A DNA stretch of 64,000 nt from an uncultured Chloroflexia bacterium (GCA_963734535.1 CAVTHS010000006.1:160001-224000); one strand, 5' to 3'; counted from the first letter of the stretch, positions 1 through 64,000 are shown. Notes: generated from the sequence alone by a model not told the origin. Numbers and translations are program-made.

Positions 1-1023
1 AGGTCGAGGACCGATCAGGCTCATTCGCCCAACGAGCACGTCGAACAGCTGGGGAAGCTCGTCGAGGCTGAAGCGGCGAAGGAACTGCCCAAGCGATGTG
101 ACGCGTGGATCCTGCTCCAGCTTGAATGCAGGTCCCCTGGTGGAATTCGCCTCCCAGAGCGCCGCGCGCTCCGCGTGGGCCCCTTCGCGCATCGTGCGGA
201 ACTTGCGAAGCGTGAAGGTTCGCCCATAGAGGCCTGCCCGCTGGTCGGAGTAGATGATGGGTCGACCCTCGAGCACGAGGATCGCCACGGCCGTCACGAG
301 CATCGGGATGGCTGCCAGCACGATCAGGATGACCGACGAGACGATGTCCGCGATCCGCTTGATCGCGCGATCCGTCGGTGCGAGCACCGAGGGATAGAGG
401 ATGAGCGAGCTGCCCGAAAGGACGACGATCGGTCGCGTGAGGGACTCGGAGAGGCGGGCGAGGTCCAGCATCACGGGCTCGCCGCGCACGAGGGCGTCCT
501 CGGCGCCGGCACCGAGGTGGGGAAGCGGCGTCTCCACGACCGTTTCGGCGTTCCCCGCACCGCCCGCGCGTGCGCCGCTGAGGGCGCTGACACCGACGCA
601 GAGAAGCGCTCCAACGATCACGAGGAGCCTGCTGGCGAGCGTCTTGTCAGCCAGGTACAGGACGCCCGAGCAGGCAACGAGCCAGATCGCGGCGGCCATG
701 ACCAGTCGGGTCGGACGCCGGGGGAGGGTCGGGTACACGGGGTTCACCGCCCGGAGCGCGAGCGGCCAGAACATGCCGCCGAAGAGCGCCGTGAGCAGCA
801 GGGCGGGCCTGGTCAGGTCGTCGGATGATCCTGGCTGGGAGGGCAGGAGCAGCTGGCGAACGACGGCCGCAGCCGGAAGCGCCAGGATGCCGGCCACGAC
901 ATCCACGAGGACGATGCGGTCGCCGAGGGGGCCGAGGACCGGGATTGGTCGCTGGGCCGACGACCGCCGCGATGGGCTGGCCGGTGCGGTTTCGCCCGCC
1001 GGAGGCGCAAGCGGCACGGTCAC
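1..1023 (-). CDS. Priming glycosyltransferase (Bac_transf sugar transferase, WsaP/WcaJ-like); 3' end runs off the window
   Basis: Translated by hand; not in the ORF track because it runs off the edge. N-terminal TM segments, then KRIADIV...RKFRTMR...DPRVTSLGQFLRRFSLDELPQLFDVLVGRMSLIGPRP. The GTG start overlaps the stop of the upstream gene. Confidence 0.93.
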   Translation of the reverse strand, partial: MTVPLAPPAGETAPASPSRRSSAQRPIPVLGPLGDRIVLVDVVAGILALPAAAVVRQLLLPSQPGSSDDLTRPALLLTALFGGMFWPLALRAVNPVYPTLPRRPTRLVMAAAIWLVACSGVLYLADKTLASRLLVIVGALLCVGVSALSGARAGGAGNAETVVETPLPHLGAGAEDALVRGEPVMLDLARLSESLTRPIVVLSGSSLILYPSVLAPTDRAIKRIADIVSSVILIVLAAIPMLVTAVAILVLEGRPIIYSDQRAGLYGRTFTLRKFRTMREGAHAERAALWEANSTRGPAFKLEQDPRVTSLGQFLRRFSLDELPQLFDVLVGRMSLIGPRP

Positions 1024-2585
1024 GCCACGGATCTGGCCGGGCCTGCCGTCCGACCGACCAGCGGCCCGGCGGCCATCCCCAGGGCGAGCCCGCCCATGAC
1101 CGCGGCGTAGCTTCGTACCTGCGGAATGTCCCAGAAGCCGCAGACCAGGAACGTGACGGCGGCGGCGATCAGATAGGGCGCCATCGTGTGCCGGCGCCGC
1201 CAGACCTGCCAGGCGGAGTAGAGGATCACGGTCGCGTTCGTGATCCCCAGCGGAAGGCCCCCCTCGGCGAATCCGTGGAGCAGGATGTCGTGGGCGTACG
1301 AGATCTGGCGCTGCGCGAAATCGCCGAACCGATCGAGGCTGCGCCAGCCGCCACCCACGAGGGGGCTCGCGAGCGTGATCGAGACGGCCGCGATCCAGGT
1401 GTTCACCCGGTTGATGTCGCTCTCGGTGCTGCCGTTGATCGTCTGGACGATTGCGTCGAGGTTCGTCCCGTAGCGGACGGCGACCAGGCCGACGAGCGTG
1501 ACCGCGCCGACTGCGATGCCCGCGATGGACAGGCGCCGATCGACGCGCCCGCTCGCGAGCACCGCGATCACCGATCCAACGCCAACGGCGATCAGTGGGC
1601 CGCGGGACCAGGTGAGGACGATGGTCAGGAGCGCGAGCCCGATGACCCCGAACGGGAGCAGCCGGCCCCGCCGGAGCGCCGCGGCCACCGCGAATGGCAG
1701 GGCCGTCGCGACTCCCATCGCAGTCGGAGTGGGGTAGCCAAGCGCGCCGAGCCGGCCATTGATGATGCCTGGGAACGTGATGAGATCCACGCCGGGGACG
1801 CCGACCCACGCGACGAGGGCGAGCCCACACGCGACGACCGTGGTTGCCAGGACCACGTCCGTGAGGACCCTGTCCCGGCCCGCGACGAGATGCGAGGCAG
1901 CGATCCAGGCCGCCATCAGCGCCATCGGGCCGCCGGCCACCCAGTGCAGGCCGTAGTCGAGGAACGCAGCGTCCTGGCCAACGGCGAAGTAGCCCGTCAC
2001 GGCGGTCCACGCGTAGAGCACCATCGCCGCGATGGCCGCCGCGACGACCCACCAGGGCGGTCCCAGCCGGCGCACGTCACCGAGGCTCGGCCCCAGCACG
2101 AACCGGTCGAGGAGCACCCTCGCCGCGGAGCCGTAGATCGGCACGACACGGAGGACCTCGCCGTACTGCGCGTCGATTGCGCCACCGAGGAACGGGACCA
2201 CCGCGATCGTGAGCAGGAGCCCGAACCACGGCCGGAGGAGGCCGAGCGCCAGGCCGGTGATGATCCAGGCGGGGATCGCCAGCGACGCGGTCGCCGGAAT
2301 GTGCCCGAGCAGCCAGAACGTCGCCGCGAGCGCCGGCAGCAACAGGTCCCATCGAGCGAGAACGCGGCCGAGTCCCGTGGCCGGGGCCGGTGCCTCCCGC
2401 ATCGCGCGCCGCTCGGCTCGCGTGGGCACCCCCGAGCGGGTCGACCGTGTGGCAGCCCCGGCCGGTGCGACCGGGTCGCTCGGCTTCGTCGGTCCGGCGG
2501 CGGGTCCGGCGTGCCCGCCCTTCGACGCGGTCGGCGCCGCGGGTGGACCGACTCCCGGCCGTTTCGCTCGGCTCGCCTTGCCCAT
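1020..2585 (-). CDS. O-antigen ligase (Wzy_C) family polytopic membrane protein, possibly a protein O-oligosaccharyltransferase
   Basis: About 12 TM segments with family motifs LTWSRG, RVNTW...SPLVGGGW and YAHDILLHGFAEGGL. Confidence 0.85.
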   Translation of the reverse strand: MGKASRAKRPGVGPPAAPTASKGGHAGPAAGPTKPSDPVAPAGAATRSTRSGVPTRAERRAMREAPAPATGLGRVLARWDLLLPALAATFWLLGHIPATASLAIPAWIITGLALGLLRPWFGLLLTIAVVPFLGGAIDAQYGEVLRVVPIYGSAARVLLDRFVLGPSLGDVRRLGPPWWVVAAAIAAMVLYAWTAVTGYFAVGQDAAFLDYGLHWVAGGPMALMAAWIAASHLVAGRDRVLTDVVLATTVVACGLALVAWVGVPGVDLITFPGIINGRLGALGYPTPTAMGVATALPFAVAAALRRGRLLPFGVIGLALLTIVLTWSRGPLIAVGVGSVIAVLASGRVDRRLSIAGIAVGAVTLVGLVAVRYGTNLDAIVQTINGSTESDINRVNTWIAAVSITLASPLVGGGWRSLDRFGDFAQRQISYAHDILLHGFAEGGLPLGITNATVILYSAWQVWRRRHTMAPYLIAAAVTFLVCGFWDIPQVRSYAAVMGGLALGMAAGPLVGRTAGPARSVA

Positions 2586-2831
2586 CGGGCGCTGGCCCTC
2601 CCACCGGATTCGCCAGGACGGGGCGTTGGCAGCCCCAGCTCACCAGCCGAGAGCATACCGGCGCGCACGAGCCCGTGCGAACGTCAACCCCGCCGCGCCG
2701 CTCCGACAACCCCGCCGCGCCGCTCCGACCACGCGCTCCCGCCGCGCCGCTCCGTCGTTCGGATGTCGACTCCTTTGCACGAACCCGGATCCCCATCGCG
2801 CCAGGTTCGCATTGGGAGATACATTGACGTC

Positions 2832-3378
2832 GTGAAGCGCCCCTGGCTGCTCGCCGCTCTTCTGCTGGCCGCCTGTACCAGCACGCCGACGCCCCAGCCG
2901 ACGGCGACCCCGACGCCGGAGCCGTCGGTGGCCCCGCCGGCGTTCGCGAGTGTCACGGTCACCGGCATCGGGACGGTCCAGCGCGGCGAGTCGTCGGTTG
3001 CGACGCTCAGCCTGTCCTTCAACGAGGCGAGCGTCGTGGCGATCGGACCGAGGCCCCGGTTCGTTCGAGGTGGCGCTCACGGACAGCGCGGGCTCCGGAA
3101 CCACGGTGTCCTTCGTGGGGACTCCGTCAACCGCGAAGTCGCCGGGATCACTCGGGGCGTCGGCCACCGTGAGCGGAAACGTTCTGACGGTCTCCATCCT
3201 CGACTCCGACACGCTGAACATCGAGCCGGTGATCGTGACCGGCCTCGGGATCGCCGCCTCGTCCACGGCCGCGCTGGGTTCCATCGGGGCCACGATGGGA
3301 GCCTTCACTGGCTCGCTCGCGGGTGGTGCGACCGAGGACGTCCTGGTGTCCCCAGGTTCCGTGGTGGGCACGCCATAG
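2832..3378 (+). CDS. Lipoprotein with a Pro/Thr linker and one S-layer-like beta domain (frameshift near 3050)
   Basis: MKRPWLLAALLLAAC lipobox, then TPTPQPTATPTPEP linker. The domain continues in the 2950..3378 frame. TACATT -10 box lies 6 nt before the GTG. Confidence 0.75.
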
Positions 3379-3643
3379 GAGTCTCGGGAGCCCAGGTTCG
3401 CCTCGCGTGCGCCCTCGTCGCCTCCGGACGGCGACCCCCGGCAGCCCGGTACCGGGGCCACGCCTGCGCGAACGCGGGCGGGCTGATCCGCCCGGATCTC
3501 CGAACGACCGGCCGGCCCACCTCTGGACTCCGTGTGGCAGACTCTTCCCGAGCCGCCAGTCCGGGTGGCCAATTTGACGTGGGACAGACACCGGGAACCC
3601 GCCCGGTCCGGGGCCGCCGGAACGGCCCGCTCGGAGGGCATGC

Positions 3644-4387
3644 TTGGACGAGTGGGGTCGCGACGAGCAGGAGCTCGTTCGGCGATGCAAGGAGGGATCG
3701 GAGGCCGCGTACGCGGTCCTCGTACGGCTCCACCGACCCCGCCTGTACACGCTCGCCTACCGCCTGCTGCTCGACCGCGAATCTGCCGAGGACGTGGTGC
3801 AGGAGACGTTCATCGCCGCCTTCCGGCAGATGGAACGCTTCGAGCCGCGCCCGTCGCTTGCCGCCTGGCTGAACACGATCGCGCTCCGGACCGCCACCCG
3901 CGCCGCCTCCCGTCAGCGATCCCGCCCGAAGGCCTCGCTCGACACGCCGGCGTTTCGCGACAATGGCCATTCGGCGGCCGACTGGCCGGGTGACCACCTG
4001 GGCCTTGGCGCGCTTGCCGACACGAGCCCCGGAACGGACCCGATCGCCGCGGCCGAGACCGCCGAGCTGCGCCGGGCGCTCGCGGCCGCCATCGTGGAGC
4101 TGCCCTTCAAGTACCGCGCCGCGGTCGTGCTCCGGCACGTGATGGGCCTCGACTACGCCGAGGCTGCCCGCGCGCTCGACCTGCCGCTCAACACGTTCAA
4201 GAGCCATCTGCTGCGCGGCACGAAGCTCCTCCGCGAGGGCCTGGCCCCCGAGCTCGACGCTCCGCGCACCGCCACGAACGGCTCGAACGGGCGCCATCCC
4301 GCCGAGGTGGGCGTGGGCGATCGGGTTGCCGAGGCCGCCGACATGGCCGAGATCCGGCCGGTGCCGGAGCGGATCGCCGGCGGCTGA
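3644..4387 (+). CDS. ECF RNA polymerase sigma-70 factor
   Basis: Region 2 (AEDVVQETFIAAF...LAAWLNTIA) and region 4 (LPFKYRAAVVLRHVMGLDYAEAARALDLPLNTFKSHLLRG). Confidence 0.95.
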   Translation: MDEWGRDEQELVRRCKEGSEAAYAVLVRLHRPRLYTLAYRLLLDRESAEDVVQETFIAAFRQMERFEPRPSLAAWLNTIALRTATRAASRQRSRPKASLDTPAFRDNGHSAADWPGDHLGLGALADTSPGTDPIAAAETAELRRALAAAIVELPFKYRAAVVLRHVMGLDYAEAARALDLPLNTFKSHLLRGTKLLREGLAPELDAPRTATNGSNGRHPAEVGVGDRVAEAADMAEIRPVPERIAGG

Positions 4388-4603
4388 GCGACCGAGCGGG
4401 CGCAACTCGCGGGTGAGGGCGTCGGGGTCCCGTCGGGCGGCGCCGGTTCCGGCACGGATTGGCAGGCGTTGCCCGGGGTGCAACAAATCGGTCAGGCGAG
4501 TGTTGACGTGCTGCTGAGCGCCGCCTTGCGTGTCCTGCAACGCCGGCGTGCCGGAGCGCGGACCAGCGCCTGGGCGGATCCGCCGTCCTCCCGCCGCTCC
4601 CCC

Positions 4604-4628
4604 TGCAACTTTCCGGCCTCTCCCCGTC
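4604..4628 (+). promoter_or_regulatory. Putative ECF-type promoter (TGCAAC...CGTC) directly upstream of the anti-sigma gene
   Basis: TGCAAC at 4604-4609 and CGTC at 4625-4628 resemble the AAC/CGT ECF consensus; GTG start at 4640. Confidence 0.45.
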
Positions 4629-4639
4629 ATTCATAGGAT

Positions 4640-5443
4640 GTGAGCCTCACTCCGTCCCCGCGCGAGCCCCTCGATCACGCTGGCGCGCGCCGCCTGATCG
4701 ATGCGTTCCTCGTGGACGACCTGCTCGAGGCGGACGCTTCGCGACTGGCAGCCCACGTCAAGGGATGCCCGGCGTGCGCGGCCGAGATCGGCGGGACCAC
4801 GCGACTGCTCGCGCTGCTCGGCAGCCTGCCGACGCCGCCGCCGGCGCCGGACCTCGACGAGCGGATCTTCGCTGCCGCCATCGCGGACCGGGCCCGACGG
4901 CACGCTCACCGCTCGTGGCTCCAGGACCTCCAGACGCAGGTCTTCCGGGGCGCTGTCCGCACCACCGGCACGCTCGTGGTGGCCATCGTGACCGTTGGAT
5001 TGCTCGGCGGTGCGGCGGTCCTGGCCGCAGCGCTGCTCACGCAACCCGTCCCACCACCGCGTGCTACAGTCGGGCCCAGCATGACGCCGACGCTCGCGCC
5101 GAGCATCGCCCAGCCGGTCGTGTCCGCGGCACCCTCCGTCAAGGAGACCCCGCCGGCCGTGGTCGTGACCCCGGCCCCCACCGCCAGACCGGCGGTCAGC
5201 CCCTCACCAACCCCGCTCCCGTCCGCCAGCCCGGCGGTCTCGGCCGAGCCCAGCGCGACTCCCTCCACGTCGCCGAGCGCGAGTCCCGAACCGTCGCCAA
5301 GCGCGACCGCGGAACCGTCGCCCACCCCTACGCCGTCTCCATCCCCGTCGCCGACGAAGCGGCCCCGGCCATCGCCGTCGCCCAGCCCGTCGCCGACTCC
5401 AACCCCGGTGCCTTCCGAGGCACCGTCCCCCACATTGCCGTAA
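4640..5443 (+). CDS. Zinc-binding (ZAS/zf-HC2) transmembrane anti-sigma factor with a Pro/Ser/Thr-rich extracellular tail
   Basis: HVKGCPAC (HxxxCxxC) motif, one TM helix, long (S/T)P repeat C-terminus; adjacent to the ECF sigma. Confidence 0.9.
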   Translation: MSLTPSPREPLDHAGARRLIDAFLVDDLLEADASRLAAHVKGCPACAAEIGGTTRLLALLGSLPTPPPAPDLDERIFAAAIADRARRHAHRSWLQDLQTQVFRGAVRTTGTLVVAIVTVGLLGGAAVLAAALLTQPVPPPRATVGPSMTPTLAPSIAQPVVSAAPSVKETPPAVVVTPAPTARPAVSPSPTPLPSASPAVSAEPSATPSTSPSASPEPSPSATAEPSPTPTPSPSPSPTKRPRPSPSPSPSPTPTPVPSEAPSPTLP

Positions 5444-5620
5444 CAACGGGGCGGGCAGGGCCCGCCACGTCGTTCCGGGCCTTGCGCAAGGCAATGGAAC
5501 AGGACAGACAGCCGGATCGGTCGACACGACGAAAGGAGCCCACCGGACCGACCCGCAGCCGGGAGCCGACAGCCCCGGTCCATGCACAAGATCCAGATAT
5601 CCCCTAAGGGAGGATTTCAC

Positions 5621-8197
5621 TTGAATCTTATGAAGAAGGCGATCAGCGCAGCCACGAGTGCCGCGCTTCTCGCTTCCCTTCTCGCGACGGCCGTTGCGCC
5701 GTCCGCGTTTGCCGCGATTACGGTCGCGGGCATTCGGGACGATCCCCCAGGGTGGCACGTCGGCGACGGCCGCCACCTTCACGTTTACCGAGAACTCGGC
5801 CGCCGCGCTGCTCGACGAACGGCACCATGACGGTGACGATCTCGCCGGCGTCACCGGTTGTCGGCACCGTGTCCTTCGTCGGCACGCCGACCCTCACTGG
5901 CAACACCGCTTCGCTCGGGGCGACGATCACCTCGACGAGCAATTCCTTCACGATTAGCATCACCGGCCACGACAACCTGAACGTCGAGACGCTCGTCGTC
6001 GGTGGCCTGAAGATCGCAGCCTCGGCCACCGCGACCAAGGGCGCCATCGTCGCCACGGTCAGCGACTCCGCTGCTGGCCTGATCTACGGTGCGTTCGTCA
6101 GCTCGACCTCGACCGCGACCGGCAAGGTCAACGGCGCAACCAGCGCCAACACGACGTCCATCGACGTCGCGATCGACACCGGCTCGTGCCCGTTCGTTTC
6201 CGGCACGTTCACGATTGGCACCGAGTCGGTGACCGCTACCACCGCCGGCGCGGTCGCGGGCGTGTACACCCTCCTCATCACCTCGCCCGCAACGGGAACA
6301 ACGCTCGCCCATCCGGCGAATGAGGTCGTGACCGAGTCGGTCGCGAACTGCAGTTCGACGACGCTCGGCTCCCCGGGCACCGTTGGCGGGGCCATCACGT
6401 TCGACACGCCGACCGCGCCGACCGTCTTCCCCGGCGAGAACTTCTCGCCCGCGGGCAACCTCGTCCTCCACACGACTGACGCCAGCACCGGCACCGGCTA
6501 CCTTGCCGCCGCCGCCGTCATCACCGCGAAGATCGCGACCGCCGGGGTCACGTTCTCCGTTGCACCGCTGGCGACCGTCTACACACAGGCGTCGTGGCTC
6601 GCCAACGCCGCGACTCCGTCTCCCCGCGCTTGATCGGGATCCTGTCTTCAAGTTCGTCGCGACACCGTTCGTCTCGAACCCTGCCCTCGGTACCCTGTCG
6701 GCCGACAAGACGTCGGTGAGCTGGACCGTGGACACGGCGTCGGCGCAGCTCGTCGCGCTCCAGATCAGCGGGATCCAGTACAACGTCGCATCCACCGTCG
6801 TCGGTGGCACGGCAGTCAGCGTCGGCGTCACCGTCTCCGGCGCTCTCGTCAATCCGGCGAGCCAGAGCAATGCAATGGTCGCGCGGCCGGTCACGGCCAC
6901 GGCCACGGCCACGACGGTCTACATCGCTGAGACCAACCAGGCCGCCGGCACGATCTCGATCGTGGAGAACGCTGCCGCCACCTTCACCGATGGCACGGGC
7001 AGCTACAACACGTTCGAAGTCTGCCTGACCTCCGGCGAGGCCTTCAGCTCGGCTCCGTCCGCGACCGTCACGGTCGGCAACCTGAACCTCCGCGCCGCCA
7101 ATGCGGCCGTTGCCCCAGGCACTGCCGTCGTCGGCACGCCGTTCACCTCGAACACCGGCAATCCGCAGTGCTACTACTGGACCGTGTGGTCGGCCAGCAC
7201 GGCCGCCTCGACGATCCAGATCAGCGGCATCGCGGTCGACGTGCCGTCGACCCTTGGTATCGGCAGCACGAACGCAGCTGTCGGTATCGGCAGCGTCGCC
7301 GCCTTCGATGTCACGAATGCGATCACCCTGACGATCGCGAACCGCCTGTTCCGCAACCAGGTCGCGGTCACGGCGCTCACCCAGCCGTTCATCGCGGCCG
7401 GTGCGCTTGATGCCGCGGTTGGCGATCTCCAGATCGCCGAGACGGGCATGGGCCAGCTCAAGGCAGGCGAGTTCATCTGCGTCGCGGTCCTGCCGCGCAC
7501 GACAAACGGTGTTCGTACGCAGGACACCTTCCTCACTGGCCTGAACACCGCCGGGCTCCCGAAGCTCACCGGGGCAAACGGCATCGTGGTCGACGCCGTC
7601 ACCACCTCCGCGTGCGACAACAGCTTCCAGGACCTCTACTACGGCGGGTTCCAGCCGGCTCCGCTCGGGTACGCCCGGGCGTTCGGTTTCACCATTCAGC
7701 AGCAGTCGCTGACCGGCAATGGCATGGTCACGATCAGCAACATCCATTACAGCACCACGGCTGACGCTCCCAACGGACCGGTCTCCGTGGCTGTCTGGGG
7801 TTCGGGCGGTTCGCCGACGAACCTCATGTTCCAGTCCACCGTCTCGAATGCCAAGATCGGCATCGCGTCGTCCGCTGCGGTCACGACGTCGGGCACCGCG
7901 CTCGGCGCCACCAAGACCGGGCCCTTCTCGCTGTCCACGAAGGTTGCCAAGCTGGGCAAGTACGTCACCTGGAAGTTCTCGACTGGCTCTGCCCTGGTCG
8001 GCAAGTCCGTCCAGATCTGGGTCGCCACGAAGAACTCCGCTGGAAAGTGGAGCGCCTTCGCCCTGAAGACCGCCCGGACGGTTGACGCCTCCGGAAACGC
8101 GTACTTCTGGTGGAAGACCTCCAGCAAGGCGTGGATCTCCGTCCGCGCCGGCTACCTTGGTACCCTGAGCGTGGCCACCCAGGCACGCTGGCTCTGA
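5621..8197 (+). CDS. Probable S-layer / major surface protein, ~855 aa (frameshifts near 5735, 5812 and 6625)
   Basis: Strong RBS AAGGGAGG before TTG 5621; signal peptide MNLMKKAISAATSAALLASLLATAVAPSAFA; Thr/Ala/Ser/Val/Gly-rich beta repeats; basic Lys/Trp-rich C-terminal domain; own terminator. Assembled from 4 ORF-track frames. Confidence 0.75.
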
Positions 8198-8247
8198 GTT
8201 CGTAGCAGTGACGGCACGGACCCCGTGAGGGGTTAGCGCCGAACACG

Positions 8248-8283
8248 GAAGAGGCCGGGACGGTTCGCCGCCCCGGCCTCTTC
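8248..8283 (+). terminator. Intrinsic terminator-like hairpin after the S-layer gene
   Basis: GAAGAGGCCGGGACGG-TTCG-CCGCCCCGGCCTCTTC. Confidence 0.75.
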
Positions 8284-8310
8284 GCTATCCCTGGGGGGTA
8301 TCCTCTCGCA

Positions 8311-9936
8311 ATGGCGATGCCCGGGCTCACTCGCGCGCTTGTCGGGGCGGTTCTCGCTGGATCGCTCGCGATCGGTGCCATGGGGAGTCCAGCGCGCGCG
8401 GTGGATGCATCGGACATTCCCGGGATCCCGCTGCCAGGGTCCGTCGCGACCGGGCGGCTGGGCGGCCCGATCTACGATGTCGTCTATCGGTTCACCGTTG
8501 CGCCCGGCTACGTGATCGTCGCAAGCCTCTCCGGCCCGACGGGAACCGACTTCGACCTCTATCTCTTCGATTCCTCGGCCACCACGGTCACGTCGAACGT
8601 GGGGCAGGTGGCAAGATCCGTGGGGCCCACCAGCATCGAGTCGATCTCGGCACCGTCGCCGTACGGAGGGACCTACTACCTCGATCTCAATGGTGCCAGC
8701 GATGCCGGGGGTGACTACCGGCTGACTGTCCAGATGGTGCCGGATCGCACGCCGCCCACCGTCTCGATGGTCATGGCCGGCGGTCGGGCGGCCATGAACC
8801 AGCTGACGGTGCCGGTGACCCTGTCGGCGGCCGATGACCTCTCGGGTGTCGAGGCGATGGCATTCAGCGTGGATGGCTCGATCTACTCGGAATGGACGCC
8901 GTACCAGCGTTCCACGACCTGGACGTTCGCGCCCGGGGACGGCCCCCGGACGCTGTGGGCGAAGGTTCGGAACGGTGCGGGCGTCGAGTCATCGCCGACC
9001 AGCGCCACGGTGACGATCGATACGGTTGAGCCATCGATTGAGACGATCAACCCGGCCCCCGGCATGAGCGTCGTCGGTCTGCGGCCGCAGTTCACGGTCA
9101 CATTCGACGAGCCGATGGACCCCGCATCGTGGAGCGACCTCGGCCTGATCGTGCAGTCAGCCTCCGGGCCTCTCGTCCCGGGTGCCTTTACGTATGACGT
9201 CGCGCGACGCATGGGATCGTTCGTGCCGTCTGCCGCCCTGCAGCCCGGGGCCACGTATGTCGTGACGATCGGCAACGTCATGGACATCGCGGGCAACCGG
9301 CCCGCTTCTCGGGGCTCGTGGACGGTCACGCCGCTCGCCCCGGTGGATCTCGCGGCGCGAGCCGCCCCATCGGTCCTTTCCGTTGGAGGCTCCTCGACCA
9401 TCGTCGTGGTCCTGACCGGGGCGCCGGCGCCCGCGACGGTCACGGTCCTGGCGAACCCCGACTCCACGACCGGTTCCACGGCCCTCACCATGCTCGTGGT
9501 CCGTGATGGACGCGCGACCCTGCAGGTTGCGCCCGACAGGAACACCGTGTACCGGTTGAGATACGAGGGTGCGAGCGGGATTGCATCCGCGCAGGCTGAC
9601 GTTCGCGTCCTCGTTCGGCGCTCGGTCGCGCTTGTCGGCGTGACCACTTCACGCGTGGCGGCGGCGCGGGTTGGACGATCCGTCAAGGTCGTTGCCGCCA
9701 TCATTCCCCGCGCCGCCGGGGTGTCGGTGTCGATGCGGCTGTATCGCTATGACAGCGGCCGGCGCGCCTGGGTCTATGCCGGCAGCCGCGGACGGACCTC
9801 CGACGCCAGTGGCCGTGTCTCGACCACGTGGACACCAACCTCTGCGGGGTCCTACTACTGGCGTGCCGCCGTTGCCTCGACGGTCGAATTCGCGAACAAT
9901 CTCAGCCCGTTCTACCGCTGGTCGGTGACCCGCTGA
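8311..9936 (+). CDS. Exported Ig-like domain protein (PPC-like domain, Big_5-like domain, basic C-terminal domain)
   Basis: Signal peptide ending ARA; SGPTGTDFDLYLFD (PPC-like); DTVEPSIETINP...VTFDEPMDPAS (Big_5-like). Confidence 0.85.
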   Translation: MAMPGLTRALVGAVLAGSLAIGAMGSPARAVDASDIPGIPLPGSVATGRLGGPIYDVVYRFTVAPGYVIVASLSGPTGTDFDLYLFDSSATTVTSNVGQVARSVGPTSIESISAPSPYGGTYYLDLNGASDAGGDYRLTVQMVPDRTPPTVSMVMAGGRAAMNQLTVPVTLSAADDLSGVEAMAFSVDGSIYSEWTPYQRSTTWTFAPGDGPRTLWAKVRNGAGVESSPTSATVTIDTVEPSIETINPAPGMSVVGLRPQFTVTFDEPMDPASWSDLGLIVQSASGPLVPGAFTYDVARRMGSFVPSAALQPGATYVVTIGNVMDIAGNRPASRGSWTVTPLAPVDLAARAAPSVLSVGGSSTIVVVLTGAPAPATVTVLANPDSTTGSTALTMLVVRDGRATLQVAPDRNTVYRLRYEGASGIASAQADVRVLVRRSVALVGVTTSRVAAARVGRSVKVVAAIIPRAAGVSVSMRLYRYDSGRRAWVYAGSRGRTSDASGRVSTTWTPTSAGSYYWRAAVASTVEFANNLSPFYRWSVTR

Positions 9937-10135
9937 GGCCGGGTGAGTGGGGGCGGCGATCGTCGCGAGGCCGGCCTGGTTAGGTGGCCGATGGGCCATC
10001 CGGCCCTCGTCATGTCGGATGACATGCGCGAATCATGACGCCGCGTAATGCCGGGGTAATCCCGAACCGGCATGATGGATGAATCCGACGGCCCGGAGCC
10101 GAGAACCACATGGGCGTCGAGAGTGGGAGGTGGTC

Positions 10136-12091
10136 ATGAATAGACCCGATCAGAAGTTCCGCAAGCGCTTTGCCGTCCTGGTGACGGGAGGCGTTCTCGT
10201 CGCAGCACTGTTCCCGATGGCCGGAAGCGTGCTGGCAGCCGTGCCGACGGTGCCGACTGGCCTGACGCTCGCCCCGGCGAGTGACAGCGGCACTGCGGGC
10301 GACAACATCACCAACGACACGACGCCGACGATCACGGGCAGCAGGGAAGCCGCCACCACGGTGAGCCTCTTCGCCAACGGGACGCCGAAGGGTTCCGATG
10401 CCGGCGCTGGCACCTCGTGGAGCATCGACGCGACCCCTGCGCTGACCGAGGGGACGTACTCGTTCACGGCCACGGCCTCGAACGTGGACGGTACGAGTGG
10501 CAGTTCGGCACCGCTTTCGATCACGATCCTCACGCCACCGACCGTGACGGTCAAGCCGGCGACAGCCCAGGCGAATCCGACCAGCACCTCGCCGGTCAAC
10601 TTCACCGTCGTCTTCAGCCACGCGGTCACCAACTTCGTGGCGAGTGACGTCACGCTCTCCGCCAGCACGGCCGGCGGTACCCTGATCCCGACTCTCACCG
10701 GGAGCGGCTCGACCTACAACGTCGCGGTCACCGGGATGACGACAGCGGGGACCGTCTTCGCCTCCGTCGCCGCTGGCCTCGCCACCGACGTGGCCGGCAA
10801 CACGAACCAGGCGTCGGCCAATTCGGACAACTCCGTCGTGTGGGATCCGACCCTCGGGCCGACGGTGACCATCAACCAGGCTTCCGGGCAGGCGGACCCG
10901 ACGGCGACAACCCCGATCAACTTCACGGTGGTCTTCAGCGCAGCCGTCACCGGCTTCGACGGGACCGACGTCACGCTGTCTGGCACTGCCGGCGCCACGA
11001 CCACGACGGTCACCGGGAGCGGGACCACCTATAACGTGGCCGTCTCGGGCATGACCGCCAACGGCACTGTCATCGCGACGATCGCAGCCGACCGGGCCCT
11101 CAGCACAGTCGGAAGCCACCCGAACCATGCGTCGACGAGCACCGACAACTCGGTGACCTTCGCGTTCGGTAACAAGTTCCTCGTGACGTCGAGCAGCTAC
11201 ACGCCGGTCCCCGGCGGGGCTGTGACGATCAGCGCCCAGCTGGCGACCGCGGCCGGCGTGGCGGTTGCCACGTCCGGCGTCGTGGTGACGTGGTCGAGCA
11301 CGAACGGTGGCACCTTCTCGTCTGCCACCAGCACGACAAACGCGAGCGGCATCGCGACGGTCACGTTCACCGTCAGCTCCACGAGCGGGACCGTACACAC
11401 GGTCATTGCCACTGGCGGTGGCTTCACCGGGACCAGCTCGAACATCACGGTGGGCGCAAACACGGCCGCGGTGATCACGATCACCACGTCCGCGCCCATG
11501 CCGCCGGGCGCCCATGATCCGGTCATCACCTGGGGCCAGGGCTTCACCCTCGGCATCCAGTTCGCCGCCAGCGGGTCCGGCAAGACGGTCGCGCTCCAGG
11601 GAACCCGCGACGGGACCACCTGGACGACGATCACCAGCCTCACGATGGCCTCGTCGGGAGGCACCACGTACTACTACACCCCGGTCACCAACCTGTGGTA
11701 CCGGGCCGTGTTCGCCGGGACCGCTGACCTCGGCGCCGCGACCAGCAACCAGGTCCGCACGGTCGTCCGCCAGATCGCGATCATGCGACCGACCAACTTC
11801 GGGCACGTCCGGACCATCTCGCACAACACGTCGGTCACGTTCACCACGACGGTTCGCCCGGCTCGGCCGGAGCTCGCGCCGGCGACGGTGAGCTTCTGGT
11901 TCTACCGCCAGTCGGGCGGCTCGTGGGTGCTCGCAGCCAAGCGTGACGTCCTGATCGACGCCGCCGGGCTGGCCCGCACCACGTTCACGTTCACGTCGTC
12001 GGGCCAGTGGTACGTCCGCTCTGCGGCGAACCCGACGCCCTACAACGCGAACAGCGTCATGAGCCCAGTCGAGCGGTACAGCGTCCTCTGA
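10136..12091 (+). CDS. Exported Ig-like repeat protein (Big-type domains) with basic C-terminal domain
   Basis: RBS GGGAGG; signal peptide; DSGTAGDNITNDTTPTITG motif; two tandem PTVT...Q(A)xPT...NFTVVFS...SGxTYNVAVxGMT repeats. Confidence 0.88.
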   Translation: MNRPDQKFRKRFAVLVTGGVLVAALFPMAGSVLAAVPTVPTGLTLAPASDSGTAGDNITNDTTPTITGSREAATTVSLFANGTPKGSDAGAGTSWSIDATPALTEGTYSFTATASNVDGTSGSSAPLSITILTPPTVTVKPATAQANPTSTSPVNFTVVFSHAVTNFVASDVTLSASTAGGTLIPTLTGSGSTYNVAVTGMTTAGTVFASVAAGLATDVAGNTNQASANSDNSVVWDPTLGPTVTINQASGQADPTATTPINFTVVFSAAVTGFDGTDVTLSGTAGATTTTVTGSGTTYNVAVSGMTANGTVIATIAADRALSTVGSHPNHASTSTDNSVTFAFGNKFLVTSSSYTPVPGGAVTISAQLATAAGVAVATSGVVVTWSSTNGGTFSSATSTTNASGIATVTFTVSSTSGTVHTVIATGGGFTGTSSNITVGANTAAVITITTSAPMPPGAHDPVITWGQGFTLGIQFAASGSGKTVALQGTRDGTTWTTITSLTMASSGGTTYYYTPVTNLWYRAVFAGTADLGAATSNQVRTVVRQIAIMRPTNFGHVRTISHNTSVTFTTTVRPARPELAPATVSFWFYRQSGGSWVLAAKRDVLIDAAGLARTTFTFTSSGQWYVRSAANPTPYNANSVMSPVERYSVL

Positions 12092-12151
12092 CCACTGGAG
12101 TCCGGCGGCGGTCCGTTGACCGCTGACGGGCCTGCCTCGTAGCACGAGTTC

Positions 12152-12186
12152 AAGGAGCCCGTCCGGGTCACCCGGGCGGGCTCCTT
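12152..12186. terminator. Bidirectional terminator-like hairpin
   Basis: AAGGAGCCCGTCCGGG-TCA-CCCGGGCGGGCTCCTT between convergent genes. Confidence 0.7.
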
Positions 12187-12384
12187 CACGTTCTGCGGTC
12201 GGCGGTTCCCAGGTCGCGGAGGTTCCCAGCTCGCGGATCTGATGCACCCACCCCCATCGCGCGCCTGCGGGGTTGTTGCGGATGAGCGCCAGGTGGCAGC
12301 GCTGCTCCAGCTGCTCGACCGTGTTCACACCGCCACGTACGACGATCGTCGCGTCGGGCCACGTGCTCGGGTCGAGAACGTCAA

Positions 12385-13146
12385 TCATTGGCGCTGCTCC
12401 GATCGAACCCCGTCGTGGGGCTGGACTCCAGCCCCGAGCCACAGGATCCCGTCCCCGGGCCATGGCATGTCGGTGGACGTGAGCGCGCTGCGAATGTCGG
12501 CGGACGAGGCCGGAAACGCCGCCTTGATCGTGCCCGGGTGTTCCGCGACCAGGGAGCGGTGGTGGCGGGTCGGTGGGAGCACGAGCACGACATGCACGCG
12601 CGGCCCGGGTTCCCCGTCGGTTGCTGGGGCGGTGTCCCCCGCGACCGCCGATCGCTTGTCCTCACCCTCGCGGATGATCGCCTCGAGCGCGTGGACATGG
12701 GTCTCGACCTCGAGCAGGACCGTCACGCCCCCGCGATCCAGGCGGAGATCGGTCGACCGGCGGCCCGGCCCGGGTACGGGTGCTTCGACCCTGGCATGCC
12801 AGCTCGGGTGCCGCAGTCGGAGCAGCGCTTCGACCATTCTTGCGTGCGCGGCGTCGTGGATCAGCGGCGCCGCATCCGGGTAGATGCCGAGCCGGAAGTC
12901 GGCTCCAAGGACGGCGACCGCCCGGGCGCGGATCTGATCCGCCACCGTTGCGCGGCCCGCTTCCATTCGGCAGATCGTGGCGCGGTCGACCCCGATTGCC
13001 CGGGCGACTGCAGCCTGGCTCACTCCCGTTCGCAACCTCATGAGCCGGAACTCCTCGCCGAATTTGGTCGCGGCCCGCCGAAGCTGGCGGTCGCCCTCGT
13101 TGATCGCAGCCCGGCTGGTCCCGGCCCGATTGGTCGCGTTGGCCAT
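12385..13146 (-). CDS. XRE-family HTH fused to a PD-(D/E)xK / DUF559-like endonuclease-fold domain
   Basis: RLRTGVSQAAVARAIGVDRATICRMEAG (XRE HTH); VEAPV...RSTDLRL...VLLEVET (REase-like). Confidence 0.8.
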   Translation of the reverse strand: MANATNRAGTSRAAINEGDRQLRRAATKFGEEFRLMRLRTGVSQAAVARAIGVDRATICRMEAGRATVADQIRARAVAVLGADFRLGIYPDAAPLIHDAAHARMVEALLRLRHPSWHARVEAPVPGPGRRSTDLRLDRGGVTVLLEVETHVHALEAIIREGEDKRSAVAGDTAPATDGEPGPRVHVVLVLPPTRHHRSLVAEHPGTIKAAFPASSADIRSALTSTDMPWPGDGILWLGAGVQPHDGVRSEQRQ

Positions 13147-13302
13147 GTGGGTCTCTCGGCTTGTACGCAGGCGCGGCGGGTGGTGCACCCAGTTCAACAA
13201 ATGGCACTCACCGGCGGCTTACGTGGCTCGGGGGACGCCTGGCCGGGAGGGCCGGACCTGTGTCGACGCCGCCCGAGCCGGCGCCGGGGCGTCTTGGACC
13301 GC

Positions 13303-13499
13303 TTGTTGCCGCCGGGGCAGCAAACCGAGGGTGCTGACCTGGGCGCTGGCGCTGTAGCTTCCGCTTCGGGGTGGGCAGCGCCGGTTTGTTGCCGCGTGGG
13401 CAACGGGGGCCGGATACGGGGCTGTGTATGGGTCCCGAACGAGTCGTTGGGCGTCCGCGGGAGCGGCGTCAGGGCCGGTTTGTTGCACCGTGGGCAACG
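13303..13499. repeat. Three imperfect palindromic boxes upstream of the XRE-endonuclease gene
   Basis: TTGTTGCCGCCGGGGCAGCAA at 13303; GCCGGTTTGTTGCCGCGTGGGCAACG at 13380; GCCGGTTTGTTGCACCGTGGGCAACG at 13474. Confidence 0.7.
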
Positions 13500-13656
13500 C
13501 CGGCCGGGAGCGGGCCTGGGCGCCTCTCGCGGGCTACGCCGGCACGCCGCGCTGCGGGCCCGGGCGCCTCTCGCGGGCTATGGCCGGCCCGATCCGCCGC
13601 GGCTCCCCGCGTCCCGCGTTGGCCCCTCGCCGCCCGCCCTCGGCGCCGCCGCTTCC

Positions 13657-14976
13657 TCAGCTCCCGCCGATCACTGACGTCACCACCAGGATGAGTGACA
13701 AGAGAATCAGGACCGCCGTGGAGGTCCAGCCGATCGCGCCGAGGATGCGGCCGCTTGCGAGGCTGCCCATGATCTCGCGGTCGCGAGCGAGCAGCATCAC
13801 GAAAACCAGGATGAACGGCAGCAGGAGGGCGTTCAGGACCTGCGCCAGGAACATGACCTGGATCAGCGGCAGCCCCGGGATCATGACGAAGAGCGCGGCG
13901 AACCCGATGAAGAACGCCAGCAGGCCGTAGAACGCGGGCGCCTCGCGCCAGTTCCAGTCGACGCCGGTCTCCCAGCCGAATGCCTCGCAGGTCGTGTACG
14001 CGCTCGTCATCGGCACGACGCCGAGGCCCAGGAACGACGCCCCGAGAAGGCCGCCCGCGAACAGGACGGTCGCCCCCGTTCCCGCGAAGGGCTCGAGCGC
14101 CTTTGCCGCGTCGGCCGCGCCGGTGATCGTGATGCCGGCCGTGAACAGGGTCGCCGCGCAGGCCACCACGATGAAGCCGGCGATGACGTTCGTCAGGAGC
14201 GCGCCGGCGAAGACGTCGAGGCGGCTTGCCGCGAGGTCGTCGGGTCGCAGCCCCTTGTCGGCCACGTACGACTGGATGAACGCCTGGCCCCAGGGCGTGA
14301 TCGTCGTCCCCACGGTGCCGACGACCGCGAGCCAGTAGACCGGCGACGCGGTGAGGTGCGGGACCACGAGGTTCCGCGCGGCGAGTCCCCAGTCAGGTCC
14401 GGCGATGAACGCCGAGATGACGTAGGCGCCGGAGACGAGGATCCCGATCCCGACGAAGAGGTACTGGACCCGGCTGTAGTTGCCCAGGGCGATGAACCCG
14501 ACCACGATCACCGCCGCGACCGCGGCGCTGATCTGGGGCGGCACGCCGAACAGGCCGAGGGCGGACCCGATGCCTGCGAACTCCGCGACGGTCGATCCCA
14601 GGTTGGCCGTGAGCATGAGGAGCGCGGCGAACGCGGCCCACCGAACGCCCCATCGCTCGCGGATCAGGCCCATGAGGCCCTTGCCCGTGGCAAGCCCCAG
14701 GCGCGCCCCCACCTCCTGCGTGAAGAACAGGACGACCTGGCTCGCAAGGATCACCCACAGGAGCGCGTAGCCGAGCTGCGCCCCCACGATGGAGTAGGTC
14801 GTGATGCCACCGGCGTCGTTGTCGGCGAAGCCGCTCACGAGGCCCGGTCCCAGGACGGCGAGGACGGCGACGAGCCGCACCCGCCAGGCGGGAATCCGGG
14901 GGAGCGGGCGGGGGACCCGCGGGCGGATGGCGCGCGTGGCCGCGGTGCGCGTACCGGGGCGCCGCTGCTGCGTCAC
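13657..14976 (-). CDS. Nramp-family divalent metal transporter (Nramp-related Mg2+ transporter type)
   Basis: GPGLVSGFADNDAGGITTYS and VGTTITPWGQ motifs; ~11 TMs; start uncertain (ORF extends to 15021). Confidence 0.9.
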   Translation of the reverse strand: MTQQRRPGTRTAATRAIRPRVPRPLPRIPAWRVRLVAVLAVLGPGLVSGFADNDAGGITTYSIVGAQLGYALLWVILASQVVLFFTQEVGARLGLATGKGLMGLIRERWGVRWAAFAALLMLTANLGSTVAEFAGIGSALGLFGVPPQISAAVAAVIVVGFIALGNYSRVQYLFVGIGILVSGAYVISAFIAGPDWGLAARNLVVPHLTASPVYWLAVVGTVGTTITPWGQAFIQSYVADKGLRPDDLAASRLDVFAGALLTNVIAGFIVVACAATLFTAGITITGAADAAKALEPFAGTGATVLFAGGLLGASFLGLGVVPMTSAYTTCEAFGWETGVDWNWREAPAFYGLLAFFIGFAALFVMIPGLPLIQVMFLAQVLNALLLPFILVFVMLLARDREIMGSLASGRILGAIGWTSTAVLILLSLILVVTSVIGGS

Positions 14977-14984
14977 CGGCTGTG

Positions 14985-16241
14985 CTACCGGCTGAAGACG
15001 CGCGGGAGGCGCTTCTTCCACGCGGTGGGGATGATCGTGTCGAGCGCGTCGTCGACGGTCACGATGCCGACCAGGCGGCCGTCGTCGTCGACCACGGGCA
15101 CCGCCAGCAGGTTGTAGTGCGCGACGACCTCGGCCACCTCGTCCTGGTCCGCGAGGGCTCCGACCGCCACCGGTTCGCGGATCATCACGTCGCCGATGGC
15201 GGCCTCCGGCCGCGCCACGATCAGGTCACGCAGCGACAGCACCCCCACGAGCCGGCGGTCCTCGTCGGTCACGTACACGTAGTAGATCGTCTCCGCGTCG
15301 GGCTCCAGCTCGCGAAGCCGGTTGATCGCCTGGGCCGCCGTGAGGCCCGCCCCGAGGGCGATGTACTCGGTGGTCATGATCCCGCCGGCGGACTCCTCGG
15401 GATAGCCAAGGAGCTCGTTGACCTCCGCGACCTCGTCCTTCTCCATGTGCGAGAGGATCTCGTCGCGGGTGTCCTGGTCCAGGTCGGCCACGAGGTCGGC
15501 CGCATCGTCGGGCGACATCTCCTCGAGGATGTCGGCGGCGCGCTCCGGGGCGAGATCCTCCAGGACGTCGACCTGGGTCTCCGGCTCCATCTCCTCCATC
15601 GCGTCGGCGACCGCTTCGTCATTCAGGGCGGCAAGGACGCCGGCGCGGTCGCGCGGCGCGAGCTGCTCGACGATGGACGCGAGGTCGGCCGGGTGCAGCT
15701 GAAGGAGCTTGCTGTGGGGCACGCGCAGCCGGACGCTCGCGATCGTGCTGTCCAGGGGATCCACGTCCTCCCAGTCGATGTAGCGCTCGGGGACGCCGCG
15801 GCCCAGGTTGCGAGCGAGGACGCGGAACGGCCCCTCGAAGCCGAGACGACGCATCAGCCCGGCCGCACCGACGTCGACTGCCACGACGTGCAGCGCCCCT
15901 TCGATCTCGTCGAGGCTGACGTCGTTGACCCGGATCACCTTGCGTCCCTCGATGTCGACGATCTGCTTGTCCATGAGGTCGCCCTTGAGCAGGATCTCGT
16001 TCGGGCGCTGGCGGAACTTGCCGATGTCGATGGTCAGGACGCGGAGGCGCGCGCCGGTCGCGTCCATCTGGGCGACCGACGCCCAGGGCAGGAAGATGCG
16101 CCGGCGGTCGGTCACCACGACCAGGCCGGTGACGGGCGGATAGCGGTCGCCGATCGCCACGATCAGGTCGGCGACCTTGCCGATCGGCTCGCCCGACGGA
16201 TCGCGGACAGGCCGACCGATGCACTGGCTCAGGAAGAGCAT
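14985..16241 (-). CDS. MgtE N-terminal + CBS domain protein (soluble, PRC-like N-terminus)
   Basis: LHPADLASI...EEMSPDDAADL...YPEESAGGIMTTEY, a CBS pair and no TM domain; RBS GAGGTGG before ATG 16241. Confidence 0.92.
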   Translation of the reverse strand: MLFLSQCIGRPVRDPSGEPIGKVADLIVAIGDRYPPVTGLVVVTDRRRIFLPWASVAQMDATGARLRVLTIDIGKFRQRPNEILLKGDLMDKQIVDIEGRKVIRVNDVSLDEIEGALHVVAVDVGAAGLMRRLGFEGPFRVLARNLGRGVPERYIDWEDVDPLDSTIASVRLRVPHSKLLQLHPADLASIVEQLAPRDRAGVLAALNDEAVADAMEEMEPETQVDVLEDLAPERAADILEEMSPDDAADLVADLDQDTRDEILSHMEKDEVAEVNELLGYPEESAGGIMTTEYIALGAGLTAAQAINRLRELEPDAETIYYVYVTDEDRRLVGVLSLRDLIVARPEAAIGDVMIREPVAVGALADQDEVAEVVAHYNLLAVPVVDDDGRLVGIVTVDDALDTIIPTAWKKRLPRVFSR

Positions 16242-16242
16242 G

Positions 16243-16506
16243 GGCCACCTCGGGGGCGGGTCCGTCCCGCCTCTGGGTGGCCGCGGGCCGGGCGCATCGC
16301 GCGCACCGGCACCGCACCGCTCAACGGACGGGGCGGACCTCGTGGGTGATGCCAACGCTGCGCGCGCCGGCGGGACTTGGTCCGGTCTCCACTTGGGGAG
16401 AGGTCCTCCGTGCGGGTCTGGATGCCTGGCCGGCCCCTGTGCGCGTTGACTGCGGGCGTTGTGGTGAGGCAGGCCGAGTGTAGTCCCGCGATCGGCGAAG
16501 GGTCAA
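16243..16506 (-). promoter_or_regulatory. Sigma-70 promoter and long structured 5' leader of the Mg transport operon
   Basis: TTGACC (16506-16501), 18 nt, TACACT (16482-16477); hairpin at 16243-16282 sequesters the RBS. Confidence 0.65.
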
Positions 16507-16656
16507 TTCGAGCATGCTCGCGTGTGCATGCTCGCGGCCCCATCGGGCAGGCCTGCTCACATGTCAGGGCGCCCCCGGATGTCCCAGGCGCAGACGGCTG
16601 ACGGGCGCGCGCGCTGGACTGACGCGGCCACGACTGACGCCCGGGGTTGGGCTCCG

Positions 16657-16883
16657 ATCCTCGTCAATGATCGCCGGGCCATCACTGACCACGATGCCGT
16701 CTGGTCGCGACCTTCCGGGTGACCGCACGAGCCCGGCCCGGGCGCCGTTACCCTCGCTATTGCTGCTGGTGCGGCGCACATCCGAGGAATTCCCCGGGCG
16801 CCTTGGTGATCCTGAGCGTCCCGGGCGCCGTGTGGCGCCTGACCATCCAGGTTTGTGATCGCAGGCGAGGCATTGGCGAGGAA
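16657..16883. repeat. 227-bp dispersed element with terminal inverted repeats, copy 1
   Basis: ATCCTCGTCAATG...CATTGGCGAGGAA; aligns with 34986-35212. Confidence 0.75.
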
Positions 16884-16900
16884 AGTCACTCCCACGCGGC

Positions 16901-17182
16901 CGGCTCGGTGGTCACGCCGCCGGCTCGGTGCCCACGGCCGGCTCGGTGCTCACGCGCCGCCGGCTCGGCGCCCACGGCCGGCTCGGTGCTCACGCGCCGC
17001 CGGCTCGGCGCCCACGGCCGGCTCGGTGCTCACGCGCGGCGGGCTCGGTGCTCACGCGCCGCCGGCTCGGTGCTCACGCGCCGCCGGCTCGGTGCTCACG
17101 CGCCGCCGGCTCGGTGCTCACGCGCCGCCGGCTCGGTGCTCACGCGCCGCCGGCTCGGTGCTCACGCACCGCCGGCTCGGTG
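16901..17182. repeat. Tandem repeat of 18/22-bp units (CGGCTCGGTGCTCACGCGCCGC), ~13-14 copies
   Basis: Directly visible; alternating 18/22-bp units followed by a pure 22-bp run. Confidence 0.95.
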
Positions 17183-17371
17183 CGGCGGCCGGCGCGGCCC
17201 TGACCGCCGCCGGGTCCTCCGGCGCCCGGCGCGGAGCGCCGACGCGGTCTGATCTCGGTCGCCCCGGACCATCGGAGCATGGACCCGGACGAAGGTACTG
17301 CCCCACAACCGCCGTGAGTACTGCGCCGGGGACTGGCGGGTGCGGGGTGAGCGCGCCATCCTTGGAGCGTC

Positions 17372-18958
17372 GTGAGCTTCCTTCGCCGCATCCGCCCCGA
17401 CTACGACCGCACGAACCCGCTCGCGCGCCGCGTCTGGCGCCTCCGGTGGCTCCTTGCGGCGTTCTCGACCCTGCTCGGGCTCCTGCTGCTCTATCGACTC
17501 GTGACGCTCGACCGGCCCATCGACCTCGTGATCCTTGCCCTCCTCCCGCTCGTGGCCGCGTCCGAGCTCACCAGCTGGTACGCGGTGGAGGCGCGCGAGG
17601 GACGCCGCCGCGCCGTCGCCGAGGACATGGCCCGGATCCTCCACGACTTCTCTCGGGCCGAGTCGCCGGACGGGATCGTGGACGCGATCCTCGCCGAGGT
17701 GGCGCGCGGCACTGGCGCCGACCACCTGGTCGTGGTCCAGCGTCGACCGGGGACCCCGATCCTGGACGCGACGCTCATCGCGACACGACCGGGCGCGCAG
17801 TCGTCGTCGGCGTACCTGCCCGCCGCGGACCTCGAGCCGGATCCGCCGCCGGGGCCGCTGCCCGAGCGGCGCGGACGGCTCCGGAACGGGAGTGATGCGG
17901 GAGAGTCCGTCCCCGTCGGGGTCGGTGTCGTGGTGGAAGGACGCGACCTGGCGCCAGCTCGCGCGATGGCGGACGGCTCCGCGGGGACTGGCACCGGTGT
18001 GGCCGAGTCCGGTCGGGCCGACGCCGGCGAGGTCGTCGCAGCCGGAGGGGATACGCGGCGAACCGATGAGCGCGGCGCCGGTGAGCGAGGCGCGGGCGCC
18101 GGGGGGACGGACACCCTCAACGATGTGACGGTCGGTGTCGCCGTGGGCCCCGGCCGGGGGGCCGCGCTCGCGGCCGACGAGACACCCGAGGAATTGCGTG
18201 CTGCCCGGGCCTCGCTCCGCGGCCAGCCAGACCCGGCCGCGGCTGCGGCGTCGGTGGCTGCCCGCGTCGAGGGTCGCGTCCGGCGCACCTTCGGCATCTC
18301 GCACACGCTGGCCGTCCCACTCGTTGCGCGCGAGGAGATCCTGGGCGTCATCGTGATCTCGCGTCGCCGGCCCGGCAGCTGGCCGGATGGTGCGCGCCGA
18401 ATCCTCGACATCGCTGCCGCGGAGGCCGCCACCGCGCTCGCCCGCGTCCACTCGCTCCGCGACGCGCAGGCGCGTGCGTCCACGGACCCGCTGACCGGGC
18501 TGCCGAACCGGCGCTACTTCGAGGAATACGTCGAGCTGCTGGGGCGCGGCCGTCGTGCCGAGGATGCGCTCGGGATCCTGATGGTGGACGTCGATCGCTT
18601 CAAGGTCGTCAACGATCGACATGGCCACGCGATCGGCGACGTGGTGCTCCGCGCCATCGGCCGGACGATCGCCACGACCGTGCGCGACCTCGACGTTCCG
18701 GCCCGCTTCGGGGGCGAGGAGTTCGTGGTCCTGCTGCGCAACCCGAGCGAGGCGGTCGCGCTTGAGGTCGGGGAGCGGATCCGGGATGCCGTCGCGCGGA
18801 TCGACCTGCACGACATCGGCGTCGGGGCCGTCACGGTCTCCGTGGGTGCGTCCGTCTCGCGCTCGGAAGACGAGGCCGTCGCCACGCTCGTGGAGCGCGC
18901 CGACCATGCCCTCTATCGAGCCAAGCGGCAGGGTCGCAACCGGGTGGAGGCGGCGTAG
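17372..18958 (+). CDS. Membrane-anchored GAF-GGDEF diguanylate cyclase
   Basis: 2 TMs, GAF-like region, DPLTGLPNRR, DVDRFKVVNDRHGH, RDLD I-site, GGEEF active site. Confidence 0.93.
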   Translation: MSFLRRIRPDYDRTNPLARRVWRLRWLLAAFSTLLGLLLLYRLVTLDRPIDLVILALLPLVAASELTSWYAVEAREGRRRAVAEDMARILHDFSRAESPDGIVDAILAEVARGTGADHLVVVQRRPGTPILDATLIATRPGAQSSSAYLPAADLEPDPPPGPLPERRGRLRNGSDAGESVPVGVGVVVEGRDLAPARAMADGSAGTGTGVAESGRADAGEVVAAGGDTRRTDERGAGERGAGAGGTDTLNDVTVGVAVGPGRGAALAADETPEELRAARASLRGQPDPAAAAASVAARVEGRVRRTFGISHTLAVPLVAREEILGVIVISRRRPGSWPDGARRILDIAAAEAATALARVHSLRDAQARASTDPLTGLPNRRYFEEYVELLGRGRRAEDALGILMVDVDRFKVVNDRHGHAIGDVVLRAIGRTIATTVRDLDVPARFGGEEFVVLLRNPSEAVALEVGERIRDAVARIDLHDIGVGAVTVSVGASVSRSEDEAVATLVERADHALYRAKRQGRNRVEAA

Positions 18959-19128
18959 CCGCAAGTCGGGGCGAGGCCAAGGCGGGGCGCAGCCGCGAGG
19001 CTGGGCGAGGCCAAAGGCGGGCATGGCCGCGAGGCGACCCCACGTGGCGGCCCGACGCAACGGTGCCCGCACGGCGTCGCTCGCGCCCAAACACCCGACG
19101 CAGGTCCCGCGGCGGGTACCATCGACGG

Positions 19129-20997
19129 ATGGCTGTCGATATGCGTGCCGGAGGGCCGCAACCCCCGAACGAGGTGCCGCTGCTCACGAACGGGGAGATC
19201 GCGCTCGTCTTCCACGAGATCGGGGACCTCCTGGAGATCAAGGGCGAGCTCGTCTTCAAGACCGTCGCGTATCACCGCGCGGCCGACGCGATCGCCCACA
19301 GCCCCGTCGAGATCGCCCGAGCCTACCGGGCCGGCACCCAGCCGCGGATTCCCGGCGTGGGAAAGGCCATCTCGGACAAGATCGCCGAGCTCGCCACGAC
19401 CGGCCGGCTCGCCTTCCTCGACCGGCTCCACGCCGAGGTGCCGGGCTCCCTCGTCGAGGTCCTCGCGATCCCCGGTCTCGGCCCGAAGACGGTCAAGCTC
19501 CTGTGGGAGCGCCTGGGCATCACGACCCTCGACGGGCTGCGGACCGCCCTCGATTCGGGCGCGCTCCGCGACGCGAAGGGGATCAGCGAGAAGGGCGAAC
19601 AGGCCATCCGGTTCGGGCTCGACGCGCTGGAGCAGCGCAGCGTCCGGATGACGCTGGGCGACGCCGAGCGGATCGTCGGGAGCATCATCGAGCTGCTGGG
19701 GGACACGCCCGGGGTCGTGGCGCTGACCCCGGCCGGCTCGTTCCGGCGTCGCCGCGAGACCATCGGCGACCTGGACATCCTCGCCGAGACGTCCGACCCC
19801 GCCGCCCTGATCGATCGCTTCACGGCGCTCCCGCCGGTCGAGCACGTCGTGGGGGCGGGTCCGCAGAAGAAGGCGTCGATCCGGCTGCTGCGCGGACCGC
19901 AGGTGGACCTCATGACGTTCCCACCCGGCGATGCGGGCACCTACCTCGTCCACTTCACCGGCAGCAAGGACCACAACGTCCGGCTCCGCGGGATCGCCCG
20001 CGATCGTGGCTGGAGCCTGTCGGAGAAGGGCTTCCTGCGGCTCGGCGAGGATGGGGAGCCCGCGGCAGGGGCGGCGGCCGAGCTTCGCACCTTCGCGACC
20101 GAAGCCGAGGTGTATGCGTTCCTGGGCCTCGCCGAGGTGCCACCCGAGCTGCGCGAGGATCGCGGCGAGGTCGAGGCCGCCCGCGACGGCCGCCTCCCGC
20201 ACCTCATCGTGGAGGCCGACCTGCGCGGCGACTGCCACGCCCACTCCAGCTGGTCGGACGGGGTCCACACGATCGAGCAGATGGCGGAGACGGCCCGCGC
20301 GCGCGGCTACGCCTACCTCGTCCTGACGGACCACTCGCACGGGCTCGCGATCGCGCGCGGGCTGACGCCCGAACGGGTGCTCGCGCAGCGCGAGATCGTG
20401 CGCGACCTGAACCGCCGGTTCGCCACCGAGGAGGACGCCGGGACCGCCCCCGCGGCCACGCCACCAGGAGGGTTCCGGCTGCTCCACGGCTGCGAGCTGG
20501 AGATACGCGCGGACGGCGCGCTCGACTTCGACGACGAGATCCTCGCGGCCTTCGACGTTGTGGTCGCGGCGCTCCACCAGGGCCGCCGGCAGCCGCGCGC
20601 CCAGCTGACCGAGCGGGTGCTCGGCGCGATCCGCAGCCCGCACGTCGACGTCATCGCGCACCCCGCCGGCCGCATGCTCGGCGAGCGGGCACGCGACGAC
20701 CTCGACCTCGCCTGGGACGAGATCTTCGCGGCCGCCGCGGCGAACGGGACGCTCATGGAGATCGACGGCTCGGATCACCGCCTCGACCTGGCGCCCGAAC
20801 GGGCGCGACGGGCCGTCGAAGCCGGCTGCCTGCTGACCATCGACTCCGACGCCCATCGAACCGACGAGCTGGCCGGGATCCGCTGGGGCGTCGCGCAGGC
20901 CCGGCGCGCGTGGGTCGAGCCGGCGGTCGTGGCGAACACGTGGCCGCGGGACGCGCTCCTCGCGTGGGTGGCCGCCAAGCCGGGCCGCCTCCGATGA
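19129..20997 (+). CDS. polX: DNA polymerase X / PHP 3'-5' exonuclease
   Basis: HhH motifs, AGSFRRRRETIGDLDIL, QVDL, HFTGSKDHN; PHP motifs GDCHAHS, TDHS, AHP, DSDAH. Confidence 0.96.
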   Translation: MAVDMRAGGPQPPNEVPLLTNGEIALVFHEIGDLLEIKGELVFKTVAYHRAADAIAHSPVEIARAYRAGTQPRIPGVGKAISDKIAELATTGRLAFLDRLHAEVPGSLVEVLAIPGLGPKTVKLLWERLGITTLDGLRTALDSGALRDAKGISEKGEQAIRFGLDALEQRSVRMTLGDAERIVGSIIELLGDTPGVVALTPAGSFRRRRETIGDLDILAETSDPAALIDRFTALPPVEHVVGAGPQKKASIRLLRGPQVDLMTFPPGDAGTYLVHFTGSKDHNVRLRGIARDRGWSLSEKGFLRLGEDGEPAAGAAAELRTFATEAEVYAFLGLAEVPPELREDRGEVEAARDGRLPHLIVEADLRGDCHAHSSWSDGVHTIEQMAETARARGYAYLVLTDHSHGLAIARGLTPERVLAQREIVRDLNRRFATEEDAGTAPAATPPGGFRLLHGCELEIRADGALDFDDEILAAFDVVVAALHQGRRQPRAQLTERVLGAIRSPHVDVIAHPAGRMLGERARDDLDLAWDEIFAAAAANGTLMEIDGSDHRLDLAPERARRAVEAGCLLTIDSDAHRTDELAGIRWGVAQARRAWVEPAVVANTWPRDALLAWVAAKPGRLR

Positions 20998-21060
20998 GCG
21001 GGACCCTGAGCGGGACCCGATGAGCGCGACCCGATGAGCGCGAACCGATGAGCGCGAACC
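20993..21060. repeat. ~14-bp tandem repeat (CGATGAGCGCGAAC-like, 5 copies) starting at the polX stop codon
   Basis: Directly visible. Confidence 0.8.
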
Positions 21061-22175
21061 GCCCGCGCGTACCCCGCTTCGGAAGATTTCCGCGGTTCGG
21101 GCGGCTTCCGTCGCTGCGGGGCCTGCTGGGCCGGCGCCGTCCGCCCCTCGCGATGGGCCGGCCGGGCGTCCCCGTGGCGCCGCAGACGCGCGGAGGGCGC
21201 GCTCGCGACCCGCACGCGGGCGGTCGTCCCTCGGGTCCCGGGGTTGTCGGCCGAGCGCTCCCGAGGGACGTCTCCGGGCCGGGATCGGCCGCGGGCGGCG
21301 CGGCGGCGGATGCGGGCGTCGCCTTCATGGGGGTGGGCGAAGCCGGTTCGAGCGGCCCAGCCGGCGCGAGCGCCTGGAAGGAGATGGTCACGCTCACCGT
21401 GGTCCTGGTCGGGCTGAGCCGCCTGGTCGAGGGGCCCGCACTCTGGGCGATGGCCGTGCTCGCGCTCGTCGTGCACGTGCTCGCGACCCTCGAGGTGCTG
21501 GGAACCGACGCCGCGGCCCAGGAGGAGGGCGTCCCGGTCGAGGCCCTTCTCGTCCCCGGGGTCGCCGCCGTCGCGGCGATCGGGGCGCTCCGGCTCGTCC
21601 CGGTCGGGCTCCTGCTCGTGCCGGCGCTCTTCGCGGCCGGCTGCCTGGTGCTCGCGTCCGTTGCCCTGGAGCGGCGGATCCTCGGCCGCGCCAACGGGCC
21701 GACGGCCGACGACCGTGCCGGCCTGCTCAGCCTCGTGCTGATCGTCGCGTTCGTCGCCTTCTCCGGGATCGCGGCCGCCATCCCGGGCGCGCTCGCGGAA
21801 CCGGTCGGGGGAAGCGTGGCGGCGCGTCCCGGGCTGCCCATGGAGGGCATGATCCTGCTCGCGGCCGCCGACGGGCTGCTCGCGGCGCTCCTCGGGTATC
21901 GGCTGGCGGCCCTTCGAGCCCCGGACCTGCGGGGTGCCGCGATCTCGGCGCTGTCGTACGCGGCGGTCGTGGCGATCGCTGCTGCCAGCCTCCGGGCCAT
22001 GGCGATCCCGCGCCTGCTCGGCCCCGCCCTCCTGACCCTCGTCGTGTACCTGTGGGGCGCCTACCGCGGAGCGCCGCGGCCTGCTCGCGCGGACGCCCGC
22101 TGGGCATGGGAGCTGCTGCTCCTGCTCGGGCTCGGCGCGATCGTGATCGCCTGGAACCTCCTCGCCCAGGGCTGA
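21048..22175 (+). CDS. Polytopic membrane protein of unknown function (true start probably downstream)
   Basis: About 9 hydrophobic segments in the C-terminal ~265 aa. Confidence 0.7.
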   Translation: MSANRPRVPRFGRFPRFGRLPSLRGLLGRRRPPLAMGRPGVPVAPQTRGGRARDPHAGGRPSGPGVVGRALPRDVSGPGSAAGGAAADAGVAFMGVGEAGSSGPAGASAWKEMVTLTVVLVGLSRLVEGPALWAMAVLALVVHVLATLEVLGTDAAAQEEGVPVEALLVPGVAAVAAIGALRLVPVGLLLVPALFAAGCLVLASVALERRILGRANGPTADDRAGLLSLVLIVAFVAFSGIAAAIPGALAEPVGGSVAARPGLPMEGMILLAAADGLLAALLGYRLAALRAPDLRGAAISALSYAAVVAIAAASLRAMAIPRLLGPALLTLVVYLWGAYRGAPRPARADARWAWELLLLLGLGAIVIAWNLLAQG

Positions 22176-22488
22176 CCCGCGGCCCGGCGTGCGGAGGACG
22201 GCGGGCGGGCGGGAGCGGCGGGAGCGGGCGGGAGCGGGCGTGGCGCCGTAGCCCGACGCGGGCATCGCGGCCACGATGCCGGCGTCCAGCCGACGGGGGC
22301 ACGTCGCCAGAAATCGGCTCCACCGATGAGATTCGGGTGCCTCGAGCGTGGACGTACAACGAATGTCGGCTTCGGCTGCGTCCAGGAGCGTGGACCAGGC
22401 GATTCCGATCGGCAGGGCCGATATTCGTCGCGGTGTGAACGGCGCCGACGGGCGGCGGCCCTGCACCGTATCTCCACACGACGCCCGC

Positions 22489-22599
22489 CGTTTGACGCCC
22501 GCCGTCTGACCCGGGCGTTTGACGCCGGGGCGTTTGACGCCGGGCGTTTGACGCCGGGCGTTTGACGCCCTCCGTTTGATGCCCTCCGTTTGACGCCCG
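22489..22599. repeat. 13/14-bp tandem repeat CGTTTGACGCC(G/C)GG, ~8 copies
   Basis: Directly visible. Confidence 0.9.
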
Positions 22600-22687
22600 C
22601 GGCTGCCGGTGCTACAAACGTGAGTCGCACCCCTAACGCGACCCGCTTCGGCGCGCCCCGCGCCGCCCCGAAAGGATCCAACCCTCC

Positions 22688-23545
22688 GTGACGTTTCCCG
22701 AGCTCGAGCAGACGACGCAGAGCGCACCCAGCCTCTCCCGGATCAAGCGGACCCTGACCGAGCAGGCGATCGCCGAGGCAGCCGCGGCCCAGTGGGCAGC
22801 CGCCGCCGACGTGAACCGGAAGCTCCTCGAATACGGTCCCGATGCAGAGGCGGAGAATCGCCTCGCCAAGTCCCTCTGGGAGCTGGGCGACCTCGCCGGC
22901 GCACGCGAGCACTACCAGAAGGCGCTCGCCCTGGACCCGACGAACCGGATCGCCGAGCGGAACATCGACCGGCTCAAGATCCTGCTCGTGGAGGCCGGCG
23001 ATCGAACCAACCCTGCCGAGGTCGGCAGCAAGGCACCGATCTCGATCTTCGTCGAGGAGACCGGCAAGACCGGGTTCGCGCACCTGATGGAGCTCGCCCG
23101 CCCGAAGGTCCTCGCCCAGGTCAACCCGGGCGACCTCGTGGAGCTCTTCGCCGAGGGCAAGCACCTCGTCGCGATGTCGAACGGCATCCGGATCGGCGTG
23201 GTGGAGCCCCGCGTCGCGGCCCGCCTCCTGAAGCTGATCGCGAACGGCAACCGCTACGCCGCCGGCGTGACGTCGCTCGGTGCCCAGGACGTCCGGATCA
23301 TCATCCGCGAGATCTTCCAGGACCCGCGCAACTACGGCAAGGTCAGCTTCCCGACGGCCGCGAAGTCCACGGACCTGCGCCCCTACACGAAGGGCACGCT
23401 GGTCCGCGAGGACGAGGAGCTCGAGGACGAGCTCGAGGACGACATCGAGGACGACGAGATCGAGGACCTGGACCGCGTCCTGCCGGCCGACGTGACGCCC
23501 GACGAGGCCTTCGAAGAGGAGCCCGACGAGCTCGACGAGCCATAG
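22688..23545 (+). CDS. TPR protein with a beta-barrel-like middle domain and acidic tail
   Basis: TPR (AENRLAKSLWELGDLAGAREHYQKALALDPTNRIA); FVEETGKTG...GDLVEL...GNRYAA; D/E-rich C-terminus. Confidence 0.88.
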   Translation: MTFPELEQTTQSAPSLSRIKRTLTEQAIAEAAAAQWAAAADVNRKLLEYGPDAEAENRLAKSLWELGDLAGAREHYQKALALDPTNRIAERNIDRLKILLVEAGDRTNPAEVGSKAPISIFVEETGKTGFAHLMELARPKVLAQVNPGDLVELFAEGKHLVAMSNGIRIGVVEPRVAARLLKLIANGNRYAAGVTSLGAQDVRIIIREIFQDPRNYGKVSFPTAAKSTDLRPYTKGTLVREDEELEDELEDDIEDDEIEDLDRVLPADVTPDEAFEEEPDELDEP

Positions 23546-23695
23546 GCTGGGGGTCACCGGCGCGCCCGTCCGGATACTCGAGCCACTGCCCAGACGGCCT
23601 TCGGCGCCTGACAGCCGCGCCTCGCGACGCGGATGCCTCACGATCCGCGCCGGGGCCCGCCGAACCCGCGCGGGAGCGTCTGGCAGAATCGCGCA

Positions 23696-26426
23696 ATGGC
23701 CGGTCGTGACTTGCCCGCGCGGATGGCGGCGACGTTGACGCTGCCCGTCTTCGAGCGGCTCGCTCCGCCGCACGCGAACGCGGCGCTCCACGCCGTGATC
23801 GAGGCGAGAAGCGAGCCGGATGACGTCGTGGTCGACCTCGCCGGGCGGGGCGGCTGGGTAGCCCGGTCCGCGCTCGTGCTGGGGCGCCGCGCGCTCTCGA
23901 TCGAGACCTCACCCCTGACCCGGCTCCTCGCGGATGTCGTGGTGCGGCCCCCGGACCTCCGGCACCTCGACGCGGCATTCCAGGGGGTCGGGTCGGCGCC
24001 GCTCGGGACGACCAGCCTGCGCGCCTGGATCAACGAGCGCTTCGCAACAGCCTGCCCGACGTGCGGCCGGACGCTCGCCGCCGAGGAGATCGTCTGGGAG
24101 CCGCCGGCCGGCGGTGGGAGCCCGGTTCCCGTCCGGCGTGCCTTTCGCTGCGCCGCCTGCCTGGATCGCCGCGGACGGGGCAACGAGCTGCGCCACGCGC
24201 CTCCCGAACCCGACGACATCAACCTGGCCGGCGCGTTCAGCCTCGATCCGGCCGTGCGCGACGAGCTCCGGCGGCGCTTTCCCGTCCGCGGCACCGGGGC
24301 GGAGTCGCTGCCCGACGCGATCCTGGACCTCCACTCCGGGCGACAGCTCGGGGGCCTCCACGCGATCCTCGCTCGAATCGACGGCGACCTCCGCGCCTCC
24401 CAGGTGACGTCCGCGCTGCGGCTCGCCTTCCTCCACGCGATCTTCCCGGCGTCGCGCCTCAACGCGTATCCCGGCCGGGCGAGCTCGATCCGGATCACCG
24501 GCGGACGCCTGCGGCGCGCCCGGCTCGCCGGGCTGGCGCGAGCGCAACCCGTGGCTCGCCTTCGAGGAGGGGTATGCCTTCGTCCGGGGCTTCGTGCAGG
24601 CGCTCGACAACGGCCCGCTGGCGGCCGTGCAGGCGCGCCTCGTGGATCGCCTCGACGGACTCGTCGAGGGCGCACCGATGATCTCGCTCCGGGTGGAGGC
24701 CCCGCAGGCGCTCGCGCGGCTGGCGGCAGAGGGCGCCGCCCTGGACCCGGACGAGCGAGCCCGCGTACGGCTCGTCGTGGGGCAGTCGCCGCTGGAGTGG
24801 ACCCCGCCGCGTCTGTCCGAGGCCTATGCGCTCACCGGCTGGTCCCTGGGCAGCGAGGCGGCACGGCTCCTGCCCCTCGACCCGCTCTTCGATGCCGACG
24901 TCCGGCCACCCGCCCGGATCGAGCTGCTCCGCGCGGGCCTGGAGGCCGTCGCCCCGGCGCTCGCCGCCGACGGGCGGGCCGTCATCCTGCTGGAGCCCGA
25001 CGGTCCTCCCGGCCTCGCCGGCGCCGCGCTCGCGGCCGCCTCCGCGGGCTGGCGCGTGGTCGACGCGCGACTCGCCGAGCCCGGCGCCCGGACCGGCGGA
25101 AGCATCGAGCTTGTCGCCCCCACCGGCCGGCTGGCCGCGGGCCCGCGGACGCGCGCGAACCGGGCGCTGCCGCCATCGCCCGGCGGCGGGGGCGACCCGC
25201 GCTCGATCGCCGGCAGGGGCGTGTTCGGCGCGCCGGAGGCGATCGACGGCCGGTTCTCTCCCGCCGAGGCGGCCCGCGCGGTGACCGAGGCGGCGGTCGC
25301 GGTCCTCCAGGCGCGCGGTGAGCCCGCCGAGCGCGATCGGCTCCTGGGGCCGGTGATGGTCGCCCTCGACCAGTGCGGCCAGCTTCGACGGTTCGCGACC
25401 GCGAGCGGTTCGAACCGGGCGCCGGGCTTCGGAGTGGGGACCGCATCGGCCGCGGGCTCCGAGCCGTCGGACGCGGCCCAGGGCCCTGCGCCGTCGAGCA
25501 CCCCACCCCGCGAATCGTCGCCACGCTTCGTCGCGGGGCCGGCCGCGGTTCGCGCCCTGCTCGAGCTGGTGGACGGGGAGCTGCAGCGTCCCGACCACCG
25601 GCGCCTCGCGCCGTCGGACGAAGGTCGCTTCTGGCTGGCCGACCCGCGCGACGAGGCCGCCGCCGCCGCCCCGCTCGCCGATCGCCTGGAATGGGCCCTC
25701 TTCAGCCTCCTCGGCACCGAGGCCGCGGCGTCCGAGGCGGCGCTCCGCGAGGGGATCGGGACCATGTTCGCCGGGCCCGACGCGCCGGACCCATGGCTGG
25801 TCGACGCGTGCCTGAAGAGCTACGCGAAGCCGGGCATCGGCCGGCCAGGGCTGGCCGAGGTCGACCAGCTCCAGCGCCGGACGGAGGAGCACACGGCGAC
25901 GATCGGGCTCCTCGCCGACCTGGGCCATCGGCTGGGACTCCACATCTCGATCGCGCCCCGGGAGCAGGGCCGTCGCGCCGCCGGCCATCCACTGTCCGCT
26001 CATCTGGCGCCCGACGAGCGCGGCCCGGGCCTGGCCTTCCTGGGCCGTGCGGGCGCCGATGCCGTCCAGCAGGTGGACTGCCTGTGGTACGCACGTCCCC
26101 GGTTCGCCTTCCTGTTCGAGGTGGAGTGGACGGCGATGCTCGGCGAACCGGTCCTCCGCCGCGGCCGGCTGATCGCGCCCGACGATCGGATCGTCCGGTT
26201 CCTGGTCACCGTGCCCGAGCGAACGGAGCTCCTGCGCGCGAAGCTGCGCCACGCCCCGGTCCTCCGACGTGCCATGGACGAGGGCAACTGGCACATCCTC
26301 CGGCTGGACGCGCTGCGGCGCTTCGCAGCCCTTCCGACGCCTTCCCTGGAGGATCTCCAGCCGTACCTGGGGCTGGACCCGGCAGCCGATGGCCCCGGCG
26401 ACCAGCTGCCGCTCTTCGAGGGCTGA
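23696..26426 (+). CDS. Large DNA-methylase-fold / Zn-ribbon / nuclease-fold protein with degenerate catalytic motifs (frameshift near 24515)
   Basis: DVVVDLAGRGGW (degenerate SAM motif I), CPTC...CAAC zinc ribbon, VRLVVGQSP (degenerate motif IV), VDCLW...LFEVEWT, C-terminal DQLPLFEG. Confidence 0.75.
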
Positions 26427-26466
26427 CCGCTCGCGGTCACACGCGCTTCGACCCGGTCGCGGCGCC

Positions 26467-26563
26467 GGGGCAGCCGGGGCCACGCGCGGACCCGCCGATC
26501 GAGTCCCAGGGGCAGCCGGGGCCACGCGCGGACCCGCCGATCGAGTCCCAGGGGGCAGCCGGG
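26467..26563. repeat. 42-bp direct tandem repeat, ~2.3 copies
   Basis: GGGGCAGCCGGGGCCACGCGCGGACCCGCCGATCGAGTCCCA at 26467 and 26509. Confidence 0.9.
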
Positions 26564-26614
26564 CCGCCCCGCGATCCGGCGGCTGCCCCTGCCAACGGCT
26601 ACGCTACGAGGTGC

Positions 26615-28264
26615 ATGACCGCCTCCTCCGACCTCGGTGTCCTCGCCGCGCGCACCTGGGAACGCACCCTCGAGCTCAACCCGACGCTCGCCACGATCTA
26701 CGGCGATGAGCGCTACGACGACCGGTTGGACGACCCGGGGCCGGTGGGTCGGGCCGCCCGTCGCGCCCTGGCCGACGAGACGCTCGCCGCGGCCGCCGCC
26801 ATCCCTGCCGCCTCGCTCGACGAGGAGGAGCGCATCACGCGCGATCTGCTTCGGCTCACGGCCGCCACGGAGATCGCGGACGACGAGGCACGGATGGACC
26901 TGGTCGGCGCCGTCCAGCAACATGGCCACCAGTCGCTCCTGCCCGAGCTCGTCCAGTTCCAGAAGGCCGACACGCCGGAACGGCTCGAGCGGCTGGTCGC
27001 CCGCCTGGCGGCCTACCCGGCGATGGCCGACTCGGTCATCGACCTCCTCGACGAGGGAAGGGCGGCCGGCCTGACCGCGGCCCGGGTGGTCGCGGAACGG
27101 ACGCTCGCCCAGCTGGAACGGTTGCTGGGCGCTCCCGCGGCGGCCTCGCCGATCGTCACGATCCCGGACGTCGCGCGGGATGAGGACCGCGCGCGGATCC
27201 TCGACGCCGTCGAGCGGCACGTCCGGCCGGCCGACGCGCGCTACCTCGAGGCGCTCCGCGCCTACCTCCCGGCCACGCGCGAGGTTCCCGGGCTGTGCTC
27301 CACGCCGGGCGGCGACGAGCGCTACGCGGCGCGCATCCGTGCCTACACGAGCCTGGATATCTCCGCCGAGGAGCTCCACCGGATCGGGCTCGAGGAGCTC
27401 GAGACGATCGAGGCGGCGCGGCGGGTCATCGCCGGTGCTGCCGGCTTCGGCGACGACACGACGGCATACCGGGCCGCCCTCAACGCGGATCCCGCCGAGA
27501 TCCCGGCCACGCCCGCGGCGCTCGTCGCGCGCTGCTCGGAGGACGTCCAGCGGGCCTTCGATGTTGCGCCTGCCTGGTTCTCCCGGACCCCGAAGGCCGG
27601 CTGCGAGGTCCGCGCGGTCGATCCGCTGCTGGAGAAGGACGCCGCCGGCGCCTACTACTACGCGCCAACGGTGGACGGCTCCCGGAACGGGATCTACTTC
27701 GTCAACACCTACGACCTGCCCAGCCGGACCTACTGGACGGCCGCGTCCACCACCTATCACGAGGCGGTGCCGGGCCACCACTTCCAGCTGGCGCTCGAGA
27801 TGGAGCTTGAGGGCCTGCCGCTCTTCCGAACCCTCGGCTTCTGGCCGCAGGGGACCGCGTTCGTCGAGGGCTGGGCGTTGTACGCGGAGCTCGTGGCCGA
27901 TGAGGCCGGCCTCTTCCGGAACGAGGGCGAGCGCTTCGGGATGCTGGACGGCCAGGCGCTTCGCGCGGTCCGCCTCGTCGTCGACACGGGCCTCCATGCC
28001 TTCGGCTGGACCCGCGAGAGGGCGTTCCAGGCGATGGTCGCCGCCGGCATCCACCCGACCGACGCCTCGAGCGAGACGGATCGCTACATCGCCTGGCCGG
28101 GCCAGGCCCTGGCCTACCTCATGGGCCGGCGCGAGATCCAGCGCCTGCGCCGCGAGCGGGAACGCCGGGAGGGCTCCGCCTTCGACATCCGGCGGTTCCA
28201 CGAGGACGTGCTGCGGCACGGCAAGCTGCCACTCGCCATCCTCGCCGAGGTCGTCCTCGGCTGA
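26615..28264 (+). CDS. DUF885 family protein (M3/M32-like metallopeptidase fold), paralog 1
   Basis: GAYYYAPTVDGSRNGIYFVN, YHEAVPGHHFQ, EGWALYAE, RYIAWPGQALAY. Confidence 0.92.
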   Translation: MTASSDLGVLAARTWERTLELNPTLATIYGDERYDDRLDDPGPVGRAARRALADETLAAAAAIPAASLDEEERITRDLLRLTAATEIADDEARMDLVGAVQQHGHQSLLPELVQFQKADTPERLERLVARLAAYPAMADSVIDLLDEGRAAGLTAARVVAERTLAQLERLLGAPAAASPIVTIPDVARDEDRARILDAVERHVRPADARYLEALRAYLPATREVPGLCSTPGGDERYAARIRAYTSLDISAEELHRIGLEELETIEAARRVIAGAAGFGDDTTAYRAALNADPAEIPATPAALVARCSEDVQRAFDVAPAWFSRTPKAGCEVRAVDPLLEKDAAGAYYYAPTVDGSRNGIYFVNTYDLPSRTYWTAASTTYHEAVPGHHFQLALEMELEGLPLFRTLGFWPQGTAFVEGWALYAELVADEAGLFRNEGERFGMLDGQALRAVRLVVDTGLHAFGWTRERAFQAMVAAGIHPTDASSETDRYIAWPGQALAYLMGRREIQRLRRERERREGSAFDIRRFHEDVLRHGKLPLAILAEVVLG

Positions 28265-28299
28265 TCCATCCGGCTGGTCGCACCAGGAGATCGATTCGC

Positions 28300-29985
28300 A
28301 TGCCCACGCCCGACACCGCCGTGAACGCGATCGCCGACCGCTTCTGGGAAGGCCTGCTGCGCGAGTCGCCGACGACCGCGACGGTCTACGGGGACGAGCG
28401 CTACGACGAGCTGCTGGACGATCCGGGCCCGGCCGGCCGTGCAGCGGCCCGTGCGCTCCGCGAGCGGACGCTCGCGGAGATCGCTGCGACCCCGAACGAC
28501 GGCCTCCCCGTGGAGGAGCGCATCACCCGCGACATGCTGGAGGTCGTCTGCAGGCTGGGGATCGAGCAGGCAGATGCCCGGATGGACCTGCTTGCCGCGG
28601 TCGACCAGATGGGCGGGCCGCAGACCCTCCTGCCCCAGCTGGTCCAGTTCCAGCGCGCCGACACGCCCGAGCGGCTCGATCGGCTGGTCGCTCGCCTGGA
28701 GGCGTACGGGCCGTTCATGGACGCCTACGTGGCCCTGCTTGCCGAGGGTCGCGCCACGGGGCTTACGGCACCGCGAATCGCGGTGGACCGGACGATCGCG
28801 CAGACGGGGCGCCTCCTCGCGATCCCTGCTGCGGAGTCGCCGATCGTCGCCTCGGCCCAGGTTGCCGACGGCGACGCGCGCGGGCGCGAACGTCTCGCTG
28901 CCGCCGTCGAGACGCACGTCCGGCCCGCCCTTGCACGCTACCTCGAGGCGCTCGGCGGCGACTACCTCGCCGCGGCCCGCGACGACCCCGGCCTGTGGTC
29001 CGCCCCGGATGGCGATTCGCTCTACCGGCTGGCGATGCGGGCGTGGACCACGCTGGACCTCGACCCGGCCGATGTCCACCAGGTCGGCCTCGACGAGCTC
29101 GACGAGATCGATGCCGAGCGCCGGACGATCGCGAGCCGGGCCGGCTTCGGGAGCGACGTCGACGCCTATCGACGCCACCTCCAGGCTGATCCCTCGAACG
29201 TCGCCGCGACCAGCGACGCGCTCGTGGCGCGGGCTCGCGAGGACATCGAGCGGGCGCTCGCCGCGGCGCCGGCATGGTTCGGCCGCCTCCCGGTTGCCGC
29301 CTGCGACGTCCGGCCCGTCGATGCGTTCATGGAGAAGGACGCACCGTTCGCGTACTACTACCCGCCGGCGATCGACGGCTCGCGGCCGGGGATCTACTAC
29401 GTGAACACGTACGACCTCCCGCACCGCTACTTCTCGAGCCTCGGCACGACGACCTACCACGAGGCGGTGCCGGGGCACCACTTCCAGATCGCGCTCGAGA
29501 TGGAGCACCCGGACCTGCCGGCATTCCGCCGCCTCGGCTCGCGGCTCGTTGGCGGGGCGTACGCCGAGGGCTGGGGGCTCTACTCGGAGCGGCTCGCCGA
29601 CGAGATGGGTCTGTTCCGGAACGAAGCCGAGCGCTTCGGGATGCTGACCGCGCAGGCGTGGCGCGCCGCCCGCCTGATCGTGGACACCGGCATCCACGCG
29701 CTGCGCAAGGATCGCGAGTGGGGCGTCCGGACCCTGCTGGATGCCGGCCTGACCGAGACCGACGCCTCGATCGAGACGGACCGCTACATCACCTGGCCCG
29801 GCCAGGCCCTCACCTACAAGGTCGGCCAGCGCGAGATCGAGCGCCTGCGCCGCGAGCTGTCGGCCCGCGACGGGACCGCGTTCGACATCCGCGCCTTCCA
29901 CGACGAGGTCCTCGGACACGGCTCGCTTCCGCTCGCCACGCTCGCCCGCGAGCTGCCCACCTGGCTGGCCGTGCCCGCGAGGTAG
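28300..29985 (+). CDS. DUF885 family protein, paralog 2
   Basis: YYYPPAIDGSRPGIYYVN, YHEAVPGHHFQ, EGWGLYSE, RYITWPGQALTYK. Confidence 0.93.
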   Translation: MPTPDTAVNAIADRFWEGLLRESPTTATVYGDERYDELLDDPGPAGRAAARALRERTLAEIAATPNDGLPVEERITRDMLEVVCRLGIEQADARMDLLAAVDQMGGPQTLLPQLVQFQRADTPERLDRLVARLEAYGPFMDAYVALLAEGRATGLTAPRIAVDRTIAQTGRLLAIPAAESPIVASAQVADGDARGRERLAAAVETHVRPALARYLEALGGDYLAAARDDPGLWSAPDGDSLYRLAMRAWTTLDLDPADVHQVGLDELDEIDAERRTIASRAGFGSDVDAYRRHLQADPSNVAATSDALVARAREDIERALAAAPAWFGRLPVAACDVRPVDAFMEKDAPFAYYYPPAIDGSRPGIYYVNTYDLPHRYFSSLGTTTYHEAVPGHHFQIALEMEHPDLPAFRRLGSRLVGGAYAEGWGLYSERLADEMGLFRNEAERFGMLTAQAWRAARLIVDTGIHALRKDREWGVRTLLDAGLTETDASIETDRYITWPGQALTYKVGQREIERLRRELSARDGTAFDIRAFHDEVLGHGSLPLATLARELPTWLAVPAR

Positions 29986-30053
29986 GGGAGCGGGCCTGCC
30001 CGGCGGCGGCCCGAACCCGGGCGTTCAGCGGACGTGCGACGCCACGACCTGGC

Positions 30054-30788
30054 TCAGCGGCGGCGGGCGAGCACCCGCCAGCTGATGCCGAACGCGATCG
30101 CGCACCATGCCCCGAGGAGCACGAACGAGCCGGCGGAGACCGGGAACTCGGCCGGCGCGAGCGTCCCGCGCATGACCTCGCCCATCGCCTGGATCGGGAG
30201 GACCCGGTGGATCGCCGCGAGCCAGTCGGGCAGGCGGTCGGCCGGGAACTGGAGGGGGCTGAACATGAACACGAGGACGACCAGCACCTGGCTCATCAGG
30301 TTGGCGATGAGCGGCGGCAGCAGCGAGGCCATCGCGTAGCCCGCGGACGTGGCCGTCAGGACGACGAGGATCACGGCCGGGACCACCCACGGTGAGACCT
30401 CGATGGGGAGGTTGAAGCGCCACGTCGCCACGACGACGCCGAACACGACCCCCGGGAGCACGATCAGGAGCTGGACGGTCAGGTCCGCGAGGAGATAGAC
30501 GACCCGCGGGATCGGCAGCGAGCGCATGTAGTCCAGCGTGCCCTCGGTCCGCGCCTGGGCAACCTGCTGCGGAACCGCGACGAGGCCCATCGTGATGAGC
30601 GTGATCGAGGGTGCCGCGGTCGCGATGAAGAGGATCGTCCGGGCGTCGATCTGGGGGAAGAGGAGCGGGTAGCCGATCACGATCCCCAGCGAGAAGAGGC
30701 CCTGGATGATGACCGCGAAGGGCAGGAAGGTCTTCTGGCGAAGGCCGGTCCAGCGAACCAGCAGGGCGTAGCTACGCAGCGCCGACAT
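30054..30788 (-). CDS. ABC-2 type exporter permease
   Basis: 6 TMs; EGTLDYMRSLP; FSPLQFPADRLPDWL...LP. Confidence 0.9.
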   Translation of the reverse strand: MSALRSYALLVRWTGLRQKTFLPFAVIIQGLFSLGIVIGYPLLFPQIDARTILFIATAAPSITLITMGLVAVPQQVAQARTEGTLDYMRSLPIPRVVYLLADLTVQLLIVLPGVVFGVVVATWRFNLPIEVSPWVVPAVILVVLTATSAGYAMASLLPPLIANLMSQVLVVLVFMFSPLQFPADRLPDWLAAIHRVLPIQAMGEVMRGTLAPAEFPVSAGSFVLLGAWCAIAFGISWRVLARRR

Positions 30789-31788
30789 GTGCGGACTCCT
30801 CCGTGTTTCGGCGAGCCTTCGCCGCCCTGTCGGATCCGGCAGCGCCATGACCGCCGTTCCCGTTCTGCAGCGCGTCCGCCCGCCCAACGAGCTCGACGTA
30901 GACGTCCTCGAGGGTCGCGGGAGCGAGCGAGAACTCCTCGACCTCGCCAGCTCGCTTGAGGGCGTCGGCCCAGCCGACGGCCTCTGCCGCGGCGGTGGAC
31001 GGGACCGTGGCGAGGATCCGCTGGCCCGTCGCGACCGTGTGCAGCACGAACGGAGCGGGCGTCGGCGGCTCGGCTCCCGGTTCGAGGACCAGCTCCAGGC
31101 GGAGGTCGTCGGCAACGCGCTCCTTGAGCTGCGCCGGCGACCCCTCCACGATCACGCGGCCGTGGTCGAGGATCGCGAGCCGGTCCACCGACCGCTCCGC
31201 TTCCACGACGTTGTGCGTGACGAGGAGGACGGCGGAGCCCTCGTCGCCGAGGGCCCGCACCTGGGCCCAGAGGAGCCGCCGCCGAACCGGGTCGACATCG
31301 TTGGTCGGCTCGTCGAGGATGACGAGACCGCCCGGGGCCACCGCGGCCATGGCGAACGAGACAAGGCGCTTCACGCCACCCGACAGGCGCCGGCCGTCCT
31401 GGTCCAGCCACTCCCCGATGTCGAGCCCGTCGACCAGCCGGGCGCGGCGGGCCCGCACGTCGACCGCCGAGGAGCCGCGGATCCGGCCCACGAGCTCGAT
31501 CGCCTGCCGCGGCGTGAGGCCGTCGATCGGCAACGTGGCCTGCGGCTGGATGGAGCAGGCACGGCGGGCATAGCCGGGGTCGGCCACGACGTCGCGGCCA
31601 CCGATCAGGATCCGGCCCGCATCGGGCCGCAGGAGCCCGATGACCTGGTTGACGAGCGTCGTCTTCCCCGCGCCGTTGTGGCCGAGGAGCCCGTAGACCT
31701 CACCCGCCTCGACGGAGAGCGAGATCCCGTCGTTCGCGCGGACCCCCTTCCGGTAGGCCTTGGCGAGGCCGTCGATCTCGAGCAGCAT
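30772..31788 (-). CDS. ABC transporter ATP-binding protein
   Basis: GHNGAGKTT, LSGG, ILDEPT, VTH. Confidence 0.95.
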   Translation of the reverse strand: MLLEIDGLAKAYRKGVRANDGISLSVEAGEVYGLLGHNGAGKTTLVNQVIGLLRPDAGRILIGGRDVVADPGYARRACSIQPQATLPIDGLTPRQAIELVGRIRGSSAVDVRARRARLVDGLDIGEWLDQDGRRLSGGVKRLVSFAMAAVAPGGLVILDEPTNDVDPVRRRLLWAQVRALGDEGSAVLLVTHNVVEAERSVDRLAILDHGRVIVEGSPAQLKERVADDLRLELVLEPGAEPPTPAPFVLHTVATGQRILATVPSTAAAEAVGWADALKRAGEVEEFSLAPATLEDVYVELVGRADALQNGNGGHGAAGSDRAAKARRNTEESAHVGAA

Positions 31789-31831
31789 GTGCGTCCCTTT
31801 CATCGCGTCCCCGCCGGGGTCGTGTGGTTCA

Positions 31832-31903
31832 GGTACCGAACAGTATCACAATACCTACAGGTATTGCAATACCCGAGAGGACCGCGATACCGCGTGGTAT
31901 GAT
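31832..31903. promoter_or_regulatory. Three TetR-type operator palindromes between the divergent ABC and tetR genes
   Basis: AATACCT-AC-AGGTATT (31850-31865), GATACCGCGTGGTATG (31886-31901), GGTACCGAACAGTATC (31832-31847); the 31886-31901 box overlaps the TATGAT -10. Confidence 0.75.
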
Positions 31904-31910
31904 CGTGGAC

Positions 31911-32579
31911 ATGGACCAGGTGCAGGCACCGGCGCATCGCCTCAGCCGGGACGAACGCCGGAACCAGACGCGCGATCGACTCATCGACGCAGCGGTCGAG
32001 GTCTTCAACCGGCTCGGCTATGTTGGCGCGTCGCTGGAAGCCGTCGCCGACGCGGCGGGGTACACGAAGGGGGCGGTCTACTCGAACTTCGCGACGAAGG
32101 CGGACCTCTTCCGCGCGGTCATGGAGCGGACCCAGGGCGGCCGGGCCTCAGCGTCCGAGACCCTCCTCCGCGAACGACCGCTGGGCGACTTCATCGACCT
32201 GATGGGCGGGCTCATCGCCGACCAGGCCGCCAGCGAGGCATCCTTCGACCTCCTGACCATCGAGTTCTGGCTCGCGGCGATGCGTGATCCGGCGCTCCGG
32301 GCGGAGCTCGCCGAAGGCTACCGCGCGATGCGTGGGTCGCTGGCTCCCGTCATCGAGCGCGGGCTGGCGGCCGACGGGGTGCGCAGCGACTTCGATGGAT
32401 CGGAGCTCGCCACGCTCGTCAGCGCGATCGGGACCGGGATCCTGCTCCAGTACTACCTGGAGCCCGCGGCCGTGGACCCGGAGCTGCTCCCCCGGGCCCT
32501 GCGGGCGCTGTTCGGGTACGGAACCGAGAGCGTCGCCGGGACCGCGCCCGTACGCCCGGAGGCTGATCGGTCCGCCTGA
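31911..32579 (+). CDS. TetR/AcrR family regulator
   Basis: TRDRLIDAAVEVFNRLGYVGASLEAVADAAGYTKGAVYSNFATKADL. Confidence 0.95.
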   Translation: MDQVQAPAHRLSRDERRNQTRDRLIDAAVEVFNRLGYVGASLEAVADAAGYTKGAVYSNFATKADLFRAVMERTQGGRASASETLLRERPLGDFIDLMGGLIADQAASEASFDLLTIEFWLAAMRDPALRAELAEGYRAMRGSLAPVIERGLAADGVRSDFDGSELATLVSAIGTGILLQYYLEPAAVDPELLPRALRALFGYGTESVAGTAPVRPEADRSA

Positions 32580-32642
32580 TCGTCGCCGGCTCCCCGGGTG
32601 AATTCCGGTGCGCCCGGCGGGTGGCGCCGCGGGACGTCCGGA

Positions 32643-32671
32643 TTGACACGTCGATCAGGGTGCTGCAGGAT
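32643..32671 (+). promoter_or_regulatory. Sigma-70 promoter of the TA operon (leaderless)
   Basis: TTGACA, 17 nt, CAGGAT, 6 nt, ATG. Confidence 0.75.
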
Positions 32672-32677
32672 CGCGGC

Positions 32678-32935
32678 ATGCGGACGAAGCGGACCTACAA
32701 CCTGCCCGAAGCAACAATCCGAACGGTCCGGGAGCTTTCGGCGACGTTTGGCGTGGCAGACACCCAGGACGCCGTGATCGAGCTGGCGGTGGACGAGCTC
32801 GCGCGACGGCTGCATGACGATGCCGAAGGGGAGCGGTGGGCGGAGGCGGCCGTGAGCCCGGGGTTTCGGGAGGAAGCGGCGGATCTCGCCGCAGCCTATG
32901 ACACCGCGGACCGCGAGACGTGGCCGCGGGCATGA
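32678..32935 (+). CDS. Antitoxin, ribbon-helix-helix-like
   Basis: 85 aa, MRTKRTYNLPE beta-strand start, acidic C-terminus; ATGA overlap with the toxin. Confidence 0.78.
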   Translation: MRTKRTYNLPEATIRTVRELSATFGVADTQDAVIELAVDELARRLHDDAEGERWAEAAVSPGFREEAADLAAAYDTADRETWPRA

Positions 32936-33333
32936 GGCCGGGACCGCTCCTTCGCTGGGCAGTGGTCCGCGTTGCGCTCGACCCGGCGACCGGACACGAG
33001 CAGGCTGGGACGCGCCGGGCTCTCGTCGTCAGCTACGAGCCGTTTCATCGCTCCGGACTGGCCACGGTCTGCCCGATCACCGCGGCGCGTGACGTGGCAC
33101 GCTACCCCGGCGAAGTGCCGATCCCGGTCGGGATGGCGGGCCAATCCCGCGCCGGCCTGATCCTGTGCCACCAGGTCCGGACCATCTCGCTCGAGCGGGT
33201 CGAGGGTGCCCCGGCCGGGCGGCTGGGCGATCCAGCCCTGCGTCGCGCCGTGCGCGGAGCGCTTGCCCACCACCTGGGCCTGGACATCCCGTCCATCGGC
33301 GATGGGGCGTTCGTGCGGAGCGAGCCCGGCTAG
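32932..33333 (+). CDS. mazF: PemK/MazF family toxin
   Basis: LDPATGHEQAGTRRALVVS...VCPIT...ILCHQVRTISLER. Confidence 0.9.
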   Translation: MRPGPLLRWAVVRVALDPATGHEQAGTRRALVVSYEPFHRSGLATVCPITAARDVARYPGEVPIPVGMAGQSRAGLILCHQVRTISLERVEGAPAGRLGDPALRRAVRGALAHHLGLDIPSIGDGAFVRSEPG

Positions 33334-34791
33334 CTGTCGAAGCCGATCCCGAGTCCGTCGAGCGTCCGGAGCAGCAAGCCGCGCCGGCCATCGTTCGCGT
33401 CGGCGCGGGCCAGCTCGTCTCGCACCGTCTCGACACCGAGCGAGCGGAGCGGCTCGGGCGGGAAGGGGACCGGCCGGGAACGGACGAAGCGAAGCCGGAG
33501 GAGGTCCGACTCGGGCCGAAGGATGAAATCGCGAGCGATTCCGGCGGCCCAGCGCGAGGCCCCGACGCCCAGGCCCGTGTAGCCGAGCGCGTAGACGACT
33601 CGTCCGCCCATGGTCCGGCCCAGCGTCATCGTGAAGCGCGACGTGGTGTCGATGGCGCCGCCCCAGCGATACGGCCAGCGCAGGCCGGCCAGCTGCGGGA
33701 ACGTGCGCCGCCAGTTTGCAGCGAGCCGTTCGAATGTCGCCGGCCGCCGGTCGTATGCCGGGCCCACGCCGTTGTGTGGGTGGTAGACGGCGTCGAAGCC
33801 GCCCCACAGGACGCGATCGTCGGCCGTCAGGCGGAAGTAGTGGAACTGGTTGTTGGCATCGGCCAGGCCCTGCCGGTTGCGCCAGCCGATCGCGTCTCGC
33901 TGCGGGCGGGGTCAGCGGCTCCGACACCAGCACGTAGTCGTAGACGGGCACGAAGAGGGGCCGAAGCCGCCCGAGCCAGCCGGAGTAGGCCGAGGTCGCG
34001 ACGACGGCATGTCGAGCCCGGATCTCGCCGGGCGCGCCGTTCGCTGCTGCCGTCCGAACCCGGACCCCGCCCGCGACTCGCTCCAGCGCGGTGACCCGGG
34101 TTCCCTCGTACAGGACGGCGCCTCCCCTGCGCGCGACCCGCGCCAGCCCCTGTGCGAGCTTTGCCGGGTCGAGCATCACGCAGCTGTCCGGATGCCAGGC
34201 GCCGGCGGTCCAGCGCGGAGAATGGACCTCCGCTCGGGCAGCATCGCCGTCGAGGAAGACGGCCCGCTCCCCGTGGGCGGTCGCGAGCTCGACGTGCTCG
34301 CGGAACTCGTCGACCTGCCTCGGATGGTCGGCCAGGCTCAGCTCGCCGGTCAGCTCGAGGTCGCACTCGATCCCGTTGCTCGTCACGAAGTCGACGATCG
34401 CGCGCAGGTTCGCCATCCCCTCGCGATGGAGCAGGTCGGCCTCGTCGGGATAGTGGCGCAGCCCGTTCTCCAGCCCGTGGGTCAGGCTGGCCTGGCAGAA
34501 GCCGCCGTTGCGCCCGGTCGCGCCGAACCCGACGTGCTCCATCTCGACGATCGCCACCCGCAGCGCGGGGTTCGTCTCGAGGAGGCGCAGGGCGGTCCAG
34601 AGCCCGGTGAACCCGGCCCCGATGACCGCCACGTCCGCGGTCGCGGCGCCCGCGAGGGCTGGAGCGCGCGGGGGCACTCCGGCGGCGAGCCAGTAGCTCA
34701 CGGCGCGTGCAGGGTCGGCGGATCGCACGGGCCGAATTCTGCCCGATGCGGGCGCGATCCGGTCGGGGAGCCCGCGTCGGGTTACGGCCAC
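33330..34791 (-). CDS. FAD-dependent oxidoreductase (DAO/PuuB-like; frameshift near 33905)
   Basis: VSYWL, DVAVIGAGFTGLW, GATGRNGG; C-terminal WGGAID...LGYTGLGVGA in the 33330..33767 frame; start uncertain. Confidence 0.88.
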
Positions 34792-34851
34792 GATGCCGGC
34801 GGGGATGCGCGGACGCGGATGCCGCGGGCTCGACGGCGATGCGGCGGACGC

Positions 34852-34963
34852 GCGGGCGCGACGAGCAAGCGCCGTGGCGGGCGCGACGAGCAAGCGCCGT
34901 GGCGGGCGCGACGAGCAAGCGCCGTGGCGGGCGCGACGAGCAAGCGCCGTGGCGGGCGCGACG
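34852..34963. repeat. 25-bp tandem repeat GCGGGCGCGACGAGCAAGCGCCGTG, 4.5 copies
   Basis: Directly visible. Confidence 0.95.
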
Positions 34964-34985
34964 CTCCGGCCGCCCGGACACGGAG

Positions 34986-35212
34986 ATCCTCGTCAATGAT
35001 GGCCCGGACATCAGTATCAGCTGTCCTTCCTGAGCGCGAGGGCGGCGGACCGGGCCGGCGCCGGGTCCGGGCGTCGGAATCCTCGACAATGCAGCGCACG
35101 CGAAGCACGAAGGGGGGAAATGTGCCCGCGCCGGCGGCTTCGGACGAGTCGAGGCGCCGGCACCCGTGCGCCCATTCGGGATAGAGATCCCAGGCGCCGC
35201 ATCGGCGAGGAT
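34986..35212. repeat. 227-bp dispersed element with terminal inverted repeats, copy 2
   Basis: ATCCTCGTCAATG...CATCGGCGAGGAT; same length and box spacing as 16657-16883. Confidence 0.75.
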
Positions 35213-35413
35213 TGTGCGACGCCACGGCGACGTCGCAACGACTCCACGGCGGCTCGCGGGCAGGCCGGCTTCGTCACGTTGCGTCTCCCGAAGTATGAGC
35301 CGCGCCCCTGGCCCGTGGGCGCGGCTCCGCGTGCACGCCTCCCGTCGTAGACAACGCATTGCGCCAACCGAGTGGCACAATCACACGGATTTCGCACGGT
35401 GAGCTGCCGCGGA

Positions 35414-35454
35414 CAACGGATATCGTTGACGAGATTCGAGACCTGTGGCAGGAT
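35414..35454 (+). promoter_or_regulatory. Promoter (TTGACG-17-CAGGAT) with palindrome CAACG-GATAT-CGTTG overlapping the -35; possible IclR operator
   Basis: -35 at 35426-35431, -10 at 35449-35454, palindrome at 35414-35428. Confidence 0.55.
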
Positions 35455-35509
35455 GGCGACCTGCCGCAGGCGTCCCACCCGGATCCATTCGCTTGTCGCT
35501 GGAGGTTCT

Positions 35510-36865
35510 ATGTCCGCACAGTCGGCGGTCACCACCGTCCCCGCGCGTTCGCGCGACGTGCAGCTCGCGACGTGGCGGCGAGCGATCGACGTGATGCCGG
35601 GCGGCACGGATTCGAACTTCCGGGCCTGGGGCGAGGACACCATCTACGTCGACCGGGGCAAGGGCGGCACGGTCTGGGACCTTGACGGCAACGAGTTCGT
35701 CGACCTGCGGATGGGATACGGCCCCGTGATCCTGGGCCACGCCGACGACCGCGTGGACGACTACGTCAACGAGCGGATGCGGCGCGGCGTGAGCTTCTCG
35801 CTCACGTCGGAGGACGAGATCCGGGCCAACGAGCTGGTCCAGGAGCTGACCGGCTGGGTGGAGCTGTCGCGCCTGACCGTCTCCGGCACGGAGGCGACGA
35901 TGCATGCGATGCGCGTCGCCCGGGCATTCACCGGCCGCAACAAGATCGTCAAGTTCGAGGGCCAGTACCACGGCGTCCACGACTACGCGCTGATCAGCGT
36001 CCTGCCCAACAACATGGCCGACCTCGGCGACGCGGAGAACCCGTCGCGACTCGCCTGGGGGCGGGGGATCCCCGCGGCCGTCGCCGAGACCGTCATCCCG
36101 GCGCGCTACAACAACGTGGAGCAGCTCCGCCGGCTCTTCGAGCGCGAGGGTCACGACATCGCCGCGATCATCGTGGAGCCCGTGCTGGGCAACGCCCAGG
36201 GGATCATGCCCCAGGCCGGCTTTCACGAGGCGATCCGATCGCTCACCCGCGAGTTCGGGATCCTCATGATCTTCGACGAGGTGAAGACCGGGTTCCGGCT
36301 CGCGAAGGGCGGGGCCGCCGAGTACTTCGGCGTCACCCCCGATCTCGGGACGTTCGCCAAGGCGATGGGCAACGGCTACCCGGCCGCTGCGTTCGGGGGC
36401 CGGCGCGACATCATGAACCTCATGCCGGCCAACGTGAGCCACGGCGGGACCTACGCCGGCAACCGGATCGCGGCCGCGGCCGCCGTCCGCACGCTCGAGA
36501 TCCTGCGCGACACGGACGCGATCGCGACGGTCCACAGGACCGGCGAAGCCGTCCAGGCGGGGATCCGCGCGGTGCTCGACCCGACGGGGCTGCCCTACGT
36601 GATCACCGGACATCCGTCGATGTTCGGGATCATGTTCACCGACCGGATGCCCAGCGAGTATCGCGACTGGGCATCCACCGACCATGAGCTGTACGACGCG
36701 ATCGCGGTGGGCATGCACGCCCGCGGCGCGATGCCCGAGCCGGACAGCCGGGAACCGTGGTTCATCTGCGAGGCGCACGCTCAGGGGGATACCGTGGACA
36801 GGATCGTCTCGATCTTCGGCGCGTCGGTCGCGGCGGCCCTGGAGGCTCGGTCGCATGGCCGCTGA
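35510..36865 (+). CDS. Class III PLP aminotransferase (GSA-aminomutase-like)
   Basis: SGTEATM, KFEGQYHG, IFDEVKTGFR, TFAKAMGNGYP, HGGTYAGN; RBS GGAGG. Confidence 0.92.
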   Translation: MSAQSAVTTVPARSRDVQLATWRRAIDVMPGGTDSNFRAWGEDTIYVDRGKGGTVWDLDGNEFVDLRMGYGPVILGHADDRVDDYVNERMRRGVSFSLTSEDEIRANELVQELTGWVELSRLTVSGTEATMHAMRVARAFTGRNKIVKFEGQYHGVHDYALISVLPNNMADLGDAENPSRLAWGRGIPAAVAETVIPARYNNVEQLRRLFEREGHDIAAIIVEPVLGNAQGIMPQAGFHEAIRSLTREFGILMIFDEVKTGFRLAKGGAAEYFGVTPDLGTFAKAMGNGYPAAAFGGRRDIMNLMPANVSHGGTYAGNRIAAAAAVRTLEILRDTDAIATVHRTGEAVQAGIRAVLDPTGLPYVITGHPSMFGIMFTDRMPSEYRDWASTDHELYDAIAVGMHARGAMPEPDSREPWFICEAHAQGDTVDRIVSIFGASVAAALEARSHGR

Positions 36866-37841
36866 GCTGCCCGCCGTCCCGGCCGCGCTGGCGCCCGTGG
36901 GACTCACGATCGTCGGCGAGCCGGCCGTCGCGCCCCGGCGGCGCCTCCCGCTCCCGGTAGCCATGGCGTCGCACGCACCGGCGCCCGTCGCGGGGCCCAC
37001 CACACCGCACCTCGCACCCCACCTGGCACCGGTCGAGCGATCGGACTCGGACCTGCTCGACGGGAGCGCGGTCCGCTCGGTCGACCGCGCGGCGGCGCTC
37101 CTCCTTGCGCTCGGCGATTTCCCGGCCGAGGCCGGGGTCACCGAGCTCGCTCGCAAGCTGGGGCTGCACAAGAGCACCGCCTCCCGGCTGCTCGCCACGC
37201 TCCAGCGGCGGGGGCTCGTGGAGCAGGACGAGGAGTCGGGCAAGTACCGGCTCGGGCTCGTGGTCATCCGGCTTGCCGAGCGCGCCGAGAAGACGCTCGA
37301 CCTCCGGACGCTCGCGCGGCCCGAGCTGGAGCGGCTGGCGCGTTCGACCCGCGAGACAGTCGGGCTCGCGATCCTCGACGTGGACCGGTGCCTGACGGTC
37401 GCCCAGGTGGATGGACCGAACATGGTCGCCTGCCCGGACTGGACGGGGCGAACCACGCCGCTCCACTGCGTGGCGTCGGGCAAGATCCTCCTTGCCACGC
37501 TGCCCGAGCGCGACGTCATGCGCCTCGCCAAGAAGGGCCTGCAGCCCTGCACGGAGCGGACGATCACGACCCTCGAGGGGCTCCTGGAGGAGCTGGCGCG
37601 CGTCCGGCGACGCGGCTTCGCGACGGCGTTCTCGGAGTGGGAGCCCGGCCAGAACGCGCTCGCCGCGCCGGTCCACGACGCCCGCGGCCGGGTCGTCGCA
37701 GCGGTGGACATCTGGGGACCGGCGTACCGGATCACCCCGGCGCGGGTTGCCGACCTCGCCGCCGAGGCGCGGGCCACGGCCAGCGCGATCTCGACCCGCC
37801 TCGGCGGCGCCTCCGCCTGGCCCGCCACCGCGCCGGCCTGA
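36855..37841 (+). CDS. IclR family transcriptional regulator
   Basis: VRSVDRA...GVTELARKLGLHKSTASRLLATL; PLHCVASGKILL; LAAPV. Confidence 0.93.
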   Translation: MAAELPAVPAALAPVGLTIVGEPAVAPRRRLPLPVAMASHAPAPVAGPTTPHLAPHLAPVERSDSDLLDGSAVRSVDRAAALLLALGDFPAEAGVTELARKLGLHKSTASRLLATLQRRGLVEQDEESGKYRLGLVVIRLAERAEKTLDLRTLARPELERLARSTRETVGLAILDVDRCLTVAQVDGPNMVACPDWTGRTTPLHCVASGKILLATLPERDVMRLAKKGLQPCTERTITTLEGLLEELARVRRRGFATAFSEWEPGQNALAAPVHDARGRVVAAVDIWGPAYRITPARVADLAAEARATASAISTRLGGASAWPATAPA

Positions 37842-37856
37842 CAACGCCGCCGCGCG

Positions 37857-39959
37857 TCAGCGCGCGGCGGCGTTCGGGGCGATGCTCGCTGCAAGCAGCT
37901 CGGCGAGGTCGATCGCCTCGACGCCGGCGCCTCGATCGCCCGCCGCGCCCAGGCCGTCGCGGATCATCGTCATGCAGAACGGGCACTCGGTCACCACGGC
38001 CGATGCGCCCGTGGCGAGCGCCTGGCGCGTGCGCTCCTCGTTGATGCGCGTCCCGGTGCTCTCCTCCATCCACATCCGCCCGCCGCCCGCCCCACAGCAG
38101 AAGGTCGAGCGCCCGCGCTGCTCCATCTCACGGAGCTCGATCACGGGCAGCTGCCGCAGGATCTCGCGCGGCTCCGCGGCGATGCCGCTGTAACGGGCCA
38201 GGTAGCAGCTGTCGTGCAGGGTCACGGGGCGCTTCGGCGCTCCCGGGCCCGCGGCGCCGTCGACCTCGGCCAGCGGCAGCCGCCCGGCCGCCAGGAGCCC
38301 GCGCAGGTAGACCGCGTGGTGGACGATCTCGAACGAACCGCCCAGCTGGCCGTACTCCGTGCCGATCGTGTTGAAGCAGTGCGGACAGGCGGTGATGATC
38401 GTCCGCTTCTCCATGCCGTACCGCTTCAGCGTCTCGATGTTGCCGGCGGCAAGGACCTGGAAGACGTACTCGTTCCCCAGCCGGCGGGCAGGATCCCCGG
38501 TGCAGGCCTCCTCCTGGCCCAGCACGGCGAAGCGAACGCGCGCGGCCGACAGGCAGGTTGCCACCGCGCGGGCGACCTTCCGGTTCCGGTCGTCGAATGC
38601 CGCGGCGCAGCCCACCCAGTAGAGCACCTCGAGGGAATCGAGCGTTCCCTCCCGGGCCATCTCCGCGACGGTCGGCACGCGGAACGGCAGGTCCTTTGCC
38701 CAGTCCAGCCGGCCCGCGCGGGGGCTGCCCCACGGGTTGCCGGCCTGCTCCATGTTCCGGAAGGCACCGGTGAGCTCCTGCGGGAAGCGAGTCTCCTCGA
38801 GGACCAGGTTCCGGCGGAGGCCCACGATCTTGTCGACGTGCTCGATGAGGACCGGGCAGGCCTCGACGCACGCCCCGCACGTCACGCAGTCCCAGACCGC
38901 GTCGAACGGGATCGCGGCGTCCACGATCGGGACCGCCAGGGCGACCGGCGCGAGCCGATCGTCGAGGCCGTACGTGTCGCGGACGAGCGGGCTGTTCGGG
39001 ATCAGGTTGAGCCCGCGCTCCGCGTCGACGGCCAGGTGGCGGATGCCCATGATCATCGCCCGCGGGTCGAGCGACTTGCCGGTCGCGTTCGCCGGGCACG
39101 CCTCCGTGCAGCGCCCGCACTCGGTGCAGGTGAACCCGTCGAGCAGGTCCTTCCAGCCGAGGTCCGCGATGGTCCGAACCCCGAACGTCCCGTGCTCCGC
39201 CTCGAGATCCATCGCCGGAAGCTCGCCGCGCGGGGCGAGCTTCCGGAAGTAGATGTTGAAGAAGCTCGTGGCCATGTGGAGGTGCTTGCTGCCCGGCAGG
39301 TAGCACAGGAAGGCGGCGACCAGGACGACGTGCGCCCACCACGCTGCCGCGAACGCCACCTGCAGAATCCCCGGATCCACCCCGCGGAGGGGGGTCGCCA
39401 GGGCGTTTGCCACGATCGCGCCGGCCCGGTCGCCGGACCGCGCCGCCTCGAGGGCCATCGCCGCGACCTCCGTGACGACGACGCCGCCGATCAGGCCCAG
39501 GATCACGAGCGCGCCGCGGGTGAGGGCAAGGCGGCGCGGTCGCGACACGAGGCGCCGCCAGCCGGCATATGCGATGGCGAGGAGCACGCCGACCGCGGCC
39601 ACGTTCTGGAGCGCCGTCGCGGCGCTCCACAGGGCGCCCCCCAGCGGCCAGCCGACGATCGCCTGCACCAGGCCGCCGGTGGCGATGTCCGCGGTCCCAA
39701 GCGTGAGCGCGACGAAGCCCCAGAAGATGGCGAAGTGCATGAGGCCGGCGCGGGCGTCCCGGAACATCCGGACCTGCGCCAGCGCGTAGACGACGAGGCC
39801 CGTGACCCGTCGCCGAACCGACGCGAAGGGGTTCGAGCGGCCGGCCGCCGCGAAGACTCGCACGTGGCGAGCGATCGCCAGGCCGAAGTAGGCCATCGCG
39901 CCGTAGAGGATGGGGAAGACCAGGACGTAGCCGGGGACGTCGGCATAGGCAGGGAACAT
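37857..39959 (-). CDS. Membrane-bound Fe-S oxidoreductase (FadF/GlpC/HdrD-like: TM region, 2x[4Fe-4S], CCG domains)
   Basis: CTECGRCTEACP, CVTCGACVEACP, YWVGC, ITACPHC, HDSCY, CCGAGGG, TECPFC. Confidence 0.93.
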   Translation of the reverse strand: MFPAYADVPGYVLVFPILYGAMAYFGLAIARHVRVFAAAGRSNPFASVRRRVTGLVVYALAQVRMFRDARAGLMHFAIFWGFVALTLGTADIATGGLVQAIVGWPLGGALWSAATALQNVAAVGVLLAIAYAGWRRLVSRPRRLALTRGALVILGLIGGVVVTEVAAMALEAARSGDRAGAIVANALATPLRGVDPGILQVAFAAAWWAHVVLVAAFLCYLPGSKHLHMATSFFNIYFRKLAPRGELPAMDLEAEHGTFGVRTIADLGWKDLLDGFTCTECGRCTEACPANATGKSLDPRAMIMGIRHLAVDAERGLNLIPNSPLVRDTYGLDDRLAPVALAVPIVDAAIPFDAVWDCVTCGACVEACPVLIEHVDKIVGLRRNLVLEETRFPQELTGAFRNMEQAGNPWGSPRAGRLDWAKDLPFRVPTVAEMAREGTLDSLEVLYWVGCAAAFDDRNRKVARAVATCLSAARVRFAVLGQEEACTGDPARRLGNEYVFQVLAAGNIETLKRYGMEKRTIITACPHCFNTIGTEYGQLGGSFEIVHHAVYLRGLLAAGRLPLAEVDGAAGPGAPKRPVTLHDSCYLARYSGIAAEPREILRQLPVIELREMEQRGRSTFCCGAGGGRMWMEESTGTRINEERTRQALATGASAVVTECPFCMTMIRDGLGAAGDRGAGVEAIDLAELLAASIAPNAAAR

Positions 39960-40073
39960 CGGGGCCTCCCGAAGCGGCGCGTCGGCGGGTCGTGGCTCGC
40001 TTCGGCGAGGATACGCGACGCGCGCCCCACGAACGCGCGGCGTGACCGGCACGTGCGCTAGAGTCAGGCCGCG

Positions 40074-41027
40074 ATGCAGGACCTCTCCGACCGGCTGGGC
40101 ACCTTGTTCCTCTTCACGGCGGGCAACGCGCTGGTCGTCGTGATCGTGATCGTGGTCGCCTGGCTCGCCTACCGCGTCCTGGCACGTGTCGTGCGGACCT
40201 TCGTGGCAAGGGCCGCTACGGCGCCCTCGCCCGGGGAGGGCGACCTGAGCGCCGAGCAGCAGAAGATCCGACGGGCGGAGCGGAGCCGGCGCCTGGAGAC
40301 CGTGGCCGCGTTCGGCCTGCGCCTCGTCCGCTGGTTCGCCGTGGCGGTCATCGCGTCGGTCGTCGTCGCGGTCTTCCTGCCCTCGGCCTGGACCGCCATC
40401 GGCGGGCTGGGCGTGGGTTTCGGTATCGCGATCGGCGGCGCGATCGGGTTCGGCACCCAGCAGCTCGTGCGCGACTACCTCAACGGCATGCTCATCCTCG
40501 GCGAGAACCCGTACAGCGTCGGTGACATCGTGGCGATCGCCGGGGTCCGCGGAACCGTCGAGGAGGTGGGACTCCGGCGCACCGTGATCCGAGACATGGA
40601 CGGGACCGTTCACTCCGTCCCGAACGGCGAGATCCTCGTGGCCTCGAACTTCACGCGCCGCTTCGCCCGGGTCAACGAGCGGTTCCTGGTCGCGTACGGC
40701 ACGGACATCGCCCGGGTCACTGCCGTGATCAACGCCGTTGGCGACGCGTTCGCTGCCGACCCGGCCTGGGCGCCTCGCCTGATCGACACGCCCGCGGTCC
40801 TGCGGGTCGACCCGGTCGTCGATCCGGGGATCCCGGTCCTCGTCTCGTTCGCGGTCCGGCCGGGGGACCAGTGGGCGGTCGGCGGCGAGTTCCGGCGCCG
40901 CGTCCTCGACGCGTTCGTGCGGGAAGGCATCCGCCTCGCGACCTCGCAGCGGCTCCAGGTGGACGGGCCGCTCCCGATCCCGGTCGCCGACACGGATGGC
41001 GCCGAGTCCGGCGCGGAGTACACGTGA
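40074..41027 (+). CDS. mscS: Small-conductance mechanosensitive channel family protein
   Basis: AIGFGTQQLVRDYLNG...YSVGDIV...GTVEEVGLRRT...VPNG. Confidence 0.9.
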   Translation: MQDLSDRLGTLFLFTAGNALVVVIVIVVAWLAYRVLARVVRTFVARAATAPSPGEGDLSAEQQKIRRAERSRRLETVAAFGLRLVRWFAVAVIASVVVAVFLPSAWTAIGGLGVGFGIAIGGAIGFGTQQLVRDYLNGMLILGENPYSVGDIVAIAGVRGTVEEVGLRRTVIRDMDGTVHSVPNGEILVASNFTRRFARVNERFLVAYGTDIARVTAVINAVGDAFAADPAWAPRLIDTPAVLRVDPVVDPGIPVLVSFAVRPGDQWAVGGEFRRRVLDAFVREGIRLATSQRLQVDGPLPIPVADTDGAESGAEYT

Positions 41028-41091
41028 CGGACGGGTATCATCCGATGACGACCAGCGTCGTCGTTCGAACCGGACCCGGAGGTGGCCCAGC

Positions 41092-43054
41092 GTGACCTCC
41101 AAGGCCACCCGCGCACCCGAGACCGAGACGCCCCCGTTCGAGCCCTGGAGGCTTCCCCTCGATGCCGGGCTGGCCGCCCGGGCGCGCGCGACCGCGGCCA
41201 TGTACGGCGAGGCGGACGCGGACCCCGAGGCGTTCTGGGCCCGGCTTGCGCGCGAGCGGCTCACCTGGTCCACCCCGTTCGGCGTCACCTTGCAGTGGGA
41301 CCTCCCGTTCGCGAAGTGGTTCGTCGGCGGCGAGCTCAACGTCGCCTACAACTGCGTCGACCGGCACGTGGAGCGCGGCCTGGGCGACAAGGTGGCGTAC
41401 CACTGGATCGGGGAACCGGGTGACACCCGCACGCTCACCTACCGCGATCTCCAGGGCGAGGTCAACCGGGCTGCGAACGCGCTGATAGAGCTGGGCGTCC
41501 GCCGCGGCGACCGCGTCGCGATCTACCTGCCGATGGTGCCGGAGCTCCCGATCGCCATGCTCGCGTGTGCCAGGATCGGCGCCGCGCACGTGGTGGTCTT
41601 CAGCGGCTTCAGCGCCGAGGCGCTCGCCGACCGCATCAATGACGCGGGTGCGACGGTCCTCGTCACCGCCGACGGCGGCTGGCGGCGCGGCCGCAGGGTG
41701 GGCCTCAAACACCACGCCGACGAGGCCGTCGCGTCGACGCCATCGGTCCGCCACGTGGTCGTCGTCGGCCGCTTCGGCGACGGCGCCCACATGGTCGAAG
41801 GCCGCGACCACTGGTGGGACGAGCTCGTTGGCCGGCAGTCGGACCGCTGCGAACCGGTCCCGGTCGACTCCGAGCAGGTGCTCTTCGTCCTCTACACGTC
41901 TGGCACCACGGCCAGGCCGAAGGGGATCGTGCACACCTCGGCGGGCTACCTGCTGGGCTGCAGCCTCACCCACGCCACGGTCTTCGACCTCCGGCCGGGT
42001 GATGTCTATTGGTGTCCCGCAGACGTCGGGTCGATCACGGGCCACAGCTACGTCGTCTACGGCCCGCTCGCCAACGCCGCGACCGGGATCCTCTATGAAG
42101 GCGCGCCGGACGCACCGGGGTGGGATCGCTGGTGGCAGATCGTGGAGGAATACCGGGTCACGCTCCTGTACACCGCGCCGGCCGCGATCCGGGCCTTCAT
42201 GCGGCAGGGGGAGGCGCACCCGCGGCGGCACGACCTGGGCTCGATCCGGCTGCTGGGCACAGGCGGCGAGTCGATCACCCCGGAGGCATGGCGCTGGTAC
42301 CACGAGCACGTCGGCGGGGGCCGGGCCCCCATCGTGGACACGTGGTGGCAGACGGAAACCGGGAGCATCATGATCAGCCCGCTACCCGGCGTCACGGCCG
42401 CCAGGCCCGGCTCTGTCGCCCGGCCGCTGCCCGGGATCGGGGTGGAGATCGTGGATGGCTCGGGCAACCCCGTCGCGGATGGCGGCGGCGGATACCTGGT
42501 CCTGACGCGACCGTGGCCGTCGATGCTGCGTGGCATCCATGGAGACGAGGAGCGGTACCGGGCAGACGTACTGGAGCCGCTTCCCGGGGCGCTACCTGAC
42601 CGGTGACGGCGCAAAGCGCGACGAGAACGGTCACGTCTGGCTTCTCGGCCGCGTCGACGACGTCATCAACGTGGCCGGCCACCGGCTCTCGACGATCGAG
42701 GTCGAGACGGCGCTCGAGAGCCACCCGGCGGTCGCGGAAGCCGCCGTGGTTGGCAGGACGGATGACGTGGCGGGCCAGGCGGTCTTCGCCTTCGTCACGC
42801 TCGAGACTGGGCAGACGCCATCGGACGCGCTCGCGGTGCAGCTGCGCGAGCACGTTGCCTACGCCATCGGGCCCATGGCGCGCCCGACGTACCTGATCTT
42901 CACGCCGGACCTGCCCCGGACGAGGTCCGGCGCGATCATGCGCCGTCTCCTGCGCGAGATCGCGGAGGGCCGGTCGCCGGGCGACGCGAGCAGCCTGGCG
43001 GACGCCGGCGTCGTCGGTACGATCCGCGAGCAGGCCGGGCGGGCGGAGGACTGA
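41092..43054 (+). CDS. acs: Acetate--CoA ligase homolog with altered catalytic motifs (frameshift near 42560)
   Basis: [49 protein letters not shown]; A10 motif reads [11 protein letters not shown]. Confidence 0.85.
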
Positions 43055-43058
43055 TCGA

Positions 43059-43715
43059 ATGCCATTCGGGTTCCGTCGCCGCACAGTCGTCGTCAAGGAG
43101 GAGCCCGCGGAGGGCGGGCCGGGAACCTCGCACGCACGCTCCGCCGGCGGCGTCCGAGCCGGCGGAGCGCGGATCGGCGTGCCGTTCGACGGGCTCACCG
43201 AGGAGTGGCGGCTGGTCGGCGTGATGGAGATCGAGGGCCGGCTCCTGGACATCCTCAACCGGCGCGAGGCGATCCCGATCGGGGAGATGACCTGGTCGAC
43301 GCTCGAGGCGCTGGCCGACCTGGAGCCTGCCCCAGGGCTCCAGAAGGTGGACCCGTACGACCTGATCGTCGTGCTCGCGGGTGACCTGACCCTGCCTCCC
43401 CTCGACGAGGCGGAGAAGGCCGCGCTCCGGGTGCACAAGGTCGCCTACGACGTGGTGCTCGAGCTGCCGCCGTATCGCGTGGTGGGCACCGTCTTCCTGC
43501 ACGCGGGATCCGAGCCGGAGCGGCTCATGGATCGAGGCCCGGACCTGTTCTTCCCGGTCACGAACGCCGTCGCGCTCCTTGGCGATCTCCCGATCAGTGA
43601 CCCCGAGATCGACGTCGTGCTGGTCAACCGCTCGTACCTGCGGGGCGTCGAGCAGGTCGACCGATTCATCGTCGAATCCGCGCGAGAGCGGCGGCCGATC
43701 CCTCCCGCGAGCTGA
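43059..43715 (+). CDS. Conserved hypothetical protein with two DUF6812-like small beta domains
   Basis: Internal repeat WRLVGVM...RLLDILNRREAIPI / YRVVGTVFL...RLMDRGPDLFFPVT...VLVNR. Confidence 0.7.
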   Translation: MPFGFRRRTVVVKEEPAEGGPGTSHARSAGGVRAGGARIGVPFDGLTEEWRLVGVMEIEGRLLDILNRREAIPIGEMTWSTLEALADLEPAPGLQKVDPYDLIVVLAGDLTLPPLDEAEKAALRVHKVAYDVVLELPPYRVVGTVFLHAGSEPERLMDRGPDLFFPVTNAVALLGDLPISDPEIDVVLVNRSYLRGVEQVDRFIVESARERRPIPPAS

Positions 43716-43729
43716 GCGGCCGGCGGGCG

Positions 43730-44971
43730 TCAGCCCGCCCGGGCAGGGACCTTGCGCCCGAACAGGCCGCGGATGGACGCGCGGCCTGTCTCCTTCGCGC
43801 GAGGCCTCCCGACGACGCGCTCGGCAAGGGCGTGGAAGTCCTCGGACACCTTCTCGGTCGGGAAGAGGTCGATCACGGTGCGGCCCTGGTTGGCGGCTCG
43901 CACGAGGTAGAGCCCGGCCGAACGGATCTCTGCGAACAACGACATCCCCACCGTGCGCTCCATGTCGGGCACGCTCACGCCGCTGTTGGCGCGATTGATC
44001 ACCAGCGCCAGCTTGTCGCGGAAGCCCAGCTCGGCGGCCACGTCGCGCAGCTGCACCGCGGCGCGGAGCGCCGGGACGTCCGGGGTGACCGGCACGAGGA
44101 TCCGGTCGGCTCGGCTGAACATTGCGCGGTTGAGCACGTCGTAGTCCGGGTGGAGATCGACGACGATCACGTCGAACGACCGTCGCGCGCGGTCGATCGC
44201 CTCCGCGACGGCCGCGGCGTCGATGTTCTCGGTCTTCAGCGGGCTCGATGAGAGGACGAGGACCTTGAGACCCGACGGGTGCGACGCCACGAGCTCCTCG
44301 AGGGTCTCGGTCGCGGCGCCCGGCCCGCCGTCGCGGGTCTCGGCGAGCGAATCGACGAGCGTCCGTACGCCCGACATGCCGAGCGAGCTCGCGATGTGGC
44401 CGGTGACGGTGTCCGCGTCCACGAGGAGGACCGTCCGGCCCATCGCGACCAGGGATGCCGCCAGGTTCACGGCGATCGTGGTCTTGCCGACCCCGCCCTT
44501 CGGGTTGAAGACGGCCAGGAACGTCCCTCGCCGCGACCAGTCGCCGGCCGAGATGGGGCCGGTCTGGAGGACGGCACCGCTGCCGTCGTCAACGGCCATC
44601 TGGCGGATCATCATCGCCTCGATGCGCCAGCGGAGCGCCTCGGGCGAATAGGGCCGGGTGAAGTACTCGTCGTGCGCGCCTGCCCGCCCGGCCGCGCCGG
44701 CCAGCCGGTCGAGCGTGCGCGGCGAGACGATCATCAGGGCCGGGATGTCCCGACCCGGCTCGTGGAGGAGCCCGTAGTACTCGAGCGATTCGTCGAAGTC
44801 GCTCTCGCCGTCGAGGATGGCGACCGCCACGTCGTGGCGGCTGGCGAGGAGCGCACCGAGGTCGTCCGGGCGCGCGACCACGATGGGCTCGAACTCGGCC
44901 TCGCGGAGGACGTCGACGACGTACTGCCGCTCGTCCTCGGGCAGGGCGATCGCGATCGCGGGGCGGGCCAT
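43730..44971 (-). CDS. Receiver-like domain + MinD/CpaE-type ATPase
   Basis: REC-like N-terminus (AILDGESD...YFTRPYS), deviant Walker A PKGGVGKTT, LVDAD, C-terminal SIRGLFGRK. Confidence 0.9.
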   Translation of the reverse strand: MARPAIAIALPEDERQYVVDVLREAEFEPIVVARPDDLGALLASRHDVAVAILDGESDFDESLEYYGLLHEPGRDIPALMIVSPRTLDRLAGAAGRAGAHDEYFTRPYSPEALRWRIEAMMIRQMAVDDGSGAVLQTGPISAGDWSRRGTFLAVFNPKGGVGKTTIAVNLAASLVAMGRTVLLVDADTVTGHIASSLGMSGVRTLVDSLAETRDGGPGAATETLEELVASHPSGLKVLVLSSSPLKTENIDAAAVAEAIDRARRSFDVIVVDLHPDYDVLNRAMFSRADRILVPVTPDVPALRAAVQLRDVAAELGFRDKLALVINRANSGVSVPDMERTVGMSLFAEIRSAGLYLVRAANQGRTVIDLFPTEKVSEDFHALAERVVGRPRAKETGRASIRGLFGRKVPARAG

Positions 44972-45008
44972 CCGGACGGATCCTTTCGTGTTCGCAGGGC
45001 TGGTCTGG

Positions 45009-46623
45009 TCAGTCCTCGGGGTCGTGTGCGCTCGCGGTCACGACCCCGTCGCGGCCACCCGTGACCCGGGCCTGGAAGCCGGGCAGGGACGGGATCAGGT
45101 CACGCAGGGCGACCTCGCTCTCGTGCTGGACGGTGAACAGGAACTCGCCGTCCGGGCCGGACGAGACGCCCACGTGGCGCACGCCGGCAGCGCGACTGAG
45201 GTGACGCTTGAAGCTGGCGATGCTGGCCACGCTGACGAGCCCGCTGACGATGACCTGGGTCGACGACCGTCGGCACGCTCGGGCCGGCCTCGTCGGGCGC
45301 GGATGTGGATGAGGCGGAGGGGACGAGGCCCGCCAGGCGGGCGGTCAGGTCCTGCTCGTCCATCTCCGGGATGTCCTGGAGCTCGGCGGCCGCCGCCTCG
45401 GCCGCGGCAATCTCGGCCGCGGCGAAGTCCGGCGTCAAGCCGAGCATGGCGATGCGCGGGTCGGGGTCCTGCGTGGACCAGGCCGGCTTGGACGGGTCCG
45501 CGGCGTCGGTCGCGGCGTCCGCGTCGGCTGTCGTTGCCGATCCGGTCTCCACGTCTTCGCCGGTGCCGTCGCCGGACGCGACCGTCTCCGCCTCGAGCGA
45601 GGCGGCCGCCTCGGCGGCGGCCTGGATGGCTGCCATCGCGGCTTCGCGGTCGAATGCGGCGTCGTCGGCCGGCGTCTCGGGCGGGGTCTCGGCGGATGCC
45701 ATGACGAGGCCCGACCTCGAATCCGCCGCGATCGTCGCCGCCACCTCGTCGACGCGCTCCGGCGCCAACTCGGCGACAGGCTCCGGCTCGGCGACCGGCG
45801 CCGGGATCCCGACGGACCGCTCGGTCATGAGGGCCGCGAACGCGGACTCATCCGGCTCGTCGAAGGCGGGCGCCTCCGGCATCTGCTGGGCGCGCGCCGC
45901 GAGGAGCGTGAGGTCGGTCTCGGCGAGCAGCTCGTCGAAGAAGGCCGCCATCTCCGCCTCGAACGCTGCGATCTGTCCCTCGATCCGGGCGACGTCGCGC
46001 TCCACGAGGTCGCGATGACGCGCGAGCTGGTCGTCGAGCTGCCCTCGACGGCCGGTGATCCGGCTCTCGGTCTCTTCCCGGATTCGCGCGATCTCGACCT
46101 TCGACCAGTCCTTGATGCTCGCCACGTCGTCATCGGCGCGCCGGCGGAGCGCGCTTGCGTCCGCGACCGAGCGTCCCTGGATCTGCTCGACATACGCTGA
46201 CCCGTCGACCCGGAACTGCTCCAGGGTCGCTGCACGCGCCTGCTCGGCGGCGACCTGCATCGCATGCGTCAGGTCGGTCAGGAACTTCGTCGGGCGGCGC
46301 GCAGGCGCCGGGCTTTGGGCCGGCGGGGAAGCCGGCGCGTGCGGTGGCGTCGGCACGCTCTCCGCGGCTGGCATCACGGGCATGGGTGGCCGTTCGTCGG
46401 TCCGGTCGATCACGGCGGTCACCTCTTCGACCATTTCGGCCTCGTCCGGTGCTCCGGTGTCGAGCGTGGACGCTGGATCGACGGCTCGGAGATCGGTTTC
46501 GTCGGGCCTGTCGGAATGCGCGCTCGGGCCGTTCCCGGAGGACTCCTCGAAGCCATCGCCGGACGGTGCACGATCGGTGCTCCACGGGAGCCGGAAGCCG
46601 GTTCGCGATTCGGTGGTCGCCAT
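45009..46623 (-). CDS. Coiled-coil, acidic low-complexity protein with a small C-terminal alpha/beta domain (frameshift near 45265)
   Basis: Helical region KFLTDL...AAFFDELLAE; A/E/P/D-rich linker; C-terminal QVIVSGLVSVASIASFKRHLSR...FLFTVQH in the 45009 frame. Confidence 0.75.
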
Positions 46624-46842
46624 GCTAAGCGGTCCCTTCCTGGGTCGTCGTGATCGACACGGGTCCTGCACCCGTTGCGGAGCCTAGGGGCCCGGGGCGG
46701 TGCGGTGGAGTTGACTAGTGGTACCACCTGGCACCGGCGGTGGTACCCCCGGCGCTCCCTTCGGTGCAGGCCCGCACCGGATCGGTGCGCGGAGGCGCCA
46801 GCCGCAGCCTCGATCAGGCGGGACGGCTACGATGTCCCGGCC

Positions 46843-47892
46843 ATGAGCGACCCGACACCGGATCCGCGCCCCCGATCCGCCGAGGCGCCGCCGCGCGACC
46901 TGCTGGGCCGGCACCCGCGCGACCTCCGGATCTCGGTGACCGATCGCTGCAACTTCCGATGCGCCTATTGCATGCCCGCCGAGGTCTTCGGCCGCGACTA
47001 CGCATTCCTGCCGCGGTCGCAGATCCTGCGCTACGAGGAGATCGTCCGCCTGGCGGGGGCCTTCGTCCGGCTCGGCGCGGAGAAGCTCCGGATCACCGGC
47101 GGGGAGCCGACCGTTCGCCGCGACCTCCCGGACCTGGTGCGCCAGCTCGCGGTTCTCGACGGCGTGCGCGACCTGACGCTGACCACGAATGGGTCCGCCC
47201 TCCGGACCCTCGCCGCGCCGCTCGCCGACGCCGGGCTGCGGCGGATCACGGTGAGCCTGGACTCCCTCGACGACGCGGTCTTCCGCGCGATGAGCGGGGC
47301 CGACATGCCGGTCGCACGGGTCCTCGACGGCATCGCCGCCGCGCGCGACGCCGGCCTCGCGCCACTCAAGGTCAACATGGTGGTCAGGCGCGGCAGCAAC
47401 GAGGAGTCGATCGTCCCGATGGCGCGCTGGGCGCGCGACGGGAACGTCATCCTGCGCTACATCGAGTTCATGGACGTGGGGACCGCGAACGGCTGGCGGA
47501 TGGACGAGGTCGTGCCGCTGGCGGAGATCGTCGCCCGGGTCGACGGAGTGTTCCCGCTCGAGGCGTTGCCTCCCAACTATCCCGGCGAGGTGGCGACGCG
47601 ATTCCGCTACCGCGACGGGGCCGGCGAGGTCGGGGTGATCGCGTCGGTCACCGCGCCGTTCTGCGGCGCCTGCACCCGCGCCCGGCTGTCCGCCGAGGGT
47701 GAGCTCTTCACGTGCCTCTTCGCGGCGCGCGGGACGGACCTCCGCGGTCCGCTCCGGGACGGCGCCTCCGACGCTGATCTGGAGGCGCTGATCCGATCGG
47801 TCTGGGGCATCCGCGACGACCGCTACTCGGACCTCCGGAGCGCCGGGACCGCGAACCTGCCCCGCGTCGAGATGTTCGCGATCGGCGGCTGA
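46843..47892 (+). CDS. moaA: GTP 3',8-cyclase MoaA
   Basis: LRISVTDRCNFRCAYCMP, RITGGEP, FCGACTRARL...TCLF, C-terminal MFAIGG. Confidence 0.97.
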   Translation: MSDPTPDPRPRSAEAPPRDLLGRHPRDLRISVTDRCNFRCAYCMPAEVFGRDYAFLPRSQILRYEEIVRLAGAFVRLGAEKLRITGGEPTVRRDLPDLVRQLAVLDGVRDLTLTTNGSALRTLAAPLADAGLRRITVSLDSLDDAVFRAMSGADMPVARVLDGIAAARDAGLAPLKVNMVVRRGSNEESIVPMARWARDGNVILRYIEFMDVGTANGWRMDEVVPLAEIVARVDGVFPLEALPPNYPGEVATRFRYRDGAGEVGVIASVTAPFCGACTRARLSAEGELFTCLFAARGTDLRGPLRDGASDADLEALIRSVWGIRDDRYSDLRSAGTANLPRVEMFAIGG

Positions 47893-47902
47893 GGTTCGCT
47901 GG

Positions 47903-48472
47903 ATGGGCCTGCCCGCTGCGGCGCCGGTCGCGGCGCTCGGGCGTCGGAGCGTCGCGTACATCGTCGACTCGCTGATCATCGGCCTCGCCTACGTCGTGAT
48001 CGGCGTCGTCTTCGACTCCCTCTTCGGGCCGCTCGTCGAGGCGACACCCGACGGGCTGGCGCTCGTGGTGGTCGCGGTCAACCCGCTCCGCGTGGCCCTG
48101 GAGCTCACCGCGACGCTCGTCGTCGACGCGCTCTACTTCGCCGGGTGCTGGTGTCGCTGGGGCGCGACGCCCGCGCAGCGCGTGCTCGGGATCCGGGTCC
48201 GGCTGGCGGATGCCGAGCCTTCGACGCCGGGTGGGCCCCGTGCGCTTCCGGTCGAGGCAGCCGGGCGTCGCTGGGCGGTCCTGGCGATCCTCCCGATCGC
48301 GACGGGCTCCCTGTCGGCGAGCGGTGCCGTCGACGTCAGCGTCCTGGCCCTCGTGAACGGCGCGTGGTTCCTGGTCCTGCTCGTCTCCGCGGCCGTGGAC
48401 CCGCTCCGGCGCGGCCTCCACGACCGTGCCGGGGGCACGATCGTCGTCCCGATCGCCCGCCGTCCCACCTGA
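47903..48472 (+). CDS. RDD family membrane protein
   Basis: RRSVAYIVD...GATPAQRVLGIRV...RGLHDRAGGTIVV. Confidence 0.88.
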   Translation: MGLPAAAPVAALGRRSVAYIVDSLIIGLAYVVIGVVFDSLFGPLVEATPDGLALVVVAVNPLRVALELTATLVVDALYFAGCWCRWGATPAQRVLGIRVRLADAEPSTPGGPRALPVEAAGRRWAVLAILPIATGSLSASGAVDVSVLALVNGAWFLVLLVSAAVDPLRRGLHDRAGGTIVVPIARRPT

Positions 48473-48674
48473 TGGGTTCGGGCTGCCGGCGGCGCCGTCG
48501 GGGGCCTTCGGTGCCCGCCGCGGGAGGCGACCGATCGGCTGTCAATGGTCCGCAGGGCATTCATCCACACGGCGTCCACACCGCGGCGAAGTTGGTGGAC
48601 GGGCGGAGCGGGCGGACTCGCATCTTCGTGGATAACCGGGTTGCCGGAGGGTTGTCGGGGCGCGATGATCTCCC

Positions 48675-48822
48675 TGCCCGGAGGGGCTACGACAGCCGAC
48701 GACCCGGCGATCACATCAACGGGTCACGGCGAGGTGATCGGGAGCAATCCCGGTTGCTCTCCCTCCGAGGTCGCGCCGCGATTGCATCAAGGTTGCTTCC
48801 TCGGACGTGGTTCCTCTGGGCA
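48675..48822 (+). ncRNA. Candidate structured ncRNA (~148 nt), family not recognised
   Basis: 17-bp closing helix with 4 G-U pairs that work only on the + strand; internal hairpins including GGGA-GCAA-UCCC; TTGCCG-17-GATGAT promoter-like signal ends 6 nt upstream. Confidence 0.6.
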
Positions 48823-49281
48823 CTGCTGTGTCCCGCGCGGGGCCGCCGGTGAGCGCACCCGTGGATCGCCTGACCGCCGGGAACGCGCCGACACCATGTG
48901 GGCGAGGGTCGCCCGGGCGCCGAGCTCCACCCGACCGGAGCGCGCAACCCGGTGTCGCCCACGACGAACCGGTGGCGCCCACGACGAACAGATCGCGCGG
49001 ATCGGGCACCTCCGCCCCGCCGCAGGAAGCGGCGAGCGCCGCTTGTTCGCATTGGGCGACCGATCGGCGAGGATCGGCCCGCCACGCTGGCCCGCGACCG
49101 TGCGATTCGGGCCGTCTGTTCGCCGCAGGCGACCGGCGAGGTGGAGGCCGGCGCGCAGGCCCCGGCTGCTGGGCGATGAGCGTGGAGGCACTCGAACGGA
49201 GGCCGTCGCCGGCGCCGCCGCGCTGGCCGGTCGGCGTCCTGTCGGCGGAGATTGCCGGTCGGCGGAGATCGCCGACCGGCG

Positions 49282-49946
49282 TCAGGTCGGCGGGACCAGG
49301 TTCTCGCGATCCGTGAGCGGATCGGCGGCGGGTGTCGCGCACAGGAAGTAGCGCAGTCGCGTTCGCCCGATGTTCGCGATGGCATGCGGGAGCCCCATCT
49401 CCACGCGGACACCCTTCAGCGGCTCGAGCGTCTCCTCCAGCGACCCGACCCGGACCGAGCCGCGCCCCTCGAGGACGACGACCACGTGCTCGGAGGCCAG
49501 GTGGCGGTGCCAGCCGGTCGTGGCTCCCGGATCCAGCTCGATCTCGGACACGCTGAAGCTGAGGGTGCCGAAGTCGCCGGGCTCCACGAGCACGCGATGC
49601 CGAGGCCGGGCGTGGTGATCAGGCGGGCACCCTCGCGGCGCCGGACCGGCTCGCCGGGCCGCGCTCGCCACGACGGCTGGTCGTCGGCCGGGCGAGCGGG
49701 GTCGATGTCGATCGCGGCACGCAGCGCAAGGGCGTCGATGGCTCCGTCGTTGCGGCCGATGCCCTCGTCGGCCGGTGCCTCGTAGAGAACGTCACCGGCC
49801 CGGACGACGACGCGCCGGCTCAGCGCGATCCCGTGCTCGAAGACGATCTCGCCGGCTGCCACGTAGACCACTGCCTCCTGGCCGCGGAGGCGCGGGCTGA
49901 TCTGCCTGCCCGGCGGGATCCGGTCGAGGTGGAGCTGGATCGCCAT
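49282..49946 (-). CDS. Two-domain cupin protein (frameshift near 49630)
   Basis: EAVVYVAAGEI...VRAGDVLY and GWHRHLASEHVVVVLEGRG...PHAIANIG. Confidence 0.72.
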
Positions 49947-49993
49947 GCCCGGGTGGACGCCCATTCGTTGCGCCGTCAGCCGTCGTTGCGCCG

Positions 49994-50854
49994 TCAGCCG
50001 TCGACCACGGCGACGTCGCGACCGGCGGCGCGAGCGGCCTTTGCCTTCTCGGCCCAGGCGCCGAGGACCGAATCGCGGTGCGGCCGGATCGGGCAGTGCT
50101 CGTCCCGGTTGCCCATCTCGTCGCAGTAGCCGAGGGGGACGCACTTGGGGGCCAGGAAGCTTCCCAGGAAGGGGCTGACGGCGAACACCTCGTGGCGGAT
50201 GAGCTGGAAGAGGCGCCGGATTTCCCACTGCGCCATCGTGCACAGCCGGAGCCCCGACATGTGGATCAGCGCCCGCAGGTTCGCGGTCATGACCAGGTTC
50301 GTGCGTGTCGCGTTGGGGAAGACGAAGCGGGCGTCCTCGCCCGGGATCCCCGCGGCAAGCAGCTCGCCGTACAGGTCGAGCGCACCGTCGACCTGCGCCT
50401 CGTACCGGGCGCGAAGCGCCGGGTCCGCGTCCGCGAGCGTCCCCGGGAGCATCGTGGCCGCCCCGGCGTATTTCACGTACCGCTGGCTCTGCTGGTCGAA
50501 GGCGACCCCGGCCCGATGGCGGACCAGCTGGTGGGAGAGCGTGCGGCTGACCCCGCTGATTCCGAACGTGAAGACCACGTGCTCGATCGTGCTGCCGTGG
50601 CCCAATTCGACGACGCCGCTGATCAGCTTCTGCATCTTCGCCCGGTCGATCTCGCCGGATTCCGCGCGCCGGAAGATCTCGGCCGGCTCCAGCTCCGAGT
50701 AGCACGTCCGGCAGGCCGTGTAGATGAGCGGCACGTAGAAGCGCTCGACGATCTCGCGCGACGGGAACAGGAGCGTCGCCTTCATCCCGAGGTCGCGCCG
50801 CCCCGGGTTGGGCTGGATGCCGGGCTTCTCGTGGGTGGGTTGGGACTCGGCCAT
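49994..50854 (-). CDS. thyX: FAD-dependent thymidylate synthase
   Basis: GHGSTIEH, SRTLSHQLVRHRAGVAFDQQSQRY, EDARFVFPNAT, AQWEIR. Confidence 0.96.
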   Translation of the reverse strand: MAESQPTHEKPGIQPNPGRRDLGMKATLLFPSREIVERFYVPLIYTACRTCYSELEPAEIFRRAESGEIDRAKMQKLISGVVELGHGSTIEHVVFTFGISGVSRTLSHQLVRHRAGVAFDQQSQRYVKYAGAATMLPGTLADADPALRARYEAQVDGALDLYGELLAAGIPGEDARFVFPNATRTNLVMTANLRALIHMSGLRLCTMAQWEIRRLFQLIRHEVFAVSPFLGSFLAPKCVPLGYCDEMGNRDEHCPIRPHRDSVLGAWAEKAKAARAAGRDVAVVDG

Positions 50855-50926
50855 GCTCAGCGGAGGATAGCCGGTCGGCAGCGCGCCCGGCGGGCCGGCC
50901 GGCGGCTCCGCAGACCGCTCCGACGC

Positions 50927-52282
50927 TCAGGCGCCGGTGGGCGCGCGGGTCCCGACCGAGCCGCCCTCGGCGGCGTGGAACCAAGTCCAGATCAGGAACG
51001 TGCCCACCGTGTACAGGACGATGATCGTGGCGAAGTTGATCGCGTACCCGGCTGTGAATCCGAGGGTGGCCTGGAGCAGGCTGTACCAGGGTCCGGCGAT
51101 GACCCAGCCGAGCGACCAGGCGAGGCTGGCGGCGGCGGCGTAGGTGGCCCGCTCGCGCGCCGGGAGCCGTTCCATCGCGAACGCGTTGAAGATCGGGTTG
51201 CCCGCGTTCATCAGCGAGTTGCGGATCGCCATCGAGCCGATGACCGTCCACAGGATCGGGCTGAAGCCGAGCACGGCGAGGAACGGGATGCTGGCGGCCT
51301 GGACCAGCACGACCGAGCCGATCTTGCCGACCCGCCGCGCCAGGGCGGGCTGGAACAGGATCGCGAGGGTGGTCCCGAGGCTCGTGAGCGCAAAGACCGC
51401 GTTGAGCGACTCGAGGTCGAGCCCGAACTTCCCCTGCACGAACAGGTTGAGGTACGGGATCACCTGGCCGGCCCCGAGCGAGATCAGGAACCCCGGCAGG
51501 ATGAGGCGCATGAAGGTCGCGCGATCTGAGATCCGCGGAAGCCCGATCCGGACGGAGCTCCGGCGACGGGTCAGGTCTGGCCGCGCGGCCAGTGGCTCGC
51601 CGCTCCACGGGAGCCCGGGCCGTCCTTCGAGCGTCCGCCAATCGCGCCGTCGCCCCCGCGGCCGGTCATCGCGCACCGCCAGCAGGATCGTCGTGGCGAC
51701 GAGGGCGGCCGCGAGCATCAGGACGAGCAGCACGCGGTAGGCGGCCGGATCGCCGGTCGAAAAGCCGCCGAGGCTGGCCGCCAGCGCCGCGATCGCGCCC
51801 CCGGCGAGCGCCGCGACGACGTTGACCCCGGTCGAGATGGCGCCCTGGAGCGAGAACAGCTCGCTCCGGTGGTCCGCGTGGCTGTGCTCGGTCATGAACG
51901 GCGACTGGACCACGAAGAACGTCTGGTTCGCGGCTCCGATCAGAGCCGCGCAGGCGACGACAACGAGCGAGGACCCGACCAGGAGCAGACCGACGATACC
52001 GACCGCGGAGACGCCCGTCGCGAGGACCAGCACGAGCCGGCGACCGATCCGATCCGACAGCATGCTCGCCGGGAACGCCGCCACCGCCCCGGCGCCGGAC
52101 GACGCCATGCCCACGATCCCGATGAACGCGTTGTCGAAGCCCAACGCCTTGAGGTAGAGGTTGAAGTCGACCCACCAGAGGCTCAGGGTGACGCCGTAGA
52201 CGCACGTGGCCAGGAGGAAGATCCGGGCGTCGCGCTCGAAGCCCGTGAAGCTCCGCGCGTAGCGCCGCAGCGCCGCGGTCAC
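50927..52282 (-). CDS. MFS transporter
   Basis: 12 TMs; LSDRIGRR motif. Confidence 0.92.
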   Translation of the reverse strand: MTAALRRYARSFTGFERDARIFLLATCVYGVTLSLWWVDFNLYLKALGFDNAFIGIVGMASSGAGAVAAFPASMLSDRIGRRLVLVLATGVSAVGIVGLLLVGSSLVVVACAALIGAANQTFFVVQSPFMTEHSHADHRSELFSLQGAISTGVNVVAALAGGAIAALAASLGGFSTGDPAAYRVLLVLMLAAALVATTILLAVRDDRPRGRRRDWRTLEGRPGLPWSGEPLAARPDLTRRRSSVRIGLPRISDRATFMRLILPGFLISLGAGQVIPYLNLFVQGKFGLDLESLNAVFALTSLGTTLAILFQPALARRVGKIGSVVLVQAASIPFLAVLGFSPILWTVIGSMAIRNSLMNAGNPIFNAFAMERLPARERATYAAAASLAWSLGWVIAGPWYSLLQATLGFTAGYAINFATIIVLYTVGTFLIWTWFHAAEGGSVGTRAPTGA

Positions 52283-52442
52283 GCCCCCCCGACCGGTGGG
52301 ATCGCCGGACCGGCGCCCCTCGGCGGGGGCAGGTCAGTCGGCGCGGTCGGCGCAGCCATGAGCGTGATCCTCGATGACATTGGGGCGGGCGGCGGCGTCC
52401 ATCGTACCGGGTGGCACGGCCATCCGGCCGGCGCCCGGCGGG

Positions 52443-55220
52443 TTACCGGTCGGGCGGCTCCGTCCCGGCAGGGAAGGGATCGGCCTCGCCGAGCGCATAG
52501 GCGACAGCGAGGTCGAGCGGGAGGCCGCGACCCTCGAGCTCCAGCCGCTCCAGCTCGCCGGCATTCATCGCCACACGCGCGTTCGGTCGCGTGGCCTGCT
52601 CGAACAGCTCCTCGACCATGCGGGCAAGCTCCGTGCCGGTCGACTGCGTCAGCTGCCGGGCTGCCCCGCGCAGCCGCGCCGCGCGCTCGAGGTCGCCAGC
52701 CGTCACCGCCACGGCCGACAGGTCGTCGAGGACCATGGTGATCCCCGACAGGTCGCCGGCCTCGTGGAAATGGCCCAGGGAGTGCCGCATCATGTCGGCC
52801 GCGTGCTCGACGCGGCCCAGCTTGAGGACCGTGGAGCCCAGCATGTGGAGCGCCCAGGCCTCCATGGTGCGGTTCCCCACCGCCCGGAAGTGCTCGAGGG
52901 ATCGGACGTACCAGCCCTCCGCCTCCACCTCGTCCGAGGCGAAGTAGTAGAGGCCGCCGATCCCCCACAGCACGTTGCCCTGCCCGAGTCGATCGCCGAT
53001 CGCCTCGTAGTTCTGGAGCGCCTCGTCGAGGTTGGCGCGGGCGCGCTTCCAGGACTCGGCCTCCGCGCTGCCTGCCATCAGGTTCGAGACCTCGCCCGAG
53101 CCCAGGTTGTAGAGCGCGTTGGCGATCTCGCTCCGGTCGCCGATCGTGCGCCAGATCTCCAGGGCGGCCTCGTACCAGGCTCGCGAGGCGGCGGCGTCGG
53201 CCTGCCAGTACGCGACACCCCCCAGCGCCTCCAGCAGGCGGGCATGCGCCTGGGGAGCCAGGTCCCAGCGGTGATCCTCGAGCGCGCTGAGCCGGCGACG
53301 TCCCTCGCGGAGATAGCCGCGCTGCTGCCAGAAGCGCCAGAGCGCGAAGCCGAGCCGAACGGCCGCCTCGGGATCAGGAATCGCCTCGGCGCGGTCGAGG
53401 GCGGCCCGGAAGTTGTCCGCGTCAGCGTCCAGCCGGTCCAGCCACGCGCGCTGCTCGGGCCCGGAGAGCCCGGCGGCTGCCCGCTCGGCCAGCTCCAGGT
53501 AGGCGGCGAGATGGCGATCACGGATCGCCCGCCCCTCGCCGGACGCATCGAGACGCTCTGCCCCGTAGGTCCGGATGGTGTCGAGCAGCGAGAAGCGCGC
53601 GGTCCCGGCGACGTCGTCGCTGCGGACGAGCGACTGGTCGACGAGCGCGCCGAGCACGTCGACGAGGTCGCCGCCGAGCGCGCCGTCCGCATCGCAGATC
53701 TGCTCGATGAGGGGCAGGTCCCCGCCGCCGACGAAGACCGAGAGCCGGGCCAGGAGGAGCCGGCCGGCATCGTCGAGCAGGTCGTAGCTCCAGGCGATCG
53801 CGCCGCGGAGCGTCCGCTGTCGCTCGGGCAGGTCGCGCGACGCCGAGGCGAGGAGCTCAAGGCGGTGCTCCAGGCGCTCGAGGATGGCGTCCGGGGCCAG
53901 GACCTTGACGCGCGCGGCGGCGAGCTCGATCGCGAGCGGCAGGCCCTGCAGCGTGGCGCAGATCCCGGCGACGGCCGGCGCATTCGCACTGGTGACCCGG
54001 AATTCCGGGCGGACGGCGAGGGCGCGCGCCACGAAGAGCCGGACCGCCTCGTACTGGCCGAGCGTCGCGGGGTCGCCGGCGCGGATCTCGGCAGGCAGGC
54101 GGGCCGCCTCGAGCGTCGAGAGGCGGCGCGGATCGGGGGGCGCCGGCAGCCCCGGGACGGCGTATTCCTGCTCCCCGGAGACGTGCAGCGCGCCCCGGCT
54201 CGTGGTCACGATCGTGAGGGCCGGGCATGTCCGCAGGAGCTGCGCGACGAGCGGGGCCGCCGCGATGACCTGCTCGAAGTTGTCGAGCACGAGCAGGCAG
54301 GCGCGCGGAGCGAGGTGCTCTACCAGCAGGTCGAGGGTGGGGCGGACGCCGCTGTCGGTCAGCCCGACGGCGCGGGCGACCGTGCCCGCCACCAGCCCGG
54401 CCTCCCGAAGCGGCTCGAGCGGCACGAACCAGACCCCGTCCGGGTAGCGGTCCGCGGCCGCGGCCGCGACCTGGAGCGCCAGGCGCGTCTTGCCGATGCC
54501 GCCGGGGCCAGTGAGGGTCAGGAGCCGCGACGCGTCGAGCAGCAGGAGCGTGGCCGCGAGGTCGCGGTCGCGACCCACGAACGACGTCAGCTGGGTCGGC
54601 AGGTTGTTGGGTCGCCGGTCGAGCGAACGGATCGGTGGGAAGTCGGCCGGGAGGCCCACGGCGACGAGCTGCGCGAGGCGCTCCGGCCGGAGGTCCTTGA
54701 GGCGGTGCTCCCCGAGGTCGCGGATCGACACGTCCGGGGGGAGCATCCCGCCGATGAGCGAGCGAGTCGTCTCCGAGACCAGGACCTGGCCGCCGTGGCC
54801 TGCCGCGGCGATGCGCGCGGCCCGGTGGACCTCGAGCGACGTGTAGCCGCCGTCTGACGTGGGTGTCGCCTCGCCGGTGTGGAGTCCCATCCGGACCCGG
54901 ATCTGCGAACCCTCGGGCCAGGGATGTGCGGCAAGGGCTCGCTGCGCCGCGACGCAGGCGGCCGCGGCCGCGCTCGCGCTGGCAAACGCGACGAAGAACG
55001 CGTCGCCCTCCGTCTGCACCTCGACGCCGCCCGCCGCCTCGAAGGCGGCCCGAAGGATGGCGCGGTGCGCCTCCAGGAGGGGCTCGTACGCGCTCCCCAG
55101 GCGCGTGATCAGCGCGGTCGAGCCCTCGATGTCGGTGAAGAGGAAGGTGACCGTCCCGGCGGGGAGCGGCCGCCGGGTGCCGGCGAGCGCGGGCGGTTCC
55201 ACGGGGGCGGGCGGTTCCAC
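52443..55220 (-). CDS. Adenylate/guanylate cyclase + STAND NTPase + TPR protein
   Basis: TFLFTDIEGST, TEGDAFF, RMGLHTGE, LTGPGGIGKTRL, LDNFEQ, GLPLAIELAA, TPRs; GTG 55220 follows a CAGCAT -10 (ORF extends to 55301). Confidence 0.93.
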   Translation of the reverse strand: MEPPAPVEPPALAGTRRPLPAGTVTFLFTDIEGSTALITRLGSAYEPLLEAHRAILRAAFEAAGGVEVQTEGDAFFVAFASASAAAAACVAAQRALAAHPWPEGSQIRVRMGLHTGEATPTSDGGYTSLEVHRAARIAAAGHGGQVLVSETTRSLIGGMLPPDVSIRDLGEHRLKDLRPERLAQLVAVGLPADFPPIRSLDRRPNNLPTQLTSFVGRDRDLAATLLLLDASRLLTLTGPGGIGKTRLALQVAAAAADRYPDGVWFVPLEPLREAGLVAGTVARAVGLTDSGVRPTLDLLVEHLAPRACLLVLDNFEQVIAAAPLVAQLLRTCPALTIVTTSRGALHVSGEQEYAVPGLPAPPDPRRLSTLEAARLPAEIRAGDPATLGQYEAVRLFVARALAVRPEFRVTSANAPAVAGICATLQGLPLAIELAAARVKVLAPDAILERLEHRLELLASASRDLPERQRTLRGAIAWSYDLLDDAGRLLLARLSVFVGGGDLPLIEQICDADGALGGDLVDVLGALVDQSLVRSDDVAGTARFSLLDTIRTYGAERLDASGEGRAIRDRHLAAYLELAERAAAGLSGPEQRAWLDRLDADADNFRAALDRAEAIPDPEAAVRLGFALWRFWQQRGYLREGRRRLSALEDHRWDLAPQAHARLLEALGGVAYWQADAAASRAWYEAALEIWRTIGDRSEIANALYNLGSGEVSNLMAGSAEAESWKRARANLDEALQNYEAIGDRLGQGNVLWGIGGLYYFASDEVEAEGWYVRSLEHFRAVGNRTMEAWALHMLGSTVLKLGRVEHAADMMRHSLGHFHEAGDLSGITMVLDDLSAVAVTAGDLERAARLRGAARQLTQSTGTELARMVEELFEQATRPNARVAMNAGELERLELEGRGLPLDLAVAYALGEADPFPAGTEPPDR

Positions 55221-55330
55221 GGGCGCGATGCTGCGCCAGCGCGGCACGGCCGTCAACGCCACGTCGCGTCCGGGTTGGACGGCGCCCGCCGCGCGGCACA
55301 CGGGCAGCGCGGCAGCCGACAGCGCGCCTG

Positions 55331-55366
55331 TCAGCCGTTGACGGCTAACCGGCGTTCTCGTAGCCT
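55331..55366 (+). promoter_or_regulatory. Leaderless sigma-70 promoter with an overlapping palindromic operator
   Basis: TTGACG (55338), 17 nt, TAGCCT (55361), 6 nt, GTG; AGCCGT-TG-ACGGCT palindrome over the -35. Confidence 0.65.
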
Positions 55367-55372
55367 CACGTC

Positions 55373-55928
55373 GTGGACGTACTCCGCCTCGCGGCCCTCG
55401 CCGAGCCGGTCACGACGACGGGGCCTTCGCCGGTCACGACGACGGCGCGGACCGGGACGCTCCACGACGTGCTCGACCGGGTCATCGGCTCCCGGCTTGA
55501 TCGGGCCGGCGCCCCTGTCCGCTGGGGGATCGGTGCCGGTCTTGACGGTCGCGTCGGCCCAGGGGCGCGCCGCGCTCGCCATCCGGAGCGCGCGTGATCG
55601 AGGAGGCTGGCTCGGGTTCGCGACCGGCGACCCGTGGCGGGACGCGCTCCTGGCGGACCTCGTCGTCGTGCTGGCCGCGCTCCTCGACGACCTGACGCCG
55701 CGCCAGGCCGAGATCGCCGGCCGGGTCCTGGTTGACGGGGCACGCCAGGCGGAGGTCGCCGCCGCGCTCGGCGTGAGCCGCGCGACGGTCTCGGTCGCGG
55801 TCGCGCGCGGTCGCCTGCCCGCCATTGCGAGTGCCCGAAGGGCGATCGAGTCGCTCCTGCGTCGGCCCGCCACCAGTGGCGCACGGCCGCGGCGAGGGCG
55901 GCTGCCCCGTCCGCACCGCCGCGATGAT
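55373..55928 (+). CDS. SatD-like DNA-binding protein with C-terminal HTH (frameshifted; may be degenerate)
   Basis: PVRWGIGAG, then in another frame LTPRQAEIA...RQAEVAAALGVSRATVS; end approximate. Confidence 0.55.
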
Positions 55929-56667
55929 CGGGGCGCTCCTCGCCGGGCTCGCGGCCGGGTACGGCATCGCGATCCCCGTCGGCGCGGTGTCCGTCCTCAT
56001 CGTGGAGACGGGGTTCCGGTCGGGCTTCCGGTCCGCCGCGGCTGCCGGGGCCGGCGCCGCGACGGCCGACGCGGTCTACGCCACGATCGCGGCGGTCTTC
56101 GGCACCGCGCTCGCGGCGGCGCTCATCCCCTGGCAGGCGCCGCTCCGGGTGGCCGCGGTCGTCGTCCTCGTGGGTCTCGCGCTGCGCGGTTTCCGGTCCG
56201 TGGCGCGTGACGCCGAGCGAGCGAGCGATGGCGGGTCGGGATCCGCGCCGTCGCCCGGTCCGGGTTCCGCACCATCGTCCCGCGGCTCGCCCGGTCCGGC
56301 GGCTGCACTTCCGCCTGCTGGCCCGCCCGCCGGCCCGATCGGCCCGGGGGCCGGGAGCCTCGAGCCGCGATCGGCGCGCCGGACCTATGCGGCCTTCCTG
56401 GGGCTCACGTTGCTCAACCCGATGACGATCACCTACTTCGCCGCGCTCATCGTCGGCCTCGGCGGGACCGGGACTGCGCCGATCGAGAAGCTCGCCTTCG
56501 TCGTCGCGGCGTTCGGCGCCTCGCTCTCCTGGCAGACGCTGATCGCCGCCGCCGGGGCTGCGCTGCATCGCCGGCTGGGGCCGCGCCTGCGCCTCTCGGT
56601 CGGCGTCACCGGCAATGCCATCGTCCTGGCCTTCGCGGTCGTCATCGCCGCCGGCCTCGCGAGGTAG
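55924..56667 (+). CDS. LysE family translocator
   Basis: GYGIAIPVGAVSVL...GAATADAVYA...LTLLNPMTITYF. Confidence 0.9.
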   Translation: MIGALLAGLAAGYGIAIPVGAVSVLIVETGFRSGFRSAAAAGAGAATADAVYATIAAVFGTALAAALIPWQAPLRVAAVVVLVGLALRGFRSVARDAERASDGGSGSAPSPGPGSAPSSRGSPGPAAALPPAGPPAGPIGPGAGSLEPRSARRTYAAFLGLTLLNPMTITYFAALIVGLGGTGTAPIEKLAFVVAAFGASLSWQTLIAAAGAALHRRLGPRLRLSVGVTGNAIVLAFAVVIAAGLAR

Positions 56668-56689
56668 CGCGCCGCGACGGCCGACCGTG

Positions 56690-58177
56690 TCAGGAGCCGG
56701 GAGGGACCCGGCCCGGCAGCGCCACCGCGAAGCAGGTGCGGCCGGGCTCGGACACCACGTCGATCCGGCCGGCGTGCCGGTCGACGATGGAGCGGACGAT
56801 GTGGAGCCCCAGGCCGCTCCCGGCCCCGACGTCCTTCGTGGTGAAGAACGGCTCGAAGATCCGGGCGCGGACGTCGTCGGGGATGCCCGGCCCGGAGTCG
56901 CAGAGCTCGACCCGGACGCCCGGCACGATCGTTGGCTCGGCCCCGGCCATCGGTTCGCCCGGACCCGCTGCCGTGGGTGCGGGCTTGACATCCGCCGGTG
57001 GATCGCGCCGGACCGCGATCTCGAGAACGCCCCGCCCCTCCATCGCATCCGCGGCGTTGACGATCAGGTTCGTCCAGACCTGGTTGAGCTCGCTGCCAAA
57101 GGCCTCGATGCGCGGCCGATCCGACGGGTAGGAACGGCGAACCTCGATGCCAGCCTTGAGGCGCGGCCGCAGCATCACGAGCGTGCTCTCGATCCCGGCG
57201 ATCACGTCAACGTCGCCGACGGGCGCACGGTCGAGGTAGCTGTACTCGCGGACGGAGGCGACGATCTCGCCGATCCGGTCGCCGGCGGCCTCGATCTCGC
57301 CGAGGAGCTGGCGCCCGAGGGCCCCCGCCGCAAGCCAGGCGAGCACGACGTGGCGCGCCTCGTCGCTCGCAAACGGCGCGAGCAGGTCATCGAGCTGGTT
57401 TCCGTCCCAGCCGAAGGCGACGAGCGTCGCGGCCGGCTCGTCCGGTCGGGCGATGCCGAGCCGGTCGAGCAGCGCGACCATCGCGTCCTCGCGGTCGGCG
57501 GCGTCGATCGCGTCGAGGATCGGGGGCGCCGCTGCCCGCCGGTCGAGCTCGTCGCGCAGCGCGGCGGCCACCTCGCGGGCGACGCCGCCCGGGTCCAGGT
57601 CGTCGGGACCGAGCGCCCCGAGGCCGACCGCAGCCCGGTCCCAGTCCCGGACGAGCGCCGCCAGCCGGGACGCCGTGCTCCGGATCGCCGCCGCGGGGTT
57701 GTTCAGCTCGTGGGCGAGGCCGGCGGCCAGCGTTCCGAGCCCCGCGAGCTTCTCCTGTTCGCGGAGCAGGGATTCCGTGGATCGGAGGCGCCCCGCCGTC
57801 GTCCGCAGGAGCGACAGCGCCAGCTCGGGCTGGCGGCCCAGCACGTCGAGCAGCGCGTCACGCCGGAGGCAGAGGAGCGTCGCGGGGCCGACGGCGCGGA
57901 CGGTCGCCGTGCGAGGCCTGCCCTCGAGGACCGCCAGCTCGCCCTGGACCTCGCCGGGGCCCACGACCGCCAGCGGGACGTCCACCTTGCCGGACCGTTT
58001 CGTGACGGCGAGCTCCCCGGCGAGGACGACGAAGAGCGAATCCCCCGTGTCGCCCTCGCGGATGATCACGGCGCCCGGCGCGAGCTCCACGGTCTCCGCC
58101 ACGGCGGCCAGCCGTCCGAGCTCGGCGTCGTCGAGACCGGCGAGGAGCGGGATGCGGCGAAGCGGCGCGAGGTCCAC
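56690..58177 (-). CDS. Cyclic-nucleotide-binding domain histidine kinase
   Basis: cNMP (GELAVLEGRPRTATV), H-box AHELNNP, N-box NLIVNAADA, DSGPGI, FEPFFTTK, GLGL. Confidence 0.94.
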   Translation of the reverse strand: MDLAPLRRIPLLAGLDDAELGRLAAVAETVELAPGAVIIREGDTGDSLFVVLAGELAVTKRSGKVDVPLAVVGPGEVQGELAVLEGRPRTATVRAVGPATLLCLRRDALLDVLGRQPELALSLLRTTAGRLRSTESLLREQEKLAGLGTLAAGLAHELNNPAAAIRSTASRLAALVRDWDRAAVGLGALGPDDLDPGGVAREVAAALRDELDRRAAAPPILDAIDAADREDAMVALLDRLGIARPDEPAATLVAFGWDGNQLDDLLAPFASDEARHVVLAWLAAGALGRQLLGEIEAAGDRIGEIVASVREYSYLDRAPVGDVDVIAGIESTLVMLRPRLKAGIEVRRSYPSDRPRIEAFGSELNQVWTNLIVNAADAMEGRGVLEIAVRRDPPADVKPAPTAAGPGEPMAGAEPTIVPGVRVELCDSGPGIPDDVRARIFEPFFTTKDVGAGSGLGLHIVRSIVDRHAGRIDVVSEPGRTCFAVALPGRVPPGS

Positions 58178-58184
58178 CGGCGTG

Positions 58185-59840
58185 TCAGATGCCCGACAGG
58201 TGCTGGTGGACGAACTGGACCGCCATCGCGCCCTCGCCGACCCCCGACGCGATCCGCTTGACGGAGCGCGCCCGGACGTCGCCGGCAGCGAAGATCCCGG
58301 GCACGTTCGTCTCGAGCAGGAGGGGCTCCCGCGCGAGTGGCCAGCCAGCCACGCGGCCGTCGACCCGCGTGAGCGCGGGGCCGGTCACGATGAAGCCGGC
58401 GCCGTCCCGCTCGACGAGACCGCCGAGCCATTCTGTGCGTGGCAGCGCACCGACGAAGAGGAAGAGCCCCTGCATCGGCACCTCGACCGAGCCGGCCGGG
58501 TCGGTGATCGTGACCGCCTCCAGCTCGTCGGTCCCCCGCACGGCCGACACGTTCGCGCCGAGCCGGACCTCGATCCCGGGGAGCGCGGCGATCTGGTCTA
58601 CCAGGTACTGGCTCATGCCCGCCTCCAGCCGCCCCCCGCGCACCACCAGGGTCACGTGGCGGGCGAAGCCGGCCAGGTGGACGGCGGCCTGGCCGGCCGA
58701 GTTGCCGCCGCCCACCACCGCCACGTCGCGATCTCGGAAGGCGAGCGCCTCGGTGATCGCGGCACCGTAGAAGACGCCCAGGCCGATGAGCGCGTCGACG
58801 CCGGGCGCCTCCAGCCTGCGGTACTGGACGCCCATCGCGAGGATCAGGGCCTGGCAGCTGAGCTCGGTCCCATCGCCGAGGGTTACGATCGAGTACGGGT
58901 CCTCGCGCCGGATGCCGCGAACCTCCTGCGGGGTCAGGATCTCGGCCCCGAGCCGGGTGGCCTGGGTCACTGCGCGGCGCGCGAGGTCCGACCCCGACAG
59001 GCCGGCGGGAAAGCCGAGGTAGTTCTCGATCCGCGAGGTCGTGCCCGCCTGTCCGCCCGGCGCCTCGCCCTCGACGAGGAGCGTCCGGAGCCCCTCGGAG
59101 GCGCCGTAGACGGCGGCCGCGAGCCCGGCCGGGCCGCCGCCGATGATGACGAGGTCGTACGACGGCAGGGCCGCGCGGGTCCGCAGGCCGACCTTCCCGG
59201 CGATCTCCACGTTGGACGGGGCACGCAGGTGGCTGCCGTCCGCGAAGACCAGGAGCGGATCGCGACCCGGGTCGATGCCCGCGCTCGCGACCAGGCGGGC
59301 CGCTTCCGGGTCGGACTCGACATCGACCCAGCGGTACGGGACCTGGTTGCGGGCGAGGTAGTCCTTGATCTCATGGGCGCGCGCGGACCAGCGATGGCCG
59401 ACGAGGCGGACGCCGTCGAACGGCGGAATCCAGCCGGCGCGCCAGTCGTCGAGGAGCTCGGCGAGGGCAGGCAGCAGCCGCTCCTCGGGCGGATCCCATG
59501 GCTTGAGGAGGTAGTGGTCGAGTCCGATCTCGTTGATGGCCCGGATCGCGACGTCGGTATCGGCATAGGCCGTCAGGAGCACGCGCTTCGTGCCTGGAAG
59601 GAGGGTGAGGGTCGAACCCAGCAGCTCGACACCCGTCATCCCGGGCATCCGCTGGTCCACGACGAGCAGGGCGATCGGCGTTCCGCGCAGGATCAGGCGG
59701 CGGATCGCGTCGAGCGCGTCGGCGCCCGAGCCGGCCGCGACCACGCGGTACTCGCTGCCGAACCTGCCCCGCAGCTCGCGCTCCACGGCGCGCAGGACCT
59801 GCGGGTCGTCGTCGACGACCAGGATCACCGGGTTCGCCAT
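58185..59840 (-). CDS. Response regulator receiver fused to a thioredoxin-reductase-like FAD oxidoreductase
   Basis: VVDDD, DQRMPG, KPW; GGGPAG, GGGNSAGQ, FAAGDVR; the CxxC position reads YGAA. Confidence 0.93.
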   Translation of the reverse strand: MANPVILVVDDDPQVLRAVERELRGRFGSEYRVVAAGSGADALDAIRRLILRGTPIALLVVDQRMPGMTGVELLGSTLTLLPGTKRVLLTAYADTDVAIRAINEIGLDHYLLKPWDPPEERLLPALAELLDDWRAGWIPPFDGVRLVGHRWSARAHEIKDYLARNQVPYRWVDVESDPEAARLVASAGIDPGRDPLLVFADGSHLRAPSNVEIAGKVGLRTRAALPSYDLVIIGGGPAGLAAAVYGASEGLRTLLVEGEAPGGQAGTTSRIENYLGFPAGLSGSDLARRAVTQATRLGAEILTPQEVRGIRREDPYSIVTLGDGTELSCQALILAMGVQYRRLEAPGVDALIGLGVFYGAAITEALAFRDRDVAVVGGGNSAGQAAVHLAGFARHVTLVVRGGRLEAGMSQYLVDQIAALPGIEVRLGANVSAVRGTDELEAVTITDPAGSVEVPMQGLFLFVGALPRTEWLGGLVERDGAGFIVTGPALTRVDGRVAGWPLAREPLLLETNVPGIFAAGDVRARSVKRIASGVGEGAMAVQFVHQHLSGI

Positions 59841-59975
59841 CGCCGGGACTGCCTCCGTCGCGCCGTCCGAGCGCAGTCCGGCCGTGCCCGGCGCGTCCTC
59901 GGCGAATCGTGCCTGCATGCTAGTCGAGACCGGTGTCCCCGGCGAGTGCGGATCCCGTGGCCCGGTCCGACCCGT

Positions 59976-60551
59976 TCAGGCCTCCGGCTCGTCCCGGAGC
60001 CGGGCGAACATGACGGCGTCCACCAGCTCACCGCGGAACGGCAGGTACCGCCGCAGGACCCCTTCCCGGGTGAACCCGGCGCGGAGCGCGACCCTGCCGG
60101 ACGCCTCGTTGCCGACGAGCGTGAGGAGCTCCATCCGCACGAGGGTCGGCTCGATTCCGAACGCCCAGCGGACCGCGAGCAACACGGCCCTGGTCGCGGC
60201 ACCCCGCCCGCGGGCCCCGGGCGCCAGCCAGTAGCCGATCGCCGCCTTGCCCGGCTCGTCCAGCCGCCGGTGGAATGCCAGCGTTCCCAGGAGCGCCCCA
60301 TCGGCTGCACCGGCGATCACGAAGGTCGGCTCACGCCCGCCCGCCCAGCCCTCGGCAGTGAACGCCACGAATGCGCGGGCGTCCTCGAGGCGATACGGGA
60401 CCGGCACGGGAATCCAGCGCGCGATCTCCGGGTCACTGCACGCCGCGGCGATCGCAGGCGCGTCGGCTTCGCGCGGAAGGCGCAGGACCAGCGTGCCGTC
60501 CGCGAGCGGGCGATCGGGAACGGGGAATGGGCGGAACAACCGGCTGGCCAT
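59976..60551 (-). CDS. GNAT N-acetyltransferase (RimJ/RimL-like)
   Basis: IGYWLAPGARGRGAAT...GNEASGRVALRAGFTREG. Confidence 0.92.
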   Translation of the reverse strand: MASRLFRPFPVPDRPLADGTLVLRLPREADAPAIAAACSDPEIARWIPVPVPYRLEDARAFVAFTAEGWAGGREPTFVIAGAADGALLGTLAFHRRLDEPGKAAIGYWLAPGARGRGAATRAVLLAVRWAFGIEPTLVRMELLTLVGNEASGRVALRAGFTREGVLRRYLPFRGELVDAVMFARLRDEPEA

Positions 60552-60631
60552 GCTCCGTAGACTCTACGGCGCGGGAGATCGCCCGGCGTTGCCGGGCATG
60601 GCGGGGCTCTCGCCGTACCGGGAGGCTCGGC

Positions 60632-62737
60632 ATGCCAGGTCGACCGCAGCACCGCCGACGCGGTGCGGCGCTACCGACCCGACGGCGAATGCCGTCGGGT
60701 ACGGAGTGCGGACCGAGCAGGTGCGGATCCCGATGGACGACGGCGTCCGCCTGGCGGCCACGCTCTATCGCCCGGACGCGGCAGGGCCCGTTTCCCGCGC
60801 TGCTCGAGTCGATCCCGTACCGCAAGGACGACTGGACCCTCACCCGCGACTGGCCGCTCCACGGCGCCTTTGCCGCGGCAGGCTACGTGAGCTGCCGCCT
60901 CGACGTGCGCGGGACGGGGAGCTCGGAGGGTGTGGCCGAGGGCGAGTACCCCGAGCGCGAGATCCTCGACAACCTGGCGGTGATCGACTGGCTGGCAACG
61001 CGCGCCTGGAGCACCGGCGGCGTGGGCATGTTCGGGATCAGCTGGGGTGGGTTCTCGGCGCTCCAGGCCGCGGCGAGGCGACCCGCGGCGCTCCGCGCGA
61101 TCATCCCGGTCCACTTCAGCCACGATCGCTACAACCTCGATGTGCACTACGTCGGCGGCACGCTCCACGTCGGGGAGAGCGTCTACTGGCCCGTCGAGAT
61201 GGTGGGCGAGAACGCGCTGCCGCCCGACCCCGAGCGATTCGGGCCGGGCTGGCGCGAGGAGTGGCTGCGTCGCCTGGAGGCCACGCCGCAGTGGCCGCTT
61301 CGAGTGGCTGCGCCACCAGCGCCGCGACCCGTTCTGGCGGGCCGCATCGATCGGCGAGGAGTGGGCGGCGATCGAGGCTCCGGTCCTCGCGATCGGCGGG
61401 CTCAACGACGGCTACCGGGACGCGGTCCTCGCCGTGCTGGAGCACGTCCGGGCGCCCCGGCGCGGCGTCATCGGGCCGTGGGGGCACGCCTGGCCGCACG
61501 ATGGCTCGCCGGGGCCGTCGATCGACGGTGTCGGCCTGATGCGACGCTGGTGGGACCGCTGGCTCAAGGGCGTGGCCGACCCAGGCGGCGTGGACCGCGG
61601 AGCCGATGCTCTCGCTCTACGTGGTCGAGCCGCCCGGCACGGCCGAGTTCCCGGCCGAGCTCCCCGGGCGGTGGTGGCATCTCGACCACTGGCCGCCCTC
61701 GCCCCGGATCGCGACGCTTCCCCCGCTCTTCCTCGAGGGCGACGGCGCGGCCGGCCTCGGGTCGCTCGCCGGGGAGCCGGCCGCGTCCGGGGACGCCGCC
61801 ACGTCCACCTGGGTAGGCCCGCCGGACGTCGGCCTGTGCGCCCCGTTCTGGTGCGGCTACGGCTATCCGCCGCAGGGCGTGCCCGGCGACCAGCGGGCCG
61901 ACGACGCACGCTCGCTCCTGTTCACGTCCCCAGCCGCTCGAGCGACCCGTCCTGGTCGCCGGGATCCCGCACGCGCGGCTCTGGCTCTCGGCCGATCGGC
62001 CGGTGGCACAGGTCGCGGTGCGCCTCGAGGCGGTGGCGCCCGACGGGCGATCCGCGCTCGTCGCGCGCGCCGTGCGGAACCTGACTCGCCTCGACCCGGC
62101 CGGGGAGGTGCCCGCGCCCCTGGTCCCGGGCGTGCCGGTCGAGGTCGACCTGCCGCTTTCGGCCGCCGGCGCCCGGATCCCGGCCGGATACCGGCTGCGG
62201 GTCGCGATCGCCGGTGCGGCGTTCCCGATCGCGTGGCCGACGCCGACGCCCGTCGCGCTCACGCTCCACCACGACGTCGGCCGTCCATCGGCCCTGCGCC
62301 TGCCACCGGCCGTCGGATGGTCGTCGGAGCACGGGCCGGACCTGGGACGGCCGGCCTTCGAGCCGTCGTCGAGCGAGGCGATCCCGGGGATCCCGGCCGC
62401 CTGGCGGATCGAGCGCGATGGTGTGGCCGGCATCACGTCGCTCATCTGCGAGTCTGGCGGCGGGGATCGCTTCCCGGAGCGGGGAGGGCTCGTGTTCGCG
62501 GCGGATGCCCGCTACCGGATGTCGGTGGCGGACACCTTCGCGGCATGTCGCGCCGAGGGGACCATCTGCTACCGGCTCGCGTATCCGGGCGGCCCGGAGA
62601 TCGTCGCCGACGCGAGCCTGGCGCTCGAGTCGGACGCCGACGAGGTTCGGCTTCGCGTGACGCTGGTGGTCACCGAGGATGGGGCGCCGGTCTTCGATCG
62701 GGTATGGGAGCAGGCCGCGCCGCGCGACCTCCTCTGA
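60632..62737 (+). CDS. CocE/NonD family serine hydrolase (several frameshifts)
   Basis: IPMDDGVRLAA, PYRKDD, DVRGTGSSEG, GISWGG nucleophile, GPWGH, C-terminal jelly-roll segments spread over several frames. Confidence 0.85.
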
Positions 62738-62815
62738 TCGCCGGCCGTCCCGCCCGCGGCCGCGTACAGGCCTGCGGCCGCGTACGATGCGATTCGAGCG
62801 AGAGGAGACCCTCGA

Positions 62816-62938
62816 ATGCCAGAGCGCGCCGTCGTGGCGGATGCCAGCGACGACCCGTACGCCGACGAGCCGGCCACGCACGACCTGGTCGGGCCCGGCA
62901 TCGGCAATGCGGGCTGCTCACCCGACCCGGAGGCCTGA
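62816..62938 (+). CDS. Putative 40-aa acidic peptide
   Basis: RBS GAGGAG (62802-62807), TACGAT upstream; MPERAVVADASDDPYADEPATHDLVGPGIGNAGCSPDPEA*. Confidence 0.45.
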   Translation: MPERAVVADASDDPYADEPATHDLVGPGIGNAGCSPDPEA

Positions 62939-62944
62939 GCCGTC

Positions 62945-63428
62945 GTGGACGGTGCGCGCCTGCCCGCGCTCGGGCCGCGCGGCGAGGGCTGGGTGGCGCT
63001 CCAGGTCGTCGCCTTCGCCTGCGTGGGCGCATGCAGGGCTGCTTGGCCCCGCCTGGGGCGAGCCGTGGCGGGACGTCGGCCTCGTCGCGGGTGGAATCCT
63101 GGCGGTCGCGGGCGCCGTCATTGCCGTGCTCGGCCTCGTCGGCCTTCGCGAGAACCTGACCGTGGTCCCGCGCCCGATCGAGGGCGGCCGGCTCATCGAC
63201 TCCGGCGTGTACGGCATGGTCCGCCACCCGATCTACACGGGAATCATCACGGCCGCGCTCGGCTGGGGGCTGGCGACGGCGAGCCCGGCCGCGCTGGTCT
63301 CGGCAGTGCTCCTCGGCGCCTTCTTCGACCTCAAGGCCCGGCGCGAGGAGGCATGGCTGCTCGCCGCGTATCCGGGGTACGCCGCCTACCGGGCCCGGGT
63401 TCGCAAGCTGGTGCCGTTCATCTACTGA
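62945..63428 (+). CDS. Isoprenylcysteine carboxyl methyltransferase / PEMT family membrane protein (frameshift near 63030)
   Basis: LPALGPRGEGWVALQ; LIDSGVYGMVRHPIYTG...REEAWL...YPGYAAY. Confidence 0.88.
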
Positions 63429-64000
63429 CGCCCGGCGACCGCGCCGCCGCGTCCGGCGCGCCGCCGCCGGTCGACACGCTGGCGTCGGAAGACGTGCTAC
63501 CGGTCGAATCGCCGCCGATGGCGGTCGCGCCGCGGGCGGCCCGGCGCAGGCGGTCCATGACCGCCCGACCAAGGCCGGTGTCCGGGATCGGCTCGGCCAC
63601 GATCCGCGAGAGGTCGGCGGCGTCGAGCGCGTGGAGGGCGTCGAAGAGGCGGGCCGCCGCCCCCACGGGGTCGCCGCCGCCGTCGAGGACCTCGATGGCC
63701 GCGTACGGTCCCCCGATGAGCCTCCGCCGCCGCCCGGCCCGCGTCGGACGCGGCGAGCAGGCCGACCCGCTCCCCGGGGCGCACCGCGAACGCCGCCGCG
63801 TCTGCCGGGTCACGCGGGTCCGCCAGCTCGAGCGGGGCGCGGGGCGCGTAGTGCGCGCCCGCCCGCCCGGGTGCAAGCTCGGCCGTGCCCGGGACCCCGT
63901 CGACCGGGACCTCCAGCGGTCCGATCTCCGCCTCGATCGCCTCGACCGCGAGGCCGCCGGGGCGAAGGAGCACGGCCCGGCCCGCCGCGAGCAGGATGAC
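63418..64000 (-). CDS. tsaC: L-threonylcarbamoyladenylate synthase (Sua5 type), C-terminal part (frameshift near 63720)
   Basis: LLRPGGL...APG...HYAPRAPL; AARLFDALHALD...GLGRAVMDRLRRAA. Confidence 0.88.
   Translation of the reverse strand, partial: SSCSRRAGPCSFAPAASRSRRSRRRSDRWRSRSTGSRARPSLHPGGRARTTRPAPRSSWRTRVTRQTRRRSRCAPGSGSACSPRPTRAGRRRRLIGGPYAAIEVLDGGGDPVGAAARLFDALHALDAADLSRIVAEPIPDTGLGRAVMDRLRRAARGATAIGGDSTGSTSSDASVSTGGGAPDAAARSPGVSR

What the first reader, a model, noticed from the sequence alone, without database searches (positions are those of the whole stretch)
48641..48845. Stand-alone structured RNA candidate between convergent genes
Seen: in an 800-bp gap, TTGCCG-17-GATGAT predicts a start near 48676, where UGCCCGGAGGGGCUACG (48675-48691) pairs fully with CGUGGUUCCUCUGGGCA (48806-48822) using four G-U pairs that would be A-C mismatches on the other strand. 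Enclosed are the CGAUCAC/GUGAUCG stem, a GGGA-GCAA-UCCC GNRA hairpin and the UCCGAGG/CCUCGGA stem. No downstream + strand gene exists, so it is not a riboswitch. I cannot match it to SRP, RNase P, tmRNA or tRNA. Inference: a novel trans-acting RNA or a very divergent 6S/Ms1-like RNA.
Basis: partly seen in the sequence, partly recalled or inferred. Interest (0 to 1): 0.75.

Follow-up and report, generated by a model that had tools for sequence, protein, structure and literature searches.

The report
Clamped small RNA with twin loops
This is a real, conserved small RNA of about 148 bases with its own promoter, one member of an undescribed family of end-clamped small RNAs found in every sampled genome of one Chloroflexota family, and its partner is still unknown.

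Summary
Bases 48675-48822 (+) fold into a 17-bp closing helix with four G-U pairs. It encloses two hairpins that carry the same 13-nt loop, plus a GCAA hairpin. The + strand folds at z -5.5 and the - strand at z -1.6.

The RNA is single-copy and 146-148 nt long. It was found in 33 of 36 genomes of the genus, always after moaA(-RDD) and convergent with a cupin gene. Pairing is kept by double changes in 17 of 58 pairs.

A conserved promoter ends 6-7 nt before the helix: an upstream GTGGA box, then -35 and -10. Contigs of four RNA libraries cover 48662-48832.

Nothing in Rfam 15 matches. The same promoter and the same 13-bp "clamp" frame 1-5 small RNAs in 60 of 60 sampled genomes of the family. 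Their inner hairpins differ.

In other genera this RNA has one to three loop hairpins and lies between moaA and a purine nucleoside phosphorylase gene that has a leader of its own.

Best reading: a stand-alone stable RNA that presents an invariant structured loop to an unknown partner, most likely a protein. It is neither 6S/Ms1-like nor shown to be a riboswitch. The family is new and its function is unproven.

The parts
48625..48636 (+). Upstream promoter box TTCGTGGATAAC; the core GTGGA lies 3-4 nt before the -35
   Evidence: A GTGGA box stands at this place in 54 of 55 aligned loci and in 72 of 73 loci of the pattern scan. GTGGATAAC occurs only twice in the 3.2-Mb genome.
48641..48646 (+). 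-35 hexamer TTGCCG
   Evidence: TTG is conserved at this place across the genus and other genera, 17-18 nt before the -10.
48664..48669 (+). -10 hexamer GATGAT (TAnnGT in other genera)
   Evidence: Positions 2, 5 and 6 are invariant in 30 of 30 sequences of the genus. The hexamer ends 6-7 nt before the helix in all aligned loci. It was not called by the generic scan.
48675..48822 (+). The whole RNA, about 148 nt, a four-way junction
   Evidence: MFE -88.5 kcal/mol, z -5.54. Length is 146-148 nt in 30 of 30 genus loci. Contigs of 4 RNA libraries cover 48662-48832.
48675..48691 (+). P1 5' arm (the clamp); the first 13 nt after U48675 are almost invariant in the family
   Evidence: 17 of 17 positions pair with 48806-48822. 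Pair 6 reads AU 58, GC 47, GU 15, AC 1 in 121 unique RNAs.
48695..48730 (+). Hairpin 1 (P2/P2a) with the 13-nt loop GCGAUCACAUCAA at 48707-48719
   Evidence: helix 2 has 4 pairs with double changes. The loop motif occurs only twice in the genome, both times in this RNA.
48731..48761 (+). P3 hairpin with the GNRA tetraloop GCAA at 48744-48747
   Evidence: helix 3 has 4 pairs with double changes. GGGAGCAAUCCC is near invariant.
48764..48805 (+). Hairpin 2 (P4/P4a) with the 13-nt loop GCGAUUGCAUCAA at 48778-48790
   Evidence: helix 4 has 6 pairs with double changes.
48806..48822 (+). P1 3' arm, ending at the likely mature 3' end
   Evidence: In run X2 a contig ends at 48822 and runs into letters that I recognise, from recall, as sequencing adapter (table 7).
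48823..48835 (+). Tail after the clamp (CUGCUGUGUCCC); U-richer in relatives (GCUUCGUUGCCC, GUUUCGUUGUGCC); possible terminator tail
   Evidence: Tails were read. The terminator role is inferred. The generic terminator scan found none.

Best explanation
It is an independently transcribed, stable small RNA of about 148 nt (48675-48822, + strand).

Shown or well supported:
- An activator-type promoter (GTGGA box, -35, -10) would start transcription at the first base of a 17-bp closing helix.
- The 3' arm of that helix ends the molecule, so both ends are locked in one clamp.
- The clamp and the promoter form a cassette shared by a whole family of small RNAs in this lineage. What differs between members is the cargo inside the clamp.
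- The cargo here is two hairpins that display the same 13-nt loop, G-N-GAU-YRC-AUC-AA, on either side of a GCAA hairpin.
- The RNA is conserved in this genus without any gene behind it.

My reading of the loop: two purine mismatches, a 3-bp mini-helix and a 3-nt apex.

Inferred: the RNA acts in trans by offering these loops, one to three per molecule depending on the lineage, to one common partner. That partner is most likely a protein that it binds or titrates. The clamp gives stability and termination. Partner binding and the kind of partner are inferred.
For: Structure:
- The fold is strand-specific.
- In 30 sequences of the genus, 94.7% of cells pair and 17 of 58 pairs show double changes. 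0 of 500 shuffles reach any measure, and slid controls pair at 37-48%.
- Indels between subgroups are single bases, so the region is not coding. The ORFs over it have no Pfam family.

Conservation:
- Single copy in the genome.
- Found in 33 of 36 genomes of the genus.
- Found in 58 of 150 genomes of the family with model R1 under strict filters.

Promoter: it is conserved in 54 of 55 loci and ends 6-7 nt before the clamp.

Expression: contigs of four RNA libraries from four studies cover 48662-48832. Single short contigs have word depths up to 982.

Independence from neighbours:
- In this genus the cupin stop lies 27-256 nt after the RNA in the 29 relatives, yet the RNA is kept at 146-148 nt. 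punA sits on another contig without the RNA.
- In other genera punA has its own conserved leader between the RNA and the start codon.
- The 73-nt paralogue is followed by a gene that looks leaderless, with its own -10 (my reading).
- Clamp RNAs occur in tandem, each with its own box.

Family: the clamp pattern is in 60 of 60 sampled genomes of the family, 1-5 per genome, and the reversed control pattern is in none. There are four loci in this genome.

Loop:
- Across 181 loops, positions 2, 6, 7 and 9 vary. These are one mismatch position, two apex positions and one mini-helix position (9, which pairs with U5). The others do not vary. That pattern fits a recognised shape rather than a long seed.
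- 148 distinct hairpins keep the two closing pairs in 86% and 94% of cases with changing letters.
- Copy number is 1, 2 or 3 in 73, 36 and 12 unique RNAs.
Against: - No partner is known.
- Contigs cannot show RNA ends, strand or level, and an RNA library can hold DNA.
- The generic scan called neither promoter nor terminator.
- Most loci used for the loop and clamp statistics were found with patterns that fix many of those positions. Invariance is therefore partly by construction. Only the 25 loci found by the covariance model and the 30 genus loci are free of this.
- The alignment behind one search was fitted to the model.
- In most genera the RNA is co-directional with and close to punA. In four loci the start codon follows within about 17-50 nt. 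This fits a leader.
- CsrA, the best-known loop-binding protein of this kind, was not found in the 90%-complete genome.
Confidence: 0.45

Rival explanations
1. It is a cis-acting 5' leader, either a riboswitch or a protein-dependent attenuator. In this reading the clamp followed by a U-rich tail is a conditional terminator in front of punA and, in paralogues, other genes. This genus would then carry an orphaned copy.
For: - MoaA lies upstream and PNP downstream on the same strand in 32 of 34 single-hairpin loci and 6 of 11 multi-hairpin loci.
- At least 17 of 25 covariance-model loci have PNP downstream.
- In L042, L047, L053 and L055 the gene starts about 17-50 nt after the RNA.
- The 266-nt paralogue in this genome is followed by ABC transporter genes.
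- The tails are U-rich for a genome of 72% G+C.
Against: - The RNA is kept in 33 of 36 genomes of a genus where no + strand gene follows.
- punA keeps a separate conserved element plus a helix that covers its ribosome-binding site, between the RNA and the start codon. The core of that element is exact in 35 of 67 loci.
- The conserved parts are the closing helix and the hairpin loops, not a junction core. A variable number of identical hairpins (1-3) is unlike known aptamers.
- Clamp RNAs occur in tandem.
Confidence: 0.2
2. It is a base-pairing sRNA. The repeated loops would be redundant seeds that kiss mRNA targets, as in sibling sRNAs of Gram-positive bacteria.
For: - There are several paralogues per genome under one promoter type.
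- Identical exposed loops come in 1-3 copies.
- Other clamp RNAs carry other loop sequences, as expected for different target sets.
Against: - Variable positions interrupt the loop, so the longest invariant run is 5 nt.
- The only exact complement of the 11-nt core in the genome is the RNA's own antisense. Hits with up to 1 mismatch are scattered, with no pattern that I could see.
- No RNA chaperone was looked for beyond CsrA.
Confidence: 0.2
3. It is a 6S- or Ms1-like RNA that binds RNA polymerase.
For: - RNA-library contigs of high word depth cover it.
- Its ends are paired.
- No 6S RNA was found in this genome.
Against: - It is a four-way junction here and a 73-80 nt irregular hairpin in most relatives, with no central bubble.
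- There are 1-5 different clamp RNAs per genome.
- The 6S model also misses 9 of 14 control genomes, so its silence says little.
Confidence: 0.03
4. It is not an RNA gene of its own. It would be the terminator or 3' UTR of the moaA-RDD operon, or a DNA-level inverted repeat such as a miniature mobile element.
For: - It always lies after moaA or RDD in this genus.
- The arms form an imperfect terminal inverted repeat.
Against: - It has its own conserved promoter.
- The two tandem G-U pairs of the clamp are kept and would be mismatches on the other strand. The - strand fold is ordinary.
- Each type has stable synteny across genera, and this type is single-copy.
- Paralogues lie after unrelated genes.
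Confidence: 0.03

Closest known systems
CsrB/RsmY/RsmZ-type protein-sequestering sRNAs (recalled knowledge)
   Same: Several sibling genes per genome. A conserved upstream activating box. A variable number of hairpins that show one identical loop motif. An abundant, stand-alone transcript.
   Different: The loop motif is a 13-nt structured loop, not GGA. No CsrA was found in the genome. The ends are locked in a conserved 13-17 bp clamp, which those RNAs lack. No Rfam match.
Y RNAs (Ro-associated; recalled knowledge)
   Same: A conserved helix formed by the 5' and 3' ends, with variable modules above it. Several paralogues.
   Different: No TROVE/Ro protein was found in the genome. No Rfam match. 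No tRNA-like module was seen.
6S RNA / Ms1
   Same: RNA-library contigs of high word depth cover it, and its termini are paired.
   Different: There is no rod with a central bubble. Sizes are 73-274 nt with changing cargo. No match to RF00013 or to any Rfam family.
Orphan riboswitch-like RNAs and riboswitch-derived sRNAs (recalled knowledge)
   Same: In most genera it sits upstream of a metabolic gene, and in one genus it survives without that gene.
   Different: Conservation lies in the closing helix and the loops rather than in a junction core. The number of hairpins varies. The neighbouring gene has a separate leader.

Membership tests
6S RNA (RF00013) | Match to the family covariance model | tested here: not met
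   0 matches in the window, in 48300-49500 at E up to 10 and in the whole genome.
6S RNA (RF00013) | A long, mostly double-stranded rod with a large central bubble | tested here: not met
   The MFE and the conserved structure form a four-way junction. Relatives are 73-80 nt hairpins.
6S RNA (RF00013) | Binds RNA polymerase holoenzyme | not testable with these tools
   Needs co-purification.
Riboswitch or cis-regulatory leader | Lies upstream of, and co-directional with, the regulated gene | tested here: not met
   Not met in this genus: a convergent cupin gene follows after 27-460 nt. Met by position in other genera: PNP lies downstream in 32 of 34 single-hairpin loci.
Riboswitch or cis-regulatory leader | An expression platform that switches with the sensor | tested here: inconclusive
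   The clamp plus a U-rich tail could terminate. No alternative anti-terminator pairing was found, and the generic scan calls no terminator.
Riboswitch or cis-regulatory leader | Binds a ligand | not testable with these tools
   Needs in-line probing or ITC.
CsrB/Rsm sponge RNAs | GGA motifs in hairpin loops and a CsrA/RsmA partner | tested here: not met
   The loops read G-N-GAU-YRC-AUC-AA. Pfam CsrA was not found in the 90%-complete genome.
Y RNA | A Ro (TROVE) protein in the genome and a match to the Rfam Y RNA models | tested here: not met
   TROVE was not found. No Rfam match.
SRP RNA, tmRNA, RNase P RNA, tRNA | Match to the family model | tested here: not met
   No match in the window. 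SRP RNA is found elsewhere, at G000:C2:147046-147145. ARAGORN found no tRNA at any of the 25 relatives' RNA loci among the 30 loci scanned; its one tRNA, in L043, lies about 1 kb from the RNA.
Clamp-cassette small RNAs (family proposed here) | GTGGA box, promoter, a 13-bp clamp (GCCCGRAGGGGYC with GGUYSCUYYGGGC) that starts at the transcription start, and a U-containing tail | tested here: met
   All parts are present at 48625-48835. The same cassette stands at 3 other loci of this genome and in 60 of 60 family genomes.

The most novel reading that the evidence does not exclude
This Chloroflexota lineage runs a regulon of clamp-cassette RNAs. One activator bound at the GTGGA box, which resembles the DnaA-box-like 9-mers next to dnaA in this genome, would drive a set of terminator-clamped scaffold RNAs. 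Each scaffold would display a different cargo loop as a decoy for a different cellular factor.

The cargo of this RNA begins with GAUCAC, the same letters that follow helix 45 at the 3' end of this genome's 16S rRNA. It could therefore titrate a factor that reads that tail, such as an Era-type KH protein (review PMC10582724, passages read). That would link replication or growth state to ribosome maturation.

Against the Era part: that review stresses both adenines of GAUCA, and the second one is G in 66 of 181 loops.
Probability: 0.05. Interest if true: 0.85.

Novelty: new variant of a known kind. Interest (0 to 1): 0.64.

Why it matters
The carriers belong to a widespread, almost uncultured lineage. 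The named relatives are soil and freshwater MAGs labelled Candidatus Limnocylindrales/Limnocylindria or Chloroflexota, and no regulatory RNA of this lineage turned up in my searches.

The finding gives three things:
- A conserved RNA with defined ends, covered by contigs of four RNA libraries.
- A stereotyped cassette of promoter box plus end clamp that marks a whole set of small RNA genes (1-5 per genome in 60 of 60 sampled genomes), so more of them can be found by pattern alone.
- An invariant 13-nt structured loop that calls for a partner.

If the partner is a protein, this would be a new RNA-protein regulatory pair. If the clamp proves to be a general stabilising and terminating scaffold, it is also a natural design for expressing stable RNAs.

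Tried and rejected
Searches that found no known family:
- Rfam gave no hit: the window at gathering score; 48300-49500 at E up to 10, where the 4 chance hits lie outside the RNA; 20 distant loci at gathering score and at E up to 1, where only a tRNA appeared; and 6 loci of this genome, where only a cut FMN riboswitch appeared.
- The generic promoter and terminator scan found 0 and 0.

Ideas tested and dropped:
- An ORF starting at the NUG that often follows the clamp. There is no conserved frame; lengths run from 5 to 342 aa and the translations are junk-like.
- A remnant of the punA leader in the window's 460-nt gap. The local alignment scores 23, against a shuffle mean of 21.1 and a maximum of 35.
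- Pairing between the loop (GAUCRC) and GYGAYC in the punA leader. I compared them locus by locus by eye. The letters do not covary.
- Exact complements of the loop in the genome. Only the RNA's own antisense matches, and hits with up to 1 mismatch show no pattern that I could see.
- Ro/TROVE, CsrA and 6S were not found in the genome, which is 90% complete.

Alignment problems:
- RNAalifold on 64 mixed single-hairpin RNAs gave only the clamp, because two subtypes do not align inside it.
- Alignment A3 also held weak reverse-strand matches and was replaced by A4.

Sequencing runs:
- 24 runs from 17 studies hold 4-10% of the sampled words. Only 4 were laid, and the other 20 are no evidence.
- In the 4 laid runs the flanks 48400-48647 and 48834-49300 had no cover.

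- Literature searches found no paper that joins this lineage with small RNAs, riboswitches or RNA motifs, and none on a riboswitch candidate for purine nucleoside phosphorylase in Chloroflexi. I saw search listings only.

Full report
**What is there.** The finding lies in the 809-bp gap between an RDD-family gene (47903-48472, +; Pfam E 7e-16) and a convergent cupin gene (49282-49671, -; E 7e-11). moaA lies before the RDD gene (46675-47892, +).

The + strand of 48670-48830 folds at -88.5 kcal/mol. The shuffle mean is -64.6 (z -5.54), and 0 of 200 shuffles fold as well. The - strand gives -68.8 (z -1.57), and 12 of 200 shuffles reach it.

The fold is a four-way junction:
- P1, 48675-48691 with 48806-48822: 17 bp, four of them G-U.
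- Hairpin 1, 48695-48730, with loop GCGAUCACAUCAA.
- A GCAA hairpin, 48731-48761.
- Hairpin 2, 48764-48805, with loop GCGAUUGCAUCAA.

The two loops are the only copies of this 13-nt motif in the 3.2-Mb genome. The three long ORFs that cross the region have no Pfam family.

**Conservation in the genus.** The stretch is single-copy in its genome. It was found by BLAST in 33 of 36 genomes of the same genus. In the 24 genomes of the other family sampled there was only one 19-nt match.

In the 30 loci fetched, the RNA is 146-148 nt long. A cupin homologue is convergent in 30 of 30. An RDD homologue lies upstream in 25 of 30. MoaA lies upstream in 28 of 30, and the other two loci are cut short.

On an alignment fitted to the covariance model R1:
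- 94.7% of cells pair.
- 17 of 58 pairs show changes on both sides, in 98 cells.
- 0 of 500 column shuffles reach any of the five measures.
- Sliding the partners by 1-3 columns drops pairing to 37-48%.

The two subgroups differ by single-base indels, which excludes a coding frame.

GUGAUCG is present in 12 of 30 sequences and belongs to the GCAA hairpin.

**Promoter.** In 54 of 55 aligned loci (30 of the genus, 25 of other genera; in the remaining one my anchor was misplaced) the same order appears:
- a box with the core GTGGA (here TTCGTGGATAAC, 48625-48636);
- 3-4 nt;
- TTGNNN;
- 17-18 nt;
- TAnnGT, or GATGAT in this genus;
- 6-7 nt;
- the first base of P1.

Within the genus, positions 2, 5 and 6 of the -10 are invariant. 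The generic sigma-70 scan did not call this site, because it matches 8 of 12 positions. This is an inference from conservation, not a mapped start.

**Expression.** Twenty-four runs hold 4-10% of the sampled words of 48400-49300. I laid four RNA libraries from four studies: peat, freshwater, soil and ice.

Thirty-eight contig pieces at 85% identity or more were laid. All lie within 48662-48832, and single contigs reach word depths of 982.

One contig ends at 48822 and continues with letters that I take, from recall, to be sequencing adapter. One 428-nt contig of a relative runs on for 255 letters beyond 48832.

Contigs cannot prove strand, ends or level, and DNA can be present in RNA libraries. 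I count this as support for a short, well-represented RNA, not as proof.

**The wider family.** Model R1 found matches in 58 of 150 further genomes of the family under strict filters (one of them the unpublished G195). In a sample of the phylum it matched only within the same class: 1 of 3 and 6 of 10 genomes in two families, and 0 of 137 genomes of the other 43 families sampled, one of which belongs to the window's own order.

The distant matches share three things:
- the 13 clamp pairs (GCCCGRAGGGGYC with GGUYSCUYYGGGC);
- one to three hairpins with the same 13-nt loop;
- a tail such as GCUUCGUUGCCC.

Of the 80 listed, most are MAGs titled Candidatus Limnocylindrales/Limnocylindria or Chloroflexota, and 73 have the matching 5' arm.

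In 121 unique RNAs, clamp pair 6 reads A-U 58, G-C 47, G-U 15 and A-C 1, which shows long-range pairing. Two tandem G-U pairs are kept. Many positions of these loci were fixed by my patterns, so their invariance is partly built in.

In 181 loops only positions 2, 6, 7 and 9 vary. In 148 distinct hairpins the first two closing pairs hold in 86% and 94% of cases with changing letters.

**A cassette, not one RNA.** This genome has three more loci with the same box, the same promoter and the same clamp:
- a 266-nt RNA at G000:C8:135714, full of CGCAAG hairpins, behind three to four boxes and before ABC transporter genes;
- two identical 77-nt RNAs at C11:175734 and C12:24205.

None of the three has an Rfam match.

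A clamp-only pattern matched as follows:
- 60 of 60 sampled genomes of the family, 1-5 times each;
- 18 of 66 genomes of a second family (one of them the unpublished G401);
- 0 of 66, 0 of 7 and 0 of 1 in three other families of the class;
- the reversed control pattern matched nowhere.

Ten clamp RNAs fetched from four genomes show further cargo types, with CUUG, GCAA and other stable loops. By my reading of the upstream letters, nine have the box. All have U-containing tails, and two lie in tandem 325 nt apart.

**Neighbours in other genera.** The 73-80 nt single-hairpin form of this RNA has MoaA upstream in 32 of 34 loci. In 32 of 34 it has a purine nucleoside phosphorylase gene (PNP_UDP_1, E about 1e-50 in the three tested) downstream on the same strand. 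At least 17 of the 25 covariance-model loci also have it downstream.

Between the RNA and that gene lies a second conserved element. Its core GAYCGGCAUCCCGGUGUCGRUAC is exact in 35 of 67 loci. It is followed by a helix that pairs with the GGAGG before the start codon. punA therefore has a leader of its own.

A second type, about 73 nt with a CUAAC/CAC internal loop, lies after a tRNA_edit-domain gene. In 21 of 22 loci it lies before a membrane-protein gene that seems to have its own -10 and a leaderless GTG, by my reading.

In the window's genome punA sits on another contig, after a gene that reads like a cytidine deaminase (my reading of the translation), and without any clamp RNA.

**Interpretation.** Four things are shown or well supported:
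- a conserved, strand-specific structure;
- a conserved promoter that ends at the helix;
- presence in RNA libraries;
- retention without a downstream gene.

Together they make a stand-alone small RNA the best reading for this window.

The shared clamp is most simply a stabilising and terminating scaffold: the 5' arm is the first thing made, and the 3' arm plus a U-containing tail ends the transcript. The cargo would give specificity.

The pattern of invariance in the loop fits recognition of a shape. The copy number of 1-3 fits binding or titration of one partner. That is why I favour a protein, without evidence for any particular one.

A leader role (0.2) and a base-pairing role (0.2) stay open. 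A 6S/Ms1-like role and a purely DNA-level or terminator origin are unlikely (0.03 each).

**Comparison with known kinds.** The nearest analogies are CsrB/Rsm-type sponges, Y RNAs and orphan riboswitch-like RNAs. Each fails at least one defining feature that I tested here.

Five literature searches gave nothing on small RNAs of this lineage. The family is therefore new to Rfam 15 and to the library searched. Its kind, a bacterial small structured RNA, is known. The end-clamp cassette shared by many cargo types is the unusual part.

The resemblance of the loop to the GAUCAC that follows helix 45 in this genome's 16S rRNA, and of the box to motifs next to dnaA, are leads only. The review on Era read (PMC10582724, passages) stresses both adenines of GAUCA, and the second is G in 66 of 181 loops.

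Noticed in passing
Related loci, e.g. L146, L100, L072 and L148, about 60-110 nt after the RNA: A second conserved element lies between the RNA and the purine nucleoside phosphorylase gene. It is a stem GCCCGACGGGA/UCCGUCGGGC around the core GAYCGGCAUCCCGGUGUCGRUAC, which is exact in 35 of 67 loci. It is followed by a helix that covers the GGAGG before the start codon. No Rfam match. It looks like a separate riboswitch-like or operator-like punA leader.
   Followed up: partly
G000:C8:135714-135979 (L063:2215-2480): A 266-nt RNA with the same clamp and three to four GTGGA boxes upstream. It is filled with about eight CGCAAG hairpins and lies 110 nt before ABC transporter genes. No Rfam match.
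   Followed up: partly
G000:C11:175658-175734 (-) and G000:C12:24205-24281 (+): Two identical 77-nt clamp RNAs with the box and promoter but without the 13-nt loop. They are related to the 73-nt CUAAC/CAC type of other genera. The two contigs may overlap or hold a duplication.
   Followed up: no
L196 (G096:C4:93820-94600), also G085, G102, G077, G155 and G129: Clamp RNAs of different cargo types stand in tandem a few hundred bases apart, each with its own box and promoter.
   Followed up: partly
Window 48941-48982: A direct repeat of about 21 nt (CCGGTGTCGCCCACGACGAAC, then CCGGTGGCGCCCACGACGAAC) lies in the extra 460-nt spacer that only this genome has after the RNA (read; spacer lengths).
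   Followed up: no
Window 49218-49281: A strong inverted repeat (GCCGGTCGGCGGAGATCGCCGACCGGC) lies just beyond the stop of the cupin gene. It gave chance-level Rfam hits and may be the terminator of the cupin gene.
   Followed up: no
L063:4340-4501 (G000:C8, about 137839-138000): An FMN riboswitch, cut off by the end of the fetched stretch (54.9 bits, E 4e-10), lies after the ABC transporter genes.
   Followed up: no
G000:C14:140400-140800: DnaA-box-like 9-mers (TTGTCCACA, TTTTCCACA, CTGTCCACG) lie beside dnaA. The densest cluster of such motifs in the genome is the promoter of the 266-nt clamp RNA on C8.
   Followed up: partly
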